The notes under the pieces: generated by a model
What the model was told of the DNA's origin: nothing
What the model saw: only the letters and a program-made list of their open reading frames with translations
Databases searched by the model: none
Translations under genes and position numbers: made by a program
Origin: a virus
Direction: 5' to 3' (one strand)
Virus record (IMG/VR): IMGVR_UViG_3300047483_000490
Coordinates: 1 to 64,000 of that record
DNA: 64,000 nucleotides
Part shown: positions 1 to 64,000 of the stretch, in pieces
Layout of the letters: each line of letters begins with the position of its first letter
Numbering within the stretch: position 1 is the first letter of the stretch

Positions 1-1
1 T

Positions 2-433
2 GACTTTTTAGAAATAGACAACGTGGATGTTAAAGAAATGCGTCAGCGTATTATCGAAGCTTTCACACATACTATTAAAGCAATTGGAGCGGTACCTTCA
101 GATGCTGAATTAGATCCCAAGATTACTGAAAGTTGGGCACAGTGGTATGAACCGCACGATGGTCGAGGACACAATAAACACAATCACTGTAGATGGGATC
201 CAAACGAAGCCCCATTCATAGGCTTTTCTGGAGGTTATTACTTATCAGACGGAGAACCTTTCGCTGACCACACATACTCTGGTGCGTTCTGTTTTCATGT
301 TAGGGACTACGACTACTACATAAGACCCAAAAAAGGCATGTTAATTTTAACATTCAAGTTGATAAGCCATGATGATAATAGCAGTTATACAATCTGTTTT
401 AATATGCATTATTATTTATATCTCAGTAAATAA
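2..433 (+). CDS. putative 2OG-Fe(II) oxygenase-like protein (5' partial)
   Basis: Frame open to window start; W..WY..HNKHNH, SGGYY and PKKGMLI motifs typical of phage 2OG oxygenases. Confidence 0.45.
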   Translation, partial: DFLEIDNVDVKEMRQRIIEAFTHTIKAIGAVPSDAELDPKITESWAQWYEPHDGRGHNKHNHCRWDPNEAPFIGFSGGYYLSDGEPFADHTYSGAFCFHVRDYDYYIRPKKGMLILTFKLISHDDNSSYTICFNMHYYLYLSK

Positions 434-614
434 AATAGAGAAGACCATAAAACAAGAAGTTGCTAATGATTTGGCTAAAATGGAAGATAGATCAAAAAGA
501 GAAATAGAGGCCATGAAAGCAAATGTTGCAATTAATGACAGATATATAGAACAATTACACACTAAAATCTCTGAATTAGAAGTTACTTTACAAAATTTTG
601 TAAACAAAAATTAA
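369..614 (+). CDS. hypothetical membrane-anchored coiled-coil protein
   Basis: N-terminal hydrophobic helix then coiled coil. Confidence 0.55.
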   Translation: MMIIAVIQSVLICIIIYISVNKIEKTIKQEVANDLAKMEDRSKREIEAMKANVAINDRYIEQLHTKISELEVTLQNFVNKN

Positions 615-648
615 TTTAGTTATATAATAAAAGTTCTTAAACATTATT

Positions 649-734
649 GGAAGGATGGCAGAGTTGGTCGATTGCATCAGACTTGAAATCTGACGTACTG
701 CAAGGTACCGTGGGTTCGAATCCTACTCCTTCCG
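649..734 (+). tRNA. tRNA-Ser(UGA)
   Basis: Cloverleaf, anticodon arm tcaga-cttgaaa-tctga, long variable arm, G73, no encoded CCA. Confidence 0.95.
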
Positions 735-790
735 CATTTATATTTTTCATCCGGTGGTAAAAAAACTACCGGATGTTAGATATATACTAA

Positions 791-1141
791 ATGGAAGATA
801 ATACAATAAACAATCAAATTGGTCGCAAAGAAAATACTGAAAATTTCAAAAATTGGGCCATTAATAACTTAACTATACCAGATGAACTTGTATTTTGTGA
901 AAACGCAACAATAGCAAGACACCATGTTAAGAGAAAAATAATAAACAGAAATTTAATTCCGTATTCGTGTGATATATGCGAAATTGGACCAGAATGGCAT
1001 GGTAATCCTATGCCACTTATATTAGATCACATAAATGGTATTAATAACGATAATCGTCTAGAAAATTTAAGGTTCGTTTGTTCTAATTGTGATTCTCAAT
1101 TACCAACATATAAATCTAGAAATATTAATAATAAAAAATAA
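791..1141 (+). CDS. HNH homing endonuclease
   Basis: CDIC...LDHINGINNDNRLENLRFVCSNC HNH motif; sits just after a tRNA. Confidence 0.85.
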   Translation: MEDNTINNQIGRKENTENFKNWAINNLTIPDELVFCENATIARHHVKRKIINRNLIPYSCDICEIGPEWHGNPMPLILDHINGINNDNRLENLRFVCSNCDSQLPTYKSRNINNKK

Positions 1142-1234
1142 GAGTGGTGCCCATACTCTTGAGGTCCTGAGTCAATAATGGCTTTAGAATTGTTGCAAAG
1201 CAATGAAAGGATTTTAATAAAACAAATTAGCACT

Positions 1235-1999
1235 ATGACAACAAATCAACCAAGCGCATACATTGCACTTAACAACAATCGTTTGCGCGCTTATGCAGAC
1301 GTCATTTATCTAAAAGACGGAGATGAATTTCAAATTGAAATCTTTAATCCTTACAAAGTTTCCGTTCTTGCAAAAATCTATATCAATAATTCTTTGATTT
1401 CAACATCAGGTTTGGTAATTAGACCAGGCCAACGTTATTTCCTAGATCGTTTTATTGATAAAAACAAAAAGTTTAAGTTTAACACTTATACTGTCGATCC
1501 AGGTACAACCCCAGAAGTTTTAGAATCAATTAAGAATAATGGTTCAGTTCGAGTTGAATTTTACAAAGAAACTGAAGAAATAATGCCTAGACCCTGGCAT
1601 GGAATTATTCAAGCCCCATGGAATTCTAATCCATTTGTAGGTCAACCATATGCTGGCAATGTATTGTATAGCAACAATACAGGCTCATCAAACCCAAATC
1701 CTATTACTTTTACAACGACATCTTCTACCATGAATGTCAATGCATGCATTAATGCGCATGTTAGTTCTGAAATTGAAACTGGTAGAATCGAAGGCGAATC
1801 AAAATCAAAACAAAATTTTAGCACAACTAATCAAGACTTTCAATTCTTTACTTGCGCAGTTTCAGAGTGGAAAATCTTACCAGATTCTCACAAGCCAGTT
1901 GAAGTAAATGAGATTAGAAATTATTGTTCTTCATGTGGAACTCGCATGAAAAAACAAAGCTGGAAGTTTTGCCCTAATTGTGGCGAAAAACTAGATTAA
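1235..1999 (+). CDS. hypothetical protein with C-terminal zinc ribbon
   Basis: CSSC...CPNC at C-terminus; start moved to the ATG after an A-rich leader. Confidence 0.7.
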   Translation: MTTNQPSAYIALNNNRLRAYADVIYLKDGDEFQIEIFNPYKVSVLAKIYINNSLISTSGLVIRPGQRYFLDRFIDKNKKFKFNTYTVDPGTTPEVLESIKNNGSVRVEFYKETEEIMPRPWHGIIQAPWNSNPFVGQPYAGNVLYSNNTGSSNPNPITFTTTSSTMNVNACINAHVSSEIETGRIEGESKSKQNFSTTNQDFQFFTCAVSEWKILPDSHKPVEVNEIRNYCSSCGTRMKKQSWKFCPNCGEKLD

Positions 2000-2009
2000 T
2001 AAATAAAGT

Positions 2010-2606
2010 ATGGCACCACTTTTTAAATTATCTATATTTTTAATACTATTAACTTCATTTAATTTTACACCAAAGCAAAGTATACATGTTAAAAACAATG
2101 TGTATGACATCACATACTCTCAATATTTTGAGCAGCCATTAGATGTTAAATACGACGTGATGTGTAATTCAAAATCTATTAATTACTTTTCTAGAAAGGG
2201 CTTAAATTTCTACACAGTTCCTAATATTCATACTTCTGATGATGCAGATTATTATCATAACGATTATGATAAAGGACACATGGCTCCAGCTGCAGATTTT
2301 AATTGCGATGAAATCTCTTTAAAAGAAACTTTTTCTTATGTTAATTGTGCACTACAGCACAAAGATCTTAATAGAGGTCAATGGAAAGATCTAGAAGCTT
2401 ATGAAAAGGAATTAGCTATTACTAACAAAGTGTCTATCGAGATCGTTGTAGATTTTACAGGATCTGTTAGAAATGCAACTGGAGCTATGATACCTGTTGG
2501 ATTTTCTAAAATTATCACTTTAAATGGAAAACTTTTTAAGTCTTATTATTTTCCAAACCAATCACTTAGAGGTTCATATGAAAAATTTTTAGTAAAAAAG
2601 TACTAA
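2010..2606 (+). CDS. DNA/RNA non-specific endonuclease (NucA/EndoG family), exported
   Basis: DKGHMAPAAD motif, N...Q...LN.GQW; signal peptide. Confidence 0.9.
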   Translation: MAPLFKLSIFLILLTSFNFTPKQSIHVKNNVYDITYSQYFEQPLDVKYDVMCNSKSINYFSRKGLNFYTVPNIHTSDDADYYHNDYDKGHMAPAADFNCDEISLKETFSYVNCALQHKDLNRGQWKDLEAYEKELAITNKVSIEIVVDFTGSVRNATGAMIPVGFSKIITLNGKLFKSYYFPNQSLRGSYEKFLVKKY

Positions 2607-2660
2607 AATATTTTTTTATGTCAAATGTTTGTTGTATATTTACAGAGTAATTAAAACAAA
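2605..2660 (+). promoter_or_regulatory. class I (host-sigma-type) promoter repeat, first of about 16 copies
   Basis: aaatattttttta(t)gtcaaa...tgtatattt/a..taattaaaac repeated before gene blocks at ~2851, 6490, 9427, 12356, 13790, 15146, 18510, 20460, 29802, 43442, 44650, 45377, 47725, 52222, 53728. Confidence 0.75.
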
Positions 2661-2666
2661 CAAATC

Positions 2667-2828
2667 ATGACAGTATTCACAGTTATCCCCTTTTTCTCAG
2701 ACGGTATTGAAATTTTTCAAAACGATATTAAAAGTTTTGTAACATTTGATGCAGCTCAATTATATGCGTGGAATGAAATCGATGGTAAAAGATATGAAAT
2801 AGTTGAAAACGATCTAGAAGATTGTTAA
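2667..2828 (+). CDS. small hypothetical protein (53 aa)
   Basis: ORF read manually immediately after class I promoter. Confidence 0.6.
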   Translation: MTVFTVIPFFSDGIEIFQNDIKSFVTFDAAQLYAWNEIDGKRYEIVENDLEDC

Positions 2829-2911
2829 TAACTTTTGAAAAATAATTGCTAAAATATTTTTTTATATCAAATAAAGTTCGTATATTAGCCTTATAATTAA
2901 AAAACAAACAG

Positions 2912-3259
2912 ATGGAAAAGTTTATTATCAAACCAAGCAGACCCTTTGGAACTGCATTTGCCATTGTAAATACTTTAAGCGGTACTTATATATGTCCAGG
3001 TTGGCACCCAGTGCCATCAGGAACTACCAGAGATCAAATAGAGTTTGATATGACTAACTATATTGAGACAAAACCAAAAGAACACGTAAAAGAAGTTACA
3101 GAAGTTAAATCTTATACAGTTGAAGCTTCAAAACCAGGTAAATTTTACGAAGTTAAAAATAATAACGGTAAATGGAGTTGTACTTGCCCGTCAGCTTCAT
3201 TTCACAGAGGAGATTGTAAACACATAAAAAAATTAAAAGAAGATGCCACAAATATTTAA
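2912..3259 (+). CDS. SWIM zinc-finger protein
   Basis: WSCTCP...CKHI motif. Confidence 0.75.
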   Translation: MEKFIIKPSRPFGTAFAIVNTLSGTYICPGWHPVPSGTTRDQIEFDMTNYIETKPKEHVKEVTEVKSYTVEASKPGKFYEVKNNNGKWSCTCPSASFHRGDCKHIKKLKEDATNI

Positions 3260-3980
3260 AGTAGGAGGTTGCGTAAGAGACAGATTGCTTGGATTAGAGT
3301 CCAACGATATTGACTTTACATTTGTCTTAGATAATCTAGACAGAACCGTAGAAGAAGGATTTCAAATCATGACAGAATGGTTAGACCATAAAATGTTTAC
3401 AATATTTCTGAGTACACCAGAATGTTTTACGATTAGAGCTAAGTTTCCACAAGGTCATGAGAATGAAGGAATGGTAGCTGACTTTGTATTAGCTCGTAAA
3501 GAAGTCGGTTACGAAGAAGGAACTCGTAGACCAATCTTAGAACTTGGAACTCTTGAAGATGACTTAGTTCGTAGAGATTTTACAGTTAATGCCATGGCTG
3601 AAGATGAAAATGGAAATATTATCGATTTATTCGATGGTCAAGAGCATCTAAAACAAATGATTCTTGTAACTCCATTAGATCCTAAGTTGACATTTATGGA
3701 TGATCCTTTGAGAATTCTAAGAGCTTTTAGATTTTCAATTACCAAAGGATTTGTAATGTGTGAAGATATTCAAAGAGCAATCGCAGAACCATTGTTATGG
3801 GTTAAAATGAAAGAGGTAGTAAGTGCTCAAAGAATTAGAGAAGAGCTTACCAAATGTTTTCATGCAGACACAATGACTTCTTTGCAAATGTTATTCGTGT
3901 TAGAAGATGTGCACCCTGGAATGATTGAAGAAGTTTTATTTCAAGATGGAATGTGGTTGAAACCAACATTCGAAAAATAG
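3243..3980 (+). CDS. cca: CCA-adding tRNA nucleotidyltransferase / poly(A) polymerase family
   Basis: VGGCVRD, DID, EDDLVRRDFTVNAMA, DDPLRILRAFRF motifs. Confidence 0.9.
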   Translation: MPQIFKVGGCVRDRLLGLESNDIDFTFVLDNLDRTVEEGFQIMTEWLDHKMFTIFLSTPECFTIRAKFPQGHENEGMVADFVLARKEVGYEEGTRRPILELGTLEDDLVRRDFTVNAMAEDENGNIIDLFDGQEHLKQMILVTPLDPKLTFMDDPLRILRAFRFSITKGFVMCEDIQRAIAEPLLWVKMKEVVSAQRIREELTKCFHADTMTSLQMLFVLEDVHPGMIEEVLFQDGMWLKPTFEK

Positions 3981-3990
3981 TATAAAGATT

Positions 3991-4401
3991 ATGGGAAAAG
4001 TAAAAATATATTTAGATGACGTAAGAACACCAGTTGAAAAAGATTGGATTGTTGTTAGAAATTACGATCAATTTGTATCTCAAGTTATGTATATTGGCTT
4101 AGAAAACATTGATTTGATTTCACTAGATCACGATTTAGGTGAAAGCGCAATGAAAGAGTGGCAGCATGGCGTAACTAAAAATTATGCTATCAACTATGAA
4201 AATATTGTTGAAAAAACAGGCATGGACTGCACAAAATGGTTAGTGAATCAATGGTTAGATGGACAACCTGTTGTTGATGTTGTAATTCACTCAGCGAATG
4301 CTGTTGGTTCAGCAAACATGATGGGTTATATCAACAACTACAGGCATTTACATAGATTGCCACAAAATTGTATTAGAGTACGAATAGACCATACAGTATG
4401 A
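3991..4401 (+). CDS. cyclic-phosphate-processing receiver-like domain protein
   Basis: YLDDVR, SLDHDLG, TGMD, IHSAN..G motifs. Confidence 0.7.
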   Translation: MGKVKIYLDDVRTPVEKDWIVVRNYDQFVSQVMYIGLENIDLISLDHDLGESAMKEWQHGVTKNYAINYENIVEKTGMDCTKWLVNQWLDGQPVVDVVIHSANAVGSANMMGYINNYRHLHRLPQNCIRVRIDHTV

Positions 4402-4670
4402 TGAAATTTGAAACACAAGAGGTTTTTATCTGTGAATGCCATTCACCAGATCACCAGTTTATCATTAGAAAATTTGATGATGAACCAGATGTGTATATAG
4501 CAATACATTTAACAAAACAACCAATGATGCGAAGACTTAAATATGCCTTTAGATATATTTTTGGCTATCAATCTAGATTTGGTGCATTTGATGAGATCAT
4601 TTTAAATCCAGATGACGCAGATAGGCTGCAAAAAGTAGTAGATTCACTTAAAATTCAAAAACATGAATAA
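4398..4670 (+). CDS. hypothetical protein
   Basis: Translationally coupled ORF. Confidence 0.6.
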   Translation: MMKFETQEVFICECHSPDHQFIIRKFDDEPDVYIAIHLTKQPMMRRLKYAFRYIFGYQSRFGAFDEIILNPDDADRLQKVVDSLKIQKHE

Positions 4671-5058
4671 CAATTTAATGACAAAAGAAGAGATGGATGC
4701 TTTCTTAGAAAGTATCGGAGGCTTAAATAATGGCTATTACACTGACAGGCCACCAATTAAGAGCAGGCATTTCTTTTCAGTTTCTGACGGTTGGTTGGGA
4801 ATTATTAAGAGATTGATTGAAGATCTTATAGAACTTGGATGGGATAAAGAAATTTGTCAAGTCAAAGAAAAGTTCGGTGGCCTTAGGTTTTATATCAATA
4901 CTGGCAGTGAAGACATATTTCATCGGATTAGATTAGCCGAAGATGCGTCATATATTACATGTGAAAAATGTGGTGAATTAGGTGAACTTAGAGGTGATGG
5001 TTGGATCACTACGTTATGCGAAGAACATTCAGAAGGAAAGAAAATTATAAATTTATAA
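4663..5058 (+). CDS. conserved phage hypothetical protein (QVKEKFGGLRFY family, Zn-binding)
   Basis: QVKEKFGGLRFY and CEKCG...LCEEH motifs. Confidence 0.7.
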   Translation: MNNNLMTKEEMDAFLESIGGLNNGYYTDRPPIKSRHFFSVSDGWLGIIKRLIEDLIELGWDKEICQVKEKFGGLRFYINTGSEDIFHRIRLAEDASYITCEKCGELGELRGDGWITTLCEEHSEGKKIINL

Positions 5059-5128
5059 AACATGATATACGCAAGCATTGATATTTTTAACACTTTAGTA
5101 AGATATATAAATAAAAAATATTTTATTA

Positions 5129-5770
5129 ATGAAAACAGTTTATTTTTATGTGCTTAGATGTCCAATAACAAACGATGTTAAATATGTTGGCAGGAGCGTT
5201 AATCCATCTGGGAGATATAGACAACATATACATTCCGGAAAAAGAGAAGGTGTTAAGGATAGAAAAGCGGCATGGATTAAAGGTCTTTTGAATAAAAATC
5301 TAAAACCTATATTAGAAATTATTGATAAACTCGAAAATTATAAAGATATTGAAGAAGTTAAAAGAAAAGAAGAATTTTTAATACTTGAATTTAAAAAAAT
5401 ATACGATCTTAAAAACGATAGAGATATTGTTGAAAATGGATATAATTTTTCAGATGAATCCAGAGAAAAAATGTCTAAAGCACAAAGAGGAAATACAAAC
5501 AGACGTGGTAAAAAAGCATCTAAAGAAACTAAAAAGAAAATTTCAATTTCCAGGAAAGGTAAGAAACCACCTCGGTCTTATTTTGAAAAAGTAAATAAAC
5601 CTATCTTTCAATATGATAAAAAATTTAATTTCATTAAAGAATGGGAAAGCGGTACAATAGCTGCATTGACATTAAATATTTCCCAACCAAATATTTCTAG
5701 TTCAGCTAATATAAATTCTAACAGAAAAACAGCAGGTGGATTTATATGGAGATATAAATTTAATAATTAA
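5129..5770 (+). CDS. GIY-YIG homing endonuclease with NUMOD3/NUMOD1 domains
   Basis: YFYVL..KYVGRS, SDESREKMS/SKETKKKIS repeats, RKTAGGFIWRY. Confidence 0.85.
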   Translation: MKTVYFYVLRCPITNDVKYVGRSVNPSGRYRQHIHSGKREGVKDRKAAWIKGLLNKNLKPILEIIDKLENYKDIEEVKRKEEFLILEFKKIYDLKNDRDIVENGYNFSDESREKMSKAQRGNTNRRGKKASKETKKKISISRKGKKPPRSYFEKVNKPIFQYDKKFNFIKEWESGTIAALTLNISQPNISSSANINSNRKTAGGFIWRYKFNN

Positions 5771-5789
5771 CTAATAAATTAATAAAAAT

Positions 5790-6473
5790 ATGCGATACGC
5801 AAGCATTGATATCGAAACCACTGGAATCGATAATGAAAACACACAAACACTCTCAATTGGTATAGTTGTTGAAGATACTGTCAATTGTAAAACTGTCGAA
5901 GAATTACCTACACTTGAAATTGCAATCCTTAGAGAACGCATCGAAGGTGAGATCTTCGCCATTAACATGAATCGTCAATTGATCGCAGACATTTTAGAAT
6001 ATAAAATGGCTCGCAGCGATGAAGAGCGTAAAGAGATTGAAAAAAGAACTGGTCGTGAATACCTTCGAGAAGAAGATGTGACCAGACGTATTTTTCAATT
6101 CTTATGGGACAATGGAGCCTTAGATGGTAAGATCGATCCAACTGGAGCCTTTGAATTTGTAAATGGTAAATCTTACCCTGCATTGACTTCTAAAATGAAA
6201 CCTTTTTATTTTAATGCTGCTGGTAAAAACTTTGCCAACTTCGATAATAAATTCTTAGAGCGTTTACCAAGATGGAAACAATGTCTTAAAGCTAGAGGTA
6301 GAACACTAGATCCTTCAGTTCTTTATGTTGATTGGAAGAATGATGATACTGCACCTGGATTAAGTCTTTGCAAACAAAGAGCAGGACTTAGCGAAGTCGT
6401 AACGCACAACGCAATTGAAGATGCAATGGACGTAGTCTTGTTATTTAGAAAGTTTTATAAAACGTGGGACTAA
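5790..6473 (+). CDS. DEDDh 3'-5' exonuclease (DnaQ/oligoribonuclease-like)
   Basis: SIDIETTG, AGKNFANFD, HNAIEDA motifs. Confidence 0.85.
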   Translation: MRYASIDIETTGIDNENTQTLSIGIVVEDTVNCKTVEELPTLEIAILRERIEGEIFAINMNRQLIADILEYKMARSDEERKEIEKRTGREYLREEDVTRRIFQFLWDNGALDGKIDPTGAFEFVNGKSYPALTSKMKPFYFNAAGKNFANFDNKFLERLPRWKQCLKARGRTLDPSVLYVDWKNDDTAPGLSLCKQRAGLSEVVTHNAIEDAMDVVLLFRKFYKTWD

Positions 6474-6564
6474 TAAGCCCGTAATTTTTTGAAAATAGTT
6501 AAGCCCAAATTTTTTAGTTTGGGCTTTTTTTTGTATATTTACAGAGTAATTAAAAACAAACAAG

Positions 6565-6783
6565 ATGATCAAATCAATTAAAGAAAAAAATCAAGCTTTA
6601 GAAATCGATTTAACAGGTCCACAAGGAAACGCTTACTTTTTATTAGGCACTGCTATGGATTTAGCCAGGCAATTAGGATTACCTGCTGAAACTATACTAG
6701 AAGATATGAAATCTGCTGATTATGAGCATCTGGTCGAGGTATTTGACAAGCACTTTGGTGAATATGTTACTTTATATCGATAG
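6565..6783 (+). CDS. hypothetical protein
   Basis: GPQGNAYFLLG conserved phage motif, follows class I promoter. Confidence 0.65.
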   Translation: MIKSIKEKNQALEIDLTGPQGNAYFLLGTAMDLARQLGLPAETILEDMKSADYEHLVEVFDKHFGEYVTLYR

Positions 6784-6912
6784 TGCTGACGAGCTTTAAA
6801 ATCACAATGGGCCTAATATTATTTTCATGAAAATGAAACAAAGGGGCCCGAAAGGAATATAAGTTTTGTCTTTAGGCGAAAATAAGGTTATAGGGACTTA
6901 AATCATTTAAAT

Positions 6913-7716
6913 ATGCCAGAATTAGCAGAATTAAAATTAACAGCAGACTACGTTAGCGAAATTTCAAAGGGTAAAATTTTCAACAGAATTGAAAAGAATC
7001 CAAACCACAAAGGCTTAGAAATTCCTAAACCTTACGATCAATTTAGAATTCGGGCTAAAAGTAAAGGTAAAGAAATGGTCGTATTTTTGTATCAACACGA
7101 ATACGCTCCATATCAATATGTGCCTCTTAGAATAACAATGGGCATGTCGGGCCATTTTCAGTTGACAGAAACTGGCAAAGAACCTAAACACGCGCACCTT
7201 AAATTTTACAGTACAGACGGATATACATTGAGTTTTGTTGATGTTCGCAGATTTGGAAAATGGAAATTAGGCGAAGAATGGTCAGAAAATAGAGGACCAG
7301 ATCCCATTGACCATTTTCAAGAATTTATCAGAAATATCAAAGCCAATTTAGACAGAAAGGAATTTGACAAGCCAATTTGTGAAGTCTTAATGAATCAAAA
7401 ATACTTTAATGGCATTGGCAACTATTTAAGAGCAGAAATTTTGTATAGAATTGATTGCAATCCATTTGTTTCAGCACGAGAAGCTTTACAAAGGTACCCT
7501 GAAATCTATCAACTTTGCAAATTACTACCATTACAAGCTTATAAATTAGGTGGCGGTCAATTAAAAGACTGGGAAAATCCATTTGGTACAGCAGTCGAAG
7601 TAGACTCATGGTCAGAATTCATGATTTGTTATGGCAATCCAAAAATGAACAAAATAACAGACAGAAATGGTAGAACTTTTTGGTTTAATCCTATCTGGAA
7701 AGAAGCTAATATATAA
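6913..7716 (+). CDS. Fpg/Nei family DNA glycosylase, NEIL1-like
   Basis: N-terminal MPEL, KGKE, FVDVRRFG, H2TH motif FNGIGNYLRAEILY, zinc-less finger DRNGRTFWF. Confidence 0.9.
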   Translation: MPELAELKLTADYVSEISKGKIFNRIEKNPNHKGLEIPKPYDQFRIRAKSKGKEMVVFLYQHEYAPYQYVPLRITMGMSGHFQLTETGKEPKHAHLKFYSTDGYTLSFVDVRRFGKWKLGEEWSENRGPDPIDHFQEFIRNIKANLDRKEFDKPICEVLMNQKYFNGIGNYLRAEILYRIDCNPFVSAREALQRYPEIYQLCKLLPLQAYKLGGGQLKDWENPFGTAVEVDSWSEFMICYGNPKMNKITDRNGRTFWFNPIWKEANI

Positions 7717-7779
7717 AATAAACCTTTTCATATTTACTCATATAATCATTCAAGTTAATACATTTAAACCAAATTAAAA

Positions 7780-8352
7780 ATGGGAAAAGCACAAAAATCC
7801 AACAAAGTTACATTAGAAGATTTAACAGCATTGCGTACTGAATTAGAAAACGCAGCAGCTGCTAAACAAATTGAATTAGCAGAACAAACTTATTCTGTAA
7901 ACTTCGAAGAAACTGGTAATATTACCAAAGTTTTAAACCACTTAAACAAAGACGTTAGCTGGTCTTCTAAAAATGCAGCTCTTTTGGTTAATTTACATGA
8001 CAATTTAAAAAACGAAAAAACACGTTTGACAATTGAATCTAATTTAGCTAAAAACGAAAAAAGAACTTTATCAGCTGAAGAAGCAGCAACAGTTCAATTA
8101 AAACAAATCGACTTAAACACTTTATACCAATCTTTATTGGCTATTCAAAGTACAGGAGTTGAGTCAGCTAGAACTTATGTTCGTTTATTGACAAACATCG
8201 GTGGTCAAATTACTGAAGCGATGAAAACTATGGCTGAAGCTAACAAGCAGATCCAATCGTTACACGTTGAATTAGCTGAGATTGATGCAAGAATTACAGA
8301 GCAAGAAACACCTCAAACTGTAGCAACAGATGAAACTGTCGAGCAAATCTAA
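7780..8352 (+). CDS. hypothetical coiled-coil protein
   Basis: Long helical ORF after class II promoter. Confidence 0.7.
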   Translation: MGKAQKSNKVTLEDLTALRTELENAAAAKQIELAEQTYSVNFEETGNITKVLNHLNKDVSWSSKNAALLVNLHDNLKNEKTRLTIESNLAKNEKRTLSAEEAATVQLKQIDLNTLYQSLLAIQSTGVESARTYVRLLTNIGGQITEAMKTMAEANKQIQSLHVELAEIDARITEQETPQTVATDETVEQI

Positions 8353-8866
8353 AAACAGAATTGAGTTACTTGATGTAATTACTGAAGGTATTTCTACACA
8401 AGAAGTATTTAAAACCATTAATTACAAGAACCAATCTGAAGACAAGATTATTCAATTCATATTTCCACACTTGGTTGAAGAGCTAACACAGTGGGTTATG
8501 GAAAAGAAAAGCTTGCCTAAAAATTTGGCTAGAGAAAAAGCAAAAACCATGTTGAGATGGGAAGGCAATGTTAATACAACAGTGCACCAAATGATTTTCA
8601 TGGGAACAGCAAACAGGCCAGATATGGTCGTTGAAGCTGACGGATTAAGAATCGCTATTGAATTTAAAAAAGGTGATAGAGGTTCAGATCTTAGAAGTGG
8701 ATTCGGACAAAGCATGATTTATTCTACATCATTTGATTTTGTACTCTATTTATTTATTGATACGTCAGTAGATTCTAGAATTGCAAATGCAAGTAATGGA
8801 ATAATAGAACAAAAATTCACAGAAGATCTGTGGAACAATTTTAACATCAAATTCGTCATAGTTTAA
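8330..8866 (+). CDS. putative PD-(D/E)XK nuclease-fold protein
   Basis: RPD...IAIEFK...GQ motif. Confidence 0.5.
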   Translation: MKLSSKSKNRIELLDVITEGISTQEVFKTINYKNQSEDKIIQFIFPHLVEELTQWVMEKKSLPKNLAREKAKTMLRWEGNVNTTVHQMIFMGTANRPDMVVEADGLRIAIEFKKGDRGSDLRSGFGQSMIYSTSFDFVLYLFIDTSVDSRIANASNGIIEQKFTEDLWNNFNIKFVIV

Positions 8867-9405
8867 TGAAATTATTTCTAACAGGAAACTTACAGTTTGG
8901 TCGTCCATCGGCGATTAGACAATTTAAAAGACCATTCTCTTCAGTAGAAGAAATGAATGAGACTTTAATTGAAAATTGGAATTCAGTCGTAAATACAGAA
9001 GACGTTGTTTATGTCTTAGGTAATTTCGCATGGGACCCAACAACAGCTGAAGAAACTTTACAAAAGTTAAATGGCCTAATTGTTATAGTACCTGGAGAAA
9101 TTGACGAACCGATACAAGAAATAGAAGCTCGTAAAATTATGCCTTCAAATGCAAAACTAATTGAAGGCATATTTACAGCTGATGCTGACAAAATTACAGT
9201 GTCTTATTGGCCTTTACAAGAATGGCCAAATAAATCCAAAGGACACTATTCCTTCTTTGGCTATCCTAGCCCAAAATACAAAACAGACCATAAAAAGAAA
9301 ATGGTCAATGTTGCTTGTGACTTCTGGGGTTATAAACCTCAAGCCTTGAGTTCTATAATGTCTTTATTTGATGACATTCAGGACATAGATGTAGAAAAAA
9401 AGTAA
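8866..9405 (+). CDS. calcineurin-like phosphoesterase homolog, degenerate active site
   Basis: RPFSSVEEMNETLIENWNSVV..D.VYVLG family motif, but metal ligands substituted. Confidence 0.7.
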   Translation: MKLFLTGNLQFGRPSAIRQFKRPFSSVEEMNETLIENWNSVVNTEDVVYVLGNFAWDPTTAEETLQKLNGLIVIVPGEIDEPIQEIEARKIMPSNAKLIEGIFTADADKITVSYWPLQEWPNKSKGHYSFFGYPSPKYKTDHKKKMVNVACDFWGYKPQALSSIMSLFDDIQDIDVEKK

Positions 9406-9490
9406 ACTTTTTTGCTTTTTTATCATAAAATATTTTTTTATGTCAAATATTAGTTGTATATTTGACTTATAATTAAAAAACAAACAAAAT

Positions 9491-10090
9491 ATGTTAAACT
9501 ACAGAGAACTTACAGAGAATTTTTTAGAGACAAAATCAGAAAAAGATTTTACAGCGCTTTATCGCAAAGTTAAACCAGGATTAAAATCTTATATTAATAA
9601 AATTGTCAAAGATAGTGAAGCGACTGAGGATATTGTAGGAAATACATTAACAAAGATGTGGACTAAGATTGATCAATATGATCCACAATATCAAATTACA
9701 ACATGGTTATATCGTATTGCATTTAACGAATGTTTAGGTTACATCAATGAACGTAATAAGAAAACTTCTTTAAACAAATTAGCTGAATTTGGTATTGAAG
9801 TTGGTGATGAAGGTTTTATCGGTGGAGATATTTCTCAATTGATCGAAGATTCTGAACTTAAAACAGAACAAGATTGGTTAGATGAAGATCAAGATTTACA
9901 AAATCAATATACTGGAGCTTTAAAGGCTATTCAGTCTTTGAAACCAATTTATCGTGATATTGTAATTGATCGCTTACTTAACAATATGAAGTATGAAGAT
10001 ATTGCAGACAAGTATGATTTACCTTTGCAAACTATCAAAAACCGTATTTTAAGAGGTAAGCGTATTATCACTGAAGAATTAGAAAAATAA
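9491..10090 (+). CDS. ECF-type RNA polymerase sigma factor
   Basis: Region 2 (EDIV...KMW.KIDQYD...TWLYRIAFN) and region 4 HTH (YEDIADKYDLPLQTIKNRILRG). Confidence 0.9.
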   Translation: MLNYRELTENFLETKSEKDFTALYRKVKPGLKSYINKIVKDSEATEDIVGNTLTKMWTKIDQYDPQYQITTWLYRIAFNECLGYINERNKKTSLNKLAEFGIEVGDEGFIGGDISQLIEDSELKTEQDWLDEDQDLQNQYTGALKAIQSLKPIYRDIVIDRLLNNMKYEDIADKYDLPLQTIKNRILRGKRIITEELEK

Positions 10091-10135
10091 TGAGTTACGT
10101 ATTTTGTTATTGGGATGACCCCGTAATTTATAGAA

Positions 10136-10351
10136 ATGACAGAGAAACCAAGAATAATAATAGTCTATCGAGTATCGAGCAGAAGCAAGAAACACCAGTT
10201 GATGATTCTGGAGAATACGAACGTGGACGACATATTATCAACGACCAAGAGAAAACCAGTAATTCCTAATGAATGGGAACTCGATGAGATTTGTGTAGGT
10301 TATTCTGAAGCAACAGTCAATTCATATAAAAAGAAATACAAAATAAAATGA
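10136..10351 (+). CDS. hypothetical protein
   Basis: ORF track. Confidence 0.5.
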   Translation: MTEKPRIIIVYRVSSRSKKHQLMILENTNVDDILSTTKRKPVIPNEWELDEICVGYSEATVNSYKKKYKIK

Positions 10352-10492
10352 TAAAAATAGATCACATGACTCAATCTGGCCAAATTTATCTAATACCAAC
10401 TATTAGAGTAACTCATGATAAATTCCTATATGGTTTTTATAATATTGAATTTTGGTGGTTGAAATGGGGCTTTGAAATTATTTTAAATAAAA

Positions 10493-10520
10493 TGAAACAT
10501 TAAGATTTATTCTAATATAA
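10493..10520 (+). promoter_or_regulatory. class II promoter (G/T)AAAC-N17-TATAA
   Basis: Same motif and 17-nt spacing at many intergenic sites (601, 7719, 17590, 30780, 32543, 39295, 42744, 56295, 57637, 57873, 58870, 62677). Confidence 0.7.
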
Positions 10521-10543
10521 CTAACATCTAAAAACAAAAAACA

Positions 10544-11974
10544 ATGAACTTAGTAGACGCTTTAAGACAAGAAGACATTTTAACAGAAAATGGTATGGCA
10601 ACTAATTCAACTTCGTTGAATGCATGTGTCGATTTATTTTTTAACATTGGTGCAATGAGAGGCCAAGACAAACAACGTTTGATCGCAACCTTTTCGAAAG
10701 CATTTAATGAAGATCCGAAGCGTGCTATGAAACTTTTGTTTTGGGCCAGAGATGTTAGAGGTGGTGCAGGTGAACGTCAAGTCTTCAAAGATATTTTAGT
10801 TTACTTAGCTGAAACTCATGATTTGGCTTTAAAACCAAACTTAGGCTTAATTGCAGAGTATGGTCGTTTTGATGACTTACTAACTTTAGTAGGAACTTAT
10901 TTAGAAAATGATGCTTTGCAAATTATTGCAGATGCTCTTAAATCTGAAAATGGTTTATGTGCAAAATGGATGCCACGTAAAGGTCAAGTAGCTGAAAAGT
11001 TACGTGCATTCTTGAAATTGTCACCAAAACAATATCGTAAAACTTTAGTTAATTTAACTAACGTTGTTGAAACTAAAATGTGTGCTAAAGAATGGGATTC
11101 TATTGAATTCGGTAAATTACCATCAGTGGCTTCAGCACGATACCAAAAAGCTTTCGGTAAAAATGCTTACGAAAGTTATTCAGCTTATATCCAATCCTTA
11201 GTGAAAGGTGAAGCTAAGATTAATGCAGGCGCAGTTTATCCTTATGATGTTGTAAAATCATTAACACACGGAAATGCAGCAGTAGCAAACGAACAATGGA
11301 AAGCCCTTCCAAATTACTTAGAAGGAGCAAACGATATGATTTTACCAGTGGTAGATGTTTCTGGTTCTATGTCTTGCTCTGCAGGAGGTAGTAAAACAGT
11401 AACATGTATGGATGTTGCAATCTCTTTAGGTCTTTATATTTCTGAAAGAAATGAAGGTCCTTTCAAAGATGCATTTATTACATTTTCAAACAATCCACAG
11501 TTACAAGTACTAAGTGGTTCATTGCAAGATCGCTACGCACAGATGTTATGTTCCGATTGGGGAATGTCAACAAATCTCGAGGCGACCTTCAAGCTGATCT
11601 TAGATCAGGCCACTAAACATAAATTGTCTCAAGACAAGATGCCAAATAAAGTTCTGATCTTGTCAGATATGGAATTTAATGCAGCAACTAGATCTAGCGG
11701 ATGGAGAAATACCGGATCAGATTGGAATCCAACTGCTCAACAAATGATTGAGAAAATGTACGAAGATGCAGGTTACAAAATGCCTCAAATCGTTTATTGG
11801 AACATTCAATCCAGAAATGGTGGAGTGCCAGTAGCATTTGACAAAGCAGGAACTGCATTAGTGTCAGGATTCTCTCCAGCAATTATGACAAGTTTACTTG
11901 GAGGAGATATTGAGTCTCCACAACAAATCATGGATAAAACAATCTTGAGCGAGAGATACGCTCCAATTGTTTAA
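10544..11974 (+). CDS. Ro60/TROVE-like vWA-domain protein (DUF2828-type)
   Basis: TENG N-terminus, RDVRGGAGER, EYGRFDDL, AKWMPR, vWA MIDAS DVSGSM and LSDMEF, VYWN, SGFS. Confidence 0.85.
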   Translation: MNLVDALRQEDILTENGMATNSTSLNACVDLFFNIGAMRGQDKQRLIATFSKAFNEDPKRAMKLLFWARDVRGGAGERQVFKDILVYLAETHDLALKPNLGLIAEYGRFDDLLTLVGTYLENDALQIIADALKSENGLCAKWMPRKGQVAEKLRAFLKLSPKQYRKTLVNLTNVVETKMCAKEWDSIEFGKLPSVASARYQKAFGKNAYESYSAYIQSLVKGEAKINAGAVYPYDVVKSLTHGNAAVANEQWKALPNYLEGANDMILPVVDVSGSMSCSAGGSKTVTCMDVAISLGLYISERNEGPFKDAFITFSNNPQLQVLSGSLQDRYAQMLCSDWGMSTNLEATFKLILDQATKHKLSQDKMPNKVLILSDMEFNAATRSSGWRNTGSDWNPTAQQMIEKMYEDAGYKMPQIVYWNIQSRNGGVPVAFDKAGTALVSGFSPAIMTSLLGGDIESPQQIMDKTILSERYAPIV

Positions 11975-11990
11975 GATATATAAAGAAAAT

Positions 11991-12048
11991 TGGTTCCTTA
12001 CAGCAAACTATAAAAAGCAATCACTTAACTAGCAAACGATTGGAACCA
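11991..12048 (+). ncRNA. CAGCAA-motif small RNA A (Y-RNA-like candidate)
   Basis: tggttcc/ggaacca terminal helix followed by tta-cagcaa; 17 nt after the TROVE-like gene. Confidence 0.65.
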
Positions 12049-12051
12049 GGT

Positions 12052-12297
12052 GGATCGGTACAGCAAAAAGTACACACACAACTATGACAAATCTGAACAA
12101 CAGCGGAGCCAGTGGTTAGTCCCGGCATTGAAGCTGCAGATACGGTGAAGGTTAACACTAGAAAATGGACCGCCAGTCATACCACCCCAACAGGCGCAAG
12201 TAGGATGTAGTCGAAGTATAGTAGACTCTCGCGAAAGCTAAGCCGAAGACTATAAAGAGGGTTATTCTGCCGAGAAGAAAATCACGAACAACGATCC
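12052..12297 (+). ncRNA. CAGCAA-motif RNA B (long, multibranch)
   Basis: ggatcg/cgatcc terminal helix + gta-cagcaa; GC-rich internal helices. Confidence 0.6.
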
Positions 12298-12308
12298 CGT
12301 TATAATTT

Positions 12309-12338
12309 AATCCAGGCCCGTAAGCCTGGATTTTTTTT
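12309..12338 (+). terminator. intrinsic terminator
   Basis: aatccaggc-ccgtaa-gcctggatt + U tract. Confidence 0.85.
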
Positions 12339-12414
12339 GTAAAAAATATACGTAATTATTTTTTTATGTCAAAAAGATTTTGTATATTAGCCTTATAATT
12401 AAAACACCAAGATT

Positions 12415-12579
12415 ATGACTTACAAAAATTATTTGATCGAAGAGAATGAAAATTATCATGTAGCACACCCTGAAAGTAAATATGTTTTTAGTAGTACTAC
12501 AGACTGCGATGAATCTATGGGATGTGGTCGTAGTATCGAAGAGTGTATTGAGCAAATTAACGAACGTTTAGATTTTTAA
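12415..12579 (+). CDS. small hypothetical protein (54 aa)
   Basis: Manual ORF after class I promoter. Confidence 0.55.
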   Translation: MTYKNYLIEENENYHVAHPESKYVFSSTTDCDESMGCGRSIEECIEQINERLDF

Positions 12580-12582
12580 GTT

Positions 12583-12963
12583 ATGAATTGGGAAGAAAGA
12601 AAAGCAGCCTACAAGGCAAAAGCAAAAACATTAAATGATGTACCTAAAGACCTAGCATACTTTTCAAAGTTTAACACTCTGAAAATGGCAGTGATGGAGA
12701 AGGTTGAAACTGACATTAAAGCGGGTAAAATTAAACTTGAAGATGCCAGTGAATTACATACAATTCGAGATGCTGCAGGTACCTTTGGTTTTACCGAAAG
12801 ATATGTAAATGTATTGATGGAATATGCATATCAAGAGGCAGTAATAGAAACTGCGAAAAGATTTGCATTAGAAACAAAGGCGATGAACGATGCTTACGAA
12901 AAGATCGTTGATATTATGGATGGACTAGATATGTTACCAATTAATTGTAACTGTGATTATTAA
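12583..12963 (+). CDS. hypothetical protein
   Basis: ORF track. Confidence 0.65.
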   Translation: MNWEERKAAYKAKAKTLNDVPKDLAYFSKFNTLKMAVMEKVETDIKAGKIKLEDASELHTIRDAAGTFGFTERYVNVLMEYAYQEAVIETAKRFALETKAMNDAYEKIVDIMDGLDMLPINCNCDY

Positions 12964-12967
12964 AGAT

Positions 12968-13132
12968 ATGGCAAAGAAGAAAAAGAACCCTGATATTGAC
13001 GGCTATCCAGAACGTCACTTAGCAGCAATGATTCGTCGAAAAATGATTCAGAAAAATCATGGCGATGAAACTAAATACGACAGAAAAGATAAAAGCTGGA
13101 AGAAAGAACTTAAAGACAAAGACAATGATTAA
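12968..13132 (+). CDS. small basic hypothetical protein (54 aa)
   Basis: Manual ORF filling the gap, coupled to next gene. Confidence 0.5.
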   Translation: MAKKKKNPDIDGYPERHLAAMIRRKMIQKNHGDETKYDRKDKSWKKELKDKDND

Positions 13133-13787
13133 TAATTTAGACATAATAAAACCTTTACTAAACTTCGAAAAGAAGGGAGACTTCTATATGCTTTACGTTT
13201 TTAAACGCAAAAAGGATCAACCCGAAGGAGAAAGAGATAATCATCAATCAGTAAGAACAATCAAAACTTATTGTATTGAAAGCATTGATCATTTAGAACG
13301 CAGATATGATGAGATTATTCAACTATGTGAAATGTTTAAAGCGCGTGCATATATTCATGTGCAAAAGCAAAATCATTTTGATGTTTCTTTAAATATGATG
13401 GTTGCTTTAGCTCAAAGAATTCAAGATGGAAACAACAACCAAAAAGGCTTGTTTGATTCTGTGGTTGGTCAGATCAAGACTCAAGAAAAGAGATGGATCA
13501 TTGATTTAGACGATGTAGATGTAGTAAGTCCAGTAATGATGGCATATATTGAATATGAATGTGCTCCAATTACTAAAGTTAAATTTGACAAGGCTGGAAT
13601 GCCAATAGGTTATGAAGTTGGACCAAAAATCGAATCAATTATTCCAACTAAAAGTGGTTTTCATTTAATCACTAAGAAGTTTGATGTTATGAAGTTCAAA
13701 GAGAAATATCCAGATCTAGATATTCAAAAAAAGAATCCTACGCTGCTTTATTATCCAGACTCGTTAGATATTATGAATCATTACTAA
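13125..13787 (+). CDS. conserved phage hypothetical protein
   Basis: RKKD, ARAYI, WIIDLD, PTKSGFHLIT motifs. Confidence 0.7.
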   Translation: MINNLDIIKPLLNFEKKGDFYMLYVFKRKKDQPEGERDNHQSVRTIKTYCIESIDHLERRYDEIIQLCEMFKARAYIHVQKQNHFDVSLNMMVALAQRIQDGNNNQKGLFDSVVGQIKTQEKRWIIDLDDVDVVSPVMMAYIEYECAPITKVKFDKAGMPIGYEVGPKIESIIPTKSGFHLITKKFDVMKFKEKYPDLDIQKKNPTLLYYPDSLDIMNHY

Positions 13788-13861
13788 AAATAATTGCTTA
13801 AATATTTTTTTATGTCAAATATTAGTTGTATATTAGCCTTATAATTAAAAACAAACTTATT

Positions 13862-14062
13862 ATGACAGATATTAAATTAGATTACAGTAAAATTAGTAAC
13901 GTTCAAGTTGGTGGTGTAGATATGCAAGATTATCCAGATTTCTGCGATGCTTATATTGAATCAGCAGATTACGGAGATCGTGAAATGACTGATGAAGAGT
14001 TAGACATTTTAAATGAAGACGGAGAATTTATCTCTATTAATGCTCACGAAAGTTTATATTAA
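13862..14062 (+). CDS. hypothetical protein (DYPDFCDAYI family)
   Basis: Follows class I promoter. Confidence 0.65.
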   Translation: MTDIKLDYSKISNVQVGGVDMQDYPDFCDAYIESADYGDREMTDEELDILNEDGEFISINAHESLY

Positions 14063-14072
14063 AACAAGAATT

Positions 14073-14738
14073 ATGAAAATAATAGTTAACCCAGGACAAA
14101 GAGTCTTTTTTACTTCAGATACGCATTACAACCATACAAATATTTGTAGAGGTGTTTCTAAGTGGGATGGCGCTAGAGGGACTCGAGATTATGACTCCTT
14201 GAATCAAATGAACATTGACATACAAGACAATATAAATATGTTAGTTATGCCAGATGACATCTTGATTCACTTGGGTGACTGGTCTTTTGGGGGCTTTGAG
14301 TCTATTGTAGAGTTTAGAAACAAACTAAACTGTAAGAACATTCACTTGTTCTTAGGAAATCATGATCATCACATCCTTAACAACAGAGATAACGTGCAAG
14401 ATCTTTTTGCTTCTGTAAATGAGCAAAGAATGGTTACTATTGTTATGCAACCTGAGGTTAAAGGTCAAGCTGCAAAAAGATATAGATTTGTTATGAGTCA
14501 TTATCCTTTAGCTTCTTGGCAAGATATGGGACAAGGTGTTATGCACGTCCATGGTCATATTCATACACCTCACCAATTTAAACTTGGGCCAGGTAAAATG
14601 ATGGATGTTGGACTTGATGGAAACCCTGATTTTCAACCATATACAATTCAACAAGTCTTGAAACTAATAGCAGATAGACCAATACAATCATTATTAAAAC
14701 ACGAGTTCGATCATCATAACGATGCTCAGACTTGCTAA
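14073..14738 (+). CDS. calcineurin-like metallophosphoesterase
   Basis: SDTH, LGD, GNHD, SHYP, HGHIH motifs. Confidence 0.9.
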   Translation: MKIIVNPGQRVFFTSDTHYNHTNICRGVSKWDGARGTRDYDSLNQMNIDIQDNINMLVMPDDILIHLGDWSFGGFESIVEFRNKLNCKNIHLFLGNHDHHILNNRDNVQDLFASVNEQRMVTIVMQPEVKGQAAKRYRFVMSHYPLASWQDMGQGVMHVHGHIHTPHQFKLGPGKMMDVGLDGNPDFQPYTIQQVLKLIADRPIQSLLKHEFDHHNDAQTC

Positions 14739-14748
14739 ATAAACAAAC

Positions 14749-15135
14749 ATGAAAGAATTATTTTTATTAAGAGGTTTACCAGGTTCTGGCAAATCAACAG
14801 TTGCGAAATCTTTAGGTGGAACACATCACGAGGCAGATCATTTCTTTACAAATAAGAAAGGCGAATATAAGTTTGAGGCTGTAAAGCTTTTACAAGCTCA
14901 TAAATATTGCCAATCATCTTGTAAAGAAGACATGGAAAACGGCGAAGAACGTATTGTTATCTCAAACACATTCACACAAGAATGGGAAATGGAAACCTAT
15001 TATACTTTGGCAAAAAAGTATGGTTATATTGTTTATGCTTTAATTGTTGAAAATAGACACAATGGAGTTAACCAACATGGTGTTCCAGCAGAAAAATTAA
15101 AGCAAATGGAAGACAGATTTGAGATACAATTGTAA
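14749..15135 (+). CDS. P-loop kinase (AAA_33, polynucleotide kinase-like)
   Basis: RGLPGSGKST, EAD.FF, SNTFT, HGVP motifs. Confidence 0.85.
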   Translation: MKELFLLRGLPGSGKSTVAKSLGGTHHEADHFFTNKKGEYKFEAVKLLQAHKYCQSSCKEDMENGEERIVISNTFTQEWEMETYYTLAKKYGYIVYALIVENRHNGVNQHGVPAEKLKQMEDRFEIQL

Positions 15136-15215
15136 ATAATGCGAAAATAATTGCTTAAATATTTTTTTATGTCAAATATTAGTTGTATATTTACATATAA
15201 CAAATTAATAAAAGT

Positions 15216-16628
15216 ATGAAAAAATTATCATTATTATTAGTAGCAGCATTAGTATTTCAATCTTGTTCAAAAGACGAACTTTCTGAGATTACACCAGTTG
15301 TAAAAAATTCAACAGTTGCTCCAGGAGAATTAAGCTCAGATTCTAAATTAGACAGTAGAATTCTTAATTCAAGCTCTTTAAAAGAATCGATTCTTAAAGG
15401 TGAAACTGTCTATACAACCACTTTAGACGGCGATGGTCATTCATGTATGAGTTGCCACGTCTCTAAAGACGGTTATGACATTGCTTTATTTAACAACATT
15501 GATTCTATTCCATTTATGAATAGAACATTTCAAAGAGCAATCAAACACGTTTCTATACAAGATGCTTCAAACGTGATGAATTACATTAAAAGTTTGACAA
15601 AAGGTAAAGTTACACCTCGAAATTCAATTAAGAATGTCTATCAACCAGGAGCTGAAGTAGTAACTGAAACTCAATTTGCAATGTCAATTGGTCTAAATAA
15701 TCCAGTTTACACTACAAATCAAGTTAATTCTTGGGACTTTACACAAATTAAAGTGCCTATTTTATTGCCATCTTGGATTGACACTAATTCTATTAATGAT
15801 ATTATGCCAGACAAGCCAATGCTTCTTTTAAGAGAAGGCAACGCAGCTGTTAAAAATGCATATAATCAATATTTGAATGCACCAACTGATGAAAACTTTG
15901 TAAGATTTAAAAGAATTGTATTTAATAATTTGACAGAAGGTCAAAGACACCCAGGTGAGCATGGATATTCAGACTTTAAAGAGTCTTATAACACAATGAA
16001 ATGGATGTCTAGCGCTTATATTCAACACGTAATCAGATACAAAAATGGAAATTTTGGTCCATTTAATATGATGGTTGATGGTAAAATGTCAGATGACACA
16101 TACGAATCGGTTTTAGATCCAATTTGGTTTGCTGGTGATATTGCTCGCAGAAGTTTAGATAATGGTAGCGTAACGCAACAATTACCAGAAAGAGATGAAA
16201 TCAGATCTACGTGGTTGTATCTTGGATGGATTGGAAATTACGGCAAAACTGCTAATTTTGAAACTAAGTATATTGCCGAAGCTCTTATAAGTAAAAGATT
16301 TCAATATTTAACACAAGCAGTTATTATGAAATCTTTAGTGAACAGACCGAATAATGTTCAAGCTCTTTACGACGATATTAAAACAGCCAGTAAAGATGTA
16401 GATCCAAACACAGGCAATTATGATAAATGTTTAGATTTCATGTTAACTTATGTCGATAATAAAATCACTACGAATTATCAAGGAGCTAAAGTGATAGGCG
16501 ATCAGAAAAAATGGTCTTTAGAAGATCTTGAAACAGCTCGAGGTTATATTAATCAAAGGGCAGGTGGTTCTAAAACAGCTTTATTAGCTAAGATTGACAA
16601 AATTATAACAGCAGTAAACGCAATGTAA
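15216..16628 (+). CDS. lipoprotein with CxxCH (c-type heme) motif
   Basis: Lipobox FQSC; SCMSCH. Confidence 0.6.
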   Translation: MKKLSLLLVAALVFQSCSKDELSEITPVVKNSTVAPGELSSDSKLDSRILNSSSLKESILKGETVYTTTLDGDGHSCMSCHVSKDGYDIALFNNIDSIPFMNRTFQRAIKHVSIQDASNVMNYIKSLTKGKVTPRNSIKNVYQPGAEVVTETQFAMSIGLNNPVYTTNQVNSWDFTQIKVPILLPSWIDTNSINDIMPDKPMLLLREGNAAVKNAYNQYLNAPTDENFVRFKRIVFNNLTEGQRHPGEHGYSDFKESYNTMKWMSSAYIQHVIRYKNGNFGPFNMMVDGKMSDDTYESVLDPIWFAGDIARRSLDNGSVTQQLPERDEIRSTWLYLGWIGNYGKTANFETKYIAEALISKRFQYLTQAVIMKSLVNRPNNVQALYDDIKTASKDVDPNTGNYDKCLDFMLTYVDNKITTNYQGAKVIGDQKKWSLEDLETARGYINQRAGGSKTALLAKIDKIITAVNAM

Positions 16629-16748
16629 TTATGAAAGAAAAAGAAACAAATCAAATGATTTTAATACTATTGCTAATTGGTTTTGCATTTGGCTTTATAG
16701 TTGCAAAAGGACTTTATGATAATACGCCAATCACAAGAGCAGATGTAT

Positions 16749-17006
16749 ATGAAATTAATCAATCGCAGTGGTATGAATAGCACAGAAATCATAGGTTCTT
16801 TTTTAGAAAGGAATTCATTTAAGAAGGTTGGAGAAAATAAGTATGCAAATGATTTGTGTTTAGTTACGATCAAAGAAGATCATTATCAAATTAACTTTAC
16901 AAATTTTGATGGAGATTGGGAATTTTACACAGATTCATTACATATACCATCATTAGTAGGCACATTAACATGGAACGATTTATTAGATAGAAATTACTCA
17001 AAATAA
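16749..17006 (+). CDS. hypothetical protein
   Basis: ORF track. Confidence 0.5.
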   Translation: MKLINRSGMNSTEIIGSFLERNSFKKVGENKYANDLCLVTIKEDHYQINFTNFDGDWEFYTDSLHIPSLVGTLTWNDLLDRNYSK

Positions 17007-17010
17007 GATT

Positions 17011-17592
17011 ATGAAAGTATACACTCAAAAACAAGTTAAAGAATTATTAGAAACACAAAGAGGTAATTGTTACGTTGCTGTTTTAAATGAAACTAAAAAT
17101 GAAGAAATTGCAGGAATGACTCTTTTAGCGCCAATTCCAGCTGGAGAACAATTCGATAAAATGTATGGCGTTGATGTTACTGAATTAATTCACGAAGATC
17201 TAGCTGACAAGGAATTGCAAGAAAATTACAATAGCTTTAAAAGATCAAAGGAATCTGCAAAGACATCTTACAATGCATTAGTACCGAAGTTAAACTCTAT
17301 GATTGACATGATTGTTAATTTAAAAGAACTTATAGTTTCATTATCAATGCAAGGACTATCAACTGAAAATGCTGTAAAAAGACTTGCAAAATTAGATGAT
17401 CGTTTTACTAAACTTTCAGAAAGAGCAGATTTCTATAAAACTGAAATGGACAAGCAAGATCTTTTAATTAAAAAATATGAAGATTGGAACGAGCGTAAAT
17501 TGTTTATGCACTGGAAATATTTATCATTATTAAAGGCAATTGATGAGCCTTGGTTGGATTGGAAACAAGGATATAAAGACACAATACTTTAA
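17011..17592 (+). CDS. hypothetical coiled-coil protein
   Basis: ORF track. Confidence 0.65.
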   Translation: MKVYTQKQVKELLETQRGNCYVAVLNETKNEEIAGMTLLAPIPAGEQFDKMYGVDVTELIHEDLADKELQENYNSFKRSKESAKTSYNALVPKLNSMIDMIVNLKELIVSLSMQGLSTENAVKRLAKLDDRFTKLSERADFYKTEMDKQDLLIKKYEDWNERKLFMHWKYLSLLKAIDEPWLDWKQGYKDTIL

Positions 17593-17698
17593 ACTTTTTA
17601 AAGGTTTAAGATATAATAAATAGATCCACTACGAAAACGGCGCGCGAAACTACTAATACCGACTCGTACTGTCTGGCAGGTCAGACTGGATTTATGGA

Positions 17699-17779
17699 AG
17701 TTAGATATTGCGTAATGTGAAAGCGGTCTATCACACCCTCCGGGTTGCAAAGTCGTAGGTTCGAATCCTACTCTAACTA
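17699..17779 (+). ncRNA. tRNA-like RNA (acceptor + T arm, no recognisable anticodon arm)
   Basis: agttaga/tctaact stem, gtagg-ttcgaat-cctac T arm. Confidence 0.55.
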
Positions 17780-17801
17780 CAAACATATAAAATATAAAAT
17801 T

Positions 17802-17978
17802 ATGGGATTTTTTTCAAGTATTATTACAGCAACGGTTAAGACCGTATTAACGCCAGTAGCAATCGTTAAAGATGTTGTGAATGTTGCAACAGGAGAGGAA
17901 GTTAACGCAACTACAAAACTTATATCTAGCGCAGCTGAGGATTTATCAGATGCTGTCGATGATATAACAGGAGGTTAA
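17802..17978 (+). CDS. small hypothetical protein
   Basis: ATG after A-rich leader. Confidence 0.6.
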   Translation: MGFFSSIITATVKTVLTPVAIVKDVVNVATGEEVNATTKLISSAAEDLSDAVDDITGG

Positions 17979-17986
17979 ATTTTATC

Positions 17987-18115
17987 GGCCAGGTGGTGGA
18001 ATTGGTAGACACTAAGCCTCAGCAAGAGTGGCGGAACGCTGTGACGGACTCCGAAGTACAAGGAGTTGAAGGTGAAGATTACGCACGGTTATAGGTTCGA
18101 ATCCTGTCCTGGTCA
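17987..18115 (+). ncRNA. tRNA-like RNA with structured insert replacing the anticodon arm
   Basis: ggccagg/cctggtc acceptor, Leu-type D arm, canonical T arm, ~70-nt insert. Confidence 0.7.
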
Positions 18116-18195
18116 CTCTACTTAAACTAGTTTATGAACAGTCTTTGAGGTGAGATGCTCTCATTATAAAATTAGGTTAAACATTGAATACCTTT

Positions 18196-18460
18196 GTAAA
18201 TAAGCGGACTCAGTAGTGTGGGCAGTACCTTTCATGGTATGAAGCAAAGAAGACAGGATGTAATTTCCTTCCTTATTTACATAAAGATACTATCAGTAAT
18301 GGTAGATGTGTTGTTCCCTTGAGAAAGAAATATGAAATACGAGGTAGGTCATAACATCCTACACAACACAAATGAGTTCTCAGCAAGTAGTTAAAGCGGA
18401 AGATTGTACATTAAATTGTCCGAAGTACTTAACAGATTAACTACGTGACCCTACTCTTAT
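18196..18460 (+). ncRNA. cluster of putative structured small RNAs
   Basis: Closing helices gtaaataag/cttatttac, tgtgttgt/acaacaca, gtagttaa/ttaactac; no ORF. Confidence 0.45.
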
Positions 18461-18577
18461 ATGGGCGTAAACAGTAAGAAATAGTCATATAAGAAAGAGG
18501 GTGCTAAAAATATTTGCTTAAATATTTTTTTATGTCAAATTAATTATGTATATTTACATATCTAAATAAAACACAAG

Positions 18578-19696
18578 ATGGAAAATCAAAATTCAGTTTG
18601 CTATGTAGCAAAAATTAACGAGATTAAAGCAATTGAAGGAGCTGACAATATTGAATTGGTAGTTGCTGGAGGTTGGAATGCTATTACAAAAAAAGGTGAA
18701 TTCACCGTAGGTTCATTAACTGTAATTGCAACAACTGACGCAGTTATTCCTGAAGCACTTTCTGAAAAGATGGGTGTTACTAATTATTTACGTAAAGGTC
18801 AAAGAGTTAGAACTGTAAAACTAAGAGGTGTTTACTCTGAATGTTTGATTATTCCAATAGTTCATATCAAGGCTTCTAGTATTAGAGAAGGTCGCGACTT
18901 AATGGAAGAATTAGGCATCACTAAATTCGAGCCACCGGTTAAACAAATCCAATTAACTTCTGGCAAAAAGATTCGTTACAGTGAAAATCCTAACTTTAAA
19001 ATCTATTACAAGTTTCCAAACTTGAAAAATGTTGCAGGTATGTTTACTGAAGAGAACGCAGTTCAAATCACTCGTAAATTACATGGAACTAACGCACGAT
19101 ATGGAATTGTAAAACGTAAGAAGATAGGATTACTTACAAAACTTAAAGCTTTTTTTGGTGACAAATGGGCTGGATATGAATTTGTAGTTGGTTCTCATAA
19201 CGTTGAAAAAGGTTCTGAATCACAAGGATTCTATGACACTAACGTGTGGTATGAAATTGCAGACAAATATAAGATCAAATCTAAGTTGTGGAATTTTATT
19301 AAAGAGACTGCAACACCTGAAGGAATTGGTGAAGGTTTTTGTATCTATGGTGAAATCTACGGTGCAGGAATTCAAAAGAATTACGAGTACGGTCTTACTG
19401 AAATTAAGTTTTCTATGTTTGACGTAACTCTTAATGGTGATTATGTACCAACCGGATGGACAGAAATGTATGCAAATGAATTAGGATTTGATCACGTTGA
19501 AGTTCTTTACGATGGCTTATGGTCTCAAGAAATTCAAGATCGTTTTGTCTTTAACAACTTTATTGAAGGCACCAAAGTGCCACATGAAGGAATTGTAATC
19601 AAACATGTCTCTGGTGAAAGAAGTAAAGTAGCTAAGGTTATTAACCCAGACTATTTAATCTACGGTGAAAAAAATAACGTAGGAGATTCTCACTAA
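18578..19696 (+). CDS. RNA ligase, DRB0094-like family
   Basis: N-terminal OB-like domain (GADNIE), KLHGTN motif I, YGEIYG, FDV, EGIVIK, KVINPDY. Confidence 0.88.
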   Translation: MENQNSVCYVAKINEIKAIEGADNIELVVAGGWNAITKKGEFTVGSLTVIATTDAVIPEALSEKMGVTNYLRKGQRVRTVKLRGVYSECLIIPIVHIKASSIREGRDLMEELGITKFEPPVKQIQLTSGKKIRYSENPNFKIYYKFPNLKNVAGMFTEENAVQITRKLHGTNARYGIVKRKKIGLLTKLKAFFGDKWAGYEFVVGSHNVEKGSESQGFYDTNVWYEIADKYKIKSKLWNFIKETATPEGIGEGFCIYGEIYGAGIQKNYEYGLTEIKFSMFDVTLNGDYVPTGWTEMYANELGFDHVEVLYDGLWSQEIQDRFVFNNFIEGTKVPHEGIVIKHVSGERSKVAKVINPDYLIYGEKNNVGDSH

Positions 19697-20007
19697 TGGA
19701 CCAAATTGCATATAATATTGGTTATATAGGACGCGGTAGCTCGGGTATTCTGAGCTACTATCCTTCTATATGGGATTGTGATTTTAAAACTTTTGCCAAA
19801 AAGGTTAGACAAAAAGGTAATACCAAAGCTTTATTTAAATGGGCAAAAGAGCATCACGTGACTCCATCTTCAGTTGCATTATTTGTTAGTATTTATAAAG
19901 ACGATGAATATTCAAATTATACGATCAAGATGATTAACGTCAGAGAATATAGAAAACACTGGGAATTAATTTATAAAAAAGAATGGACACATGGTCGTAG
20001 ATTATAA
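19696..20007 (+). CDS. hypothetical protein
   Basis: Coupled ORF. Confidence 0.55.
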   Translation: MDQIAYNIGYIGRGSSGILSYYPSIWDCDFKTFAKKVRQKGNTKALFKWAKEHHVTPSSVALFVSIYKDDEYSNYTIKMINVREYRKHWELIYKKEWTHGRRL

Positions 20008-20446
20008 AAAGATCTTATTAGGTATGCTAGGTGAAAAGATCATAGCTAAACATTTTAGAGATAATGGCTCAAGTGTTGAAGAGTCCTTAAATATCTTTGA
20101 TTCAGAAAAAGATATGATTATTGATGGTCATAATGTAGAAGTAAAGACAAATGCACCTCTGATTTATTATGATTCATTCTCAATTCCAAAGAATCAATAT
20201 AACAAAATAATGAATTCACATCGAGTTTATTGGTTGTCAGTTCCTTTACAAACAAAGGAAGATCAATTTGCAGGTTGTATTTTTGAAATGGATCCTAAAG
20301 TTGCAAAGACCCATACAATTACATTCGGATCTGGTGGTACAGCAATTGGCCTTAAAAGACAGCAAGCTGGCATGAAAGTTATTCATAGAATTGAAGATCA
20401 GGCCTTATTAAAACATCTTCGAGACCTTTCTACTTCATATATGTAA
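19991..20446 (+). CDS. putative PD-(D/E)XK nuclease
   Basis: G.LGE, D..IDG..VEVKT motif. Confidence 0.6.
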   Translation: MVVDYKKILLGMLGEKIIAKHFRDNGSSVEESLNIFDSEKDMIIDGHNVEVKTNAPLIYYDSFSIPKNQYNKIMNSHRVYWLSVPLQTKEDQFAGCIFEMDPKVAKTHTITFGSGGTAIGLKRQQAGMKVIHRIEDQALLKHLRDLSTSYM

Positions 20447-20536
20447 AAATAATTTAAAAATAAGTGTTTAAATATTTTTTTATGTCAATAAAAAGCAGTA
20501 TATTAGCCTTATAATTAAACGATTAAAACTATTATT

Positions 20537-20821
20537 ATGAAATTAGACTTATTTGAAAAAGCAAAGGCGGATGCTAAAAAATATGCAAATGAAAATTTAG
20601 AATGGTGTTTAGCTCAACCAGTCACTGAAGGAGAAAGAATACATATTGTAGATATTGCTGCTTCTATTATCATGACTCGTGATAACATCTTACAAGGCGG
20701 TGGATTTGTTGAAGCTATCATAGATAACAATTTAAGTCAAGCTATTTCAAGAGCAGACTCAACATGTATCAAAGCTTTGAAGTTTTTTGTAATGGTAAAA
20801 GAAAATGCTGGTAAATATTAA
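20537..20821 (+). CDS. hypothetical protein
   Basis: Follows class I promoter. Confidence 0.65.
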   Translation: MKLDLFEKAKADAKKYANENLEWCLAQPVTEGERIHIVDIAASIIMTRDNILQGGGFVEAIIDNNLSQAISRADSTCIKALKFFVMVKENAGKY

Positions 20822-20899
20822 ATTATTTTAGCATATAATGAAACTAATTGAAGATTGCGTGTAATATATACACAACGAAAGTTCTTTAATATTAATGTT

Positions 20900-20984
20900 G
20901 CCCAGGTGGTGTAATGGTAGCCACGAAGGACTTAAAATCCTTTGGGACGAAGGTCCCGTGCCGGTTCGAGTCCGGCCCTGGGTA
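20900..20984 (+). tRNA. tRNA-Leu(UAA)
   Basis: aagga-cttaaaa-tcctt, long variable arm. Confidence 0.95.
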
Positions 20985-20994
20985 CTATTTAAAT

Positions 20995-21067
20995 GCCTCC
21001 GTAACTCAGCAGGTAGAGTGCAACATTTGTAATGTTGATGTCATCGGTTCGAACCCGGTCGGAGGCT
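20995..21067 (+). tRNA. tRNA-Thr(UGU)
   Basis: caaca-tttgtaa-tgttg. Confidence 0.95.
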
Positions 21068-21078
21068 CAAAACATTAT

Positions 21079-21153
21079 GGCTCCATAATTAAAGGGATAT
21101 AATGCATCTCTTCTAAAGATGACTTGGGAGTTCGAATCTCTCTGGAGCTACCA
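21079..21153 (+). tRNA. tRNA-Arg(UCU)
   Basis: catct-cttctaa-agatg, encoded CCA. Confidence 0.9.
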
Positions 21154-21163
21154 CTCAAAACAT

Positions 21164-21191
21164 AAGCCAATCAATCTAGATTGGCTTTTTT
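21164..21191 (+). terminator. intrinsic terminator
   Basis: aagccaatc...gattggctt + U tract. Confidence 0.8.
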
Positions 21192-21256
21192 ATTGCCTAA
21201 TCATGATACTTTTTATTTTTTCTGAATATAATAGATAACTTATTAATTCAAAATAT

Positions 21257-21682
21257 ATGACTTACGCAGAATTTATAGCAGAAGACCTAAAAGGATCTTA
21301 TAAAATCACAGTTGACCAACCTAGAAATCCAGATGGAAGTAATCCATATATTCTCAAGCTTGGACCATTTGTCTATGTCGATGTCCAAGTAGAGATTTTA
21401 AACATCTATTCCAGATCAGTTGAGCTTTTTCTAAGCTTCGATGGACTTACAGCCAAAAAGTTATTCTTTACACCATCACACGAAGGACCAGATATTATTC
21501 ACGCTAAAATCTTTAGAAAAATTGACAAGATAGTAAATAAAGCTTTATTAGAAGATGGTCGCGAGGAATGGATTCGCGAAGAATACAGAAAGAAAAAAGA
21601 AAGATTAAACAATACAATACAAGGAGTTGTTGGAAAAATAAAAGAAATAGATGGGAATCAAACAAATAATTTGCTCGATTAA
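21257..21682 (+). CDS. hypothetical protein
   Basis: ORF track. Confidence 0.6.
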   Translation: MTYAEFIAEDLKGSYKITVDQPRNPDGSNPYILKLGPFVYVDVQVEILNIYSRSVELFLSFDGLTAKKLFFTPSHEGPDIIHAKIFRKIDKIVNKALLEDGREEWIREEYRKKKERLNNTIQGVVGKIKEIDGNQTNNLLD

Positions 21683-21899
21683 AGGGCACAATTACTCTTA
21701 TAATTTTGGCTGGATGCCAACCAAATGTACTTGTAAGAGATGTGGAATGAAATGGAAAACTATTAATAATCCAGAGTACATTCCAGGTAAATCCAATCCA
21801 ATAGAAACAGATTTATACATTTGGATTGAAGATTTACAAATAGAATCAAAGCCGAGTATTAACACAAATTGGGATGATGAGCCAGATTTAATGTCTTAA
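21651..21899 (+). CDS. small Cys/His-rich hypothetical protein (DUF1660-like)
   Basis: IC...GH...CKRCG. Confidence 0.55.
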   Translation: MGIKQIICSIKGHNYSYNFGWMPTKCTCKRCGMKWKTINNPEYIPGKSNPIETDLYIWIEDLQIESKPSINTNWDDEPDLMS

Positions 21900-22024
21900 T
21901 ATGAAAAAAGTATTAGCGGCAATATGGTTTTTTATCAGCCTATTTTTTAAAAGATTTAAAAGAAAAAAGAAAAGTATATGGGAATTATAACAGTATACAT
22001 TATTAATTAATTAAAAACAAAACT

Positions 22025-22330
22025 ATGAAAAAATTAATCGCATTATTTGCAATATTTGCAATAACAAGTTGTTCAGAATTAAGACACGTTTCTTCAGAAG
22101 GATTAACATACGAAAACGGAAGTATTTACCATAAAGGTGCTGTAATTGCTAAATTAAGTGGCGTTGAAGTTGCCTATGACAATCGAAAACTTGTTACAGA
22201 AGCAACATTTAAATTGACAAGCTCAGAATACAACCACCTGGCTTACGGAATTATCAAATTAGTTACAGAAAGAAATCCTAGATGGGAAGTTGAAGTTGAA
22301 ATAGATCCAAACACTGAAATTTTAAAATAA
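22025..22330 (+). CDS. hypothetical lipoprotein
   Basis: Lipobox ITSC. Confidence 0.65.
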   Translation: MKKLIALFAIFAITSCSELRHVSSEGLTYENGSIYHKGAVIAKLSGVEVAYDNRKLVTEATFKLTSSEYNHLAYGIIKLVTERNPRWEVEVEIDPNTEILK

Positions 22331-23427
22331 TGAATAACATAGATACTCAATATCAAGCACTTTTGCAAGATATTCTTGACAATGGTGTAATAAAAAGTGA
22401 CAGAACTGGAACAGGAACTGTCTCAGTCTTTGGAAGACAAATTCGTCATAAAATGTCGGAAGGATTTCCATTGCTTACAACTAAGAAAATGCCCTTTAAA
22501 TCAATCATAACAGAATTGATATGGTTCCTTCGAGGTGATACAAATATCAAGTATTTGGTTGATAATGGTTGTAACATTTGGAATGGAGATGCTTACAAGA
22601 ATTATTTAAAATTAACAAAAGATGCTGAACCATTGACTCAAGAACAATTTATCGATAAAATCAGATTAGTTCGTTTTAAAACAGATGATGAGTTTGTTAA
22701 GAAGTGGGGAGAACTGGGTCCAATTTATGGTAAGCAATGGAGAAAATGTGAAAATTTCTTTTATGATAACACAGACCCCGATGGTGATGGTTTTAGATAC
22801 CGATCTATAGACCAAATCCAAAATCTAATCAACGACCTTAAAACAAACCCAGATTCTAGACGATTAATGGTTAATGCATGGAATGTTGGAGAATTAGACC
22901 AAATGGTTCTTCCACCTTGTCATTATGGATTTCAAGTTTATACAAGAGAGTTGAGTTTAGATGAGAGATTAGACCTTATGAGAAAGAGAACCAAAGACGG
23001 AACAGTTGATTATGATAATAGACACCATGGTTTTTTAGACTTTCATAATATACCTAAACGATCAATCTCATTAATGTGGAATCAACGAAGTGTAGATACA
23101 TTCTTAGGTTTACCATTTAATATTGCAAGTTATGCACTCTTATTAGAAATCATCGCAAAAGAAGTTAATATGGTTCCAGATGAATTGATTGGAAATCTTG
23201 GCGATGTTCACTTATATTCTAATCATTTAGAACAAGCTAAAGAACAAATAACTAGATGGTCGATAAAACTACCAACATTAAATATTAATGACGAGTTTTG
23301 GAATACTGATATTCCATTTTTAGAATCACTAAAACGCGATAATTTTCTTAAATGTTTGTTGGAAGAAGATATTCAGTTGTGCAATTATGAATCACATCCA
23401 ACTATCAAAGCACCTTTAAGTAATTAA
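22330..23427 (+). CDS. thyA: thymidylate synthase
   Basis: DRTGTGT, LGPIYG.QWR, LPPCH, QRSVD.FLGLPFNIASY. Confidence 0.97.
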   Translation: MNNIDTQYQALLQDILDNGVIKSDRTGTGTVSVFGRQIRHKMSEGFPLLTTKKMPFKSIITELIWFLRGDTNIKYLVDNGCNIWNGDAYKNYLKLTKDAEPLTQEQFIDKIRLVRFKTDDEFVKKWGELGPIYGKQWRKCENFFYDNTDPDGDGFRYRSIDQIQNLINDLKTNPDSRRLMVNAWNVGELDQMVLPPCHYGFQVYTRELSLDERLDLMRKRTKDGTVDYDNRHHGFLDFHNIPKRSISLMWNQRSVDTFLGLPFNIASYALLLEIIAKEVNMVPDELIGNLGDVHLYSNHLEQAKEQITRWSIKLPTLNINDEFWNTDIPFLESLKRDNFLKCLLEEDIQLCNYESHPTIKAPLSN

Positions 23428-23430
23428 AAT

Positions 23431-23769
23431 ATGACAGAGACAAGACCGTGGGGAACTTATGAAGTTCTTTTAGATGAAGCAAACACAAAAGTTAAAAAGA
23501 TCATTGTTAATCCAAATCAAAGATTATCATATCAGTATCATGAAAAAAGAACAGAGCATTGGATCGTCGTGTCAGGTGAATTGACAATTGTCTTAGATGA
23601 TTATAAACATTACAGAAACCCTGGAGAGTCTATTCATATAGCATTAGGCGCTAAACACAGGGCATGGAATCAAACAAATGAACCCGTAACATTTATAGAA
23701 GTTCAAACTGGAACTTATTTTGGAGAAGATGATATTGTTAGAATAGAAGATGATTACTTAAGAGATTAA
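23431..23769 (+). CDS. type II mannose-6-phosphate isomerase C-terminal cupin
   Basis: RPWG, LSYQYH..R.EHW, IEVQTG.YFGEDDIVR. Confidence 0.9.
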   Translation: MTETRPWGTYEVLLDEANTKVKKIIVNPNQRLSYQYHEKRTEHWIVVSGELTIVLDDYKHYRNPGESIHIALGAKHRAWNQTNEPVTFIEVQTGTYFGEDDIVRIEDDYLRD

Positions 23770-23771
23770 AT

Positions 23772-23996
23772 ATGATACAAGCAATAGGTTACTTAGCAAC
23801 ATTTATTACTGGACTTTCATTTATGATGAAGGACATTAAAACATTAAGATTAGTAAATGCATTAGGATGCTTGATATGGATAGTTTATGGTGCTTTATTG
23901 CACAGCGAACCTATCATTATTACAAACGTTGGTATTTTTGGCATTCACTTTAGTAAGCTTTTAAAGGAACAATATATAAAACACAAAGAATTGTAA
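23772..23996 (+). CDS. small membrane protein (YgjV/PQ-loop-like)
   Basis: Three TM helices, LR.VN..G...WIVYG. Confidence 0.65.
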   Translation: MIQAIGYLATFITGLSFMMKDIKTLRLVNALGCLIWIVYGALLHSEPIIITNVGIFGIHFSKLLKEQYIKHKEL

Positions 23997-24008
23997 AAAA
24001 AGTAATAC

Positions 24009-24818
24009 GTGAAATCAATCAAATATATCGTAGTATGCGGCACTTCGTTCACGCACGGAGGCGGATATTCAGAGCTTAGCCCGATGATTGAGGTATTAAA
24101 AAAATATGAAGGTCATGTTCCATCTACAATAGAAGAATGTGCATGGCCTGCTTTTTTACAAAAACAAATAGATCCTAAAATTAAAGTTTATAATTTAGCT
24201 CTTTCTGGATCAAGTTTAGAATATCAATCAAGAATCATAAACGAATGGATCGCTAGTAATAAAGATAAAGTCAAAGATACTTTGTTCTTATTAGAAATTT
24301 CTGGCTATGGTAGAATGGAATTATGGGATGCTGAAATTGAAAGATATGTTGTTTGTAATTACGGTTTTGATAAAAGAAACTCAATAATTTCAATTCATTC
24401 AGGTATTTATGACAGAGAGCCTAAATCTAATACAGAAAAAATGGCAACTGGAGAAGAATTAGTTTCAACTTTTTTTAACAGATACGTGGAACCTACTTAT
24501 TTTGTTGAAAAAATACAATCTAATTTCTTTGATTTTCTATGTAAATTAAAATACAAAAACATAGATTTTAAAATATTTGGTGATGCATTTTGGGATCCAA
24601 CGCTCAATGAAGATGCTATAGTACAAAACAACAGATTAAAGCTTTATGATTCTCGTAAAAGGGAAACTGAAGGCATTTTAGACTTCTTAGAAAAAGAAAA
24701 GTTACAAATAAAACATATAACCAAAGGTGAATATCCAGATTTTCATGGGTCATTATCTGGTAATAAAGAAATTGCCAATCAATTTTATACTCAACTAAAG
24801 TCAAATTATATTTTATAA
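24009..24818 (+). CDS. SGNH hydrolase/acyltransferase-like protein
   Basis: GTSFT block I, NLA..G, D.H near C-terminus. Confidence 0.7.
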   Translation: MKSIKYIVVCGTSFTHGGGYSELSPMIEVLKKYEGHVPSTIEECAWPAFLQKQIDPKIKVYNLALSGSSLEYQSRIINEWIASNKDKVKDTLFLLEISGYGRMELWDAEIERYVVCNYGFDKRNSIISIHSGIYDREPKSNTEKMATGEELVSTFFNRYVEPTYFVEKIQSNFFDFLCKLKYKNIDFKIFGDAFWDPTLNEDAIVQNNRLKLYDSRKRETEGILDFLEKEKLQIKHITKGEYPDFHGSLSGNKEIANQFYTQLKSNYIL

Positions 24819-24821
24819 ACA

Positions 24822-25387
24822 ATGAATAATTTTAAAACTTTAGTCATGTCTTTACAAAAAGATGTAGATCGAAGAGATTGGATGAATTCTATTAAATCTA
24901 AGATAGGTTTAGATTTTGAATTCTTTGATGCATTTGCACCAAATCAACTGACAGATTCTCATAAACATTTTTTTAGAACCACAGACTTTCACATTTGGAA
25001 TATTAATGAAGATGCAGTTAAGGCTACATTTGTAAGTCATATGTTAATGTGCCAATATGCATCGATAACAATACAAATCTATTAATTATAGAAGACGATA
25101 TTGATATTGTAAAATCAGTAGATTGGAATAGTGTTGATTTTACAGAATTTGACATATGGAATTTAACTGCTAAAAAAGTTTCATGCTTTGCTTATTTCAT
25201 TTCAGTCGAAGGTGCTATCAAACTATTAAAAAGATTAAATAGAGTTGAGATAACACAAGCTTATGATTGGGAACTTTCAAAACTAGATGATAGCTTTAAA
25301 GTAAAAGAAGAAAAAGAACCAATATTCATACAAGTTGATAGATTTGAATCTAACATAGCACCAAATGGCTATGAAAAACTAGTCTAA
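24822..25387 (+). pseudogene. glycosyltransferase family 25, split by a 1-nt frameshift near 25058
   Basis: N part (SL...DRR, FFDA, SH) and C part (LIIEDD, AYFIS.EGA..LL, D) are in different frames. Confidence 0.7.
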
Positions 25388-25399
25388 ATATATAAATCA

Positions 25400-26215
25400 A
25401 TGAGAACATTTAAATACATTTTTGTCTGTGGTACATCTTTTACAGCCGGTGGAGGATTTGAAGATAAAAATAGCAACAGACCAATAATACAAAAACACAT
25501 GGACGAGCCTATTCCAGCAAAAATGGAAGATTGCGCTTGGCCAGCTTTTTTACAAAAACAAATAGATCCTAAAATCAAAGTTTATAATCTAGCTTTGCCT
25601 GGGGCTGGTGTTGAATATTTAATAAGAACTACTGAAGAATGGATGGCTAAAAATCCAGATAAAGTTAAAGACACTTTATTTTTATTAGAAAATTCAGGTT
25701 ATGGTAGAATTGAATTATGGGATGTCGAGCTAGACAGATATATTGTCTGTAATTGGGACTATGCTATTAGAAAAGATAAATTTTGTGCATCCGCTCACAG
25801 TGGAAAGTACTGGGAAGATTCTCACGAAACAGCACAAAGGATAATAAATAAAGAACCACTTATAGAAACTTGGTTAAATACGTTCGGTGAACCTATGAAA
25901 ATGGTAGAAGATCTTAACAATAGATTTTTTAATTTTCTATGTAAGCTAAATTATAAAGGCATTGATTTTAAAGTTTTTGGTGAACCTTTAAATGATCCAG
26001 AACTACATAAAGAAGATGTGTTTTTAAAGAATAGATTAGCATTAATGGTTGGAGATAAAGAGATCAATCACATTCATGATTTTTTAATTATCAACCATTT
26101 ACAGATAAAACAATTAACTAACGGAGAATGTGATGATTTTCACGCAACGTTAGAAGGAAATAGAGTTGTAGCACAAGTTTACTATAACGAATTAAAAAAA
26201 CATTACGATTTATGA
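25400..26215 (+). CDS. SGNH hydrolase-like protein (paralog of 24009..24818)
   Basis: GTSFT, CAWPAFLQKQIDPKIKVYNLAL identical block. Confidence 0.7.
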   Translation: MRTFKYIFVCGTSFTAGGGFEDKNSNRPIIQKHMDEPIPAKMEDCAWPAFLQKQIDPKIKVYNLALPGAGVEYLIRTTEEWMAKNPDKVKDTLFLLENSGYGRIELWDVELDRYIVCNWDYAIRKDKFCASAHSGKYWEDSHETAQRIINKEPLIETWLNTFGEPMKMVEDLNNRFFNFLCKLNYKGIDFKVFGEPLNDPELHKEDVFLKNRLALMVGDKEINHIHDFLIINHLQIKQLTNGECDDFHATLEGNRVVAQVYYNELKKHYDL

Positions 26216-27879
26216 TACAGTTAGGTATTTCAGCATTTTATCATGACTCTGCTGCATGTATTGTAAAAGACGGCAAGGTTTTAGCAGCAATAGAAGAAGA
26301 AAGATTTACAGGCATTAAACATGATTTTAGCTTTCCTAAAAAATCTATTGAGTGGTTATTTGACTATTTAAATTTAACAATAGAAGATATTGATGAAGTT
26401 TGTTGGTATGAAAATCCAGAGCTTAAAAAACAAAGGGTTCTTGCTACTTTTGACAAACATTTTTTCAAGTCATTCTTTAATAGAATTAAATTTTTAAAGA
26501 GACATAAAATAGAAGGCAACGTTAATGCTTTATTAGAACAACATCTAAATTACAATGGCAAAGTTACTCTTGTAGATCATCACATCTCACATGTCATGTT
26601 TGCATATAAGACTTCACCATTTGATGATTGTGCAATCGTTTCTATCGATGGTGTAGGTGAGTGGGATACGATGACAGTTTCTCAAGTTAAAGATGACAAG
26701 CTAATAAAAATTTCAGAGACAGTTTTTCCGCACTCTTTAGGTATGTTTTACTCAACATTCACTTCATTTTTAGGTTTTAAACCAAACGAAGGTGAATATA
26801 AAGTAATGGGTTTAGCACCTTATGGAAATCCAGAAGTTTATTACCCAGAATTGTTTGCCTTATTTACACTTTTACCAGAAGGTAGATTTTCTATCGATCA
26901 AAAATATTTTACGTGGGAATACTCAGACAAAATCATGTTCAAAGACACATTGTGTGAATATTTAAATATGGCTCCGAGAACTAAAGATGCTCCAATGGAA
27001 CAATGTCATAAAGACTTAGCAGCCTCGGTACAAATGGTATATGAACGTATTTTTATGCATATTTTAGAATTTGCAAAAGAACAAACCGGAAGCAATAATT
27101 TATGCCTTAGCGGTGGTTGTGCATATAATGGAGTTGCAAATAATAAAGCTTACAGATTGTTCGAACATATTTGGGTTCCCTTTGCCCCATCAGATTCAGG
27201 GTCAGCTATTGGTGCATGCCTAGCATCATATCCTGGTAAAACGGCAGATAATACGTCTCCATATTTAGGCTCAGAATTCAATCTATGGGACATTCATACA
27301 GCTATTACTTATTTTCAATTTGAGATTGATGTAAGAGAATTGACTGAAGAAGAACTAATAGAAAAAACGGCAACAGCTATTAACGAAAACAAAGTTATAG
27401 GCTGGTGTCAAGGTAGAATGGAATTTGGAGCTAGAGCTCTTGGAAATAGATCAATTCTTGCTAGTCCATTGGACCCAGAAATGAAGTCTAGACTAAATAG
27501 AGTTATTAAAAAGAGAGAAGGCTTTAGACCTTTTGCACCTTCGTGTATTGAAGAAGATGCTGCTAAATTCTTTGAAATTCAAGACACTGTGCCTTATATG
27601 AATCAAGTGATGCAAGTTAAAAAAGAATGGACATTACCTTCTATTACACACGCAGATGGTTCAGCTAGAGTACAGACAGTTAACAAAAATCAAAACGATA
27701 AATACTATAAGTTACTTAAAAAATTAGGTGATATTTCAGGATTTCCAATATCTTTGAATACTTCATTTAATTTTAAAGATCAAACCATAACTGCAACACC
27801 ACATGATGCAATTGAAAGATTTTTAGATTGTGAAATGGATGTTTTAGTAATTAATAACTATTATATAACAAAACTATGA
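26212..27879 (+). CDS. carbamoyltransferase (NodU/CmcH/TobZ family)
   Basis: HDSAA, EEERF, HH.SH, DGVGE, EYKVMGLAPYG, EFGARALGNRS, REGFRPFAP, LNTSFN. Confidence 0.95.
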   Translation: MIQLGISAFYHDSAACIVKDGKVLAAIEEERFTGIKHDFSFPKKSIEWLFDYLNLTIEDIDEVCWYENPELKKQRVLATFDKHFFKSFFNRIKFLKRHKIEGNVNALLEQHLNYNGKVTLVDHHISHVMFAYKTSPFDDCAIVSIDGVGEWDTMTVSQVKDDKLIKISETVFPHSLGMFYSTFTSFLGFKPNEGEYKVMGLAPYGNPEVYYPELFALFTLLPEGRFSIDQKYFTWEYSDKIMFKDTLCEYLNMAPRTKDAPMEQCHKDLAASVQMVYERIFMHILEFAKEQTGSNNLCLSGGCAYNGVANNKAYRLFEHIWVPFAPSDSGSAIGACLASYPGKTADNTSPYLGSEFNLWDIHTAITYFQFEIDVRELTEEELIEKTATAINENKVIGWCQGRMEFGARALGNRSILASPLDPEMKSRLNRVIKKREGFRPFAPSCIEEDAAKFFEIQDTVPYMNQVMQVKKEWTLPSITHADGSARVQTVNKNQNDKYYKLLKKLGDISGFPISLNTSFNFKDQTITATPHDAIERFLDCEMDVLVINNYYITKL

Positions 27880-27998
27880 TAAAGAAATTGATAACTTGGA
27901 TTCAAGTAAAATTAGCAGAACGCAGAAAAAAGAAAGCATTTAAAGCCTCTTTAGAACGTTATAAAAAACAAGATCCCTTTAATTATAAGAATTTTTAA
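27876..27998 (+). CDS. small basic protein (40 aa)
   Basis: Manual ORF overlapping carbamoyltransferase stop (ATGA), ends DPFNY. Confidence 0.5.
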   Translation: MIKKLITWIQVKLAERRKKKAFKASLERYKKQDPFNYKNF

Positions 27999-28000
27999 CT

Positions 28001-28603
28001 ATGGAATTATTACACTCTGACATTTTATTATTTAAGAATGATGGAAAATCTGAAATGGCAAATCTTTTAAAAGATTTAGATGCGTATTTTGAAGAAGCTC
28101 AAGTAAACGACGATCAATATTACAAAGAAATTTCCAAAGACAGTATTGATAAACTTAACAAATATGTTCAATCTAAAATACAAGAGCCATTCTTTCAGTA
28201 CTTTTTAGAACTTACACATCATTCAAGACCAGATTTAGACATGTATGTTAATGGGCATTTTATGTCGCCTGTTGATTATAGCGCTAAAACTAAAGAATAC
28301 AAAAGTAATTTAAGACAATATAATAAATTAGAATTTTCATGGGGTCAAAGCATCCAATTAGCTAGAGTTAATTCAGCTAATAATTTTAATTATATTAAAG
28401 TAAACGGGCATATTAACAAGTTCATGATACTTATTGGATTAAGTAATAAGCCAGAACACACGTCAACTGTATCATTTCCTATACAAAACGTAGCACAACA
28501 ATTAAATAGAGGTGATATTATCATAACTCCAGCTGGAATTACGCACCCTTATACAATAGGATCAATAATCAACGGAGTATTTAAAATAGTAGAAGCAATA
28601 TAA
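28001..28603 (+). CDS. 2OG-Fe(II) oxygenase-like fold protein
   Basis: F..QN.....RGDIIITPAG.THP C-terminal motif. Confidence 0.45.
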   Translation: MELLHSDILLFKNDGKSEMANLLKDLDAYFEEAQVNDDQYYKEISKDSIDKLNKYVQSKIQEPFFQYFLELTHHSRPDLDMYVNGHFMSPVDYSAKTKEYKSNLRQYNKLEFSWGQSIQLARVNSANNFNYIKVNGHINKFMILIGLSNKPEHTSTVSFPIQNVAQQLNRGDIIITPAGITHPYTIGSIINGVFKIVEAI

Positions 28604-29382
28604 TGAGAGGTAAAATTCATTCATTTGGATGTTCATTTAGTACAAGACAATTAGTGCCTAAAAACATGTTTTGGCTAGATCTTTTAGCAAGAAAATACGA
28701 GGTACCTTATGATTCATGGGGGACAGGAGCTTCTGAATTTAATGAAGCTTTTCATCGTCTATCTTTCGCAATGAAAGATTTCAAAAAAGATGATTTGGTT
28801 GTTTTTCAATTCACAGATCATAATAGATTAGGTATTGTACCTAATGGATATTATTTGACAACTGCAATGATGAACAAAAGAACCATGGAAGATACTTTAG
28901 ATGGTTTTAATTGGAATAGAAAGGTTGGACATATTAATAAAACAGACGAAGAATTCATGTTACTGTTTGATTTTGCAAACACGTGGTTACATGATCAAAT
29001 GTTTTGGAATTATTGGAGAGTTTGGAATACTCTTAAATTTCTAGAAGAAAAGATAGGTATTCATTTCGTAATTTTATTCTTAGATAAAACGTGGGAAGAG
29101 GTTATTCATCCGGATCATTATTATAACATTCCTTTATTTCCATTGCCAGAGAAAAATCAATACGATAACATAAAGAATCCACATGAAAATATAGCTTTGA
29201 GTTTATTTTGTTGGGGTAATAAAGGTTATGCAGTTGGACATGATTTAAATTACAAAGATGTTCCAAACTGGCACGAAGGTGATGGTCACCCTGGAGAATT
29301 AGGTAATGCTAAGATGGTAGATTGTATCATGGATCATATTAACAAAACATGGCCAACGTCTAATCCATATAACACAAAATAA
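28603..29382 (+). CDS. SGNH hydrolase-like protein
   Basis: FGCSFS, QFT...R, DGHP.E.GN. Confidence 0.7.
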   Translation: MRGKIHSFGCSFSTRQLVPKNMFWLDLLARKYEVPYDSWGTGASEFNEAFHRLSFAMKDFKKDDLVVFQFTDHNRLGIVPNGYYLTTAMMNKRTMEDTLDGFNWNRKVGHINKTDEEFMLLFDFANTWLHDQMFWNYWRVWNTLKFLEEKIGIHFVILFLDKTWEEVIHPDHYYNIPLFPLPEKNQYDNIKNPHENIALSLFCWGNKGYAVGHDLNYKDVPNWHEGDGHPGELGNAKMVDCIMDHINKTWPTSNPYNTK

Positions 29383-29385
29383 TTA

Positions 29386-38554: not shown

Positions 38555-39241
38555 ATGGCATTATCATCAGGAGGATCTATCTCCATGGGACAAATAGCAA
38601 CAGAAACAGGTGTAGCATTATCAGGCGTATCTTTGTATAACAGATCTAGAGTAATGTCTAGATCAAATCCATACGGATATTATCCTGGGAGTATGACATC
38701 TACGCCGGATTCTATGAGTGAATTTAGAGGAACTACATTTGCAAACGTACCGCAATCGTCTTGTTTGTTAGAAGGAACTTTAATTTCAATGGCTGACGGT
38801 TCAACTAAAAGAATTGAGCAATTAGTAGCTGGAGATTCATTAAAAGGTGTAAGCATTGAAGGTTTACCTTTAGATGAAACATTACACTTCGCTTGGACTG
38901 CTAAAAATCCAAACATTACATTGTCAGATACCATTGTAGTTAACGCTACTAAAGTAGAAGCATTTGCACTTTACAATATTAATGGTGGATTACTTAAAGC
39001 TACTGCAGAACACATTCACTTGGTAAAAAGAGAATTAACATACATGTTCGTTCAATCATCTGAACTTTTAGAAGGTGATATTTTATTAGATGGTGAATTA
39101 AAAGAAATTACTATTACAAGTGTTGTTAATGAAAAATTAACAGAAGGTAAGAGTGTTAACGTTTACTTAATTGACGTAGAAACAATCGATTTATTTATTG
39201 CTAATAACATCATTACACACAACAAGAAACCTTTACAATAA
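38555..39241 (+). CDS. Hint-domain (intein-like) protein
   Basis: CLLEGTLISMADGS.K.IE.L..GD block A, TAEH block B, IITHN block G. Confidence 0.85.
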   Translation: MALSSGGSISMGQIATETGVALSGVSLYNRSRVMSRSNPYGYYPGSMTSTPDSMSEFRGTTFANVPQSSCLLEGTLISMADGSTKRIEQLVAGDSLKGVSIEGLPLDETLHFAWTAKNPNITLSDTIVVNATKVEAFALYNINGGLLKATAEHIHLVKRELTYMFVQSSELLEGDILLDGELKEITITSVVNEKLTEGKSVNVYLIDVETIDLFIANNIITHNKKPLQ

Positions 39242-39263
39242 TATTTGCATATTATTAAATTTT

Positions 39264-39290
39264 AAAGCCAATCGAAAGATTGGCTTTTTT
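39264..39290 (+). terminator. intrinsic terminator
   Basis: aaagccaatc-gaaa-gattggcttt + U tract. Confidence 0.85.
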
Positions 39291-39340
39291 ATTGTAAACT
39301 TTTTTAAGAAGATAGATATAACATCTAAACTTAAAGATAC

Positions 39341-40306
39341 ATGAATTTAACAGGCATACACGTATTTAAATCGGTTTCAGCTTCAAGTTACTCAGAACAC
39401 GTTTTGATGATTCAAACAATTTCTGCTCTTGAATGGAAGAAACACAATGGTCCAATTCACTTATACACTACTAAAAAGGACTTAAAGTTTTTTGAAGCTT
39501 TAGGTATGGATCAATTATATGACAATATCAACACTGATGTTTTAGAACAAAAAGACGACATTTATTGGCCTCATTTCGGTGCAGCTAGTAAAATGAAAGT
39601 TTTAAATTCTATTGAAGAATTTCCAGTTGCATTTATTGACAATGATTTAATTTACAGAGAAAAAATTGAAATCAAAGATGAGAGTATCATCTATCTACAT
39701 GACGAAGGGCGCTTTCATAAAAACTATCCACCTTTAGATTTCTTAAGCAAAAGAGATGGTTATGAATTTCCACAGATGGAATCCTTAGAAACATGTCACC
39801 CAATCAATGTTGGTTTATTCGTTATTAATGACGTTAAACTAAGAGATGAATATTGTGCTTTAGCAATGGATTTCATGACTAAAAATTCTAAGAAACCAGC
39901 ACCTGTGAAATGGGCACCAGAAGGTCTTAGAATATTTTGGAAACCATTATTTGTTGAGCAAAGATTACTTTCAGCAGTCGTAGATAATGGCAAATATAAA
40001 AAGCGTCAATTGTTTCCATACACTTACATGGGAGATACTTTAAGATGGAGATCTTGGGAAACAGGCGAAGAATACACACACGGTGAATTAGCGCAAAGAG
40101 AAACTTTAACTTGGTTTCACTTATGGGGTGAAAAAGTAGAGTACTCTAGACCTGAAGGTCAATCATTAAAAATCAAAGTTTTCTATAACTTATTAAGTGC
40201 TTTACAAAACAGTGGGCCTAAAGCGTGGGTAATTAGACAAAATCTAATAGATTTTTTAAAATACAAAGAACAAGATTTACAAGAAGAATTAGGATATAAA
40301 ATTTAA
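39341..40306 (+). CDS. putative GT-A glycosyltransferase-like protein
   Basis: K...., FIDND DxD motif, NVGL, VEQ, HLWG. Confidence 0.55.
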   Translation: MNLTGIHVFKSVSASSYSEHVLMIQTISALEWKKHNGPIHLYTTKKDLKFFEALGMDQLYDNINTDVLEQKDDIYWPHFGAASKMKVLNSIEEFPVAFIDNDLIYREKIEIKDESIIYLHDEGRFHKNYPPLDFLSKRDGYEFPQMESLETCHPINVGLFVINDVKLRDEYCALAMDFMTKNSKKPAPVKWAPEGLRIFWKPLFVEQRLLSAVVDNGKYKKRQLFPYTYMGDTLRWRSWETGEEYTHGELAQRETLTWFHLWGEKVEYSRPEGQSLKIKVFYNLLSALQNSGPKAWVIRQNLIDFLKYKEQDLQEELGYKI

Positions 40307-40309
40307 CAT

Positions 40310-41068
40310 ATGAAAAGCAAATTAATAACAGTAGGATCTGAACACGACTTGCATATTTATAAAGAGTGCATTGTTTCTCAAGCGGTTTGGGCTAAAAAAC
40401 ATGGCATTGAACATGAGATTATAGAAACCGAAGTTGATAAAACAGGTAATTGGATTTTCTATGAGAATTTTATCACAACTTTAGTTGATAATGAAGAAAC
40501 TGTAGTTATCGCAATGATGCCAGAAGTAATGGTATTAGAAGACTTTAGTAATCCATTTTTGCTAGACAAAGATTTAATAGTTGTAAATTCAGGAGACATT
40601 GCTGTGATAGCTGGTAGATTCTCTGGCAGCATCTTACAAAGAGCTAATTTACTGCAGTCGCTAGCCTTTAAAGACACACCTCACTCATCTTGTGACTTAG
40701 GGTTACATGTGTTAGATACTAAAGTAAAAAACTATATTCATTTCATGGCAGGTATCTCAGGCAAGCCAGAATATCCGTGTATGTCGGGTTTAAATAACTC
40801 ACACGGTTTTGAAATGCATGCAAAAACATACAAAGATGAAGCTCCTGGAATCAAGTATAATTATTCATCTTATGCTAATCAATTTTACAGAGGTGGTGAT
40901 TTCGCAGTTAATTTAAAAGTAGCTAATATTGAACTATCAATTGGATTTATTAAAGAATTCAAGAAGATGAAAGAGAGAATAGATACTCTTGTAATGGAAC
41001 TATCTCATTTTGAAAAAGATGTTTTAGAGCCAGTAACAGAGGATGAAACGCTTAAAAATAACGTATAA
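40310..41068 (+). CDS. hypothetical protein (possible degenerate glycosyltransferase)
   Basis: WAKKHG, Y.GGDF resemble GT34-like proteins weakly. Confidence 0.45.
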   Translation: MKSKLITVGSEHDLHIYKECIVSQAVWAKKHGIEHEIIETEVDKTGNWIFYENFITTLVDNEETVVIAMMPEVMVLEDFSNPFLLDKDLIVVNSGDIAVIAGRFSGSILQRANLLQSLAFKDTPHSSCDLGLHVLDTKVKNYIHFMAGISGKPEYPCMSGLNNSHGFEMHAKTYKDEAPGIKYNYSSYANQFYRGGDFAVNLKVANIELSIGFIKEFKKMKERIDTLVMELSHFEKDVLEPVTEDETLKNNV

Positions 41069-41073
41069 CCTTA

Positions 41074-41433
41074 ATGCCGAAATGCGATAGACATCTATGG
41101 GACGAGTTAGATAAAGAACCTTGTTGGAGATGCGAAGAATTAAGATATAAAAAACCAAATATTATGGCAACAGAAGCTTGTATTTCATGTGGTTGTGACA
41201 CTCGAGTTAACGTCGATACACATATAGAATCTAGAATGTATTATGAAGTTGGTGTTGGACAGTTATGTTCAAAATGTTATAACACATCAAATTCTTTAAC
41301 AGAAGATTATAGCGCACCTAAAAAGTTTGGTGCAAATGAAAATGTAAATAGAGTAGTAATTGATGCTAGACTAATCAATGATACACCTAATGATCAAGAA
41401 TTGGGTGAAAAGATCAGAAGACTTTTAGATTAA
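41074..41433 (+). CDS. hypothetical Cys-rich protein
   Basis: CISCG, GQLCSKCY. Confidence 0.55.
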   Translation: MPKCDRHLWDELDKEPCWRCEELRYKKPNIMATEACISCGCDTRVNVDTHIESRMYYEVGVGQLCSKCYNTSNSLTEDYSAPKKFGANENVNRVVIDARLINDTPNDQELGEKIRRLLD

Positions 41434-41441
41434 TTATATAC

Positions 41442-41598
41442 TGTACCGTGGCGAAAAGCATTAGCGCGGCATACGCACCCACCTGTCTCGTGGGCGTGGA
41501 CAAAGAAATAGATTGATAATATGGGGTAGACCACCAGCTTGCAAGCGTTATGTTATCAATTGAATCTCCACTTGGTGGTTCGAATCCATCCGGTACAG
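41442..41598 (+). ncRNA. tRNA-Asp(GUC)-like RNA with enlarged D loop and ~80-nt variable arm
   Basis: tgtaccg/cggtaca acceptor, cccac-ctgtctc-gtggg, ggtgg-ttcgaat-ccatc. Confidence 0.7.
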
Positions 41599-41624
41599 CC
41601 TGCAATTTTCATGATATATAAATC

Positions 41625-42143
41625 ATGAAAAAAATAACTAAAATAGGAAAGAAAGGATTAGACTTAATCAAATCTTTCGAAGGACTCGCTTTAAAACCAT
41701 ATTTGTGCCCGGCCGGCGTACCAACAATAGGTTACGGTTCTACTTTTTATGAAGATGGTACAAAAGTTACATTAAAAGACAAAAAAATTACAGAAGCTAG
41801 AGCTGTTAAAATATTGCTTCATGAGATTACTGTTTCTGAAAAATATGTAGACGTTTTCTGTCAAGATAAAATTAATCAAAATCAATTTGATGCACTTGTT
41901 AGTTTTATTTATAATATAGGACCAAATGCTCTAAAATCAAGTACATTACTAGTTAAGTTAAATAAGAATGTTAACGATCCTACAATTAAGGATGAATTTT
42001 TAAAATGGTGCAAAGCTGATGGAACACATAATGGTAAAGATGATGATAATGATGGTCTTATTGACGAGGCTGGTGAAAAACAAATACTAGAAGGCCTTTT
42101 AAAAAGAAGAACGGCCGAAGCCGCTCTTTATTTTTCTAAATAA
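41625..42143 (+). CDS. lysozyme / endolysin (GH24)
   Basis: FEG...PY.CPAGVPTIGYG, NQFDALVSF.YN.G, GL..RR.AE. Confidence 0.92.
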   Translation: MKKITKIGKKGLDLIKSFEGLALKPYLCPAGVPTIGYGSTFYEDGTKVTLKDKKITEARAVKILLHEITVSEKYVDVFCQDKINQNQFDALVSFIYNIGPNALKSSTLLVKLNKNVNDPTIKDEFLKWCKADGTHNGKDDDNDGLIDEAGEKQILEGLLKRRTAEAALYFSK

Positions 42144-42726
42144 TATCTTTAGACTCTATTAAAGTATAACTAAAATGGTTGCCATGAATTTTGGCAGCCA
42201 TTTTACATATCTGCATAAATTGATCAAAGTCTTTGACTCTTTTAAAGACTTGACAACCTTCAGACCAATTTTCTACCCAAGTGGAATCTCTACCAGCTTT
42301 GTGAATATTAATACCAAATGCACCTGTTTCAGTTTTAGTTTCATCAAATACTAAATCTTTATTAGCATCTCTATAAACTTTAACGTCTCCGTTACGTTGA
42401 CATAAAGCGTCATATTTACCTTGATGCTTGTCAATTTTCCAAACACCTCTATATTGGTTAGGGACTAATCTTGCAACACCACCTTTTGCTGCACCTTCTA
42501 ACATTCCTTTTTTACCTGGCTCTGTGGTTGCATTCCAAATAAAGAATTGCCAAACTCCATCAATTCTAAATGAAATGGTTAAAAAATCATCAAAGACATT
42601 AGTGACTTTTTTACCAGTACCAGAATTTCTAATACCTACAATATTCACGTCATAATCTTTATTGGAATTGAACCAAAGATATTTTTTAGCTTTGACTGCT
42701 TTTTCTATTTGTTGTCTTGTATACAT
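42136..42726 (-). CDS. putative peptidoglycan hydrolase (L,D-transpeptidase-like fold)
   Basis: GINIH...WSEGCQV His/Cys motif. Confidence 0.6.
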   Translation of the reverse strand: MYTRQQIEKAVKAKKYLWFNSNKDYDVNIVGIRNSGTGKKVTNVFDDFLTISFRIDGVWQFFIWNATTEPGKKGMLEGAAKGGVARLVPNQYRGVWKIDKHQGKYDALCQRNGDVKVYRDANKDLVFDETKTETGAFGINIHKAGRDSTWVENWSEGCQVFKRVKDFDQFMQICKMAAKIHGNHFSYTLIESKDII

Positions 42727-42788
42727 GATTGTGATTATTTTTAGAAACTTTTACTATTTATCGAATATAATGACTAAACGTTATTATT

Positions 42789-43439
42789 ATGGAAGTAAAA
42801 TTTGCAGATACATTCGGTGATTCAATTAAAAGATTAATCATGCATCAAACTTGGTGGTATAAAACTTATGAAACAGTAAGATATAACATCCCAGCCTTTT
42901 TAAAAAATATTTATAGATTTCGTAAAGTCTTATGGAATCATAGATGGTGGGACTATCGTTATACATTAGAAGCTTTACAAACTTCATTAGAAATAATGGA
43001 AAGTAAAATGCACGATGGTATGGAAGTTTTTGAATCTCGAGGTAAAAAGATTGCAAAGATGCAACGAGCTATTCAGATTCTTAAGAATATCAATGAAGAT
43101 AATTACATTGAAATGGCTGAAGCTGAATTAGGTGAAATCATGCATCATGAGTGGGAATTCGAAGAAACTGGCGATACAACTGACAATCCATTTGGTGAAA
43201 AAAACGAAAAGCTTTACAGATTAGTTGATAATGAAACTGATGAAGAAAAAGAGCATAATCGTAAGGTTTATGATAGAACACACGAGCTAGAAGAGCAAGA
43301 GTGGAATGAACTATGGGAAATCTTCAAAGGTAAAAATTACAAAGAATATCACGACAGTTTAAGCGAAGAAGAACGTAATGATCCTAAAAATTACGATAAC
43401 TGGTTCGATGGTTCTGGTATGCAGGGCTGGTGGGATTAA
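42789..43439 (+). CDS. hypothetical protein
   Basis: Conserved phage-type ORF ending GWWD. Confidence 0.7.
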   Translation: MEVKFADTFGDSIKRLIMHQTWWYKTYETVRYNIPAFLKNIYRFRKVLWNHRWWDYRYTLEALQTSLEIMESKMHDGMEVFESRGKKIAKMQRAIQILKNINEDNYIEMAEAELGEIMHHEWEFEETGDTTDNPFGEKNEKLYRLVDNETDEEKEHNRKVYDRTHELEEQEWNELWEIFKGKNYKEYHDSLSEEERNDPKNYDNWFDGSGMQGWWD

Positions 43440-43532
43440 ATTGTTCGTAACTTTTTGAAAAATAATTAAGCCCAGATTTTTTAGTTTGGGCTTTTTTTCG
43501 TATATTTACAGAGTAATTAAAAGATAAACAAC

Positions 43533-44447
43533 ATGGAAAATTCAATTAAAGTAGGTTATGATTCTCAAACTGGTTTATATGTAGTTAAAACTATCTATAA
43601 CAAAACTCTTATTGTTAACGGGAAACCATTAGTAGATGCCTTGAGAGGTACTTCAAATGGAGCAGAGTTAGTTACAATTTCTGAGAAACCAGAAACTATC
43701 ATATACAAAAATACTATTCGAAAGTTAATCGGTTATGATAACACAGAAGACATGACTACGATTGGTTTAACTGAATATAATAAAATTCTTGAAAAGATCA
43801 ATTCGACTCGAGAATATGATGAAGATTCTGAGCAATATGATTATGCTACATTAGAAGATGAAGTATTTGCTGTACGTTTCTTTAGAACTTATAAAGCAAT
43901 TTATGAAAGTGTTGAAGAGATTCATAACATGGAAATCGAGATCATTGAATATCCAGTAAGTGCTTATAAGAACATTGTTCCATTACACTCAATGGATGCT
44001 AAACATATCCTTGAAACTAATTGTAAATTTACACCAAACAACAATGAATTATTCTTCGAAGTTTGTGCAAGTTATGGAATTGACAAGAGTAGAATCGATA
44101 TTCCTACACATTCTGGTTTGAGATTTGTTAAAATCGGTGGTTCTTATGTTAGTGGAATGGAAGATTTCGATAAAACTGCAAGTCTTTCTATTATTTCAAC
44201 TTACGAGAATTGTATCGACAGAATGAACGATAATCGTAAGAAATTAGAAGACTTAATTAGTTTTCATATTGCAAAACAATCTCAAAAGAAAGTAAGCGAT
44301 GCAACCATTGGAAACTTATTGACTCAATTACAATATTTGCAAAATTCAGTTAGAAGTTTAGATGTTAAAGCAAAAGAAGGTAATTCACAAAGATCAATTT
44401 TAACTAGAGTTGGTGAATTAATTAACACTTATAAAGAACAAGCGTAA
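43533..44447 (+). CDS. hypothetical protein
   Basis: Follows class I promoter. Confidence 0.7.
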   Translation: MENSIKVGYDSQTGLYVVKTIYNKTLIVNGKPLVDALRGTSNGAELVTISEKPETIIYKNTIRKLIGYDNTEDMTTIGLTEYNKILEKINSTREYDEDSEQYDYATLEDEVFAVRFFRTYKAIYESVEEIHNMEIEIIEYPVSAYKNIVPLHSMDAKHILETNCKFTPNNNELFFEVCASYGIDKSRIDIPTHSGLRFVKIGGSYVSGMEDFDKTASLSIISTYENCIDRMNDNRKKLEDLISFHIAKQSQKKVSDATIGNLLTQLQYLQNSVRSLDVKAKEGNSQRSILTRVGELINTYKEQA

Positions 44448-44650
44448 TGAAAGTCATATTAATATTATTAGCTCTCGTTTTATTTTCATGTAAATCAGCA
44501 GAAGAATCGATCAAAGATTATAGCTACACAAACGAGTGGCATTTTGAAAATGGGCAAAGATATCAAGTTTATCAAACTAAAGGTGGAACTCAGTATGTTT
44601 TAGTCTTGAATAAAAGAGAATCAAAATTTATTAGAAAATACTTAAAATAA
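44447..44650 (+). CDS. small lipoprotein
   Basis: Lipobox LFSC. Confidence 0.6.
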   Translation: MKVILILLALVLFSCKSAEESIKDYSYTNEWHFENGQRYQVYQTKGGTQYVLVLNKRESKFIRKYLK

Positions 44651-44718
44651 GTAGCTAAATATTTTTTTATATCAAAAAGATTTGGTATATTTACATATCT
44701 AATTAAAACAAAGAAATT

Positions 44719-45036
44719 ATGTTTCCATACAGTGCAATTATAGCGGCAAATCTTTTAAATAAAAAAGGAGGCCAAAGACAAGCAAATCAACCTAAGATTG
44801 ATACATTAAACGAATATACATTATTAGCTCCTGAGCAATTTTATAATATACTTACTGCAAGAGCACGTGAAGCTGGTATCTGTGAAATGGCTGATATGAT
44901 TTCAAATTGGCAAAACTTTGATTCTTTGTCAGATGTTAAGAAAAGATTGTTTTTGAATGAGTACGCTCCTCTTGATTGTTTAAAAGATAAACCAACTATA
45001 GTAGAACGAATTAAAGATTATTTTAAATCATTGTAA
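44719..45036 (+). CDS. hypothetical protein
   Basis: Follows class I promoter. Confidence 0.6.
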   Translation: MFPYSAIIAANLLNKKGGQRQANQPKIDTLNEYTLLAPEQFYNILTARAREAGICEMADMISNWQNFDSLSDVKKRLFLNEYAPLDCLKDKPTIVERIKDYFKSL

Positions 45037-45037
45037 T

Positions 45038-45376
45038 ATGAGAGTTGGTGTAATAGGCACAAGATACTTCAATGATTATGATTTGGTGTGCTCTACTCTC
45101 GATAAACTTAAAACTAGAGTAGATTGTATTGTAAGCGGTGGAGCTAAAGGCGCCGATTCTCTTGCTGAAAAATGGGCTAAATCTAATGAAATTAAAACAA
45201 TCATTTATAAACCAGATTGGTCTTTAGGAAAGAGAGCAGCCGCACTTAGAAACATTAAAATCGTAGAGGCTAGCGATATAATAATTGCATTTTGGGATGG
45301 CATTTCCAAGGGAACCAAAATGACAATGGACATGGCCAAAAATGCTGAAAAACCAGTATTTTGTATTAAATATTAA
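45038..45376 (+). CDS. SLOG-family protein (YspA/DUF2493-like)
   Basis: G.R.F.DY, VSGGAKGAD, RN..IV, AFWDG.SKGT. Confidence 0.85.
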   Translation: MRVGVIGTRYFNDYDLVCSTLDKLKTRVDCIVSGGAKGADSLAEKWAKSNEIKTIIYKPDWSLGKRAAALRNIKIVEASDIIIAFWDGISKGTKMTMDMAKNAEKPVFCIKY

Positions 45377-45450
45377 AAATAATCGCTTAAATATTTTTTT
45401 ATATCAAAAGTATTTTGTATATTTACATATCTAATTAAAACAAAGAAATT

Positions 45451-45789
45451 ATGAACACATCAATTAAATTATTTTTTGCATTAATCGCAGCTTTAATCAT
45501 TGCAGCAATTTATGTTAATGTTAAAGCTTACAACCACGTCGAAACTCATACTGTAAAAGTAGAAGGTAAAGAACGTATCACAGAACAAACTGGAAAAACA
45601 ATTACGTCATTCTATGTTGTATATACTGATAAAGGTACATTCAAATTAGAAGATGATATGTTACGTGGTAACTATTATTCAAGTGATGTATATGGAAAAC
45701 TTAAACAAGATTCTACGTATACAATCAAAACTTCAGGTTACCGCATTGGATGGGCAAGCGAATATCCTAACATTATAGAAGTTAAGTAA
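45451..45789 (+). CDS. hypothetical membrane-anchored protein
   Basis: N-terminal TM; GYRI....YPNI. Confidence 0.65.
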   Translation: MNTSIKLFFALIAALIIAAIYVNVKAYNHVETHTVKVEGKERITEQTGKTITSFYVVYTDKGTFKLEDDMLRGNYYSSDVYGKLKQDSTYTIKTSGYRIGWASEYPNIIEVK

Positions 45790-46043
45790 TGTTAAGTCCA
45801 GCAAAATACGTAATCGTTGATGGATGTGCAATCATATTCTCAGCAGCGATCCAACACAAAGATATGGTTGGTTACAATGAAAAAGCAACAGGTGCAGGAT
45901 TCGTAAGATTTACAACAGAAGTTGATAGTTACGGAGAAACCATCATCAAAGTAATTGCTTATGGTAAATCAATTTCTTTAGGAATCGAATCACAAGAAGA
46001 TGATTCAAGAATATTAACAAGTCAAATCACTAATACTTATTAA
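45789..46043 (+). CDS. hypothetical protein
   Basis: Coupled ORF. Confidence 0.6.
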   Translation: MLSPAKYVIVDGCAIIFSAAIQHKDMVGYNEKATGAGFVRFTTEVDSYGETIIKVIAYGKSISLGIESQEDDSRILTSQITNTY

Positions 46044-46044
46044 G

Positions 46045-46449
46045 ATGAAAAAACATTATTTCGAATTAGACAAAATAGAGTCAATTACTCTAACACATGA
46101 AACAGAAACATCATATAGATGGATGGATTCAATTCCAGCTCGTCCTAAAACATTCTTAGGATTTAAATATGGCATGGAACCTGAAATTCCAGCAGGTTGG
46201 AATGACTACATCAGAGAAGATGGTACAGATCGATATCCATGGGACAGAAAAACTTCAGAGTATTTTGAAGAGTATGAGTGGCTCAAAGTATTACCATTTC
46301 GTATTCGTAACAAAGCGAATGTTTCTATTTATTTAAGTTACAAGCATAATTTACGAATGTACTTTGATTCAAATGAAGCAGCTCAGACATATGTTGATGA
46401 TTTAATCTTAGGCTCAGACAAAAAATTTCACGTAATCATAAACAAATAA
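46045..46449 (+). CDS. hypothetical protein
   Basis: ORF track. Confidence 0.6.
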   Translation: MKKHYFELDKIESITLTHETETSYRWMDSIPARPKTFLGFKYGMEPEIPAGWNDYIREDGTDRYPWDRKTSEYFEEYEWLKVLPFRIRNKANVSIYLSYKHNLRMYFDSNEAAQTYVDDLILGSDKKFHVIINK

Positions 46450-46574
46450 AATTATGAAACACTTTTCAATAGCATTAATTTACATTACATTCTTTAGTTT
46501 AATCGGATTTGCATGTTATTTTACAAAGTCCGGATGGCCATTATGGGCATTAGTATTTACACCAACATATTCAA

Positions 46575-46871
46575 ATGAAGATGACGAATAAAAACGAATT
46601 CTTAGAAATTGATGGTTTATATTTTGAGTCTGAAACGCACGAGTGGTTTCACGACAAAATCTCTACACAATATGCTCAAAGTGATAATGGTCTTAATAAA
46701 GATGCTTTAAAGAATATTTTTTGCTTTGTTACAAGAAATAAAGAAACTGGAGAATATGATAGGGTAATGATGGACTCCAAAACCAATGAGGTTATATTTG
46801 ACACAAAAGAATTAGAAATTATGGGTTTTGAAATTGACAGACTAAAGGTAATGAAACGATTTAAAATATAA
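46575..46871 (+). CDS. hypothetical protein
   Basis: ORF track. Confidence 0.55.
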   Translation: MKMTNKNEFLEIDGLYFESETHEWFHDKISTQYAQSDNGLNKDALKNIFCFVTRNKETGEYDRVMMDSKTNEVIFDTKELEIMGFEIDRLKVMKRFKI

Positions 46872-46874
46872 GTT

Positions 46875-47285
46875 ATGAAAGACGTACTAGAATGGATGAA
46901 AAGTCCAGCAGGCCAAAAATCAATGGAAGAATACTTTGAGAAGCTTGCCAAAAAGGACGCCATTGAAAGAGCAAGAGCCCAAAGAATTAAAGATCATTTT
47001 ACTAATGCTAAAGAATTTGATCAGATAATGCAAAGAGTTCTTAAAAAGCAAGAGATTTATGATGCACGTCATTATAAGACTTATTCTGAAAGACCTTTAC
47101 ACGTTACTAATTTGTTATGGGAACTTGCATCGAGTGAAGGAAATGAAATTGATCCAATTGATGGCTTGACTGAAAGCTTTCCTTCAGGGATCTATGATTA
47201 CTTTGGTTATCAATTTGCAATCACACATGGCCAAGGAAGTGTATTAAGTATTTACAAAAACAAAGAATGTATTTATAGAAGTTAA
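46875..47285 (+). CDS. hypothetical protein
   Basis: ORF track. Confidence 0.6.
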   Translation: MKDVLEWMKSPAGQKSMEEYFEKLAKKDAIERARAQRIKDHFTNAKEFDQIMQRVLKKQEIYDARHYKTYSERPLHVTNLLWELASSEGNEIDPIDGLTESFPSGIYDYFGYQFAITHGQGSVLSIYKNKECIYRS

Positions 47286-47287
47286 TT

Positions 47288-47722
47288 ATGGCATCATTTT
47301 TAGACAAAAAGTTAGATTTTAAACCAGCAATTGAAGCTCTTAAAAGAGTGCTTGGTATTTTATTTCCATTCAGTGCTTTTATAAAAAGCAAGAATGACAC
47401 GTATCACGTCGGAACCATATACAATACCAAACATGGACATCCAGTGACTATAAGATCTGAAAAGATAATGTCACAATACGAAAGAATGTATGGTAAGATT
47501 GACTCTCAATTTGCGTTAGACACTGTGAAGATGGGAATCAAACGAGAAATCTGTGATGAAATCATGAGAAGCGATCTATTCGAATGGTCAATTGAAGATA
47601 CCGCAATGGGAACTAGAGTTGCTGCAAGAGTATCGGTTTTAAATTTTAATTCAGAAAATACGAATGGAACTTCAGGAAATGCTGGAAATCTAGGAACTTC
47701 TGGAGGTCGATCATATTATTAA
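47288..47722 (+). CDS. hypothetical protein
   Basis: ORF track. Confidence 0.6.
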   Translation: MASFLDKKLDFKPAIEALKRVLGILFPFSAFIKSKNDTYHVGTIYNTKHGHPVTIRSEKIMSQYERMYGKIDSQFALDTVKMGIKREICDEIMRSDLFEWSIEDTAMGTRVAARVSVLNFNSENTNGTSGNAGNLGTSGGRSYY

Positions 47723-47794
47723 AAATAATTAACATTATATTTTTTTATCTCAAAACTTTTGTGTATATTTACATATAATTAAAAACAACATATC

Positions 47795-48670
47795 ATGATA
47801 CAGAAATTAAACTTAGTTGACTTAGAAAATTCAGATATTAAATATAAAATCTCTAGATTTCCAGATGGACAACAATCAATCACATTAGATATGGTTGATG
47901 CAGATTTACCTAACAAAATTACAGTAAGTATTACAAGTAGGTTAAATTCATTTAAGGATTTAGAAATTATTATCTCAGCTAATCAAGCACTAAGAGAATT
48001 CTCTTATGTTGAAAACGTTAAGTTAAATGTGCCTTATTTCTTAGGAGCACGTTCTGATCGTAAATTTGAAGCTGGCACTAGTAACTATCTTAAAACAGTT
48101 ATTTGCCCAATCATCAATGCACAAAACTTTTCAAGAGTGACAGTCTTAGATCCTCACTCAGATGTGTTAGAAGCTTGTTTGAATAACTATCACAAGCATA
48201 ATAACCATCGTTTAGTTAAAGATGCTTTAACAAAGATCGATAACAAAGATGGAGCACAAAGTCGAATCTGTCTAGTAAGCCCAGACGCAGGCGCTTATAA
48301 AAAGATCTTTGATGTTGCTAAAGAATTTAAGATTGATAATATTATCACAGCTTCTAAAGTACGAGATATTAAAACCAGTAAGATTCTTAGAACTGAGATT
48401 CCAACATTAGACCAACACAACGATATAAAATACGCAATCATAGATGATATTTGTGATGGTGGTAGAACTTTCATTGAATTAGCAAAGGCTATTAAAGGAA
48501 GCAGACCAACGGCTAAAGTTTATTTAATCGTAACGCATGGTATTTTTAGTGCTGGTTTCAAAGAATTAGCTCAGCATTTTGAAGGTATTTACACTACAAA
48601 TTCTTATAGAGATGTTGCTGATAATGAATACGAAGAAAAAACAAACACAACAACATTTAACATATTCTAA
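47795..48670 (+). CDS. prs: ribose-phosphate pyrophosphokinase homolog
   Basis: FPDG, PY..GARSDR, DPHS, SPDAGA, IIDDICDGGRTF, THGIFS. Confidence 0.9.
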   Translation: MIQKLNLVDLENSDIKYKISRFPDGQQSITLDMVDADLPNKITVSITSRLNSFKDLEIIISANQALREFSYVENVKLNVPYFLGARSDRKFEAGTSNYLKTVICPIINAQNFSRVTVLDPHSDVLEACLNNYHKHNNHRLVKDALTKIDNKDGAQSRICLVSPDAGAYKKIFDVAKEFKIDNIITASKVRDIKTSKILRTEIPTLDQHNDIKYAIIDDICDGGRTFIELAKAIKGSRPTAKVYLIVTHGIFSAGFKELAQHFEGIYTTNSYRDVADNEYEEKTNTTTFNIF

Positions 48671-48882
48671 TGTACACGATAGATTCATTAGCCACGTTAG
48701 GCTTCGTTGTAGAAATTGGTTTAGATCAAACAAGTGCTCCAAAATATGCATTCGACATATACAAATATGAACACTTTGGAAATTACGAATTGATTCAAGT
48801 CAGAGAATGGTATTTATATCGAACATGGCAAGAAGCGTTTGAAGCAGCAGTAGAAGAATTAAAATTTTTAAAATTAATATAA
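48670..48882 (+). CDS. hypothetical protein
   Basis: Coupled ORF. Confidence 0.55.
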   Translation: MYTIDSLATLGFVVEIGLDQTSAPKYAFDIYKYEHFGNYELIQVREWYLYRTWQEAFEAAVEELKFLKLI

Positions 48883-49019
48883 GATGAGTAAAGAAAATCA
48901 AATCAAAACGGAAATAGTAGACAGAGTAGTCCTGGTACAAGATCCAATTTTAGGCTCAAGATATGAGTTGCAATCAGTAGAAGTTCGCGTAGAAGAATCT
49001 ACAGAAACTGAATCAACCG

Positions 49020-49535
49020 ATGACGAGCAGTAGAACTTATAGAATGATGGGACTAGTCCCGTATAACATAAGTCCAATTCAACAAGGCATTCAATTCGGC
49101 CATGCTGTTGTTGAATATGGATTAGAATTTGGAAATACCACAGAATACCAAAAATGGGCAAAAGAAGACAAAACTTTTATCATTTTAAATGGAGGTACAA
49201 CAAACAAAAGTTATAACATCGATAACGGTAATCATCTTGGTTCATTAAACAACCACAGACAATTATTGCATGATGAAGGTGTTCAATTCAGTAGTTTTTT
49301 TGAACCAGATTTAGGTGACCAATTAACTGCGGTAGTTTTCTTAGTTGATGATCGAGTATGGGACAAAAAGCTTTGGCCAGATTGGGACGGTGGAGATATT
49401 ACAGAAGATAAAATGGGCGGCAGATGTATTGGCGAACAATATCACGATTGGCTGATGAAATTCAGCGTCGTAGAAAGAGAATCACAAAGAATTGTATTCT
49501 TAAGAGAGTTTTTAAAACAATTTAGATTAGCATAA
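49020..49535 (+). CDS. peptidyl-tRNA hydrolase II-like protein
   Basis: QGIQFGHAVVE, T.IILNGG, F.EPDL.DQLTAV. Confidence 0.6.
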   Translation: MTSSRTYRMMGLVPYNISPIQQGIQFGHAVVEYGLEFGNTTEYQKWAKEDKTFIILNGGTTNKSYNIDNGNHLGSLNNHRQLLHDEGVQFSSFFEPDLGDQLTAVVFLVDDRVWDKKLWPDWDGGDITEDKMGGRCIGEQYHDWLMKFSVVERESQRIVFLREFLKQFRLA

Positions 49536-49536
49536 G

Positions 49537-50010
49537 ATGTATCAAGAAATAGAAGGTGATTTAATTGCGCTAGCAAAACAGGGCATGTTTGACGTAATTA
49601 CACATGGTTGTAATTGTATGTCAAATATGGGAGCTGGAATAGCTCCACAAATGGCAAAAGCATTTGGAGTTGACCAATATCCGCTTGAATCATTTACTCG
49701 TAAGGGTGACATTAACAAACTAGGGCAAATAGAATGGCTTATTGAAAGAGATGGAGCAATACCATTTGTTGTTAATTCATACACTCAATTTAGTTATGGT
49801 AAGAATCATGCTGATGGAGTTTCAAAACCATTAGACTACGAAGCATTGACTCTTTGTATGCGTAAAATCAATCATAGATTTAGTGGTAAGCATATTGGAT
49901 TGCCAAAGATTGGAGCAGGATTAGCAGGTGGAGATTGGAACAGAATTAAGAAGATTATTCAAACAGAGTTAAAGGACATGAAAGTGTCAGTAGTAATTTA
50001 TAAACAATAA
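49537..50010 (+). CDS. macro domain protein (ADP-ribose binding/hydrolase)
   Basis: GDLI, HGCNC...MGAGIA, PKIGAGLAGGDW. Confidence 0.9.
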   Translation: MYQEIEGDLIALAKQGMFDVITHGCNCMSNMGAGIAPQMAKAFGVDQYPLESFTRKGDINKLGQIEWLIERDGAIPFVVNSYTQFSYGKNHADGVSKPLDYEALTLCMRKINHRFSGKHIGLPKIGAGLAGGDWNRIKKIIQTELKDMKVSVVIYKQ

Positions 50011-50167
50011 GGATGAAAGCATATAAAGCAATAGCACCTTTATGGTTAGGTTTTTCTTTGGCACATTTTGGCCATATAACATTCATGACTTGGCAATTTT
50101 ATGCCATTACGGTTCCATTTTTTGTAATAGCAGTAGTAACCGGGTTTATTCAAAGAGACGAAGAATA

Positions 50168-50701
50168 ATGAGTCAAACAGAATTTCACACAGGAAAACTT
50201 TATCCGGTTAAAATTGAGAAAAGTTTAGAAGAAACTTGTAGAGCTATCGCAGTTCGTAGACATATCGAATTAGGCGAAGATTGGCAAGAAGATTTTAGAG
50301 ATGCCTTTGATGAATATAAAGGTAAAATCGGAAGCGTTCAAGACGAAGAGTATTTTATTCATGGTGAGAATCTTTACAGAGTCATTGACCATGAAGAATG
50401 TTCTGATGAAGAATACTTCATGAAACTTAACAGAAATAGTGATGGAAGTCTTTCATTTATAGGACAATTCTATAATGGTGGTACTTGCTTCGCTGAAATG
50501 TTAGAAGAAGCATTAGATGAATTGAAACCAATGTATATTGAACAGATTAAAATTGAAGTTGAAAAACCATTAATTGATGAATCCATAACAATGGAAAGTG
50601 ATAGTGGCTTTAAAACATATGAAGTAACATTTATTCAGCATACATTCAAAAAGAATGGAGAATTTAAGTGGATCATGGTAACAGGAATTAGAAAAAATTA
50701 A
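50168..50701 (+). CDS. hypothetical protein
   Basis: FYNGGTC motif. Confidence 0.6.
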   Translation: MSQTEFHTGKLYPVKIEKSLEETCRAIAVRRHIELGEDWQEDFRDAFDEYKGKIGSVQDEEYFIHGENLYRVIDHEECSDEEYFMKLNRNSDGSLSFIGQFYNGGTCFAEMLEEALDELKPMYIEQIKIEVEKPLIDESITMESDSGFKTYEVTFIQHTFKKNGEFKWIMVTGIRKN

Positions 50702-50706
50702 ATAAT

Positions 50707-51195
50707 ATGAATTGGATTAAAAGATTATTCGGAATTAAAGAAGTAGAAGAAAATGTAAATGCTTCTATTCCTTATACAGAGTTTGCGATTGCAAAACAAA
50801 AACGTATAAGAGAAATCGTAGAAGCAGAGCGCATTCGTCGCGATGAAATCTATGAACGTTCCCTTAAAAAAGCTAGAGAAGATGAATCGAGTTTCTTAAC
50901 TTCGATGGCAGCTGCTGCAGTTACAGATTCTACAGTCGTCGGAGCCTTAGTTGGTGGAGATATTTTTGGAGCAATTGTCGGAGATGCTATGAGTAAAGAT
51001 GCCTCGAATTTAAACTCAGATTCTTCAGATTCTGGATTTGATGGAGGATTTGGAGGTGGTGATTTCTCTGGTGGAGGTTCTGGCGGAAGCTGGGATGATA
51101 GCTCTTCAAGTAGTTCAGATTCATATGATTCGTCGAGTTCTTATGACTCAGGCTCTTCATATGACTCGAGTGGTTCAAGTTCAAGCGATTGGTAA
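50707..51195 (+). CDS. hypothetical protein with Gly/Ser/Asp-rich tail
   Basis: GGFGGGDFSGGGSGGSW tail. Confidence 0.65.
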   Translation: MNWIKRLFGIKEVEENVNASIPYTEFAIAKQKRIREIVEAERIRRDEIYERSLKKAREDESSFLTSMAAAAVTDSTVVGALVGGDIFGAIVGDAMSKDASNLNSDSSDSGFDGGFGGGDFSGGGSGGSWDDSSSSSSDSYDSSSSYDSGSSYDSSGSSSSDW

Positions 51196-51197
51196 TC

Positions 51198-51440
51198 ATG
51201 AAGCTTAGAGAGAAATTTGAACCATTTACTTATTTTTGTGATGGTAACAATTCAATGGAAAGGCAATATCAAAGAGAAGATAATGCAGTAGAGTGTGAAA
51301 AAGTCGCAGATGAATTTGCAATAGGTTTTGCAGAATGGCTTCAGTCAAGTGCATCAGATACTTTAATATCAACATTTAATGGTAAATGGATTGGAATTAA
51401 AGCAGTTTTAGAAATATACAAAAAAGAAAAGGGATTATGA
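51198..51440 (+). CDS. hypothetical protein
   Basis: FAIGFAEW motif. Confidence 0.55.
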   Translation: MKLREKFEPFTYFCDGNNSMERQYQREDNAVECEKVADEFAIGFAEWLQSSASDTLISTFNGKWIGIKAVLEIYKKEKGL

Positions 51441-51634
51441 AAAACATTCCAATTGAAACATTAAGAGAATTATTCATTAGTTATCAATCTCAGTTTTACA
51501 ATGAAAATGAAATGTATTCTTTAATTGAGCAATCAGATCAGAATAGAGCTATTATAGCAGGTGATTATGATGAACATATAATGGAAACGTTTACAATTAA
51601 AAATGGTGGTTTAACCAAAAAAGAAATAAAATGA
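51437..51634 (+). CDS. hypothetical protein
   Basis: Coupled ORF. Confidence 0.5.
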   Translation: MKNIPIETLRELFISYQSQFYNENEMYSLIEQSDQNRAIIAGDYDEHIMETFTIKNGGLTKKEIK

Positions 51635-52088
51635 CAATCAGAGAACAAATAAACGCAGATTTTATAACTGCGATGAAAGTAAAGGATGAAACTGCAAAAT
51701 CTACGTTAAGTAGCATTAAAGCAGCAATTACAAATGCTGAAAAGAATAATGGCACATGGGTTGCAACAAACGAAGAGGTTATTAAAATCATTAATAAAGG
51801 AATCAAGCAACGTGAGGAATCTATTAAAATGTATGATTTGGCAAATAGACCTGAATTGGTTGCCAAAGAACAGGATGAAATTAGCATCTTGAAAAAATAC
51901 ATGCCTGCGCAGATGAGCGAACAAGAAATTACGTTAGCACTTAAAGAACTTCTACGGGGTTTTTGGTGACTATTAAAAATCCACAAGCTCTTGTTGGTAA
52001 AACTATTGGAGAATTCAATAAGAAATATCAAGGACGTGCAGATATCGGAACAGTTAAAATGATTGTTAACCAATTAGTAGAAATGTAA
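51631..52088 (+). CDS. GatB/YqeY domain protein, completed by a -1 frameshift near 51960
   Basis: AMK.KD, KQREESI..Y..ANR.EL..KE..EI..L.KYMP; C-terminus (GK.IG...GRAD) in -1 frame. Confidence 0.75.
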
Positions 52089-52293
52089 TATGGAAGTAAT
52101 ATTAATATCGGTTGGAGCTTTATGCATTACATTTATTTTAGTTGCTTTTAGTCACGTAAGTCATCATGAAAAAATAGATGCAACTAAATTAAAACGCTTA
52201 TACAAGCGTAAAAAAAATAAAAAATAATTGCTTAAATATTTTTTTATATCAAAAGTATTTTGTATATTTACAGAGTAATTAAAAGATAAAACT

Positions 52294-52635
52294 ATGACAA
52301 AGACACAAGCACTTAGATTAATTGAAGTAACTAGCCAAATTCAAGCAAATAATGGTACAGTATGTTATCATGATCCATTGACTAATGTAGATTACATGAG
52401 TTATGAAAGTGGTTATGTCCGTCGTAAATATTCAACACGTTCTTGGAGAACCGGTAAAAAATTATTTACAATTTATCAGTTAAATAAAACCAGAATGGTT
52501 AAACATGAATTAACTTGGTTTCCTGGTAAATTCGTAGAGTGTACAGAACGTATCTTAGAAATGGATCCAGAAAAACGCATGGATATTATTTGTCGTGCAA
52601 CTGTAAACTATCGTAAAACTTTAAGTATAAAATAA
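52294..52635 (+). CDS. hypothetical protein
   Basis: Follows class I promoter. Confidence 0.6.
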   Translation: MTKTQALRLIEVTSQIQANNGTVCYHDPLTNVDYMSYESGYVRRKYSTRSWRTGKKLFTIYQLNKTRMVKHELTWFPGKFVECTERILEMDPEKRMDIICRATVNYRKTLSIK

Positions 52636-52636
52636 C

Positions 52637-52996
52637 ATGAAGAACATAATCCAACATGACACATTAGGTCAAATTCAAGTCTTACTTGAAATAGAAAGAG
52701 CTGAAGATTATAAAGGTACAGGTAAAAGAGTAGCTTTAGTAAAGTGTTTTATGAAGCCCGTTGAAGATCGATGGAGTGATAAATTTAAGTACTTTGAATT
52801 AAAACAATGGAGATCTGGTCAAATAAAACCAGAATACTATTTACTTTGGGGTAATACTGAAGATTTAAATCAAAGAGGTATTACACATATCAAGACTCCA
52901 TCTGGTAGAGCAGTTTCTGAAAAATCAGCTTTAAAAAGATTGCACGAAGCTCACAAAGCCATGGAATTTATAACCTTTAAAACAATTCACGATTAA
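52637..52996 (+). CDS. hypothetical protein
   Basis: ORF track. Confidence 0.6.
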   Translation: MKNIIQHDTLGQIQVLLEIERAEDYKGTGKRVALVKCFMKPVEDRWSDKFKYFELKQWRSGQIKPEYYLLWGNTEDLNQRGITHIKTPSGRAVSEKSALKRLHEAHKAMEFITFKTIHD

Positions 52997-53724
52997 TGAA
53001 ACCCATTCGTATCACCTTAATTTCTGACACTCACACTAAACAATTAGAATTGTTGTTGGATGAAACAGATCTTCCGGGTGGAGATATATTAATTCATGCT
53101 GGAGACTTAATGAATTCTGGTAGAAATCCTGAAGACATTACAGAGTTTTGTAAATGGTTTAATGGATTAAATCAATATGATCATAAGATATTTATTGCAG
53201 GTAATCATGATCGTATGTTTGAGAATAAACCAGAAGAAGCCATGGAAATTGTTAATTCATATAAATGGATTACATATTTACAAGACTCTTGGACTAAAAT
53301 TGGTTTTAATGGTCAATTTAACGATGAAGAGATGGTTAAAATCTATGGTAGTCCATGGCAACCAGAATTTTATAGTTGGGCTTTTAACTTACCGAAAGGT
53401 GGTCCTGGTTTAATGTCAAAGTGGGAAGCAATACCAAAAGATACAGATATTTTAGTTACACATGGTCCACCACAAGATCATTTAGATATGAGTGGACCTC
53501 CATATAATGAACCGCATTTAGGCTGTGCCTTATTAAGAGAAAAAGTAGATGAACAACCTCCGAAAATACATGTATTCGGCCATATTCACGGAGGATACGG
53601 CTACAAATTTCACAATGGAACTCATTTCTTTAATGCTTCTATTTTAAATGAAAGATATGATTATGTCAACAAGCCAGTTACGTTTGATTGGAATCCAGAG
53701 ACAAATGAAGTTGTATTTATATAA
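52996..53724 (+). CDS. metallophosphoesterase
   Basis: SDTH, HAGD, AGNHD, THGPP, FGHIH. Confidence 0.92.
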   Translation: MKPIRITLISDTHTKQLELLLDETDLPGGDILIHAGDLMNSGRNPEDITEFCKWFNGLNQYDHKIFIAGNHDRMFENKPEEAMEIVNSYKWITYLQDSWTKIGFNGQFNDEEMVKIYGSPWQPEFYSWAFNLPKGGPGLMSKWEAIPKDTDILVTHGPPQDHLDMSGPPYNEPHLGCALLREKVDEQPPKIHVFGHIHGGYGYKFHNGTHFFNASILNERYDYVNKPVTFDWNPETNEVVFI

Positions 53725-53945
53725 AAATGTTCGTAACTTTTAAAAATAATTAAGCCCAGATTTTTTAGTTTGGGCTTTTTTGTGTATATTTACAGAGTAA
53801 TTAAAAACAAACAGAACATGAAAATATTAAAAGTTACTAGAGATTTTGTAGAAGTTCTTTGGACAGATGATAATGAAATTGAATATATTCCATATCAAGA
53901 GTTTATTAAAAAACACGGAATTGAATCTTTAAAAAAATAAAAGTT

Positions 53946-55238
53946 ATGTACTTAGACGAAATACAAGAGTTTGTAGATGCTCAAAATTCTACCAATTCAA
54001 ACACAGACAAGTTAAATGTGTTAAAAAAATATGCAGATAATGAGTCAGTTCGAAAAGCATTAGAATACACGTACAATACGTTTAAACAGTATGGTGTAAC
54101 CTCAGAAAATTGTAAGAAGCTTAGTCATCTTTCAAGTTATGGTTATTCTTCTTTGTTTGACATATTAAATGATCTGAATTCTAGGTATCTAACTGGTCAC
54201 AATGCAATTAGTGCAGTAAATGGCTTTGTCGCTGCGAATAAGAGACACGAGGACCTTATATTCTCTATCATAGACAGAAACTTAAAGACAAGATCGACTG
54301 CGTCTATGATTAACAAAGTGATTCCTGGACTGATTCCAACATTTGATGTGGCTTTAGCTAATTCTTTTGATGAGAAAATGGCCAAAAAAGTTAACTTTAA
54401 CGAAGATAATTGGTATGTGAGTCGTAAATTAGATGGATGTCGTTGTATTTGTATCATTGATGAGAATGGTGAACCTAAATACTTTTCAAGAGCTGGAAAT
54501 GAATTTCTAACTCTTAAGAATTTAGATGCTGAGATCATTTCATTAGGTCTTAAAAACACAGTCATTGATGGTGAGATTTGTATGTTAGACGAGAATGGTA
54601 ATGAGAATTTCCAAGGTATCATTAAAGAAATCAAACGCAAAGATCACACAATCGAGAATCCTTTCTTTTACATGTTTGACATTTTGACATTAGAAGAATT
54701 TGTTAACAAAGAAGGAACTACACCATTTTCAATTAGAAATGTTCAATTAGACAATCTTTTCTTTGAAAGAGAATTTAAAAACATTGGTTATTTAGAGCAA
54801 AAATTATTAATTGACGAGAGAATGTTAACGCATTATATCGGTTTAGCTAAAGAAAATAGCTGGGAAGGTTTAATGTTGCGTAAAGATGCTGCATATCAAG
54901 GTAAACGTAGCAATGATGTTTTAAAAGTAAAACAATTCTATGACGCAGAATACGTAGTCGTTGATATTCAAAATGGACCATTTAGAGTAATTGTAGATGG
55001 TAAAGAAGTTGAAGAAGATGTAATGCGTAATGTTGTTATAGAACACAAAGGTTACAGAGTTGATGTTGGATCTGGATTTAATCTTGAACAACGAAGATTA
55101 TACAAAGAAAATCCTGAGTTGATTCTTGGTAAACAAATCACAGTTCAATACTTTGAAGAATCACACAATCAAAATGGTGGAATTAGTTTAAGATTTCCAA
55201 CGGTTAAAGCAATTTATGAAACTGAAAGAAATTTTTAA
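53946..55238 (+). CDS. lig: ATP-dependent DNA ligase
   Basis: KLDG.R, DGEI, FDIL, WEGLMLR, KVK, LRFP. Confidence 0.93.
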   Translation: MYLDEIQEFVDAQNSTNSNTDKLNVLKKYADNESVRKALEYTYNTFKQYGVTSENCKKLSHLSSYGYSSLFDILNDLNSRYLTGHNAISAVNGFVAANKRHEDLIFSIIDRNLKTRSTASMINKVIPGLIPTFDVALANSFDEKMAKKVNFNEDNWYVSRKLDGCRCICIIDENGEPKYFSRAGNEFLTLKNLDAEIISLGLKNTVIDGEICMLDENGNENFQGIIKEIKRKDHTIENPFFYMFDILTLEEFVNKEGTTPFSIRNVQLDNLFFEREFKNIGYLEQKLLIDERMLTHYIGLAKENSWEGLMLRKDAAYQGKRSNDVLKVKQFYDAEYVVVDIQNGPFRVIVDGKEVEEDVMRNVVIEHKGYRVDVGSGFNLEQRRLYKENPELILGKQITVQYFEESHNQNGGISLRFPTVKAIYETERNF

Positions 55239-55241
55239 GCT

Positions 55242-55442
55242 ATGAAAAAAAGAAGCACATCAACCAAAGTTTGTTCAAATTGTTTAGAAGAATTTTCAGC
55301 AAATGAAATGTACACAGTAGCTAGAAAAAAGCACAGAGGTGTAGATCATGATCATGATGAATATTATTCGCCTTATTGTGAAACGTGCTTAGATGATACA
55401 GAATCGTATTTAAGAGTGATTGAAAAACCAATTCAAAAATAA
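55242..55442 (+). CDS. small Zn-finger-like protein
   Basis: CSNC...CETC. Confidence 0.55.
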   Translation: MKKRSTSTKVCSNCLEEFSANEMYTVARKKHRGVDHDHDEYYSPYCETCLDDTESYLRVIEKPIQK

Positions 55443-55448
55443 ATTAAG

Positions 55449-55730
55449 ATGGAAGAACAAGGTACATTATTAGAAGAAGCAGCATTTAAATTTTCACAAG
55501 ATGCTAACTGTTTATCTGGCGAAGATGAATATGAATTTCTAGAAATAGAAGCTGTCTCAAGTTTGGGGATAGATAGAGATAATGAATGTTTCTTTATTTT
55601 AAAGACAAAGAAATGGTCAGTAGATTCAGCTGAAGATTTAGAAAAATTATTTGATAGAATCAGAGCTGTTGTAATCAAAGAAACCAAAGATGTCAAAACC
55701 CAAAATAAGCCTCGCACCACCAAAAAGTAA
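55449..55730 (+). CDS. hypothetical protein
   Basis: ORF track. Confidence 0.6.
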   Translation: MEEQGTLLEEAAFKFSQDANCLSGEDEYEFLEIEAVSSLGIDRDNECFFILKTKKWSVDSAEDLEKLFDRIRAVVIKETKDVKTQNKPRTTKK

Positions 55731-56307
55731 AATAGAATTAAGAAACTATTTAAGATGGTTAAGTGAGGATTTTGAAGTTAAAATCTTAAACACAGATGAT
55801 TTAATTGAAGGCGCTTTAGTTTTATGTGGAGGCCCAGATTTAGGCGCTAATTTAAAAAGAGATGCCTTTGAAATTAAATTAATAAGTCAAGCTGTAAAAC
55901 AAAGATTGCCAATTTTAGGTGTTTGTAGAGGTATGCAGATCCTAAATTTCTTTTTAGGTGGAGATGTCAAAGACATTGATGAACTATTAGTCGAAGGACA
56001 CCAAGCTGATGATTTTAAAAGTGATGATAATCATAATAAAAAACAATCGCATTATCATTGGATTAAAGACATAGAAACCAGAGAAGTTTATATGGTTAAT
56101 TCACGTCATCATCAATATTGTTCATATCTAAGCGATGATTTAAAGGCAACGCATGTTGCATTAGATGGTTTAGTAGAAGCTTTTATTGGAAAAGAAGATA
56201 GTTATTTAGGTGTACAATGGCACCCTGAAAGAAGGGAAGGACCAATGCAAAGCTATCCAGAAATAATGCCAATCAAATGGTTGAAAAATAATTTGAAACA
56301 AAAATAA
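55690..56307 (+). CDS. class I glutamine amidotransferase-like (peptidase C26/PuuD-like)
   Basis: GG.D, LGVCRGMQ, VNS.HHQ, GVQWHPE. Confidence 0.9.
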   Translation: MSKPKISLAPPKSKIELRNYLRWLSEDFEVKILNTDDLIEGALVLCGGPDLGANLKRDAFEIKLISQAVKQRLPILGVCRGMQILNFFLGGDVKDIDELLVEGHQADDFKSDDNHNKKQSHYHWIKDIETREVYMVNSRHHQYCSYLSDDLKATHVALDGLVEAFIGKEDSYLGVQWHPERREGPMQSYPEIMPIKWLKNNLKQK

Positions 56308-56352
56308 ACTTAGATATATAAATTATATTAATAACAAAAATATTTATAAACC

Positions 56353-56526
56353 ATGACAGTAGCAATCATTATTATCGCAGTAGCAGCAGTTGCATATTTT
56401 ATCTTTAAAGGTAAAAATAAAAAAGGTGGAAATAAACCAAATAGCGGAGGTTCTTCTTACGGTGGAGGTTCTTATGTTGGACCAGATCTTGGAAATTCAG
56501 GTTACGGTTCAGACACTGGACGATAA
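56353..56526 (+). CDS. small membrane protein with Gly-rich tail
   Basis: Manual ORF after class II promoter. Confidence 0.55.
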   Translation: MTVAIIIIAVAAVAYFIFKGKNKKGGNKPNSGGSSYGGGSYVGPDLGNSGYGSDTGR

Positions 56527-56536
56527 TTAACATATT

Positions 56537-56593
56537 AGGATGCTTCCAGCAAATTTACAAAACTTTATATGGAAAAGCAAAACATAGCATCCT
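56537..56593 (+). ncRNA. CAGCAA-motif small RNA C
   Basis: aggatgct/agcatcct helix + tc-cagcaa. Confidence 0.65.
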
Positions 56594-56668
56594 GTTTTTT
56601 AAAATTTAAGAGTATGGACGGAGCAGCAGAAATTCTAGATAGCAGAAGTCTCAGGTCCTAACTCTCTC

Positions 56669-56741
56669 GGGGCTGTGGTGAAATTGGCTATCATCACAGA
56701 TTTGCATTCTGTAGTTCTCGGATCGTAACCGGGCAGCTCCA
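56669..56741 (+). tRNA. tRNA-Ala(UGC) with atypical T loop
   Basis: G3:U70, acaga-tttgcat-tctgt; T loop atcgtaa. Confidence 0.85.
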
Positions 56742-56832
56742 CTAAAAGACTTACATTAATTTGTAAGTCTTTTTTATTTATATTAATAGGGCTCGATTGC
56801 TATATTCTCCACATTTAATAGATATATAGAAT

Positions 56833-57591
56833 ATGGAAGAAATAATAAAATGCGAAGAGTGCGGAGAATTATTTATAAATAAAAAGATCAAAGCTAATCA
56901 TGTACGATGGAAACACAGAGATCAAACTTTTTATAAAAATAAAGCATCTGGTATATTAAAAGAAGCTTACGCCGATAAACACGGTAAAATTATCACTGAA
57001 AATGTCATATGTTCTAATTTAAAATGTAATAAGACTTTTTCGATAGAATATAGAACTGGCAAAAAGAAAGAAAAAAACTTCTGTTCTAGATCTTGTGCTA
57101 ATTCAAGAGGATCTTTGTCTACTGAAACTAAACAAAAGATAGCAGATTCGTTAAAAAAAGAATTTAAACTTTGTACATGTAAAAATTGTAATAAGCAGTT
57201 TGAACACAGCAAAGAAAAATTATATTGTTCTAATGAATGCTATTCTAATTATAGAAAAAAAGATAGAACAGATCTTCGTAATTATAGATTAGAAGCCTCG
57301 TTTAATTTTAATATTTTTGACTATCCTGAAGAATTTGATTTAGAATTGATAAAAAAATACGGGTTTTATTCAGCTGCAAACAGAGGATGTAATTTAAATG
57401 GTATTAGCAGAGATCATGCATATAGCTGTAAAATGGGATTAATTAACAATATTGACCCAAAAATTTTAAGTCATCCTGCAAATTGTATATTAATGAGACA
57501 TAATGATAATATTTCCAAACATTCTAATTCATCTATTACAATCGAAGAATTATTAATAAAAATTGACAAATGGGATAAAAAATATAAATAA
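56833..57591 (+). CDS. HNH-type homing endonuclease with Zn-finger repeats
   Basis: CEEC, FCSRSCAN, YCSNEC, SRDH...HPANC...N..K. Confidence 0.8.
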   Translation: MEEIIKCEECGELFINKKIKANHVRWKHRDQTFYKNKASGILKEAYADKHGKIITENVICSNLKCNKTFSIEYRTGKKKEKNFCSRSCANSRGSLSTETKQKIADSLKKEFKLCTCKNCNKQFEHSKEKLYCSNECYSNYRKKDRTDLRNYRLEASFNFNIFDYPEEFDLELIKKYGFYSAANRGCNLNGISRDHAYSCKMGLINNIDPKILSHPANCILMRHNDNISKHSNSSITIEELLIKIDKWDKKYK

Positions 57592-57614
57592 GGTTCGAAT
57601 CTGGGTAGCTCCAC
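57591..57614 (+). pseudogene. displaced 3' fragment of tRNA-Ala
   Basis: ggttcgaatctgggtagctccact resembles the 3' end of tRNA-Ala at 56720..56743. Confidence 0.65.
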
Positions 57615-57687
57615 TGAAAAGGTTTCATTTAACGATGAAACCTTTTTTATTTAATAAGTATAATCATTAATTAAAAAATTAAACAAC

Positions 57688-57864
57688 ATGCAAAATTTAA
57701 ATCAGATCGAAGAGATTCTTAACTCAATCAAAGAAGACGCAACTAAATTTTTCGAAAAAGGAAACAAAGCAGCTGGAACTAGAGTTCGTAAAGCAATGCA
57801 AGAAATCAAAGCATTAGCGCAAGCAGTTCGTACTGAAGTTTCAGAGAAAAACAAAGAAGCTTAA
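57688..57864 (+). CDS. histone H1-like (Hc1) small nucleoid protein
   Basis: Manual ORF: KFFEKGNKAAGTRVRKAMQEIK..AQ.VR. Confidence 0.8.
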   Translation: MQNLNQIEEILNSIKEDATKFFEKGNKAAGTRVRKAMQEIKALAQAVRTEVSEKNKEA

Positions 57865-57936
57865 TTTTTTTTGAAACAAACACTCTTTATTGAGTATAAA
57901 CTTTACAATTAAATTTTAAAACTAAACAAACACAAA

Positions 57937-58101
57937 ATGAAAAAAGTATTTTTCGCAATCGCAGCTATCGTAGCAACAATCTCAATCGCTTCTTGTGGTA
58001 ATGGAGCAACTTCAAAAACTGAAACTACTGATTCTACAGCAGTTCAAGTTGATTCTACGCAAGTAGACACAGTTAGTGTTGACACTGTAACTGTAAAATA
58101 A
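57937..58101 (+). CDS. small lipoprotein (54 aa)
   Basis: Manual ORF: lipobox IASC, DST/DTV repeats. Confidence 0.75.
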   Translation: MKKVFFAIAAIVATISIASCGNGATSKTETTDSTAVQVDSTQVDTVSVDTVTVK

Positions 58102-58109
58102 ATCATTAA

Positions 58110-58250
58110 AGGTTTCTTACAGCAATTAAAATTCTATAGGAACTGGTATCGAAAGATGTGTAGGTTCGAGTCCTACCTCTCCAACAAATTTTAAAATAAT
58201 TGGAGAGTGGTGAAATTGGTAGACACGCTAGTCAGAAAAAACAGAAACCT
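58110..58250 (+). ncRNA. CAGCAA-motif RNA D carrying circularly permuted tRNA-Leu(UAG)
   Basis: aggtttct/agaaacct helix; order variable arm, T arm, acceptor hairpin, D arm. Confidence 0.8.
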
Positions 58251-58260
58251 GAAAATTATT

Positions 58261-58319
58261 GGAATACCTACAGCAAGCTTACCAAACTTTGACTTTTACT
58301 CAAACCAAATGCGTATTCC
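58261..58319 (+). ncRNA. CAGCAA-motif RNA E carrying tRNA-Lys(UUU)-like anticodon stem-loop
   Basis: ggaatac/gtattcc helix; tttga-cttttac-tcaaa. Confidence 0.7.
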
Positions 58320-58336
58320 GTTAAATTATTTTATAA

Positions 58337-58471
58337 AGGATGGTTCCAGCAACACATACAAATTAGGCTGTTAACCTCGTGGTCGTCGGTTCGAACCCGG
58401 CCTTTGAACACCGCCTTAAGTGGCACGTTCAGAGTAGCTCAGTTGGTAGAGCACGTACAAAAGCCCATCCT
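58337..58471 (+). ncRNA. CAGCAA-motif RNA F carrying circularly permuted tRNA-Asn(GUU)
   Basis: aggatgg/ccatcct helix; agg-ctgttaa-cct, T arm, acceptor hairpin, D arm. Confidence 0.8.
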
Positions 58472-58559
58472 GATAAATTAAAAGTGTGTCTTGGTCCGCT
58501 CTGGCGAAAGTTAACGACAAGGTCCCGGTTGGCAGAAGGCCTCTGATCCAACCCAAAAC

Positions 58560-58634
58560 GCAGCAATGGTATAACGGTTATCACACCGCCTTGCCAAGGC
58601 GGATATCGCAGTTCGATTCTGCGTTGCTGCTCCA
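58560..58634 (+). tRNA. tRNA-Gly(GCC)
   Basis: ccgcc-ttgccaa-ggcgg, U73, CCA. Confidence 0.93.
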
Positions 58635-58827
58635 GTAGATTTTTTAGCGTGGCGTGGATTCAGCAGACTTGTTAAATCTTAAAAGAAACAAGATAAGGTA
58701 ATAAGAATCAAGTTTGACAGTGATTATCTTTGAACAACTGTACTGCTTTGGTGATCGATCGCCCGTTCCCAGTATCGAATGAAAACTCGTAAGGCAAGAT
58801 GCAAAACTGTAGCGCATCACCAAAGTT

Positions 58828-58865
58828 AAAAGGGAACCCGTGCACATGGTTCCCTTTTCTTTTTT
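58828..58865 (+). terminator. intrinsic terminator
   Basis: aaaagggaacc...ggttccctttt + U tract. Confidence 0.8.
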
Positions 58866-58915
58866 AGATGAAACAAATTGACTTAAATAAATATAACAAC
58901 TAAAATATATTTTAT

Positions 58916-59371
58916 ATGCTTAACATTTTCTCATATTGGTACAACTTTCTTAGAGAGTTAAGACTACTTTACAAATACCGCAAAGCTGCATTATCTTTAA
59001 AAACTGAATTAGAATCAGAAGGTTTAAGAGTTGATAATTTAGGTAGAATCTACACAGTTATCAATCTAAAAGAAGAGTTGTTAGCTCAACCAGAATTGAT
59101 GCAGCAATCATATGTTTTAGGTCAATTAGGTCCTTTAACAAACATCTTAATGAAATACGGAATGGCTGATAGTTCATTTCCTGAAATTGAAAAAATCGAA
59201 GGTTCTGCTTCTTATTTGATCATTCTTTGGCCAGAAAGAGATTACGTAGACGTCGGTGAATTTATTACAAGTACAGCTATAACAGTTATTGTAGCATGCG
59301 TTACTTGGTTAGCATTTAAATTTGTACCTTGGGCTTGGGTAATAGCATCAGTACAACAATTTACTGCTTAA
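58916..59371 (+). CDS. hypothetical membrane protein
   Basis: LRVD.LGRIYTVINL; C-terminal TM. Confidence 0.65.
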   Translation: MLNIFSYWYNFLRELRLLYKYRKAALSLKTELESEGLRVDNLGRIYTVINLKEELLAQPELMQQSYVLGQLGPLTNILMKYGMADSSFPEIEKIEGSASYLIILWPERDYVDVGEFITSTAITVIVACVTWLAFKFVPWAWVIASVQQFTA

Positions 59372-60105
59372 TGAAAGAAAAGATTAAAAGAGTTGAGATT
59401 GATGGCATTAGACATTATCAAGTCAGTCAAGGCTCTAAAATTCTAGGCACATTTCCTTCAGTGACCGCTATTCTTGGTCAAACATCCGATAAATCAGGTT
59501 TAGACAAATGGAAAGCCAAGGTTGGCGAAGAAGAAGCCAATCGCATTTCTACCAATTCCATGAATAGAGGTACAGTCATGCACCGACTAATTGAGCTTTA
59601 TAAACCACTTAAAGGTTCTAAAGAAGACAAATTAGCCATGTTAAAAACACTGATGTTAAACGATAAAGAAATCACAGACTTTGAGCAAACTTATATAGAT
59701 CAAGGCTTTGAATTCTTTATGAAGTTCTACAACAATTCAAGTTACTTTTTTGATAGAGTTAAAAAGGTTTTAGCCGCAGAAAAATTCTTGTGGTCAGTTA
59801 AAGCCGGTGGATATGCAGGCACGGTCGATAATGTGTCAGAGATGATGGATGAAACAATTATAGTTATCGACTATAAAAATTCTAGAAAGCCAAAAGAAGA
59901 ACGATGGATCCAAGACTATTTCATACAAGCTTCAGCTTATGTAGTAGCTTATTGGGAAAGAACAGGAATTAGACCCAGAGGCGTAGAAATTTGGATAGCT
60001 AATGAATTAGATCTAAATCCACAAATATTTAAATTAAGCGAATCAGATATTAAAATTTATTTTAAACTGTTCCAAGAAAGATTAACGGCATTTAAACAAC
60101 TTTAA
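59371..60105 (+). CDS. PD-(D/E)XK exonuclease (Cas4/RecB-like)
   Basis: PSVT.IL, RGT.MH, AGTVD, IDYK, Y.IQ.SAY. Confidence 0.85.
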   Translation: MKEKIKRVEIDGIRHYQVSQGSKILGTFPSVTAILGQTSDKSGLDKWKAKVGEEEANRISTNSMNRGTVMHRLIELYKPLKGSKEDKLAMLKTLMLNDKEITDFEQTYIDQGFEFFMKFYNNSSYFFDRVKKVLAAEKFLWSVKAGGYAGTVDNVSEMMDETIIVIDYKNSRKPKEERWIQDYFIQASAYVVAYWERTGIRPRGVEIWIANELDLNPQIFKLSESDIKIYFKLFQERLTAFKQL

Positions 60106-60138
60106 TCAAATATATACAAAAAAATAAAAAATCTAATC

Positions 60139-60411
60139 ATGGATAAATTAAACAATTTTTTAGCCAAACATGGCATTAAGGTAATTATCGTTTTATTGTT
60201 TTTAACGTATGTGAAATCTTGTAGCATTGACTCAGAATTAACTAAAGTTAAAAAACACTTAACAGTTATTGATTCTCTACCTACTCAAAAACAACTTCAA
60301 ATTGAAGGTTTGAAAGCAGAAAAAAGAATGATTCAAGCAACTGACAGAAAAATGTTAGATGTACAACGTCAAACTGAAATCGACGCAGAGATAAAAAAAC
60401 TAGAAAAATAA
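60139..60411 (+). CDS. hypothetical membrane/lipoprotein
   Basis: Hydrophobic segment then KSC, coiled coil. Confidence 0.6.
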   Translation: MDKLNNFLAKHGIKVIIVLLFLTYVKSCSIDSELTKVKKHLTVIDSLPTQKQLQIEGLKAEKRMIQATDRKMLDVQRQTEIDAEIKKLEK

Positions 60412-60617
60412 TGCCAATTGAAGAAAAATCTGAAGGGTTTGGTGACACTGTAGCAAAGTTCACAAAAGCTACGGGTTTGGATAAAGTTGCCAAAAAGGTT
60501 GCAAATGCATTAGGTGCAGAAGATTGTGGATGTGCTGAAAGGCAAAAAGATTGGAATGCAATGTGGCCTTATAGTAAAAAAAATACACAAGACAATGACA
60601 CAACAAACTTTGGTTAA
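60411..60617 (+). CDS. conserved small phage protein
   Basis: GFGDTVAK.TKATG...DCGC..R motif. Confidence 0.65.
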   Translation: MPIEEKSEGFGDTVAKFTKATGLDKVAKKVANALGAEDCGCAERQKDWNAMWPYSKKNTQDNDTTNFG

Positions 60618-60676
60618 TAGATTTGTTTAAATTTTATGTTTGTCTACTTTTGCATAATTATTAAGATATATATAAT

Positions 60677-61453
60677 ATGCAAATCTATAAAATAACAAAT
60701 ATGGTCAATGGTAAGATATACATTGGCAAAAATTCAACAAGTAGATCGGATTACATGGGATCAGGCGTCATTTTAAATGAAGCTAAACTAAAATATGGAA
60801 TTAAAAATTTTAGAAAAGACATTGTAGAAGATAATATTGAAGATGTTAAAACTTTAAATGATCGTGAAATATATTGGATCAATTATTACAATTCACAAGA
60901 TAGAAGTATTGGTTATAATAGAACAGAAGGTGGTGATGGAAATAATGGAAAATGGAATGGAGATTCATTGACCGAAGATCATAAAGCTAATATTGGTAAA
61001 GCCATGAAAGGTAGAGAAATCACGTGGAAAGAAAAACTAAGTGAAGCAAGAAAAAATTCAGATTCTGTTAAAGATTTATATAAAAATGAAGAATGGAGGT
61101 CTAAGATTTCAAATTCTCTCAAGGATATTAAGAAAACTGAAGAACATATAAAAAATGTAAAAAATTCTATGCTTAATTCAGATAAACTTAAAGAGTCCAG
61201 GTCTTCTAATGAATTTAAAGAAAAATGTTCAATGTGGCAAAGAGGAAAGAAAAGAGATGATGAATATATGAAAAAATGGTTAGAAACCAAAAAAATAAAT
61301 ACTGCTAAAAGGGCCGAAATAGACAAAAAACGAGTACTAAATATTCTAAGTAAACATGATTGGAATATAAAAGAAGCTGCTATAGAATTAAAATGTCATC
61401 TTCAAACTCTTAAATCTAAAATTAAAAAATATAATTTAATAAATGAAAGATAA
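60677..61453 (+). CDS. GIY-YIG homing endonuclease
   Basis: IYKITN..NGKIYIG, YMGSG, RE.YWI, GYN.T.GG. Confidence 0.88.
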   Translation: MQIYKITNMVNGKIYIGKNSTSRSDYMGSGVILNEAKLKYGIKNFRKDIVEDNIEDVKTLNDREIYWINYYNSQDRSIGYNRTEGGDGNNGKWNGDSLTEDHKANIGKAMKGREITWKEKLSEARKNSDSVKDLYKNEEWRSKISNSLKDIKKTEEHIKNVKNSMLNSDKLKESRSSNEFKEKCSMWQRGKKRDDEYMKKWLETKKINTAKRAEIDKKRVLNILSKHDWNIKEAAIELKCHLQTLKSKIKKYNLINER

Positions 61454-62252
61454 ATTAGTTAAAAACTTCATAATTAGTGTATTCGCAATGTTATATATTG
61501 TTACATCATTAATATCAACAATACACGTTATTGATTTTTTCGAATTGTCAAATCCTAGATGGATGGCCATTTCTTTAGCAATTGCGTTTGAATTAGGAGC
61601 AGCAGCTTCTTTGGCATCTATAATAGCATTGGATAAGATGAACAAAACATTGATTTGGGCATTGTTTATTATTATTACAGCAATGCAGGTTCAAGGTAAT
61701 CTTTATTTCGCATTTAAAAATGCACAAGGCTATGATTCATGGGTTCAATTATTCAACTTAGTAGAAGAAGATCCTTTATATCAAAAGAGAATTTTATCTT
61801 TTGTTTCAGGTGCTATTTTACCTTTAGTTGCTTTGGGATTTATTAAGTCTTTAGTAGATTACATCAAACCTGAAAAAGAACAGAGTGCACCAATCGAAGA
61901 GCAAGTAGAATCTATGAGAAGAGTTGTAGATGCTCATGATACTTTGGTTGAAGAGATTCAAAAAAAAAGTAACGCCGACGTTTTAGAAGGACCAATAGGA
62001 GCTAATGGACCAGACGATTCTACTTTAAATGAGATCAATTCTGAAGAATCAGCTGAATCTATTTTAGGTTTAACGGTCGAAGAAGAACCTTCAATTGAAA
62101 CATACGCAAAAGTTATTAAAAACGAAGATGATCTAAACGAGTATTTAGCTAAGAGAAACGAAGTTAAAAGCGGATTGATTAACAAAAATACCGAGAAGAG
62201 AAACATTAAATCAGAAAACGATGCAAGACCAACAGGATTTACAGGAGCTTAA
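61443..62252 (+). CDS. multi-pass membrane protein with acidic tail
   Basis: Four hydrophobic segments. Confidence 0.7.
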   Translation: MKDKLVKNFIISVFAMLYIVTSLISTIHVIDFFELSNPRWMAISLAIAFELGAAASLASIIALDKMNKTLIWALFIIITAMQVQGNLYFAFKNAQGYDSWVQLFNLVEEDPLYQKRILSFVSGAILPLVALGFIKSLVDYIKPEKEQSAPIEEQVESMRRVVDAHDTLVEEIQKKSNADVLEGPIGANGPDDSTLNEINSEESAESILGLTVEEEPSIETYAKVIKNEDDLNEYLAKRNEVKSGLINKNTEKRNIKSENDARPTGFTGA

Positions 62253-62679
62253 TGTTCTAGAGAAAATTCAAGTTAACTTACCACCATTTTATTTAACAGA
62301 ATCGCTTGATTCAGATTCCTTGAAAAAGGTTTTAGAATCAAGCGATTCTGTTTACTATGGCTTACTTATTATAAAAAATGGATTTAAGCAATACTACGAT
62401 TTTGCTAGATTAGAAAATCCAGATCTGCAATTAACTGCCATGGTCAAAGTAGATTATGCAGTTATTGGTAAAGCAAAAGCACAAACTTGGTCTATTACTC
62501 ACCTTAAATCTTTATTATCTAGAAAGCCAAAATACAAAATCATATGTGCTCTTAAAGATTTAAAGTCAAATAAGTATGTTTATAGATTTAGTGAAACTAC
62601 CATCAAAGAAAAATCTGTTTACAAGCATATAGAAGATTGCTACACAGACCTACAAATCATTTTAGATTCTTTCGAATAA
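62221..62679 (+). CDS. hypothetical protein
   Basis: ORF track. Confidence 0.6.
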   Translation: MQDQQDLQELNVLEKIQVNLPPFYLTESLDSDSLKKVLESSDSVYYGLLIIKNGFKQYYDFARLENPDLQLTAMVKVDYAVIGKAKAQTWSITHLKSLLSRKPKYKIICALKDLKSNKYVYRFSETTIKEKSVYKHIEDCYTDLQIILDSFE

Positions 62680-62725
62680 ACAAAGCCCAGCTTTTTTATA
62701 TAAATAACATATAAATGTTATAACT

Positions 62726-64000
62726 ATGATAGGAATCTTTATTGATACGCTTGCGCTTGGAGACACAATTGCTGCAATTCCAGCCTGCAAAAAGATCGCA
62801 AAAGCTTATGATAATGAAGAGGTTCATATCATAACAAATCATCCATACTTATTTGAAGACCATCCTTCATTTTCACATATTTCTAGACCAGAATCAACCA
62901 ATCTAAATCACTTTCGTAAAGTACATCGAATGTTTATGCCACTTGTTGGTAAATCATATCAATTACATAACGGTGAAACTATAGAATGGAGATATTCTAA
63001 CATGGACATCCGACAATTTCATGCTGTATCACAGGGATTTGCCCTGACTGAACAAGAAATGGAAACTGATTTGTATATTGAAAGAAAACGTGAGCTGCCA
63101 GTCAGCTCCTATGTGATGATACATCCAACATATACTTGGGAATCAAGAACATGGGCTCAAGAAAAATGGCAAGCTTTGATAGACAAATTATTCGACGCAG
63201 GAATTCCAGTCGTGGCCATTGGTAGAAGTGGTAAAGAACAAGGTTTCTTTAACGTTGACAAGCCAGTGATGGATTTACATATTAGATATGGTGTTAATTT
63301 GTTAGATGATCCAGATAATGATGTAGCTGAATTAAGATGGATGATGAATAATCAAGCCATGTGCGTGGTTACAATGGACTCTGGCATTTTACACGTAGCT
63401 GGAACCACTGATGTTAACATTATTCAATTAGGTAGTTCAATCGATCCAAAATTAAGAGCACCATACAGACACGGATCTCAAGCTTACAAATATCAATATG
63501 TAAAAGGCTCTTGTGATTTGTTTTGTTCGTCTAACATGAAATACAATGTTAAAGTACATGGATCTATTCATGGAGTTCCACCTCAAGTTTATTGTTTAGA
63601 AGGAAAACCAACGTTTGAATGTCATCCTTCAGTTGATCAAGTATTCGAAAAAGTTTTATCACATTATAGAGTTAAAGCCAAAATCAAATTAGTTCATTTG
63701 TTATTAGAAGATGATTTAGATCAAGAAAGACAAGCAAAATCTATAGCTTCGATTTCAGAATTATCACGCATAGGAGTTGAGTATATTCAGGTTTGGAATA
63801 AGCGATGGACTGAAACACCACCAAGAGAAACTTTTACTCGACCAGATCAATACGACACTATACCGATTAGACCAGGACATTATGGTGCCTTTAGAGCTTT
63901 TGCTGATGCAACAATCGAACACTTCACGGAAGATACAGACTTTTTTATTGTTTGTGAAGGTGATGCTATGCTAGAAGTTGATTTAAAAGAAGCATTACAA
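62726..64000 (+). CDS. glycosyltransferase family 9 (heptosyltransferase-like), multidomain, 3' partial
   Basis: Manual ORF open to window end: LGD..AAIP, IHP....SRTW...KW, DSGILHVAG; second GT-like domain (HYGAF...CEGDA). Confidence 0.8.
   Translation, partial: MIGIFIDTLALGDTIAAIPACKKIAKAYDNEEVHIITNHPYLFEDHPSFSHISRPESTNLNHFRKVHRMFMPLVGKSYQLHNGETIEWRYSNMDIRQFHAVSQGFALTEQEMETDLYIERKRELPVSSYVMIHPTYTWESRTWAQEKWQALIDKLFDAGIPVVAIGRSGKEQGFFNVDKPVMDLHIRYGVNLLDDPDNDVAELRWMMNNQAMCVVTMDSGILHVAGTTDVNIIQLGSSIDPKLRAPYRHGSQAYKYQYVKGSCDLFCSSNMKYNVKVHGSIHGVPPQVYCLEGKPTFECHPSVDQVFEKVLSHYRVKAKIKLVHLLLEDDLDQERQAKSIASISELSRIGVEYIQVWNKRWTETPPRETFTRPDQYDTIPIRPGHYGAFRAFADATIEHFTEDTDFFIVCEGDAMLEVDLKEALQ

What the first reader, a model, noticed from the sequence alone, without database searches (positions are those of the whole stretch)
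10544..12338. Ro60/TROVE-like protein plus a dispersed family of CAGCAA-motif RNAs carrying tRNA parts: candidate new phage ribonucleoprotein system
Seen: directly after the DUF2828-type TROVE/vWA gene, before one terminator, lie two RNAs (11991-12048, 12052-12297) built as a 6-8 bp terminal helix, 2-3 nt, then CAGCAA and an A-rich linker. The same architecture recurs at 56537-56593, 58110-58250, 58261-58319 and 58337-58471, with a weaker case at 18372-18460. Helix sequences differ but stay paired while CAGCAA is invariant. The enclosed cargo varies: nothing obvious, a Lys anticodon stem-loop, permuted tRNA-Leu, permuted tRNA-Asn, or a 230-nt multibranch domain. Known: Ro60/Rsr binds the terminal stem of Y RNAs, and bacterial YrlA RNAs carry a tRNA-like module. 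Inference: the helix+CAGCAA is the handle bound by this distinct Ro-like family, which displays interchangeable tRNA-mimic cargo, for example as decoys or repair aids against host anticodon nucleases.
Basis: partly seen in the sequence, partly recalled or inferred. Interest (0 to 1): 0.93.

Follow-up and report, generated by a model that had tools for sequence, protein, structure and literature searches.

The report
Phage Ro60-like protein with handle RNAs
A large uncultured phage encodes a ring-shaped protein predicted to fold like the RNA-binding autoantigen Ro60, plus at least six small RNAs that share one conserved "handle" but carry different interiors (several are rearranged tRNAs); this protein-RNA pairing recurs in very different phages, is in no RNA catalogue, and probably forms an undescribed cousin of the Ro60/Y-RNA particle used in the fight over host defences.

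Summary
The six elements are real. Each has a 7-8 bp terminal helix, 2-3 nt, an invariant CAGCAA, an A-rich linker and variable cargo. The weaker seventh case (18372-18460) has no closing helix. A tRNA-Leu-like gene at 17987-18116 carries CAGCAA beside its anticodon stem and may be a further member.

The gene at 10544-11974 is Pfam DUF2828+DUF7788. Its model (pLDDT 89) matches Ro60 over both domains (Z 22.5), but sequence searches find no TROVE.

The helix covaries: 99.6% of cells are paired and all 7 pairs show changes on both sides. A model built without this phage or its close kin still finds the window's three short copies. Handle RNAs lie beside the gene, on its strand, in about 70 of 80 related viral contigs, in six of six whole genomes of distant DUF2828 phages, and in many bacterial and archaeal contigs. 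They are absent from five control phages, including one with a canonical Ro60.

No Rfam family reaches threshold. The nearest are Dictyostelium Class I RNA and YrlA.

A 2024 preprint shows that the Bas63 orthologue, gp130, counters the Ppl defence and noted its Ro60 fold, but it did not find these RNAs.

Binding, expression and the decoy or repair role remain untested. This scan has already reported the same pairing on more than 80 other genomes.

The parts
10544..11974 (+). Gene for a 476-aa DUF2828 + DUF7788 protein with a predicted Ro60 fold: a HEAT-repeat ring plus a vWA domain with an intact MIDAS motif (D271, S273, S275, T343, D375).
   Evidence: Pfam E 1.5e-34 and 3.5e-54. PHROG 850 'RNA-binding protein'. 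AlphaFold2 pLDDT 89.3, pTM 0.89. Foldseek top 13 hits are all Ro60. VIA-align Z 22.5 to 1yvr over residues 8-457. Invariant columns.
11991..12048 (+). Handle RNA a, short form (58 nt): helix TGGTTCC/GGAACCA, then TTA, CAGCAA and an A-rich interior with no tRNA part.
   Evidence: R1 57.6 bits. Independent model R2 32.0 bits, E 2.4e-4. RF01414 17.9 bits. Orthologous copies in about 60 related contigs.
12052..12297 (+). Handle RNA b, long form (246 nt): helix GGATCG/CGATCC, TA, CAGCAA, then a conserved multibranch interior that is not tRNA-like.
   Evidence: Found in about 45 related contigs with compensatory handle changes, GGATCG/CGATCC to GGATAG/CTATCC to GGAACG/CGTTCC. RNAalifold gives 19 consensus pairs, 10 of them with changes on both sides.
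12311..12338 (+). Intrinsic terminator (hairpin TCCAGGC..GCCTGGA plus a T run) closing the gene-plus-two-RNA unit.
   Evidence: Read directly from the sequence. The same arrangement is seen in relatives.
56537..56593 (+). Handle RNA c, short form (57 nt): helix AGGATGC/GCATCCT, TTC, CAGCAA. It lies upstream of tRNA-Ala.
   Evidence: R1 63.9 bits. R2 46.9 bits, E 1.3e-7. RF01414 28.7 bits, E 0.011.
58110..58250 (+). Handle RNA d (141 nt). The cargo is a circularly permuted type-II tRNA-Leu body: T arm and 3' acceptor strand, a 19-nt closing loop, then the 5' acceptor strand and D arm. The handle replaces the anticodon loop.
   Evidence: ARAGORN on the permuted sequence. RF01414 24.1 bits. R1 27.1 bits full length.
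58261..58319 (+). Handle RNA e (59 nt). The cargo is a 5-bp hairpin with a CUUUUAC loop, resembling a tRNA-Lys(UUU) anticodon arm.
   Evidence: R1 45.2 bits. R2 27.2 bits.
58337..58471 (+). Handle RNA f (135 nt). The cargo is a permuted tRNA body with a closed acceptor stem, D and T arms and an intact CUGUUAA (Asn GUU) anticodon loop.
   Evidence: ARAGORN on the permuted sequence. RF02553 YrlA 30.6 bits, E 4.6e-4, below the gathering score of 69.
17987..18116 (+). Possible seventh member in unpermuted form: a tRNA-Leu-like gene with a 40-nt insert in the anticodon loop. The insert starts CAGCAAG two bases after the anticodon stem.
   Evidence: ARAGORN with introns allowed. Not detected by R1 or R2. 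Conservation in relatives was not tested.
14013..15132 (+). Context genes: a phosphoesterase (14013-14735) and a P-loop, polynucleotide-kinase-like ATPase (14749-15132).
   Evidence: Metallophos / phrog_547 and AAA_33 / phrog_2071 / phrog_505.
18578..19696 (+). Context gene: RNA ligase.
   Evidence: PF09414 and PF21189; phrog_968 at E 1.4e-57.

Best explanation
The gene at 10544-11974 encodes a distant structural relative of Ro60 (a HEAT-repeat ring plus a vWA domain) from a family of its own, DUF2828/DUF7788. The six RNAs, possibly seven, are most likely its partner RNAs and the functional equivalents of Y RNAs.

The part common to all of them is the likely protein-binding handle: a 7-bp terminal helix, UUA-CAGCAA just inside the 5' strand, and an unpaired G just after the 3' strand. 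The variable interior is cargo held out from the particle. In this phage the cargo is a sealed tRNA-Leu body, a sealed tRNA-Asn body, a Lys-type anticodon arm, a conserved 230-nt multibranch domain, or nothing recognisable.

The particle most likely acts early in infection in the contest with host defences. It could present tRNA look-alikes to tRNA-directed nucleases or repair enzymes, or it could recruit host RNA enzymes as Ro60-Y RNA recruits PNPase.

What is shown: the fold prediction, the covarying RNA family, and its tight genomic linkage to the gene across phages of many host phyla. What is published: an orthologue counters a defence system. What is inferred: binding to the handle, and the decoy, repair or recruitment role.
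For: Fold. The AlphaFold2 model has pLDDT 89.3. The top 13 Foldseek hits and top 10 VIA-align hits are all Ro60. Z is 22.5, with 404 aligned residues at rmsd 3.7 A to 1yvr, spanning both domains. The next tier, at Z about 10, is vWA only. The MIDAS residues are invariant in 50 diverse homologues.

RNA family. Across 36 sequences, 99.6% of cells are paired, 7 of 7 pairs show changes on both sides, and 94 cells are compensatory against 24 +/- 3.8 in shuffles. Slid controls pair at 30-52%. CAGCAA and the 3' G are present in 36 of 36.

Linkage.
- 79 model hits in 86 loci (573 kb, both strands), all on the gene's strand and all next to the gene.
- 55 hits in 80 bacterial and archaeal contigs, all on the gene's strand and mostly within 500 nt upstream of it.
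- In whole genomes of wV8, KVP40, Listeria LP-083-2, Staphylococcus S-CoN_Ph6, mycobacteriophage Krypton555 and Bas63, the hits lie only beside the gene or, in KVP40, in the tRNA cluster.
- T4, T5, SPO1, phiKZ and Bxz1 (860 kb) have neither the gene nor the RNA. Bxz1 carries a canonical TROVE Ro60.
- An independent model, R2, recovers the window's copies.

Cargo. The YrlA-like design is a tRNA body with a closed acceptor stem joined to the handle through the anticodon arm. The same design occurs in Krypton555 and wV8.

Context. A phosphoesterase, a kinase-like ATPase and an RNA ligase lie in the window. RtcB lies beside the Listeria phage locus.

Experiment in the literature. Bas63 gp130 counters the Ppl defence system (PMC11482910). 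I verified that bas63_0130 is the orthologue (47% identity, E 6e-112) and that three handle RNAs lie in unannotated gaps of its tRNA array.
Against: In the preprint, gp130 alone, from a plasmid or inserted in T7, restored growth on Ppl hosts without the phage's handle RNAs. At least that activity does not need them, unless host RNAs substitute.

Four of the six copies in this window lie 44-46 kb from the gene, among tRNAs. Adjacency is therefore a family-level tendency, not a rule.

Folding energies of the short, AU-rich RNAs are no better than shuffles, so the case for structure rests on covariation.

The alignment used for the pair counts was fitted to the model.

Sequence searches do not link the protein to TROVE, so homology with Ro60 rests on a predicted fold.
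Confidence: 0.7

Rival explanations
1. The handle is a maturation or stability signal, not a binding site for the DUF2828 protein. A terminal helix with fixed flanking bases could mark small RNAs in tRNA operons for end-processing, by host RNase P, Z or E or by a phage enzyme, or protect them from exonucleases. On this view the link with DUF2828 arises because both sit in or beside tRNA clusters.
For: Many copies are interleaved with tRNAs. The helix is 7 bp, like an acceptor stem. The invariant G lies exactly at the 3' boundary, where a cleavage signal would sit. gp130 works without the RNAs in T7.
Against: tRNA-rich phages without DUF2828 (T4, T5, SPO1, phiKZ, Bxz1) have no such elements. 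In the Staphylococcus, mycobacteriophage and Campylobacter phage loci, and in this window's first pair, the RNAs directly abut the gene itself. All 134 hits in gene-centred loci are on the gene's strand and beside it. An invariant single-stranded hexamer next to a helix is typical of a protein recognition site.
Confidence: 0.12
2. The permuted elements are precursors of working tRNAs. As with the permuted tRNA genes of the red alga Cyanidioschyzon (from my own knowledge), the handle would bring the ends together for cutting and ligation into a circle by the phage kinase, phosphatase and ligase. RNase P and Z would then open the acceptor stem to give tRNA-Leu and tRNA-Asn.
For: Permuted order with complete arms. 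An RNA ligase, a kinase-like ATPase and a phosphoesterase lie nearby. No tRNA-Asn or tRNA-Lys was found in the window.
Against: Elements a and c have no tRNA part, e has only an anticodon hairpin, and b holds a 230-nt non-tRNA domain, yet all carry the same handle. Excising the handle from d would leave A, not the universal U, at position 33 (read). No conserved junction motif is seen at the cargo boundaries. Most family members in other phages are short forms.
Confidence: 0.08
3. The similarity is a repeat of no function: a chance motif in AT-rich DNA, or remnants of a small mobile element.
For: CAGCAA alone is common, with 30 copies on the + strand. Folding energies are unremarkable.
Against: Helix sequences differ yet stay paired in 99.6% of cells. 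Independent models from unrelated phages find exactly these copies. The strand and position bias is absolute. There are no terminal repeats or target duplications.
Confidence: 0.02

Closest known systems
Ro60 (Rsr, TROVE2) with Y RNAs, especially bacterial and phage YrlA/YrlB (Chen et al. 2014, PMC4201824; Rfam RF02553) and Thermus phage phiLo Ro60 with Yrl1/Yrl2 (PMC12135203; PDB 9KOP)
   Same: Same predicted fold and domain order: a HEAT ring plus a vWA domain with MIDAS. The partner RNA genes lie next to the protein gene on the same strand. Each RNA is closed by a terminal helix. Some RNAs carry a tRNA body whose acceptor stem is sealed and which joins the helix through the anticodon arm. 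RNA-repair genes are associated with the locus.
   Different: The protein is a different sequence family: DUF2828/DUF7788 instead of TROVE/vWA_Ro60, with 12-17% identity in structural alignments and no HMM match. The handle is different: a perfect helix plus single-stranded UUACAGCAA and a 3' G, rather than the bulged helix with GGUCCGA-like or CGAA motifs. YrlA scores only 30-38 bits against a gathering score of 69, and only over the tRNA part. A phage with a canonical Ro60 (Bxz1) has no CAGCAA handle. The cargo range is much wider, from nothing to anticodon arms to a 230-nt domain.
Dictyostelium Class I RNAs (Rfam RF01414; Aspegren 2004; Avesson 2011; Kjellin 2021, PMC7919456)
   Same: About 55-65 nt long, with a short helix joining the 5' and 3' ends. 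The motif (CC)UUACAGCAA sits directly after the 5' strand. The interior is variable and A/U-rich. The bases just after the 3' strand are conserved...CUG(U) in Dictyostelium and an invariant G here. RF01414 is the recurring best non-tRNA Rfam match for phage copies, always over the full model.
   Different: Scores of 18-31 bits are below the gathering score of 41.5. The Dictyostelium genes are eukaryotic genes with their own DUSE promoter. Their only proven direct binder is the RRM protein Rnp1A. They were reported absent outside Dictyostelia. No tRNA cargo is known for them. I could not establish whether Dictyostelium has a DUF2828 protein.
Bas63 gp130 (Escherichia phage JohannRWettstein, bas63_0130), a counter of the Ppl defence system (PhageMaP preprint, PMC11482910)
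   Same: It is an orthologue: 47% identity and the same Pfam family. It lies directly upstream of the tRNA array. The authors noted its structural similarity to Ro60 and guessed that Y-like RNAs hide among the tRNAs.
   Different: The paper did not identify the RNAs. Here three are located in gaps between annotated tRNAs (82069-82142, 82236-82300, 82691-82765). In their assay the protein alone sufficed, so the role of the RNAs is open. Whether this window's phage meets Ppl-like systems is unknown.
T4 Pnkp/Rnl1 tRNA repair against anticodon nucleases such as PrrC (from my own knowledge)
   Same: A phosphoesterase, a kinase-like ATPase and an RNA ligase are encoded near tRNA-related RNAs. The cargo includes a Lys-type anticodon arm, and tRNA-Lys is the target of PrrC.
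   Different: T4 has neither the Ro-like protein nor the handle RNAs. Nothing here shows cleavage or repair.

Membership tests
DUF2828/DUF7788 proteins (Pfam PF11443 + PF25043; PHROG 850) | Matches both Pfam models above their gathering scores | tested here: met
   PF25043 scores 183.8 bits (cut-off 27.1) and PF11443 scores 120 bits (cut-off 29). phrog_850 E 2e-156.
Ro60 / TROVE family (Pfam PF05731 TROVE + PF25045 vWA_Ro60) | Sequence match to the TROVE and Ro60-vWA models | tested here: not met
   Neither family appears at E <= 0.1. phmmer against PDB sequences finds no Ro60. The canonical phage Ro60 of Bxz1 does match both models.
Ro60 / TROVE family | Closed HEAT-repeat ring followed by a vWA domain with a MIDAS motif | tested here: met
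   Predicted model only. Z 22.5, 404 aligned residues, rmsd 3.7 A to 1yvr across residues 8-457, and the top ten chains are all Ro60. D271, S273, S275, T343 and D375 are invariant.
Ro60 / TROVE family | Binds a Y RNA through the RNA's terminal helix | not testable with these tools
   Only genomic linkage is available.
YrlA Y RNA (Rfam RF02553) | Reaches the family's gathering score (69 bits) | tested here: not met
   30.6 bits at 58351-58491. 38.3 bits in Krypton555, covering model positions 24-84 only, which is the tRNA-like module.
YrlA Y RNA (Rfam RF02553) | tRNA-like module (T arm, closed acceptor stem, D arm) joined to a terminal helix | tested here: met
   Elements d and f.
Dictyostelium Class I RNA (Rfam RF01414) | Reaches the family's gathering score (41.5 bits) | tested here: not met
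   17.9, 24.1 and 28.7 bits in the window. 27-31 bits in other phages.
Dictyostelium Class I RNA (Rfam RF01414) | Short terminal helix, an 11-nt CCUUACAGCAA-type motif after the 5' strand, and a conserved 3' end | tested here: met
   Element a reads TGGTTCC-TTACAGCAA, which contains the full 11-mer. The family consensus is UUA-CAGCAA with a 3' G in 36 of 36. The Rfam consensus is shown and the features are described in PMC7919456.
Dictyostelium Class I RNA (Rfam RF01414) | DUSE promoter about 60 nt upstream; occurrence in Dictyostelia | tested here: not met
   These are phage genes inside phage transcription units, so they are not members in the taxonomic or promoter sense.

The most novel reading that the evidence does not exclude
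The stem-UUACAGCAA handle is an ancient recognition element for DUF2828-type Ro-like proteins, shared by phages, giant viruses and eukaryotes. On this reading the orphan Class I RNAs of Dictyostelium are its eukaryotic members, that is, Y-like RNAs of a DUF2828 protein.

There is a concrete, so far unnoticed lead. The pull-down with Class I RNA DdR-21 recovered, besides Rnp1A, GuaB and NdkC, a protein of unknown function, DDB_G0281243, which is conserved in all Dictyostelia (preprint 10.1101/2020.04.05.026054). [quoted passage not shown]
Probability: 0.25. Interest if true: 0.92.

Novelty: new variant of a known kind. Interest (0 to 1): 0.8.

Why it matters
Ro60 and Y RNAs are a classic ribonucleoprotein whose function is still only partly understood. 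This looks like a second, sequence-unrelated branch of the same design with its own RNA code.

The protein family is large. There are 6,619 clusters at 50% identity and 711 phage records. It also occurs in bacteria, archaea, plants, fungi and algae, and one plant homologue carries the name 'l728', which I take from memory to be a Mimivirus gene name.

The RNA partners are unannotated in every record I inspected. Some are mis-called as tiny ORFs, and others sit in 'gaps' of tRNA arrays.

One orthologue has a published anti-defence phenotype. The system is therefore experimentally tractable in Bas63 and other Felix O1-like phages, in Listeria P100-type phages and in mycobacteriophages.

The modular cargo (sealed tRNA bodies, single anticodon arms, a large conserved domain) suggests a general way for phages to display RNA mimics. 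The resemblance to Dictyostelium Class I RNAs could also explain an RNA class that has been an orphan for 20 years.

Tried and rejected
1. Weak seventh copy at 18372-18460. No closing helix appears in the MFE fold, and R1 gives no hit even at E 10 with filters off. Rejected.

2. L10_leader (RF00557) resemblance of the 3' part of the long RNA: 23.5 bits in the window and 33.7 bits in L049. Most of the score comes from the terminator hairpin and U run. The conserved GAAGAC also pairs differently in the RNAalifold consensus. Rejected as probably spurious.

3. Stretches between elements (58472-58559 and 56594-56668). Fold z-scores are +0.4 and +0.2, so there is no sign of further structured RNAs.

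4. Expression evidence.

5. A Dictyostelium DUF2828 protein. All three protein searches listed only phage, metagenome, plant, fungal, algal or dinoflagellate proteins. The protein atlas gave only viral clusters. DDB_G0281243 appears in one held paper only, without a domain description, and Avesson 2011 is not held. This is untested, not negative.

6. Literature. I found no paper describing the stem-ACAGCAA RNAs of phages.

7. The short-form models R1 and R2 do not detect long-cargo members well. Those were found with a helix-plus-motif script, which is less specific.

8. Complex prediction was not used, because it cannot take RNA.
Full report
**What the window is.** The window is the first 64 kb of a 79.6-kb IMG/VR virus fragment, estimated about 30% complete. 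GC content is 32.5%. ARAGORN and Rfam together call about 19 tRNA genes. Close relatives are uncultured viral contigs of up to 256 kb. The nearest cultured phages, at the DNA level, are KVP40-like vibriophages and Cronobacter phage S13, and they match only within the gene studied here.

**Observation.** All six main elements are at the stated places. In each, a 7-8 bp helix joins the first and last bases. It is followed by 2-3 nt (TTA, TA, TTC or CTA), then CAGCAA, then an A-rich stretch.
- Elements a (11991-12048) and b (12052-12297) start 17 nt after the stop codon of the gene, are separated by 3 nt, and are followed by a clear terminator.
- Elements c (56537-56593), d (58110-58250), e (58261-58319) and f (58337-58471) lie among tRNA-Ala and tRNA-Gly, 44-46 kb away.
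- CAGCAA alone is common, with 30 copies on the + strand, so the hexamer by itself proves nothing.
- The decisive control is a covariance model built only from Listeria, Staphylococcus, Felix O1-like and KVP40 phages and four MAG contigs (R2). Scanned over both strands with filters off, its top hits are c, a and e (46.9, 32.0 and 27.2 bits). A partial hit on d follows, and nothing else falls below E 0.8.
- The weaker case at 18372-18460 has no closing helix and no model hit.

**Cargo.**
- After the two halves of d are put back in tRNA order, ARAGORN draws a complete type-II tRNA-Leu, with the handle sitting where the anticodon loop should be.
- Element f gives an acceptor stem, D arm and T arm plus an intact CUGUUAA loop.
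- In both d and f the acceptor stem is closed by a loop, so there is no free CCA end.
- Element e holds a 5-bp hairpin with a CUUUUAC loop.
- This is the architecture of bacterial YrlA. Rfam's YrlA model hits f at 30.6 bits (E 4.6e-4), well below its gathering score of 69.
- Element b is conserved in about 45 related contigs with compensatory changes in the handle. It has inner helices that covary, and its interior is not tRNA-like.
- A tRNA-Leu-like gene at 17987-18116, in normal order, has a 40-nt insert that begins CAGCAAG two bases after the anticodon stem. It may be the same module in unpermuted form.

**The protein.** The 476-aa product matches Pfam DUF2828 and DUF7788 and PHROG 850. It matches no TROVE model, and phmmer against PDB sequences finds no Ro60.
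- An AlphaFold2 model built on 50 diverse homologues has pLDDT 89.3 and pTM 0.89.
- The 13 best Foldseek hits are all Ro60, from Thermus phage, Xenopus, Deinococcus and human.
- VIA-align gives Z 22.5 with 404 aligned residues at rmsd 3.7 A over residues 8-457. The next tier, at Z about 10, consists of vWA domains only.
- The MIDAS residues are invariant.
- The protein therefore has the Ro60 design but belongs to a separate sequence family.
- That family is very large: 6,619 clusters at 50% identity and 711 phage records.
- It also has homologues in fungi, plants, a green alga and a dinoflagellate.

**Linkage of RNA and gene.**
- A helix-plus-motif script, and then model R1, found the element directly beside the gene in most of 80 related viral contigs. 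R1 gave 79 hits in 573 kb, all on the gene's strand and all adjacent to the gene.
- The same holds for phages whose proteins are only 33-47% identical. Felix O1-like wV8 has four copies in the tRNA array just downstream, one of them with tRNA-like cargo. Listeria LP-083-2 has three copies just upstream, with RtcB 1.3 kb downstream. Staphylococcus S-CoN_Ph6 has three copies, and two tiny annotated ORFs lie over the same stretch. Mycobacteriophage Krypton555 has three, one with a permuted tRNA body. Campylobacter Los1 has two.
- Whole-genome scans of six DUF2828 phages place every hit beside the gene. The exception is KVP40, where the single strong hit lies in the tRNA cluster 7 kb away.
- In 80 bacterial and archaeal contigs carrying the gene, 55 hits all lie on the gene's strand, mostly within 500 nt upstream.
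- Five control phages without the gene (T4, T5, SPO1, phiKZ, Bxz1; 860 kb) have no hit below E 0.09. Bxz1 carries a canonical TROVE + vWA_Ro60 protein, so the handle goes with DUF2828 and not with Ro60 in general.

**Covariation.** On 36 aligned members, 99.6% of cells form standard pairs and all seven pairs show changes on both sides. There are 94 compensatory cells against 24 +/- 3.8 in shuffles. Sliding the partner by one to three columns drops pairing to 30-52%. That alignment was fitted to the model, which favours the structure. The hand-checked helices tell the same story. CAGCAA and the first base after the 3' strand (G) are invariant in 36 of 36.

**What is known.**
- No Rfam 15 family reaches its threshold on any copy.
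- The recurring best non-tRNA match is RF01414, the Class I RNAs of Dictyostelium, at 18-31 bits over the full model. Their consensus (a short terminal helix, CCUUACAGCAA, an A/U-rich interior and ...CUG at the end) mirrors the phage handle. Those RNAs were reported to be unique to dictyostelids (PMC7919456).
- Chen et al. 2014 searched only genomes annotated with TROVE (PMC4201824).
- The Thermus phage Ro60 study concerns a canonical Ro60 with CGAA-motif Yrl RNAs (PMC12135203).
- Iyer et al. 2021 mention ROT/TROVE proteins in some jumbo phages.
- The closest anticipation is the PhageMaP preprint (PMC11482910). It reports that Bas63 gp130 has 'high structural similarity to Ro60' and lies upstream of the tRNAs. 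It is needed on hosts carrying the Ppl defence system, and it rescues T7 there when expressed alone. The authors guessed that some annotated tRNAs might be Y RNAs.
- I verified that bas63_0130 is the orthologue (47% identity, E 6e-112). Three handle RNAs lie in the unannotated gaps between its tRNA genes.
- I found no paper that describes the RNA family itself.

**Mechanism.** The best-supported reading is a Ro/Y-like particle. The protein would recognise the helix together with the single-stranded UUACAGCAA and the 3' G, and the interior would be displayed.
- The genomic context points to tRNA damage and repair. The context includes tRNA clusters and the phosphoesterase, kinase-like ATPase and RNA ligase at 14.0-19.7 kb. 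RtcB is a neighbour in the Listeria phage. The cargo includes Leu and Asn tRNA bodies and a Lys-type anticodon arm.
- The published Ppl phenotype shows that the protein family acts in counter-defence.
- That work also shows that the protein can act without its phage RNAs in one assay. The RNAs may therefore widen or tune the function rather than being obligatory.
- Binding, expression, processing and the decoy or repair role are all inferences.
- I give the rivals 12%, 8% and 2%. They are a processing or stability signal, precursors of permuted tRNAs matured by ligation, and a functionless repeat.

**Earlier work of this scan.** The same pairing has already been reported on more than 80 other genomes. 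One earlier report was later checked with the result 'seen 90/100, bold reading 6/100'. I repeated the key tests independently here.

- the link to the published Bas63 gp130 phenotype, with the RNAs located in that genome;
- the negative control with a canonical-Ro60 phage;
- the RNA-repair genes in this window;
- the lead that the uncharacterised protein DDB_G0281243 was pulled down with a Class I RNA. I could not determine its domain content.

**Verdict.** This is a new variant of a known kind, a Ro60/Y-RNA-like particle. It is widespread and unannotated, and it can be tested in cultured phages.

Noticed in passing
window 17987-18116 (+): A tRNA-Leu-like gene in normal order with a 40-nt insert in the anticodon loop. 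The insert begins CAGCAAG right after the anticodon stem plus CU. It may be the handle module in unpermuted form.
   Followed up: partly
window 31200-31322 (+): A tRNA-Leu(tag) with a 48-nt insert at position 38/39. The insert starts GAGCAAG and contains a second T-loop-like GGTTCGATTCC. Rfam calls the whole stretch a tRNA at 50.5 bits.
   Followed up: partly
window 56669-57625 (+): tRNA-Ala and a terminator are followed by a 252-aa ORF (56833-57591, no Pfam match) and then by GGTTCGAATCTGGGTAGCTCCA. That sequence looks like a duplicated 3' end of the tRNA, as if a mobile ORF had inserted beside or into a tRNA gene.
   Followed up: partly
L083 962-1513 (Listeria phage LP-083-2, about 640 nt upstream of the first handle RNA): A ROOL RNA (RF03087, 87.4 bits, just under the gathering score of 99.1) sits in the same non-coding, tRNA-rich stretch as the handle RNAs and the DUF2828 gene.
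   Followed up: no
window 9491-10090 (+): A sigma-70-family protein (regions 2 and 4) is encoded about 450 nt upstream of the Ro-like gene. The sequence TTTTTTATGTCAAA recurs after terminators (12356, 18527) and may be a phage promoter element.
   Followed up: no
L084 4010-4357 (Staphylococcus phage S-CoN_Ph6): Two annotated 'hypothetical protein' mini-ORFs (CDS0028 and CDS0029) lie over the stretch that holds three handle RNAs. They are probably annotation artefacts.
   Followed up: partly
L082 1932-1950 (KVP40): TTTTACAGCAA lies about 20 nt upstream of the DUF2828 start codon with no clear closing helix. It could be a binding site for autoregulation. The phage's one clear handle RNA lies in its tRNA cluster (record 176661-176725).
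   Followed up: no
P0389: A plant homologue is named 'uncharacterized protein l728', which I take from memory to be a Mimivirus gene name. This suggests that giant viruses of amoebae carry the family too.
   Followed up: no

What the first reader, a model, noticed from the sequence alone, without database searches (positions are those of the whole stretch)
58110..58250. Circularly permuted tRNA-Leu(UAG) opened in the anticodon loop
Seen: the 3' half comes first (tagga-actgg, variable arm tatc-gaaa-gatg, T arm gtagg-ttcgagt-cctac, ctctcca), then an AT-rich linker, then the 5' half (tggagag, D arm ggtgaaattggtagacacg, ctagt). ctagt pairs with actgg as the anticodon stem, and the break lies just 5' of the UAG triplet, the position where PrrC-type anticodon nucleases cut. 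Both free ends run into the CAGCAA handle helix. Inference: either a Y-RNA-like mimic of a cleaved tRNA, or a precursor that is matured by ligation and linker removal as for permuted tRNAs in some algae and archaea.
Basis: partly seen in the sequence, partly recalled or inferred. Interest (0 to 1): 0.86.

Follow-up and report, generated by a model that had tools for sequence, protein, structure and literature searches.

The report
tRNA-shaped phage RNA with ACAGCAA handle
This stretch of a large phage genome encodes a small RNA shaped like a leucine tRNA written in rotated order, with its amino-acid end sealed and its ends clamped by a conserved "handle", and it is most likely a partner RNA of the phage's own Ro60-like ring protein and not a tRNA gene awaiting repair or splicing.

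Summary
At 58110-58251 (+) the 3' half of a Leu-type tRNA precedes its 5' half. The two acceptor strands pair across a 15-nt loop, and the whole is closed by a 7-bp helix next to UUACAGCAA. In 85 distinct relatives from viral contigs, 95% of the modelled pairs hold and 29 of 30 covary.

It is not a permuted tRNA gene. In close relatives the acceptor stem is sealed by 3-4-nt loops, the UAG "anticodon" is not conserved, the long variable arm is sometimes lost, and there is no bulge-helix-bulge junction.

The design is that of YrlA-type Y RNAs, but it fails the YrlA score and lacks the Rsr motif GNCGAA. No TROVE gene occurs in 56 records.

The window holds six RNAs with this handle. Two lie directly behind ORF 10544-11974 (DUF2828+DUF7788), whose model matches Ro60 (Z 22.6). 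That protein family occurs in 18 of 18 complete handle-bearing phage records, against 1.4% of GenBank phages. Handles flank it in five of six cultured phages checked.

Binding and expression are untested. This scan has reported the same family on other DNA; I found no paper or Rfam family describing it.

The parts
58110..58251 (+). The whole handle RNA of the finding (unit 1): closing helix, ACAGCAA motif and permuted Leu-type tRNA-like cargo.
   Evidence: Sequence. Model R1 scores 157 bits. Covariation.
58110..58116 (+). Closing helix P1, 5' strand AGGUUUC.
   Evidence: Pairs with 58244-58250. GGUUUC/GAAACC is replaced by GGUUCC/GGAACC in relatives. Helix 1 is 97.4% paired and all 7 pairs covary.
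58117..58125 (+). Handle motif UUACAGCAA, predicted unpaired.
   Evidence: Invariant in alignment A2, which was partly fixed by the search pattern. Among handles found beside the Ro60-like genes without fixing the flanks, A precedes CAGCAA in 53 of 70.
58142..58146 (+). Connector helix (the former anticodon stem), strand ACUGG.
   Evidence: Pairs with CUAGU at 58228-58232. 100% paired in A2, with 3 of 5 pairs changing on both sides.
58148..58157 (+). Variable-arm hairpin AUC-GAAA-GAU.
   Evidence: Present in 10 of 19 close relatives and absent in 9.
58160..58176 (+). T arm GUAGG-UUCGAGU-CCUAC.
   Evidence: Helix 4 is 98.8% paired.
58177..58207 (+). Sealed acceptor hairpin: CUCUCCAA, a 15-nt A/U loop, then UUGGAGAG (8 bp).
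   Evidence: RNAfold of this segment, and 3-4-nt loops in relatives L049, L100, L105 and L109. All 7 pairs covary.
58210..58226 (+). D arm (GUG-AAAUUGGUAGA-CAC), Leu-type.
   Evidence: Helix 6 is 98.2% paired.
58228..58232 (+). Connector helix, strand CUAGU.
58244..58251 (+). Closing helix P1, 3' strand GAAACCU, followed by G.
58261..58320 (+). Second handle RNA, with a small hairpin cargo: GGAAUAC, CUACAGCAA, hairpin, GUAUUCC.
   Evidence: Conserved 5-6 nt behind unit 1 in relatives. The closing helix covaries: GGAAUAC/GUAUUCC, GGGAUGU/ACAUCCC, GGGAUAC/GUAUCCC.
58338..58472 (+). Third handle RNA (unit 2): GGAUGG, UUCCAGCAA, a second permuted tRNA-like cargo, CCAUCC, UG.
   Evidence: Rfam YrlA 30.6 bits against a gathering score of 69. 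R1 35.8 bits. Relatives seal the acceptor with UUCG loops.
10544..11974 (+). Gene of the Ro60-fold protein (DUF2828 + DUF7788/vWA with MIDAS), the presumed partner.
   Evidence: Pfam. Invariant D271-S273-S275. Model pLDDT 83. Foldseek top 12 hits are all Ro60. Z 22.6, rmsd 4.0 A over 416 residues to 1yvp_A.
11990..12051 (+). Small handle RNA starting 16 nt behind the Ro60-like gene's last base.
   Evidence: Sequence. R1 24.5 bits, E 0.0026. Same arrangement in relatives L146 and L148.
12052..12300 (+). Handle RNA with a cargo of about 230 nt, followed by a terminator-like hairpin at 12303-12330.
   Evidence: No Rfam family.
56536..56596 (+). Small handle RNA (GGAUGCU, UCCAGCAA ... AGCAUCC, UG) upstream of tRNA-Ala.
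   Evidence: R1 27.2 bits, E 6e-4.

Best explanation
58110-58251 is the gene of a small non-coding RNA of about 140 nt, one of six 'handle RNAs' in this window.

Shown by covariation:
- A 7-bp helix joins the two ends.
- UUACAGCAA lies unpaired next to the 5' strand of that helix.
- A 5-bp connector, the former anticodon stem, carries the upper body of a Leu-type tRNA: variable hairpin, T arm, D arm and an acceptor stem closed by a loop.
- The RNA therefore has a tRNA elbow but no anticodon loop and no free CCA end. It cannot be charged or read codons.

Inferred from gene association:
- The handle (closing helix plus ACAGCAA) docks the RNA on the phage's Ro60-fold ring protein (ORF 10544-11974, DUF2828+vWA), as Y RNAs dock on Ro60/Rsr.

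Inferred by analogy with YrlA:
- The tRNA-shaped cargo lets the particle engage proteins that recognise tRNA shape. It would act either as an adaptor that brings such an enzyme or a nuclease to the ring, or as a decoy.

Speculative:
- The setting is tRNA damage and repair during infection. A phosphoesterase and a PNK-like kinase lie next to the ring-protein gene here, and an RtcB ligase lies near it in Listeria phage LP-124.
For: Structure:
- 92.9% of pair cells hold on 19 close relatives and 95.4% on 85 distinct sequences, against 35-48% for slid controls; 29 of 30 pairs covary.
- The acceptor stem is sealed by GAAA, GUAA, UUGU or UUCG loops in relatives.

Family:
- The same handle carries either hairpins or tRNA-like cargo in the window.
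- It occurs in more than 113 viral contigs.

Partner protein:
- ORF 10544-11974 is DUF2828+DUF7788 with an invariant MIDAS motif.
- Its model matches Ro60 over the whole length: Foldseek E 2e-9 to 3e-5 and Z 22.6 to 13.4 for the ten Ro60 entries, with the next fold at 10.2.
- Two handle RNAs and a terminator-like hairpin follow the gene directly.
- DUF7788 is found in 41 of 50 records chosen only for carrying the RNA, including 18 of 18 that are at least 90% complete. The family occurs in 711 of 50,697 GenBank phage records.
- Within 700 nt of 36 such genes there are 71 handles on the sense strand and 5 on the antisense strand; permuted control motifs average 7.
- In six cultured phages chosen by the protein alone, five have 1-3 handles directly beside the gene: JH2, V09, LP-124, MsGreen and NCTC12673. 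Two of them, JH2 and V09, have no annotated tRNA gene in the 6.4-kb stretch shown.

Analogy:
- YrlA has the same layout and is a substrate of tRNA enzymes (PMC4201824).
- A phage Ro60 binds phage Y-like RNAs and host PNPase (PMC12135203).
Against:
- No binding test was possible.
- The finding lies 46 kb from the Ro60-like gene, so its link to that protein rests only on the shared handle.
- Unit 2 relatives weaken the motif to CUGCAA or CCGCAA, so ACAGCAA is not strictly required.
- The 30 metagenomic gene loci came from records already chosen for carrying the RNA.
- Alignment A4 was fitted to the model, which favours the structure, and its weakest rows may include junctions of tandem tRNA genes (for example window 31124-31254).
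- By sequence alone the protein barely matches TROVE (E 0.08). The relationship is at the level of fold.
Confidence: 0.68

Rival explanations
1. The handle is recognised by something other than the Ro60-like protein, such as a processing nuclease, a ligase or an RRM-type protein. In that case the RNAs sit near the DUF2828 gene only because both belong to the phage's tRNA/RNA-metabolism module.
For: - Many handle RNAs, including the finding, lie in tRNA clusters far from the gene.
- The look-alike dictyostelid Class I RNAs are reported to bind an RRM protein directly (PMC7919456).
- No binding was tested here.
Against: - Handles flank the gene in JH2 and V09, where no tRNA gene is annotated in the stretch shown.
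- Co-occurrence is 18 of 18 complete genomes against a 1.4% base rate.
- The handles are strand-specific, 71 against 5.
- The gene, RNA, RNA, terminator order in the window mirrors rsr-yrl operons.
Confidence: 0.17
2. It is an ordinary YrlA-type Y RNA that works with a canonical TROVE Ro60/Rsr protein, either the host's or one encoded in the unseen 70% of the phage genome.
For: - Rfam YrlA is the best related hit: 30.6 bits for unit 2 and 14.8 for unit 1.
- The layout is identical.
- Bacteroides thetaiotaomicron, a control genome, has a TROVE gene.
Against: - Both scores are far below the gathering score of 69.
- The Rsr motif GNCGAAN0-1G is absent, and ACAGCAA takes its place.
- No TROVE gene occurs in 56 records, 18 of them at least 90% complete. 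These include G050, a complete 256-kb relative that carries both units.
Confidence: 0.08
3. It is a true circularly permuted tRNA-Leu(UAG) gene. The transcript would be circularised or ligated at the anticodon loop, the linker removed, and the product used in translation.
For: - In this one sequence all tRNA parts are present in rotated order, with UAG at the anticodon position and A after the acceptor strand.
- A ligase-type gene and a PNK-like kinase are present in the window.
Against: - The acceptor stem is sealed by 3-4-nt loops in relatives of the same subfamily.
- The 'anticodon' letters differ among relatives.
- The variable arm is lost in 9 of 19.
- The junction has 25 nt on one side and 11 nt on the other, not a bulge-helix-bulge.
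- The same handle carries plain hairpins.
- Normal tRNA-Leu(UAG) genes exist at 31114 and 31597.
- No report of permuted tRNAs in bacteriophages was found.
Confidence: 0.03
4. It is a decayed junction of two tandem tRNA-Leu genes with no function.
For: Tandem tRNA junctions can imitate the T-arm-then-D-arm order; the weak R1 hit at 31124-31254 is of that kind.
Against: - Acceptor strands that would come from 'two genes' covary with each other.
- The flanking helix and motif are conserved in 85 distinct sequences.
- The loop shrinks to 3-4 nt in relatives.
Confidence: 0.01

Closest known systems
YrlA-type Y RNAs with Ro60/Rsr of bacteria and some phages (Rfam RF02553; Chen et al. 2014, PMC4201824; phage phiLo Ro60 with Yrl1/Yrl2, PMC12135203)
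   Same: [quoted passage not shown]
- The stem bears a tRNA-like module in the order T arm, loop-closed acceptor stem, D arm.
- Several such RNAs are encoded in tandem, some without the tRNA module (as with YrlB).
- They are associated with a ring protein of Ro60 fold plus a vWA/MIDAS domain.
   Different: - The docking motif is (U)ACAGCAA instead of GNCGAA/CGAA.
- The RNA scores 14.8 and 30.6 bits against a gathering score of 69.
- The protein belongs to Pfam DUF2828+DUF7788, not TROVE, and is recognisable as Ro60 only by fold.
- Most copies sit in phage tRNA clusters.
- Cargo ranges from about 20 nt to about 230 nt.
Class I RNAs of dictyostelid social amoebae (Rfam RF01414; Kjellin et al. 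2021, PMC7919456)
   Same: - A short stem joins the ends.
- An unpaired conserved motif, CCUUACAGCAA, lies directly after the 5' strand; the phage RNA has C-UUACAGCAA.
- The middle is variable.
- The 3' strand is followed by UG(U).
- The small phage versions (57-61 nt) match the 42-65 nt size.
- Rfam gives a 24.1-bit hit on unit 1.
   Different: - Class I RNAs are eukaryotic nuclear genes with their own promoter element.
- No tRNA-like cargo is reported for them.
- The known direct binder is an RRM protein.
- The hit is below the gathering score (41.5).
- Common descent is untested.
Circularly permuted tRNA genes of Cyanidioschyzon merolae and Thermofilum pendens (from my own knowledge: Soma et al. 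2007; Chan et al. 2011)
   Same: The 3' half is encoded before the 5' half, with the acceptor strands joined by a linker.
   Different: - Those genes have a bulge-helix-bulge junction cut by the splicing endonuclease, a conserved anticodon, and a linker removed by RNase P and tRNase Z.
- Here none of these features holds, and relatives seal the acceptor end.

Membership tests
YrlA (Rfam RF02553) | tRNA-like module in the order T arm, loop-closed acceptor-like stem, D arm, held on a stem formed by the RNA's two ends | tested here: met
YrlA (Rfam RF02553) | Score at or above Rfam's gathering score (69 bits) | tested here: not met
   14.8 bits (unit 1) and 30.6 bits (unit 2).
YrlA (Rfam RF02553) | Rsr-binding motif GNCGAAN0-1G near the 5' end (PMC4201824) | tested here: not met
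   The motif is absent from 58110-58141 and 58338-58375. UUACAGCAA and UUCCAGCAA occupy that place.
YrlA (Rfam RF02553) | Encoded next to a TROVE-domain Ro60/Rsr gene | tested here: not met
   PF05731 is absent from the window's own record and from 55 related records. A Ro60-fold DUF2828 gene is present instead.
Functional circularly permuted tRNA gene | 3' half, linker, 5' half, with matching acceptor strands | tested here: met
Functional circularly permuted tRNA gene | Conserved anticodon and 7-nt anticodon loop re-formed at the junction | tested here: not met
   UAG is replaced by other letters in relatives, and the junction strands vary in length.
Functional circularly permuted tRNA gene | Bulge-helix-bulge (or other known splice or ligation) junction | tested here: not met
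   By inspection, 25 nt lie opposite 11 nt between the connector and the closing helix. The only possible inner helix (UUCU/AGAA) is not conserved.
Functional circularly permuted tRNA gene | A linker long enough to be removed, leaving a free 5' end and a 3' end that can take CCA | tested here: not met
   The loop is 15 nt here but 3-4 nt (GAAA, GUAA, UUGU, UUCG) in relatives of the same family.
Functional circularly permuted tRNA gene | Mature joined tRNA detectable in RNA | not testable with these tools
Dictyostelid Class I RNA (Rfam RF01414) | Short 5'/3' stem with the 11-nt motif CCUUACAGCAA directly after its 5' strand | tested here: met
   10 of 11 letters match in unit 1 (C-UUACAGCAA), and CCUACAGCAA occurs in the small RNA at 58261.
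Dictyostelid Class I RNA (Rfam RF01414) | Score at or above the gathering score (41.5 bits); length 42-65 nt; dictyostelid promoter element | tested here: not met
   24.1 bits. Unit 1 is 142 nt. The gene is on a phage genome.
ACAGCAA-handle RNAs of phages (uncatalogued; reported earlier by this scan) | Closing helix of 6-9 bp, 1-3 nt, then (A)CAGCAA, a variable cargo and the closing strand | tested here: met
ACAGCAA-handle RNAs of phages (uncatalogued; reported earlier by this scan) | The genome also encodes a DUF2828/DUF7788 Ro60-fold protein, often with handle RNAs beside it | tested here: met
   Window ORF 10544-11974 with RNAs at 11990 and 12052. 18 of 18 complete records. 5 of 6 cultured phages.
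ACAGCAA-handle RNAs of phages (uncatalogued; reported earlier by this scan) | Physical binding of the handle to that protein | not testable with these tools
   No tool here tests RNA-protein binding.

The most novel reading that the evidence does not exclude
The ACAGCAA-handle RNAs and the DUF2828 Ro60-fold ring form an undescribed ribonucleoprotein found in phages of many bacterial phyla. Cultured phages with the gene-and-handle arrangement checked here infect Escherichia, Vibrio, Listeria, Mycobacterium and Campylobacter. The tRNA-shaped members of the family would serve as sealed tRNA decoys or adaptors in the contest over tRNA damage. The unexplained Class I RNAs of social amoebae would be the same handle in a eukaryote, possibly bound by a DUF2828-type protein.
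Probability: 0.2. Interest if true: 0.85.

Novelty: new variant of a known kind. Interest (0 to 1): 0.65.

Why it matters
Ro60 and Y RNAs are a long-studied RNA-surveillance particle whose bacterial and phage roles remain unclear. If the reading here is right, there is a second, far more widespread phage branch, with these features:
- a different docking motif;
- a divergent ring protein that sequence profiles do not link to TROVE;
- modular cargo that often copies the upper body of a tRNA.

The gene-and-handle arrangement is present in five cultured phages checked here (a Felixounavirus, a KVP40-like phage, Listeria phage LP-124, a Lumosvirus mycobacteriophage and Campylobacter phage NCTC12673). 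The question of what a tRNA-like Y RNA does therefore becomes directly testable by genetics and pull-downs.

The finding also has a practical use for annotation. 'Permuted', 'split' or very long 'tRNAs' in phage tRNA clusters may be these RNAs. One possible example is a 432-nt 'tRNA-Arg' annotated over the start of the DUF2828 gene in Klebsiella phage KP2025; I did not examine it.

Tried and rejected
- **Folding energy.** It is not significant for any unit (z -1.55, -1.33, -0.99, +0.21), so I relied on covariation.
- **blastn against GenBank phages.** 58050-58700 gave no match.
- **Unit 2 pattern.** The exact acceptor/D-arm pattern found nothing in viral contigs; a shorter pattern did.
- **Pfam TROVE.** No match in 56 records.
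- **Rfam.** Nothing reaches a gathering score in 57800-59000 apart from tRNA-Gly, or in 11900-12400.
- **Sequence profile of the protein against PDB.** Only E 0.08 to phiLo TROVE. The ESM Atlas returned only the same DUF2828 family.
- **Scan of 596 Gb of bacterial genomes.** It gave 51 pattern hits. My own arithmetic for a 20-base pattern with 31 spacings gives about 34 by chance. Only 11 loci were confirmed by R1, mostly contigs from gut Firmicutes metagenome bins. The Flavobacterium hits were not confirmed. This gave no host assignment.
- **R1 hit at 31124-31254.** This is the junction of two adjacent tRNA genes, not a handle RNA.
- **Complex prediction.** Not used, because it does not take RNA.
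- **Literature.** No paper was found for ACAGCAA with phage tRNA, for DUF2828 in phages, or for permuted tRNAs in bacteriophages. Two Y RNA reviews are not held.
- **Dictyostelium pull-down protein.** I could not determine whether DDB_G0281243 is a DUF2828 protein.

Full report
**Setting.** The window is the first 64 kb of a 79.6-kb IMG/VR virus record estimated at 30% complete. It has 32% G+C, its sizeable ORFs run on the + strand, and it carries 17 tRNA genes. This is a fragment of a large tRNA-rich phage. A complete 256-kb relative (G050) carries the same elements.

**The observation.** In order they are:
- closing strand AGGUUUC, 58110-58116
- UUACAGCAA, 58117-58125
- a variable spacer that here contains UAG, 58137-58139
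- ACUGG, 58142-58146
- a GAAA-capped variable hairpin, 58148-58157
- T arm, 58160-58176
- acceptor 3' strand, 58177-58184
- a 15-nt A/U loop
- acceptor 5' strand, 58200-58207
- a Leu-type D arm, 58210-58226
- CUAGU, 58228-58232
- an A-rich strand
- GAAACCU, 58244-58250

CAGCAA is therefore not part of a helix. It sits unpaired beside the closing helix.

**Neighbouring elements.**
- Five to six bases downstream lies a 60-nt RNA with the same closing-helix-plus-CUACAGCAA design and only a hairpin inside (58261-58320).
- After that comes a second permuted tRNA-like RNA (58338-58472; GGAUGG, UUCCAGCAA ... CCAUCC, UG).
- A simple search and model R1 find three more in the window, at 11990-12051, 12052-12300 and 56536-56596.

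**Conservation.**
- An exact pattern for the acceptor region found 10 further viral contigs.
- In the 19 closest relatives the closing helix switches from GGUUUC/GAAACC to GGUUCC/GGAACC, and the connector and acceptor helices change on both sides.
- Overall, 92.9% of pair cells hold and 16 of 30 pairs have double changes. No shuffle out of 500 reaches this, and slid controls give 35-47%.
- Model R1 built from these sequences retrieved 105 matches (85 distinct) in 91 sources. On that alignment 95.4% of cells pair, against 61.5% when shuffled and at most 48% when slid. 29 of 30 pairs covary, and the closing helix is 97.4% paired.
- Caveat: that alignment is fitted to the model, and its weakest rows may include junctions of tandem tRNA genes.

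**Why it is not a permuted tRNA gene.**
1. Relatives of the same Leu-like subfamily close the acceptor stem with 3-4-nt loops such as GAAA, GUAA and UUGU. Relatives of unit 2 use UUCG. An end sealed this way cannot be a precursor of a CCA end.
2. The letters at the 'anticodon' differ among relatives, and the spacer varies in length.
3. The long variable arm is absent in 9 of 19 relatives.
4. The junction has 25 nt opposite 11 nt and does not form a bulge-helix-bulge.
5. The same handle carries plain hairpins.
6. Ordinary tRNA-Leu(UAG) genes are already present.

**What it resembles.**
- The only related Rfam hits are YrlA, the tRNA-like Y RNA, at 30.6 bits for unit 2 and 14.8 bits for unit 1 against a gathering score of 69. 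There is also a 24.1-bit hit on unit 1 to Dictyostelium Class I RNA, driven by the stem plus CUUACAGCAA.
- YrlA has the same order of parts, but its Rsr-binding motif GNCGAAN0-1G (PMC4201824) is absent here.
- No Pfam TROVE gene occurs in the window's own record or in 55 related records, 18 of which are at least 90% complete.

**The likely partner.**
I tested this independently.
- The handle RNAs at 11990 and 12052 start 16 nt behind the last base of ORF 10544-11974 and are followed by a terminator-like hairpin.
- The ORF is DUF2828+DUF7788 and belongs to PHROG 850, 'RNA-binding protein'.
- Across 22 diverse homologues a DxSxS MIDAS motif is invariant.
- An AlphaFold model (pLDDT 83, pTM 0.82) has Ro60 structures as its 12 best Foldseek matches (E 2e-9 to 3e-5).
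- The model aligns to Xenopus Ro60 with Z 22.6, rmsd 4.0 A over 416 residues. All ten top entries are Ro60, and the next fold scores 10.2 on the vWA domain alone.
- By sequence profile the link is marginal (E 0.08).

**Association.**
- DUF7788 is present in 41 of 50 records chosen only for carrying the RNA pattern, and in 18 of 18 that are at least 90% complete. The nine records without it are all estimated at 82% complete or less.
- In GenBank phages the protein occurs in 711 of 50,697 records, where it is variously annotated 'Ro-like RNA binding protein', 'RNA-binding protein' or 'DUF2828'.
- Within 700 nt of 36 non-redundant genes there are 71 stem-plus-CAGCAA handles on the gene's strand and 5 on the other. 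Fifty-nine permuted control motifs average 7, and the highest controls are shifted versions of the same motif.
- In six cultured phages picked by the protein alone, five have 1-3 handles immediately beside the gene: Escherichia phage JH2, Vibrio phage V09, Listeria phage LP-124, Mycobacterium phage MsGreen and Campylobacter phage NCTC12673. In JH2 and V09 no tRNA gene is annotated in the 6.4-kb stretch shown.
- Fourteen of the 70 tallied handles next to these genes contain a T-loop motif.

**Mechanism.**
- Shown: the fold, the sealed tRNA-like cargo, the family, and the genomic association with a Ro60-fold protein.
- Inferred: the handle docks on that protein as Y RNAs do on Ro60, and the tRNA-shaped cargo engages tRNA-recognising factors, as YrlA is modified and cut by tRNA enzymes.
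- Speculative: a role in tRNA damage, repair or counter-defence. This is suggested by the phosphoesterase (14013-14738) and PNK-like kinase (14749-15135) beside the gene and by an RtcB-like ligase near it in LP-124.

**Comparison and novelty.**
- The RNA works like a YrlA-type Y RNA but fails three of that family's four defining tests, so I do not file it as YrlA.
- It shares the stem, the 11-nt motif, the variable middle and the UG(U) tail with dictyostelid Class I RNAs (PMC7919456). Homology is untested. One unidentified pull-down protein of those RNAs could not be checked.
- I found no Rfam family and no paper describing the handle or an RNA partner of DUF2828.
- This scan has already reported the same family on other DNA: 243 notes in at least 163 genomes.

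**Verdict.** This is a real, conserved gene for a tRNA-shaped, Y-like phage RNA. The permuted-tRNA reading is rejected. The partnership with the Ro60-like protein is well supported by gene association but is unproven biochemically.

Noticed in passing
window 12052-12300 (terminator-like hairpin 12303-12330): A handle RNA (GGAUCG, GUACAGCAA ... CGAUCC) with a G+C-richer cargo of about 230 nt. It lies directly behind the Ro60-like gene and a small handle RNA, and is conserved in relatives L146 and L148. It matches no Rfam family, and its folding energy is not unusual.
   Followed up: partly
window 31200-31321: Rfam calls a 122-nt tRNA here (50.5 bits) that ARAGORN misses. It looks like a tRNA whose anticodon loop holds an insert of about 50 nt. 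The insert begins GAGCAAGC and contains a T-loop-like piece (GGUUCGAUUCC) and a D-arm-like hairpin. The anticodon stem ACAGG/CCUGU may serve as a closing helix, followed by UG.
   Followed up: no
window 58487-58556: A conserved two-hairpin element of about 70 nt lies between unit 2 and tRNA-Gly. It starts GUGUCUUGGUCCGCUCUG and is present behind unit 2 in eight other contigs. One clear compensatory pair is seen (C-G to U-A). It contains GGUCCGC, reminiscent of the animal Ro-binding GGUCCGA. It matches no Rfam family.
   Followed up: partly
window 56669-56742: ARAGORN's tRNA-Ala(UGC) has a Leu-like D arm (GGUGAAAUUGGCUAUCAUC) and an odd T region (GGAUCGUAACC). It did not reach Rfam's tRNA gathering score. 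It sits just behind the small handle RNA at 56536-56596.
   Followed up: no
window 31597-31671: ARAGORN calls a 75-nt tRNA-Leu(UAG) that lacks the long variable arm expected of Leu tRNAs. It lies next to a normal-length tRNA-Leu(UAG) at 31114-31196.
   Followed up: no
L180 2396-2827 (Klebsiella phage KP2025, PP919962.1): The GenBank record annotates a 432-nt 'tRNA-Arg' that overlaps the start of the DUF2828 gene. This may be a tRNA finder bridging tRNA-like pieces of handle RNAs.
   Followed up: no
window 57688-57864 and 57937-58101: A histone H1-like Hc1 gene (Pfam E 3e-23) and a small lipoprotein-like ORF lie directly upstream of the RNA cluster. The Hc1 gene keeps this position in relatives L009, L011 and L016.
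   Followed up: partly
window 14013-15135: A phosphoesterase and a 128-aa P-loop kinase with weak polynucleotide-kinase and RNA-ligase PHROG matches lie 2 kb behind the Ro60-like gene. This may be an RNA end-healing pair.
   Followed up: partly

What the first reader, a model, noticed from the sequence alone, without database searches (positions are those of the whole stretch)
58261..58319. Minimal RNA displaying only a tRNA-Lys(UUU) anticodon stem-loop
Seen: handle helix ggaatac/gtattcc + cta-cagcaa encloses tttga-cttttac-tcaaa, a 5-bp stem with a 7-nt CU-UUU-AC loop. Known: tRNA-Lys(UUU) is the target of PrrC and of the PARIS effector AriB. Inference: a decoy substrate or inhibitor for Lys-specific anticodon nucleases.
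Basis: partly seen in the sequence, partly recalled or inferred. Interest (0 to 1): 0.78.

Follow-up and report, generated by a model that had tools for sequence, protein, structure and literature searches.

The report
Phage RNA mimicking lysine-tRNA anticodon arm
A 61-base phage RNA gene folds into a conserved "handle" that holds out a copy of the anticodon arm of lysine tRNA; it belongs to a large family of phage RNAs, absent from Rfam and from the papers I could search, that travels with a Ro60-like protein and displays anticodon arms of real tRNAs, possibly to distract the host's tRNA-cutting defence enzymes.

Summary
At 58260-58320 (+) an 8-bp closing stem, CUA, an invariant CAGCAA and an 11-nt linker enclose a 5-bp stem with the 7-nt loop CUUUUAC. 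Both helices covary in relatives.

In 96 distinct elements picked only by their handle, 33 carry a stem of at least 5 bp with a CU-NNN-AA loop (0.085 expected from shuffles). All ten triplets are real anticodons, led by Lys UUU and Thr UGU.

The handle marks partner RNAs of a DUF2828/DUF7788 protein (10544-11974). Its predicted fold matches only Ro60/TROVE proteins over its full length. 22 of 26 viral records with a Lys-arm element encode this protein, against 1 of 21 controls, and in 5 of 10 genomes the RNA lies directly upstream of the gene.

So this is a Y-RNA-like RNA whose variable module mimics the tRNA-Lys anticodon arm. The decoy idea is plausible but unproven: known anticodon-nuclease targets head the cargo list, tRNA repair genes are present, and the family was found in viral records.

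This scan has noted the family on other DNA (125 notes, at least 104 genomes). I found it in neither Rfam nor the papers searched.

The parts
58260..58267 (+). 5' arm of the closing stem (uggaauac)
   Evidence: Pairs with 58313-58320. Four of its 8 pairs change on both sides among relatives.
58268..58276 (+). 3-nt spacer (cua) and the invariant CAGCAA motif (58271-58276)
   Evidence: CAGCAA is invariant in all E5 orthologues. The handle search, which itself requires CAGCAA, finds a covarying closing stem plus the motif downstream of the DUF2828 gene in most of the 80 related loci.
58277..58287 (+). A/U-rich 5' linker
   Evidence: Varies in sequence and by 1-nt indels between relatives. Family linkers are mostly 8-10 nt.
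58288..58304 (+). Anticodon-arm mimic: stem uuuga/ucaaa and loop C32-U33-UUU-A37-C38
   Evidence: All 5 stem pairs change on both sides in relatives. It is identical in several divergent phages. The closely related complete phage genome G001 (256 kb; neighbouring gene 91% identical) has a tRNA-Lys arm ccuga-cuuuuaa-ucagg.
58305..58312 (+). 3' linker (ccaaaugc)
   Evidence: Variable in relatives.
58313..58320 (+). 3' arm of the closing stem (guauuccg)
58110..58250 (+). E4, upstream neighbour: same handle (aggtttct-ta-CAGCAA) carrying a permuted class II (Leu-like) tRNA body
   Evidence: The order T arm, acceptor, D arm is read from the sequence. Handle found. Weak YrlA hit of 14.8 bits.
58337..58471 (+). 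E6, downstream neighbour: same handle carrying a permuted tRNA with an intact CUGUUAA (Asn GUU) loop
   Evidence: Rfam YrlA 30.6 bits, E 2.4e-4, below the gathering score of 69. Fold. Handle.
56536..56594 (+). E3, paralogue: same handle with a UGG-loop hairpin
   Evidence: 46.3 bits with the E5 covariance model R1.
11990..12297 (+). E1 (11990-12049) and E2 (12052-12297): two handle RNAs directly after the Ro60-like gene
   Evidence: The same pair follows the gene in most of 80 related loci, with covarying stems.
10544..11974 (+). Ro60-like protein gene (DUF2828 + DUF7788), the presumed protein partner
   Evidence: Pfam 120 and 184 bits. AlphaFold model with pLDDT 75. The top 12 Foldseek matches (all with E below 1e-4, listed ranks 1-13) are Ro60/TROVE proteins, TM mostly 0.5-0.58, over the full length.
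14013..15135 (+). Phosphoesterase and P-loop (polynucleotide-kinase-like) genes
   Evidence: PHROGs phrog_547, phrog_2071 and phrog_505.
18578..19696 (+). RNA ligase gene
   Evidence: Pfam RNA_ligase; PHROGs phrog_968, E 1.4e-57.
58560..58634 (+). tRNA-Gly(GCC), on the same strand downstream of the E4-E5-E6 array
   Evidence: ARAGORN and Rfam at 57 bits.

Best explanation
**What it is (about 0.9 confidence).** A small non-coding RNA of about 61 nt. It is probably cut out of a transcript that also carries two tRNA-shaped relatives and tRNA-Gly.

It belongs to a phage RNA family defined by a closing stem plus CAGCAA. This family is the likely Y-RNA-like partner of the phage's Ro60-like ring protein (DUF2828/DUF7788). 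In this member the variable module is a mimic of the tRNA-Lys(UUU) anticodon arm.

**How it most likely works (inferred).**
1. The protein binds the stem/CAGCAA handle, as Ro60 binds the Y RNA stem. This stabilises the RNA and leaves the anticodon arm exposed.
2. The exposed arm engages an enzyme that reads a specific anticodon arm. The most likely candidate is a host anticodon nuclease raised against the phage.
3. The arm then acts as a competing substrate, or as a trap that ties the enzyme to the Ro60-like particle. This would spare the Lys tRNA pool.

Other family members would do the same for Thr, Asn, Ser, Tyr, Cys and Arg tRNAs.
For: **Shown here**
- Structure and covariation of both helices.
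- Family-wide anticodon-loop signature in a sample chosen by handle only:
  - 33 of 96 elements have CU-NNN-AA on a stem of at least 5 bp, against 0.085 in shuffles.
  - Triplets: UUU 9, UGU 9, UCU 3, GUA 3, GCU 3, GGA 2, UGA, GCA, CGU, GUU. None is A34-type or a stop anticodon.
  - Position profile among the 49 loops kept for having U33 and a purine at 37: C32 45/49, A37 48/49, A38 45/49, A31-U39 43/49.
- About 45-50 Lys-loop elements with seven different, always paired, stems.
- The protein is Ro60-like by fold.
- The handle RNAs follow its gene in most of 80 loci.
- 22 of 26 records carrying a Lys-arm element encode DUF2828, against 1 of 21 controls. The RNA lies 100-400 nt upstream on the same strand in 5 of 10 genomes.
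- A phosphoesterase, a PNK-like kinase and an RNA ligase lie within 8 kb of the Ro60-like gene.
- In a scan of cellular genomes, none of the 120 listed rows held a true member. About half of the viral rows did.

**From papers**
- Y RNAs bind Ro60 through a terminal stem and tether other proteins. Bacterial species have one tRNA-like Y RNA plus one simple hairpin Y RNA (PMC4201824).
[quoted passage not shown] These are the two commonest cargoes, and Asn is the cargo of the neighbouring element E6 (PMC12409363).
Against:
- No binding was tested, and the host is unknown.
- The hairpin is A/U-rich and marginally stable (-0.7 kcal/mol for the interior; whole-element z = -1.23).
- This copy lies 46 kb from the Ro60-like gene.
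- Its loop has C38 where nearly all relatives have A38. C38 breaks the UAAU motif shared by AriB targets (PMC12409363).
- AriB also needs D-loop contacts, so a bare arm may be a poor ligand for that enzyme.
- Several direct orthologues have non-anticodon loops: 13 nt, 8 nt, or no U33.
- Cargo restricted to anticodons ending in U or A could partly reflect A/U-rich composition.
- A repair-platform role fits the neighbouring ligase and kinase genes equally well.
Confidence: 0.45

Rival explanations
1. Repair tether. The same ribonucleoprotein, but the anticodon arm recruits phage tRNA repair enzymes (RNA ligase, kinase/phosphatase) to the Ro60-like ring. The ring holds cleaved tRNAs, making a repair platform rather than a decoy.
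For: - A phosphoesterase, a PNK-like kinase and an RNA ligase lie within 8 kb of the Ro60-like gene.
- Y RNAs are known to tether Ro60 to an effector enzyme (PMC4201824).
- Jumbo-phage TROVE proteins have been proposed as RNA repair platforms with a tRNA-like partner (PMC7824862).
Against: - A general repair enzyme would not need a repertoire of at least ten different real anticodons.
- A single phage carries several different ones.
- No link between ligase genes and the RNAs was tested beyond this window.
Confidence: 0.2
2. Generic partner RNA with a tRNA-derived leftover. The handle is all that matters, for binding or gating the Ro60-like ring. The anticodon-like hairpin is inherited from a tRNA ancestor and serves only as a spacer.
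For: - The handle RNAs next to the Ro60-like gene (E1 type) have unstructured interiors.
- Some E5 orthologues lost the 7-nt loop.
- Neighbouring members carry whole tRNA bodies, which suggests tRNA ancestry.
Against: - C32, U33, A37, A38 and A31-U39 are kept across many lineages while the stems change by compensatory substitutions.
- The 17-nt hairpin is identical in phages 58-91% identical at the neighbouring gene, while the linkers drift.
- This is the pattern of selection on the loop itself.
Confidence: 0.15
3. Ligand for other anticodon-arm readers. The arm titrates or borrows tRNA modification enzymes (t6A37 or i6A37 machinery, wobble-uridine modifiers), aminoacyl-tRNA synthetases, or the ribosomal decoding site.
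For: - All cargo loops have A37 with U36 or A36, the determinants of the t6A and i6A classes (established tRNA knowledge).
- YrlA is modified by tRNA enzymes (PMC4201824).
Against: - Ser anticodons are among the cargo, although seryl-tRNA synthetase does not read the anticodon (established knowledge).
- There is no evident benefit to the phage.
- Nothing was tested.
Confidence: 0.1
4. Chance hairpin in an intergenic spacer, not an RNA gene.
For: The fold energy is not better than shuffles (z = -1.23).
Against: Covariation in both helices, orthologues at 54-78 bits, and the family-wide statistics.
Confidence: 0.02

Closest known systems
Bacterial and phage Y RNAs with Ro60/Rsr: YrlA (Rfam RF02553), YrlB, Yrn2 (Chen et al. 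2014, PMC4201824)
   Same: - A small RNA whose 5' and 3' ends form a stem followed by a short conserved motif.
- Encoded beside, and on the same strand as, a Ro60-type ring protein gene.
- Several per genome.
[quoted passage not shown]
   Different: - The protein is DUF2828/DUF7788. It does not match the Pfam TROVE model and is Ro60-like only by fold.
- The motif is CAGCAA, not GNCGAA.
- The mimic is an anticodon arm, whereas YrlA copies the acceptor/T/D body and lacks the anticodon arm.
- There is a repertoire of anticodons.
- No Rfam hit for this element.
Thermus phage phiLo Ro60 with Yrl1/Yrl2 (PMC12135203; PDB 9KOP, 9L5Y)
   Same: - A phage-encoded Ro60 with phage-encoded partner RNAs upstream of the gene.
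- It is the best structural match of the window's protein.
   Different: - The phiLo RNAs were picked by a CGAA motif and bind host PNPase.
- No anticodon-arm mimic is described there.
[quoted passage not shown]
   Same: Phage RNA genes aimed at the same tRNA identities (Lys, Thr, Asn). The contest is decided by anticodon-arm positions 36-41.
   Different: - Those are complete, decoding tRNAs that replace the cut host tRNAs.
- This is a bare arm on a protein-binding handle. It cannot decode.
Phage T4 Pnkp plus Rnl1 repair of PrrC-cut tRNA-Lys (PMC1484252, PMC7824862)
   Same: The phage carries a kinase/phosphoesterase/RNA ligase set, and the RNA copies the very arm that PrrC cuts.
   Different: T4 has no known RNA component or Ro60-like protein in this pathway (from memory).
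Dictyostelium Class I RNAs (Rfam RF01414)
   Same: A short terminal stem followed at once by CCUUACAGCAA. Here the sequence is ggaauac-CCUACAGCAA. RF01414 is the only Rfam model that aligns to the element.
   Different: - The score is 13.1 bits, E 2.9, against a gathering score of 41.5.
- The host is a eukaryote, and no anticodon-arm cargo is known.
- Any kinship is untested.

Membership tests
Stem-CAGCAA RNA family linked to DUF2828 (undescribed; defined in this scan) | Closing stem of 6-10 bp starting (U/A)GG, then 1-4 nt, then an invariant CAGCAA just inside the 5' arm | tested here: met
   uggaauac-cua-CAGCAA ... guauuccg. The stem covaries.
Stem-CAGCAA RNA family linked to DUF2828 (undescribed; defined in this scan) | Occurs in genomes that encode the DUF2828/DUF7788 Ro60-like protein, often beside the gene | tested here: met
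   The gene is at 10544-11974 with E1/E2 directly after it. Carriers 22/26 against controls 1/21. The RNA is adjacent in 5 of 10 genomes. This particular copy lies 46 kb away.
Stem-CAGCAA RNA family linked to DUF2828 (undescribed; defined in this scan) | Physically bound by the Ro60-like protein | not testable with these tools
   Needs co-purification. The complex predictor takes proteins only.
Y RNA, YrlA type (RF02553; PMC4201824) | Matches the YrlA covariance model at or above its gathering score | tested here: not met
   No hit on 58255-58325. Neighbour E6 reaches 30.6 bits against a gathering score of 69.
Y RNA, YrlA type (RF02553; PMC4201824) | tRNA-like domain with T arm, acceptor-like stem and D arm | tested here: not met
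   This element holds only a 5-bp hairpin. E4 and E6 do have such domains.
Y RNA, YrlA type (RF02553; PMC4201824) | GNCGAA(N0-1)G motif in the Ro60-binding stem | tested here: not met
   The motif here is CAGCAA.
Y RNA in the broad sense (partner RNA of a Ro60-type protein) | Terminal stem formed by both ends, encoded with a Ro60-type protein, with a variable effector module | tested here: met
   Binding itself is not testable here.
tRNA (RF00005) | Cloverleaf with acceptor, D, anticodon and T arms | tested here: not met
   Not called by ARAGORN or Rfam. Only the anticodon arm is present.
tRNA-Lys(UUU) anticodon arm (as a mimic) | 5-bp stem; 7-nt loop with pyrimidine 32, U33, UUU, A37; A31-U39 closing pair | tested here: met
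   uuuga-CUUUUAC-ucaaa. It matches the G001 phage tRNA-Lys arm in the three inner pairs and in 6 of 7 loop bases. Position 38 is C, not A.
Dictyostelium Class I RNA (RF01414) | Matches the model at its gathering score of 41.5 bits | tested here: not met
   13.1 bits, E 2.9.

The most novel reading that the evidence does not exclude
Phages of many lineages carry a ribonucleoprotein counter-defence in two parts. One is a Ro60-like ring. The other is a set of small RNAs, each displaying the anticodon arm of one tRNA that host immune nucleases attack (Lys, Thr, Asn, Tyr, Ser, Cys, Arg). The arms bait the nucleases, and the particle neutralises or removes them. This would be an RNA-based, anticodon-specific anti-defence system and a first concrete role for a phage Ro60-like protein.
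Probability: 0.3. Interest if true: 0.92.

Novelty: new variant of a known kind. Interest (0 to 1): 0.8.

Why it matters
Cutting tRNAs in the anticodon loop is a widespread bacterial defence against phages. The known phage answers are spare tRNAs and repair enzymes. A family of RNAs that show only the anticodon arm, mounted on a protein-binding handle and varied across a set of real anticodons, would be a third kind of answer. It can be tested directly with known nucleases.

It would also give a function to the DUF2828 protein family, which has none assigned. And it would extend Y RNA biology: tRNA mimicry by Y RNAs is known, but not mimicry of the anticodon arm, and not a repertoire of identities.

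The anticodons displayed by a phage might also report which tRNAs its host's defences target.

Tried and rejected
- Pfam TROVE (PF05731) against the whole 79.6-kb record gave no match. The protein is Ro60-like by fold only. Sequence searches of the PDB gave only E about 0.8 to TROVE chains.
- Folding the element alone gave a z-score that is not significant.
- Rfam at gathering score over the window found tRNAs only.
- The search for E5 orthologues next to the neighbouring PD-(D/E)XK gene found none in L007-L011 and L013-L018. The locus is not always syntenic.
- A loose stem pattern (ATAC...GTATYCY) over the viral contigs returned mostly chance matches.
- My first tally of the handle-only sample was inflated for Lys, because loci fetched by the Lys pattern were in the pool. 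I recomputed it on new loci only.
- A scan of 185,579 cellular genomes with AGGAT..CAGCAA..ACTTTTAAT listed 120 rows, none a true member.
- Phage tRNA-Lys genes against Lys-arm RNAs in five complete genomes: four have both, one (G031) has only the RNA. The sample is too small to interpret.
- Protein-complex prediction was not used, because the partner in question is an RNA.

Full report
**1. The observation**

The window is part of a 79.6-kb viral record estimated 30% complete. It has 17 tRNA genes. The finding lies in a 520-nt non-coding tract between a small lipoprotein-like ORF and tRNA-Gly(GCC).

- closing stem 58260-58267 with 58313-58320
- spacer cua
- CAGCAA, 58271-58276
- 11-nt linker
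- stem uuuga/ucaaa, 58288-58292 with 58300-58304
- loop cuuuuac, 58293-58299
- 8-nt linker

Folded alone it is weak: -5.7 kcal/mol, z = -1.23. The case therefore rests on comparison.

**2. Orthologues and covariation**

Related loci were fetched through the neighbouring PD-(D/E)XK gene and through whole related genomes. A covariance model of the element finds orthologues at 54-78 bits.

On 22 distinct sequences:
- 95% of cells pair, against 31-47% with slid partners.
- Nine of 13 pairs change on both sides.
- No shuffle of 500 reaches the observed covariation. The alignment was fitted to the model.

Examples of compensatory change are ggaauac/guauucc to gggauac/guauccc in the closing stem, and uuuga/ucaaa to uuuca/ugaaa in the hairpin. 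Linkers differ by 1-2-nt indels, so no reading frame is kept.

The 17-nt hairpin is identical in the window, L001, L002, L004, L245, L317 and L369. These sit under four different closing stems, in phages whose neighbouring gene is 58-91% identical.

Other orthologues have different loops: CUAUAAA, a 13-nt loop, an 8-nt loop, ACUUAUA and AAUUAUA. The Lys loop is therefore conserved in a sub-lineage, not in all.

**3. The handle defines a family tied to a Ro60-like protein**

The same design (closing stem starting GG, 1-4 nt, CAGCAA) occurs six times in the window:
- E1, 11990-12049
- E2, 12052-12297
- E3, 56536-56594
- E4, 58110-58250
- E5, 58260-58320 (the finding)
- E6, 58337-58471

E4 and E6 carry tRNA bodies in the order T arm, acceptor, D arm. 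This is the layout of YrlA Y RNAs. Rfam's YrlA model hits E6 at 30.6 bits, below its gathering score of 69.

E1 and E2 directly follow ORF 10544-11974, which is DUF2828 plus DUF7788 by Pfam. An AlphaFold model (pLDDT 75) has Ro60/TROVE structures as its top 12 PDB matches. These include Xenopus Ro60, Deinococcus Rsr and Thermus phage phiLo Ro60. They align over the full length, with E of 1e-7 to 4e-5 and TM mostly 0.5-0.58. The Pfam TROVE model itself does not match.

In 80 loci encoding relatives of this protein (59-94% identical), one or two handle RNAs follow the gene in most. Their stems covary, for example ggttcc/ggaacc, gggttat/ataaccc, aggtttc/gaaacct, gggatag/ctatccc and ggatcg/cgatcc.

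**4.

I first scanned the viral contigs for CAGCAA, 5-30 nt, then GACTTTTAMTC.
- Of 116 loci, 59 also passed my closing-stem filter. About 45-50 of these have the full design: a 5-bp stem around the canonical Lys loop CUUUUAA.
- They come from many different contigs.
- The outer stem pairs vary but always pair: uuaga/ucuaa, uuuga/ucaaa, auaga/ucuau, auuga/ucaau, aaaga/ucuuu.

That scan fixed the loop, so I then sampled by handle alone: TAGGAT, 4-8 nt, CAGCAA, 25-48 nt, ATCCTG. Counting only loci new to the session gave 96 distinct elements with a closing stem of at least 8 bp.
- 33 have a stem of at least 5 bp with a 7-nt loop CU-NNN-AA. Shuffles give a mean of 0.085 and a maximum of 1.
- 36 fit YU-NNN-R-N, against 0.5 in shuffles.
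- The triplets are UUU 9, UGU 9, UCU 3, GUA 3, GCU 3, GGA 2, UGA 1, GCA 1, CGU 1 and GUU 1.
- All are real bacterial anticodons: Lys, Thr, Arg, Tyr, Ser, Ser, Ser, Cys, Thr, Asn. None starts with A and none is a stop anticodon.
- All end in U or A and are followed by A37.
- Among the 49 loops kept for having U33 and a purine at 37, C32 is 45/49, A37 48/49, A38 45/49 and the A31-U39 pair 43/49.
- Single contigs carry different anticodons.

The loops are far from random with respect to the anticodon-loop consensus. The element is a true anticodon-arm mimic.

A second cargo class has UGG-containing loops, and E3 belongs to it.

**5. Link of the Lys-arm RNAs to the protein**

- Of 26 viral records with a Lys-arm element, 22 encode DUF2828, including 8 of 8 records at least 90% complete.
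- Of 21 records that matched the same DNA pattern by chance, without the handle, one does. That one looks like a long family member.
- In 5 of 10 genomes the Lys-arm RNA lies 100-400 nt upstream of the gene on the same strand.
- In a scan of cellular genomes none of the 120 listed rows was a true member.

**6. Context for function**

Within 8 kb of the Ro60-like gene lie a phosphoesterase, a P-loop kinase resembling polynucleotide kinase, and an RNA ligase. This is the enzyme set that phage T4 uses to mend tRNA-Lys cut by PrrC (PMC1484252, PMC7824862).

[quoted passage not shown] It recognises U36-A-A-U-C|A41, and it also contacts the D loop (PMC12409363).
- Lys and Thr(UGU) are the two commonest cargoes.
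- The neighbour E6 carries an intact Asn(GUU) loop.
- The window's loop has C38, which alters the UAAU motif. Seven distinct sequences share this variant, so it is a stable subtype.

The close relative G001 also has a normal tRNA-Lys gene, with arm ccuga-cuuuuaa-ucagg. The window's own record has no tRNA-Lys gene in the part that is held.

**7. Reading**

Shown:
- the structure
- its conservation
- the anticodon-loop signature of the family
- the Ro60-like fold of the protein
- the genomic linkage of protein and RNAs

Inferred:
- that the protein binds the handle, by analogy with Ro60 and Y RNAs (PMC4201824, PMC12135203)
- that the exposed arm engages an anticodon-specific enzyme

The variety of real anticodons argues for partners that read the anticodon. 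In a phage the obvious candidates are host anticodon nucleases, so a decoy or trap is my preferred mechanism (0.45).

A repair-tether role (0.2), a handle-only role with a tRNA-derived leftover (0.15) and other anticodon-arm readers (0.1) remain open.

**8. Known or new**

The closest known systems are Ro60/Rsr with YrlA and YrlB, and phiLo Ro60 with Yrl1/2. This element fails the YrlA membership tests:
- no model hit
- no tRNA body
- CAGCAA instead of GNCGAA

It does fit the broader definition of a partner RNA of a Ro60-type protein.

Five paper searches found nothing on DUF2828 function or on anticodon-arm display RNAs. Rfam has no such family.

The only Rfam model that aligns is the Dictyostelium Class I RNA, which has a stem plus CCUUACAGCAA. 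The score of 13.1 bits is not significant.

This scan has noted the family many times on other DNA: 125 notes in at least 104 genomes. These include a note on a 256-kb phage that is probably the close relative G001.

- a cargo count from a handle-only sample with shuffle controls
- a carrier-versus-control test of the protein link
- the match between the commonest cargoes and published nuclease targets

Noticed in passing
window 34068-34135: A tRNA-like gene (Rfam tRNA 39 bits, not called by ARAGORN) with acceptor, D and T arms but no anticodon arm. CAGCAA overlaps the 3' end of its acceptor stem (catctCAGCAAgc).
   Followed up: partly
window 17990-18400: A tRNA-Leu-like gene with a long insert where the anticodon and variable arms should be. 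CTCAGCAAG occurs at about 18028 and again at about 18378. The stretch lies in the non-coding tract just upstream of the RNA ligase gene.
   Followed up: no
window 12052-12330: E2, a 246-nt stem-CAGCAA RNA with a large G+C-richer insert. It is conserved after the Ro60-like gene in about 60 related loci and is followed by a hairpin-plus-U-run terminator. The nature of the insert is unknown.
   Followed up: partly
window 56536-56594 and many viral loci (L172, L245, L414, L421, L434 ...): A second cargo class in the same RNA family: A/U stems closing loops that contain UGG (AUUGGA, AUGGA, UUUUGGU). These may mimic a D loop.
   Followed up: partly
window 14013-15135 and 18578-19696: Phosphoesterase, polynucleotide-kinase-like P-loop protein and RNA ligase genes close to the Ro60-like gene. 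Together they make a likely tRNA repair island.
   Followed up: partly
window 31007-34372 compared with G001 240628-248325: The window's tRNA cluster lacks about ten tRNA genes that the 91%-identical relative G001 has at the same place (Cys, Phe, Gly-UCC, Asn, Tyr, Trp, Met, Arg-ACG, Met, Lys). Both phages keep the Lys-arm RNA.
   Followed up: partly
window 31200-31321: A 122-nt stretch scores 50.5 bits as tRNA in Rfam but is not called by ARAGORN.
   Followed up: no
window 58640-58865: A further non-coding stretch after tRNA-Gly with long-range pairing (tggtgat ... atcacca). It ends in a strong hairpin with a U run (58828-58865), probably the terminator of the whole RNA operon.
   Followed up: no
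window 57688-57864: A 58-aa ORF matching the chlamydial histone H1-like protein Hc1 (Pfam PF07432, E 2.8e-23), encoded in a phage.
   Followed up: no
window 58262-58320 and 58111-58251: The handle resembles the stem plus CCUUACAGCAA of Dictyostelium Class I RNAs (RF01414: 24.1 bits on E4, 13.1 on E5, both below the gathering score). DUF2828 proteins also occur in eukaryotes, so a shared protein-RNA pairing may be worth testing.
   Followed up: partly
L310 (IMGVR_UViG_3300035311_000122): CAGCAA followed by a Lys anticodon arm, variable loop and T arm (ggacttttaatcccgtggtcgcaggttcgaatcctgc). This is a long family member that seems to carry a permuted tRNA-Lys. The record also encodes DUF2828.
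   Followed up: no

What the first reader, a model, noticed from the sequence alone, without database searches (positions are those of the whole stretch)
58337..58471. Circularly permuted tRNA-Asn(GUU) opened in the anticodon stem
Seen: order is agg-ctgttaa-cctcg, tggtc, T arm gtcgg-ttcgaac-ccggc, ctttgaac, hairpin linker (gcc-ttaagt-ggc), gttcagag, D arm tagctcagttggtagagc, acg. Reassembled it gives a complete cloverleaf with stem cgagg/cctcg, broken between positions 28 and 29, so the anticodon loop stays intact. It has the same CAGCAA handle as the Leu element but a different break point, which implies independent capture of tRNAs into the scaffold. No canonical tRNA-Asn is present in this window.
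Basis: partly seen in the sequence, partly recalled or inferred. Interest (0 to 1): 0.85.

Follow-up and report, generated by a model that had tools for sequence, protein, structure and literature searches.

The report
tRNA-Asn mimic on Ro60-like handle
This is not a scrambled tRNA gene but a small phage RNA that carries a complete tRNA-Asn look-alike on a conserved "handle", and that handle most likely docks it to a phage protein shaped like the RNA-surveillance protein Ro60; I found this branch of the Ro60/Y-RNA system neither in Rfam nor in the papers I could search.

Summary
At 58337-58471 the 3' part of a tRNA-Asn(GUU) comes first, then a closed acceptor hairpin, then the 5' part, all clamped by a 7-bp stem followed by UUCCAGCAA. 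Re-joined, it is called tRNA-Asn.

The interpretation as a permuted tRNA gene is not supported:
- In 16 homologs the acceptor arm is always a closed hairpin. Its sequence changes freely (7 of 7 pairs covary) and it is often capped by UUCG-type loops.
- G34 is A in two homologs.
- A complete close relative of this phage has two ordinary tRNA-Asn genes.

The order T arm, closed acceptor hairpin, D arm is that of the tRNA-like domain of bacterial YrlA Y RNAs (weak Rfam hit, 30.6 bits). The handle (stem plus YUNCNGCAA) occurs six times in the window. Two copies lie directly 3' of a DUF2828/DUF7788 gene whose model matches Ro60 over its full length (Z 18). The same gene-handle pairing recurs in 38 of 51 related loci and in cultured phages of at least eight bacterial genera. 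Mycobacteriophage Rumpelstiltskin has the same Asn-type RNA, broken at the same point.

Best reading: a Y-RNA-like partner of a Ro60-like protein. Binding and function are inferred. This scan found the same family earlier on other DNA.

The parts
58337..58343 (+). Handle stem, 5' strand (AGGAUGG); pairs with 58465-58471
   Evidence: Invariant in 16 homologs. The stem sequence differs but stays paired among the paralogs in the window and in the mycobacteriophage counterpart.
58344..58352 (+). Handle motif UUCCAGCAA (family consensus YUNCNGCAA), presumed protein-docking site
   Evidence: Variants UUACUGCAA, UUGCUGCAA and UUACCGCAA occur in homologs. The same motif lies beside DUF2828 genes in many phages.
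58353..58364 (+). A-rich 5' spacer between motif and cargo
   Evidence: It is 12 nt long in both the Asn and Leu elements.
58365..58377 (+). Anticodon-like hairpin: 3-bp stem AGG/CCU (tRNA positions 29-31/39-41) with 7-nt loop CUGUUAA (GUU)
   Evidence: The loop is identical in 14/16 homologs and is CUAUUAA in 2. The counterpart CCA-CUGUUAA-UGG occurs in mycobacteriophages Rumpelstiltskin and Gardann.
58378..58384 (+). CG (positions 42-43, pairs with CG at 58454-58455) and variable loop UGGUC
   Evidence: invariant. C48 can form the Levitt pair with G15.
58385..58401 (+). T arm GUCGG-UUCGAAC-CCGGC
   Evidence: Two pairs show compensatory changes (ATGGG/CCCAT) and the loop is nearly invariant.
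58402..58434 (+). Closed acceptor-like hairpin: CUUUGAA(C) / (G)UUCAGAG joined by a linker with its own small hairpin GCC-UUAAGU-GGC (58413-58424)
   Evidence: All 7 pairs covary. In homologs the arm is replaced by unrelated short hairpins with UUCG-type loops.
58435..58455 (+). U8-A9, D arm GCUC-AGUUGGUA-GAGC, A26, and C27-G28
   Evidence: The D stem is invariant. U8, A14, G18 and G19 are kept in all 16 homologs.
58456..58464 (+). A-rich 3' spacer UACAAAAGC
   Evidence: UACGCAAAAAAC occupies the same place in the mycobacteriophage RNA.
58465..58471 (+). Handle stem, 3' strand (CCAUCCU), followed by G
58110..58250 (+). Paralog: same handle (GGUUUCU/AGAAACC + UACAGCAA) carrying a Leu-like class II tRNA body opened in the anticodon loop
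   Evidence: Model R1 scores it 36.7 bits. In L017/L020 the acceptor is closed by GAAA, the variable arm is lost and the 'anticodon' is not conserved.
58261..58319 (+). Paralog: handle (GGAAUAC/GUAUUCC + CUACAGCAA) carrying only a hairpin
   Evidence: The CUUUUAC loop is not kept in L017/L020.
56537..56593 (+). Paralog: handle (AGGAUGC/GCAUCCU + UUCCAGCAA) with a short unstructured A-rich cargo
11991..12048 (+). Paralog directly 3' of the Ro60-like gene: handle (UGGUUCC/GGAACCA + UUACAGCAA), 58 nt
   Evidence: Weak Rfam Dicty_Class_I hit, 17.9 bits.
12052..12297 (+). Paralog: handle (GGAUCG/CGAUCC + GUACAGCAA) closing a ~220-nt structured cargo, followed by a terminator-like hairpin and U run
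   Evidence: The closing stem covaries across relatives: GGATAG/CTATCC and GGAACG/CGTTCC.
10544..11974 (+). Gene for a 476-aa Ro60-like protein (Pfam DUF2828 + DUF7788; helical ring part plus vWA with DxSxS), presumed partner of the handle RNAs
   Evidence: Pfam hits. PHROG 850 'RNA-binding protein'. AF2 model pLDDT 78. Foldseek top 13 are all Ro60, best E 8.6e-8. VIA-align Z 18.1 over 398 residues to phage phiLo Ro60 and Z 17.4 to Xenopus Ro60.

Best explanation
The element is a non-coding RNA of about 135 nt, made as part of a small RNA/tRNA transcription unit. A 7-bp terminal stem plus the single-stranded motif UUCCAGCAA forms a 'handle'. This handle is shared by at least six RNAs of this phage and accompanies the gene of a Ro60-like ring protein (DUF2828/DUF7788) in very different phages. 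The handle most likely docks the RNA to that protein, as the conserved stem of a Y RNA docks it to Ro60.

The cargo is a tRNA-Asn-derived body in the order anticodon hairpin, variable loop, T arm, closed acceptor hairpin, D arm. It can fold into a tRNA-like L shape with all tertiary-core nucleotides but has no free acceptor end. It therefore mimics a tRNA rather than serving in translation. By analogy with Y RNAs, which tether Ro60 to other proteins or gate its cavity, the tRNA-like body would bring a tRNA-recognising enzyme or nuclease to the ring, or occupy it.

Shown: the anatomy, the conservation and covariation, the tRNA-Asn origin, the Ro60-like fold of the protein, and the gene-handle association.

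Inferred: that the protein binds the handle, that the RNA is expressed in this phage, and what the mimic recruits.
For: Anatomy and conservation:
- Re-joined, the element is called tRNA-Asn. 16 homologs have covarying T and acceptor stems.
- The acceptor arm is always closed and its sequence is free, while the D and T loops, variable loop and anticodon loop are nearly invariant.

Resemblance to YrlA:
- Rfam YrlA (RF02553) aligns over the full model at 30.6 bits, E 2e-4. The T, acceptor-like and D arms are matched in that order.
- This is the architecture described for YrlA (PMC4201824).

The handle family and the protein:
- Six handle RNAs lie in the window. Two are directly 3' of the DUF2828/DUF7788 gene on the same strand.
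- The protein model matches Ro60 over its full length.
- In 51 distinct related loci, 38 have a handle within 400 nt 3' of the gene on the gene strand, against 1 on the opposite strand.
- Handle RNAs lie beside the gene in phages of Escherichia, Mycobacterium, Listeria, Campylobacter, Staphylococcus, Bacillus and Sinorhizobium. In Vibrio and Fusobacterium phages a handle-like element sits in the gene's 5' leader.

Reach of the Asn type:
- A covariance model built only from this clade finds the RNA 3' of the 'Ro-like RNA binding protein' gene of mycobacteriophage Rumpelstiltskin at 56.5 bits, E 3e-11. All helices are kept through compensatory changes and the 28/29 break is the same.

Indirect expression evidence:
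- In Listeria phage CKA15, three very abundant non-coding transcripts lie upstream of the homologous gene. The authors suggested they might be Y RNAs (PMC12282133).
Against: - There is no direct evidence that the DUF2828 protein binds these RNAs.
- This element lies 46 kb from the gene, not within the 4 kb typical of yrlA.
- The motif CNGCAA differs from the GNCGAAN0-1G or GGUCCGA motifs tied to Ro60 binding.
- The Rfam YrlA score is far below the gathering score (30.6 against 69).
- The strong conservation of the CUGUUAA loop is not explained by a pure docking or tether model.
- Related mycobacteriophages lack the anticodon hairpin, so its role is unclear.
- Earlier agents of this scan reached the same reading, but those are unchecked AI notes and do not count as independent evidence.
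Confidence: 0.72

Rival explanations
1. A tRNA-Asn decoy or sponge that works without the Ro60-like protein. The displayed anticodon loop and tRNA body soak up a host factor that reads tRNA-Asn or the GUN anticodon loops (an anticodon nuclease, tRNA-guanine transglycosylase, AsnRS). The handle serves only to stabilise the RNA ends or guide its processing.
For: - The CUGUUAA loop is identical in 14/16 homologs and in two mycobacteriophages.
- A Sinorhizobium phage RNA of the same build shows AUGUCAA, an Asp-like loop that also contains UGU.
- The close relative G001 encodes a T4 Rnl1-type RNA ligase, which points to a setting of tRNA damage and repair.
Against: - The handle is shared with RNAs whose cargo is not tRNA-like.
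- The handle tracks the DUF2828 gene strand-specifically across phyla.
- The loop changes to CUAUUAA or CUGGUAA, or is absent, in relatives.
- No nuclease target is known here.
Confidence: 0.12
2. A genuine circularly permuted tRNA-Asn gene. The transcript is cut in the acceptor linker (RNase P and a 3' nuclease), receives CCA, and works in translation as a two-piece or re-ligated tRNA.
For: - The cloverleaf complement is complete, with no overlap or gap.
- The window copy keeps a 7-8 bp acceptor stem with a 17-nt linker.
- The orthologous canonical tRNA-Asn of this phage is damaged.
- M. smegmatis YrlA can be cut by RNase P and receive CCA in vitro (PMC4201824, outline, section 8).
- A relative has an Rnl1-type ligase.
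Against: - In most homologs the acceptor arm is a short hairpin of 5-8 bp capped by a tetraloop, with no discriminator or linker.
- G34 is A in two lineages.
- The complete relative G001 carries two canonical tRNA-Asn genes besides the element.
- There is no bulge-helix-bulge junction.
- The Leu-like sister element has no conserved anticodon at all, and the window has two normal tRNA-Leu(UAG) genes.
Confidence: 0.05
3. A cis-acting punctuation or processing element of the tRNA operon. The stem plus CNGCAA is a nuclease or processing signal, and the tRNA-like part merely attracts RNase P and RNase Z to cut the polycistronic transcript.
For: - The elements sit between tRNAs in many phages, only a few nucleotides from tRNA ends.
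- A sigma-70-like site lies just upstream of the cluster and a terminator-like hairpin at its end.
Against: - Handle RNAs also stand alone next to the DUF2828 gene with their own terminator, far from tRNAs.
- A processing signal does not explain the strand-specific linkage to one protein family.
- It also does not explain cargoes of up to 220 nt with a covarying closing stem.
Confidence: 0.05
4. A decaying remnant of two tandem tRNA-Asn copies: the 3' half of one plus the 5' half of the next.
For: Tandem canonical tRNAs do score with the central part of the model (for example L032 8017-8096). The order alone can therefore arise trivially.
Against: - The element is conserved as a unit in 16 homologs and across phyla.
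- Compensatory changes occur in the hairpin that joins the 'two copies'.
- The clamp stem is constant and the two parts complement each other exactly.
Confidence: 0.01

Closest known systems
YrlA-type bacterial and phage Y RNAs bound by Ro60/Rsr (Rfam RF02553; Chen et al. 2014, PMC4201824)
   Same: - The 5' and 3' ends pair in a terminal stem with a conserved motif on the 5' side.
- The tRNA-like domain has the order (V) - T arm - closed acceptor-like hairpin - D arm, with tRNA tertiary nucleotides kept.
- Several different Y RNAs occur per genome.
- The RNAs are linked to a ring-shaped TROVE/vWA-fold protein gene.
   Different: - The motif is YUNCNGCAA, not GNCGAAN0-1G.
- The protein is a DUF2828/DUF7788 protein that the TROVE Pfam model does not detect.
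- The Rfam score is 30.6 bits against a gathering score of 69.
- This copy keeps a whole anticodon hairpin with GUU, which YrlA lacks.
- It lies 46 kb from the protein gene.
Thermus phage phiLo Ro60 with Yrl1/Yrl2 (PMC12135203; PDB 9KOP, 9L5Y)
   Same: It is a phage-encoded Ro60-fold protein, and the best structural match of the window's protein (Z 18.1). It has phage-encoded partner RNAs next to the gene.
   Different: The phiLo RNAs were picked by a CGAA motif and are stem-bulge-stem RNAs without a tRNA-like body. Sequence identity of the proteins is about 17%.
Circularly permuted tRNA genes of Cyanidioschyzon merolae and some green algae and archaea (from my own knowledge)
   Same: The 3' half precedes the 5' half, with a short linker between the acceptor strands.
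   Different: Those genes mature through a circular intermediate made at a bulge-helix-bulge junction by the splicing endonuclease. They are then opened by RNase P and tRNase Z to give working tRNAs. Here there is no such junction, the acceptor arm is a capped hairpin in most homologs, and canonical tRNA-Asn genes coexist in the complete relative.
Dictyostelid Class I RNAs (Rfam RF01414; Kjellin et al. 2021, PMC7919456)
   Same: - A short terminal stem of variable, covarying sequence with a conserved 5' G.
- An adjacent single-stranded motif CCUUACAGCAA whose invariant positions (U3, C6, C9, A10, A11) match the phage handle.
- A CUG(U) 3' end and a variable remainder.
- Weak Rfam hits on two sister elements: 24.1 and 17.9 bits.
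   Different: - They are eukaryotic, 42-65 nt, with their own promoter element and no tRNA-like cargo.
- Their known binder is an RRM protein.
- The scores are below the gathering score (41.5), and this element itself gives no hit.
- The likeness may be chance or convergence.

Membership tests
YrlA (Rfam RF02553) Y RNA | Score at or above the Rfam gathering score (69 bits) | tested here: not met
   30.6 bits, E 2.3e-4, full model length; no hit at the gathering threshold.
YrlA (Rfam RF02553) Y RNA | tRNA-like domain in the order T arm - closed acceptor-like (AS) hairpin - D arm, with conserved tRNA tertiary nucleotides | tested here: met
   U8, A14, G15/C48, G18, G19, the UUCGA T-loop core (54-58) and C61 are present. 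In the 16 homologs only T-loop positions 59-60 vary.
YrlA (Rfam RF02553) Y RNA | GNCGAAN0-1G motif near the 5' end (presumed Rsr site) | tested here: not met
   The 5' side carries UUCCAGCAA instead. No GNCGAA occurs in 58337-58471.
YrlA (Rfam RF02553) Y RNA | Encoded within about 4 kb of, and on the same strand as, a Ro60 (TROVE) gene | tested here: not met
   There is no Pfam TROVE match in the record or in the complete relative. The Ro60-like DUF2828 gene is on the same strand but 46 kb away. Two sister RNAs do lie directly 3' of it.
YrlA (Rfam RF02553) Y RNA | Bound by Ro60/Rsr; carries tRNA modifications | not testable with these tools
   Needs immunoprecipitation and modification mapping.
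Handle RNAs of DUF2828 Ro60-like proteins (family seen in this scan; not in Rfam 15 or the papers searched) | Terminal stem of 6-8 bp followed within 1-4 nt by CNGCAA, with variable cargo and an A-rich 3' spacer | tested here: met
Handle RNAs of DUF2828 Ro60-like proteins (family seen in this scan; not in Rfam 15 or the papers searched) | A DUF2828/DUF7788 gene with a Ro60-like fold in the same genome, with handle RNAs adjacent to it | tested here: met
   The association was also seen in 38/51 related loci and in cultured phages.
Circularly permuted tRNA gene (functional tRNA after processing) | 3' half upstream of 5' half, together giving one complete cloverleaf | tested here: met
Circularly permuted tRNA gene (functional tRNA after processing) | Bulge-helix-bulge junction at the transcript ends for endonuclease cutting and circularisation | tested here: not met
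   The junction is a 7-bp stem flanked by 21-nt and 9-nt single strands, with no 3-4-3 motif.
Circularly permuted tRNA gene (functional tRNA after processing) | Acceptor linker that can be removed to give free 5' and 3' ends, conserved as such | tested here: not met
   In homologs the arm is a 5-8 bp hairpin with UUCG/UUCA/UCGG-type loops and no discriminator or linker.
Circularly permuted tRNA gene (functional tRNA after processing) | Anticodon under decoding constraint; fills a decoding need | tested here: not met
   G34 is A in 2/16 homologs. Relative G001 has two canonical tRNA-Asn genes.
Dictyostelid Class I RNA (Rfam RF01414) | Gathering score of 41.5 bits; 42-65 nt; 6-bp stem plus the 11-nt motif | tested here: not met
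   This element gives no hit. Sister elements score 24.1 and 17.9 bits. The motif's invariant positions match. This element is 135 nt long.
Two-piece (permuted) tmRNA | Permuted tRNA-like domain plus a tag reading frame | tested here: not met
   ARAGORN, which detects permuted tmRNA, finds none. There is no tag frame or pseudoknots.

The most novel reading that the evidence does not exclude
The phage displays a complete tRNA-Asn look-alike, anticodon loop included, on a Ro60-like ring as bait. The ribonucleoprotein captures, tethers or blocks a host factor that reads tRNA-Asn or the GUN anticodon loops, such as an anticodon nuclease of a defence system or the queuosine-inserting enzyme. The RNA would then be the targeting module of a phage counter-defence or tRNA-surveillance particle, and different cargoes on the same handle would aim the ring at different targets.
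Probability: 0.15. Interest if true: 0.8.

Novelty: new variant of a known kind. Interest (0 to 1): 0.62.

Why it matters
Ro60 and its Y RNAs are conserved from bacteria to humans, yet what the tRNA-like domain of bacterial Y RNAs does is still unknown.

Here the same logic (ring protein, docking stem, exchangeable RNA module) appears in a second, sequence-divergent protein family, DUF2828. A homolog of that protein is present in 711 cultured phage records, including Felix O1-type, P100-type and cluster L phages that are easy to work with.

The RNAs carry a different docking motif and a range of cargoes, from nothing to a whole tRNA with its anticodon loop. That gives a tractable system for asking what Y-RNA tRNA mimics recruit.

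It also has a practical side for annotation. These elements are missed by tRNA finders, or mis-called: one is annotated as tRNA-Asn in a RefSeq mycobacteriophage record.

Tried and rejected
- **YrlA-style alternative pairing.** The Rfam alignment suggested ACACAU/GUGUGU and UUAGG/CCUGA. I rejected it because these pairings are not kept in homologs, whereas the stem next to the motif is kept in every paralog.
- **TROVE Pfam search.** No match in the record or in five relatives. The Ro60-like gene was found only through its position next to two handle RNAs.
- **RtcB.** No match in G000 or G001.
- **blastn of the element against cultured phages.** No match.
- **Amoebal DUF2828 proteins.** A profile search for homologs was saturated by 8000 close phage relatives, and the protein atlas gave only viral clusters. 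I therefore could not test whether Dictyostelium has such a protein. The 2011 paper listing the four Class I RNA-binding proteins is not held.
- **Literature.** Searches for DUF2828, Ro-like plus mycobacteriophage, and ACAGCAA plus Y RNA found no description of this RNA family.
- **Loop-to-motif pairing.** The anticodon loop CUGUUA could pair with the UAACAG form of the handle motif seen in some phages. In this phage only 4 bp would form, so I dropped the idea.
- **Retron-like reading.** A closing stem followed by AGC resembles a retron, but no reverse transcriptase is nearby.
- **Permuted tmRNA.** Rejected.
Full report
**What is there.** The window belongs to an IMG/VR virus record of 79.6 kb, judged about 30% complete. 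Relatives reach 256 kb. It carries 17 ARAGORN tRNAs.

- a 7-nt strand AGGATGG;
- TTCCAGCAA;
- a 12-nt spacer;
- the hairpin AGG-CTGTTAA-CCT;
- CG and TGGTC;
- a T arm;
- the acceptor 3' strand;
- a 17-nt linker with its own small hairpin;
- the acceptor 5' strand;
- a D arm;
- A-CG;
- a 9-nt A-rich spacer;
- CCATCCT, which pairs with the first strand.

ARAGORN sees nothing in the native order. It calls tRNA-Asn(GTT) when the 5' part is placed in front of the 3' part. The re-joined body is 73% identical to a canonical tRNA-Asn of a related phage.

**Conservation.** Neighbouring-gene searches and a DNA pattern gave 16 distinct homologs.
- 98.2% of cells are paired.
- Nine pairs changed on both sides: all seven acceptor pairs and two T-stem pairs.
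- No shuffle out of 500 reached the covariation score, and the slid controls collapse.
- The handle stem, the 3-bp anticodon stem, the CG/CG pairs and the D stem never vary in this clade, so within it they are uninformative.

What varies is telling. The acceptor arm has a completely free sequence. In many homologs it is a short hairpin capped by UUCG, UUCA or UCGG-type loops. The D loop, T loop, variable loop and CUGUUAA loop are nearly fixed. Selection therefore keeps a tRNA-shaped fold but not a usable acceptor end.

**Why it is not a permuted tRNA gene.**
- A tetraloop-capped acceptor hairpin offers no discriminator and no linker to remove.
- G34 is A in two homologs of different backgrounds.
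- The complete close relative G001 carries the element at 94% identity. It has 27 tRNAs, including two canonical tRNA-Asn, a tRNA-Leu(UAG) and a tRNA-Lys(UUU).
- The junction is a plain stem with long single strands, not a bulge-helix-bulge.
- The Leu-like sister element (58110-58250) has no conserved anticodon. In L017/L020 its acceptor is closed by GAAA and its variable arm is lost. The window itself has two normal tRNA-Leu(UAG) genes.

**What it resembles.** A permissive Rfam scan aligns the element over the whole YrlA model (RF02553). The score is 30.6 bits, E 2e-4, well below the gathering score of 69. The T arm, closed acceptor-like hairpin and D arm are matched in that order. Chen et al. 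2014 describe exactly this tRNA-like domain for bacterial Y RNAs, the partners of Ro60/Rsr. They also describe a GNCGAAN0-1G motif and a position within 4 kb of a TROVE gene (PMC4201824). Those last two features are not met here.

**The handle and its protein.** The stem-plus-CAGCAA module occurs six times in the window:
- 11991-12048;
- 12052-12297;
- 56537-56593;
- 58110-58250;
- 58261-58319;
- 58337-58471.

The stem sequences differ but always pair. The closing stem of the 246-nt member covaries across relatives.

The first two copies lie directly 3' of ORF 10544-11974, on the same strand. That 476-aa protein matches Pfam DUF2828 and DUF7788 and PHROG 850 'RNA-binding protein'. An AlphaFold model built from a 24-sequence alignment (pLDDT 78) was compared with solved structures:
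- Foldseek's top 13 hits are all Ro60 proteins, best E 8.6e-8.
- VIA-align gives Z 18.1 over 398 residues to Thermus phage phiLo Ro60 and Z 17.4 to Xenopus Ro60.
- vWA-only proteins follow at Z 11.
- The vWA DxSxS metal site is invariant.

The TROVE Pfam model itself does not detect the protein. This explains why the 2014 survey, which was restricted to TROVE-annotated genomes, would not have covered such phages.

**Generality.** Among 51 distinct IMG/VR loci with a homolog of 59-94% identity, 38 have a handle within 400 nt downstream on the gene strand. Only 1 has one on the opposite strand and 3 have one upstream.

tblastn finds the protein in 711 cultured phage records. In nine I inspected, handle RNAs lie beside the gene or in its leader:

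| Phage | Handle RNAs |
|---|---|
| Escherichia phage JH2 | four copies, one with a tRNA-like body |
| Mycobacteriophage Rumpelstiltskin | three |
| Listeria LP-124 | three, with RtcB nearby |
| Campylobacter NCTC12673 | two |
| Staphylococcus PG-2021_88 | three |
| Bacillus Izhevsk | four |
| Sinorhizobium phiM7 | present |
| Vibrio V09 | a handle-like element over the gene's ribosome-binding site |
| Fusobacterium phiKSUM | a handle-like element just upstream of the gene's start |

A covariance model built only from the 16 sequences of this clade finds the middle Rumpelstiltskin RNA at 56.5 bits, E 3e-11, over the full length. It has:
- handle GGACUCC/GGAGUCC plus UACAGCAA;
- hairpin CCA-CUGUUAA-UGG;
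- CG;
- T arm, closed acceptor and D arm;
- GCG;
- an A-rich spacer.

The break between positions 28 and 29 is the same. Other cluster L phages have CUGGUAA in the loop (Lewan), or lack the anticodon hairpin and are opened in the anticodon loop instead (MsGreen, Rose5). The Asn type is therefore old or strongly constrained. The anticodon hairpin is an optional feature of the class.

**Expression.** I could not test expression for this phage. In the P100-like Listeria phage CKA15, three very abundant non-coding transcripts lie within 2 kb upstream of the homologous gene, on the same strand. The authors suggested they might be Y RNAs, and the protein was detected in purified virions (PMC12282133). 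I did not check that their coordinates coincide with the three handle RNAs I see in the related LP-124.

**Mechanism.** Shown:
- the anatomy;
- the tRNA-Asn origin;
- selection for a tRNA-like fold without a free acceptor end;
- the Ro60-like fold of the neighbouring-family protein;
- the strand-specific association of handle and gene across phyla.

Inferred by analogy with Ro60 and Y RNAs:
- The handle docks the RNA on the ring.
- The tRNA-like body brings in or blocks a tRNA-recognising partner.

The near-fixed CUGUUAA loop hints at a partner that reads the tRNA-Asn anticodon loop. Its loss or change in relatives argues against a universal requirement.

**Novelty.** The kind (Ro60-like protein plus Y-like RNA with a tRNA mimic) is known. 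The new elements are the DUF2828 branch, its CNGCAA handle, and a cargo that keeps a whole anticodon hairpin. I found none of these in Rfam 15 or in the searchable papers. I rate it a new variant of a known kind.

Earlier agents of this scan reported the same family on other DNA in many genomes. I reached the reading before looking. Their notes agree with mine but are not independent evidence.

**Dictyostelid Class I RNAs.** The handle also resembles these RNAs. Shared features are the 5' G, a 6-bp covarying stem, the motif CCUUACAGCAA with the same invariant positions, and a CUG(U) end (PMC7919456). Weak Rfam hits fall on two sister elements. I could not test whether amoebae have the protein. 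I treat the amoeba link as a lead only.

Noticed in passing
window 58484-58559: A conserved ~75-nt structured RNA lies between the Asn-type element and tRNA-Gly. It has two hairpin domains with compensatory changes (for example CUUG/CAAG to CUCG/CGAG, and GGUUGG/CCAACC to GGUAGG/CCUACC) and conserved single strands (GGUMCGCUC, AACGAC). In other phages it is followed by a terminator rather than a tRNA, so it is an RNA of its own. It has no Rfam match and no CNGCAA handle.
   Followed up: partly
window 12052-12297: A 246-nt handle RNA lies right after the Ro60-like gene. Its closing stem GGAUCG/CGAUCC covaries across relatives (GGAUAG/CUAUCC, GGAACG/CGUUCC). Its ~220-nt cargo is conserved and G+C-rich, and its identity is unknown; only weak chance-level Rfam hits were found.
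   Followed up: partly
window 34068-34132: A tRNA-like gene of 65 nt (Rfam tRNA 39.4 bits, missed by ARAGORN). It is the ortholog of a canonical tRNA-Asn of the complete relative G001, with a 7-nt deletion that removes most of the anticodon stem-loop. It is either a broken tRNA-Asn or an arm-less variant.
   Followed up: partly
window 31200-31321: An Rfam tRNA hit of 122 nt (50.5 bits) that ARAGORN does not call. It may be a tRNA with a long insertion or intron.
   Followed up: no
window 58640-58865: After tRNA-Gly there is a further conserved non-coding stretch. It includes a 10-bp closed domain (CUUUGGUGAU...AUCACCAAAG, about 58747-58826) and a terminator-like hairpin with a U run (about 58828-58865). 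It is conserved at 78-83% in L013/L014.
   Followed up: no
L171 2957-2996 (Vibrio phage V09) and L176 2917-2961 (Fusobacterium phage phiKSUM): A handle-like element (stem plus UUACAGCAA or UAACAGCAA) sits in the 5' leader of the Ro60-like gene. In V09 it overlaps the ribosome-binding site and start codon; in phiKSUM it ends about 30 nt before the start. This may mean the protein controls its own translation.
   Followed up: no
L290 2186-2256 (Mycobacterium phage Gardann, NC_031124): The RefSeq record annotates a 'tRNA-Asn' that lies inside the handle RNA of the Asn type (model hit 2183-2308). This is probably a mis-call caused by the anticodon hairpin and T arm.
   Followed up: partly
L174 1530-1650 (Sinorhizobium phage phiM7): An RNA of the same build is closed by a 15-bp stem, with ACAGCAC in place of CAGCAA. 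Its anticodon-like loop AUGUCAA is Asp-like and, like Asn, contains the UGU that queuosine insertion needs.
   Followed up: no
window 58110-58250 and 11991-12048: Both give weak Rfam hits to Dictyostelium Class I RNA (24.1 and 17.9 bits) through the stem plus CUUACAGCAA and the CUG end. The likeness to an unexplained amoebal RNA class is striking but untested.
   Followed up: partly
G001:C1:5771-6361 (locus L286): The complete close relative encodes a T4 Rnl1-type RNA ligase (67 bits) about 7 kb from its Ro60-like gene. No match was found in the window's own incomplete record.
   Followed up: no
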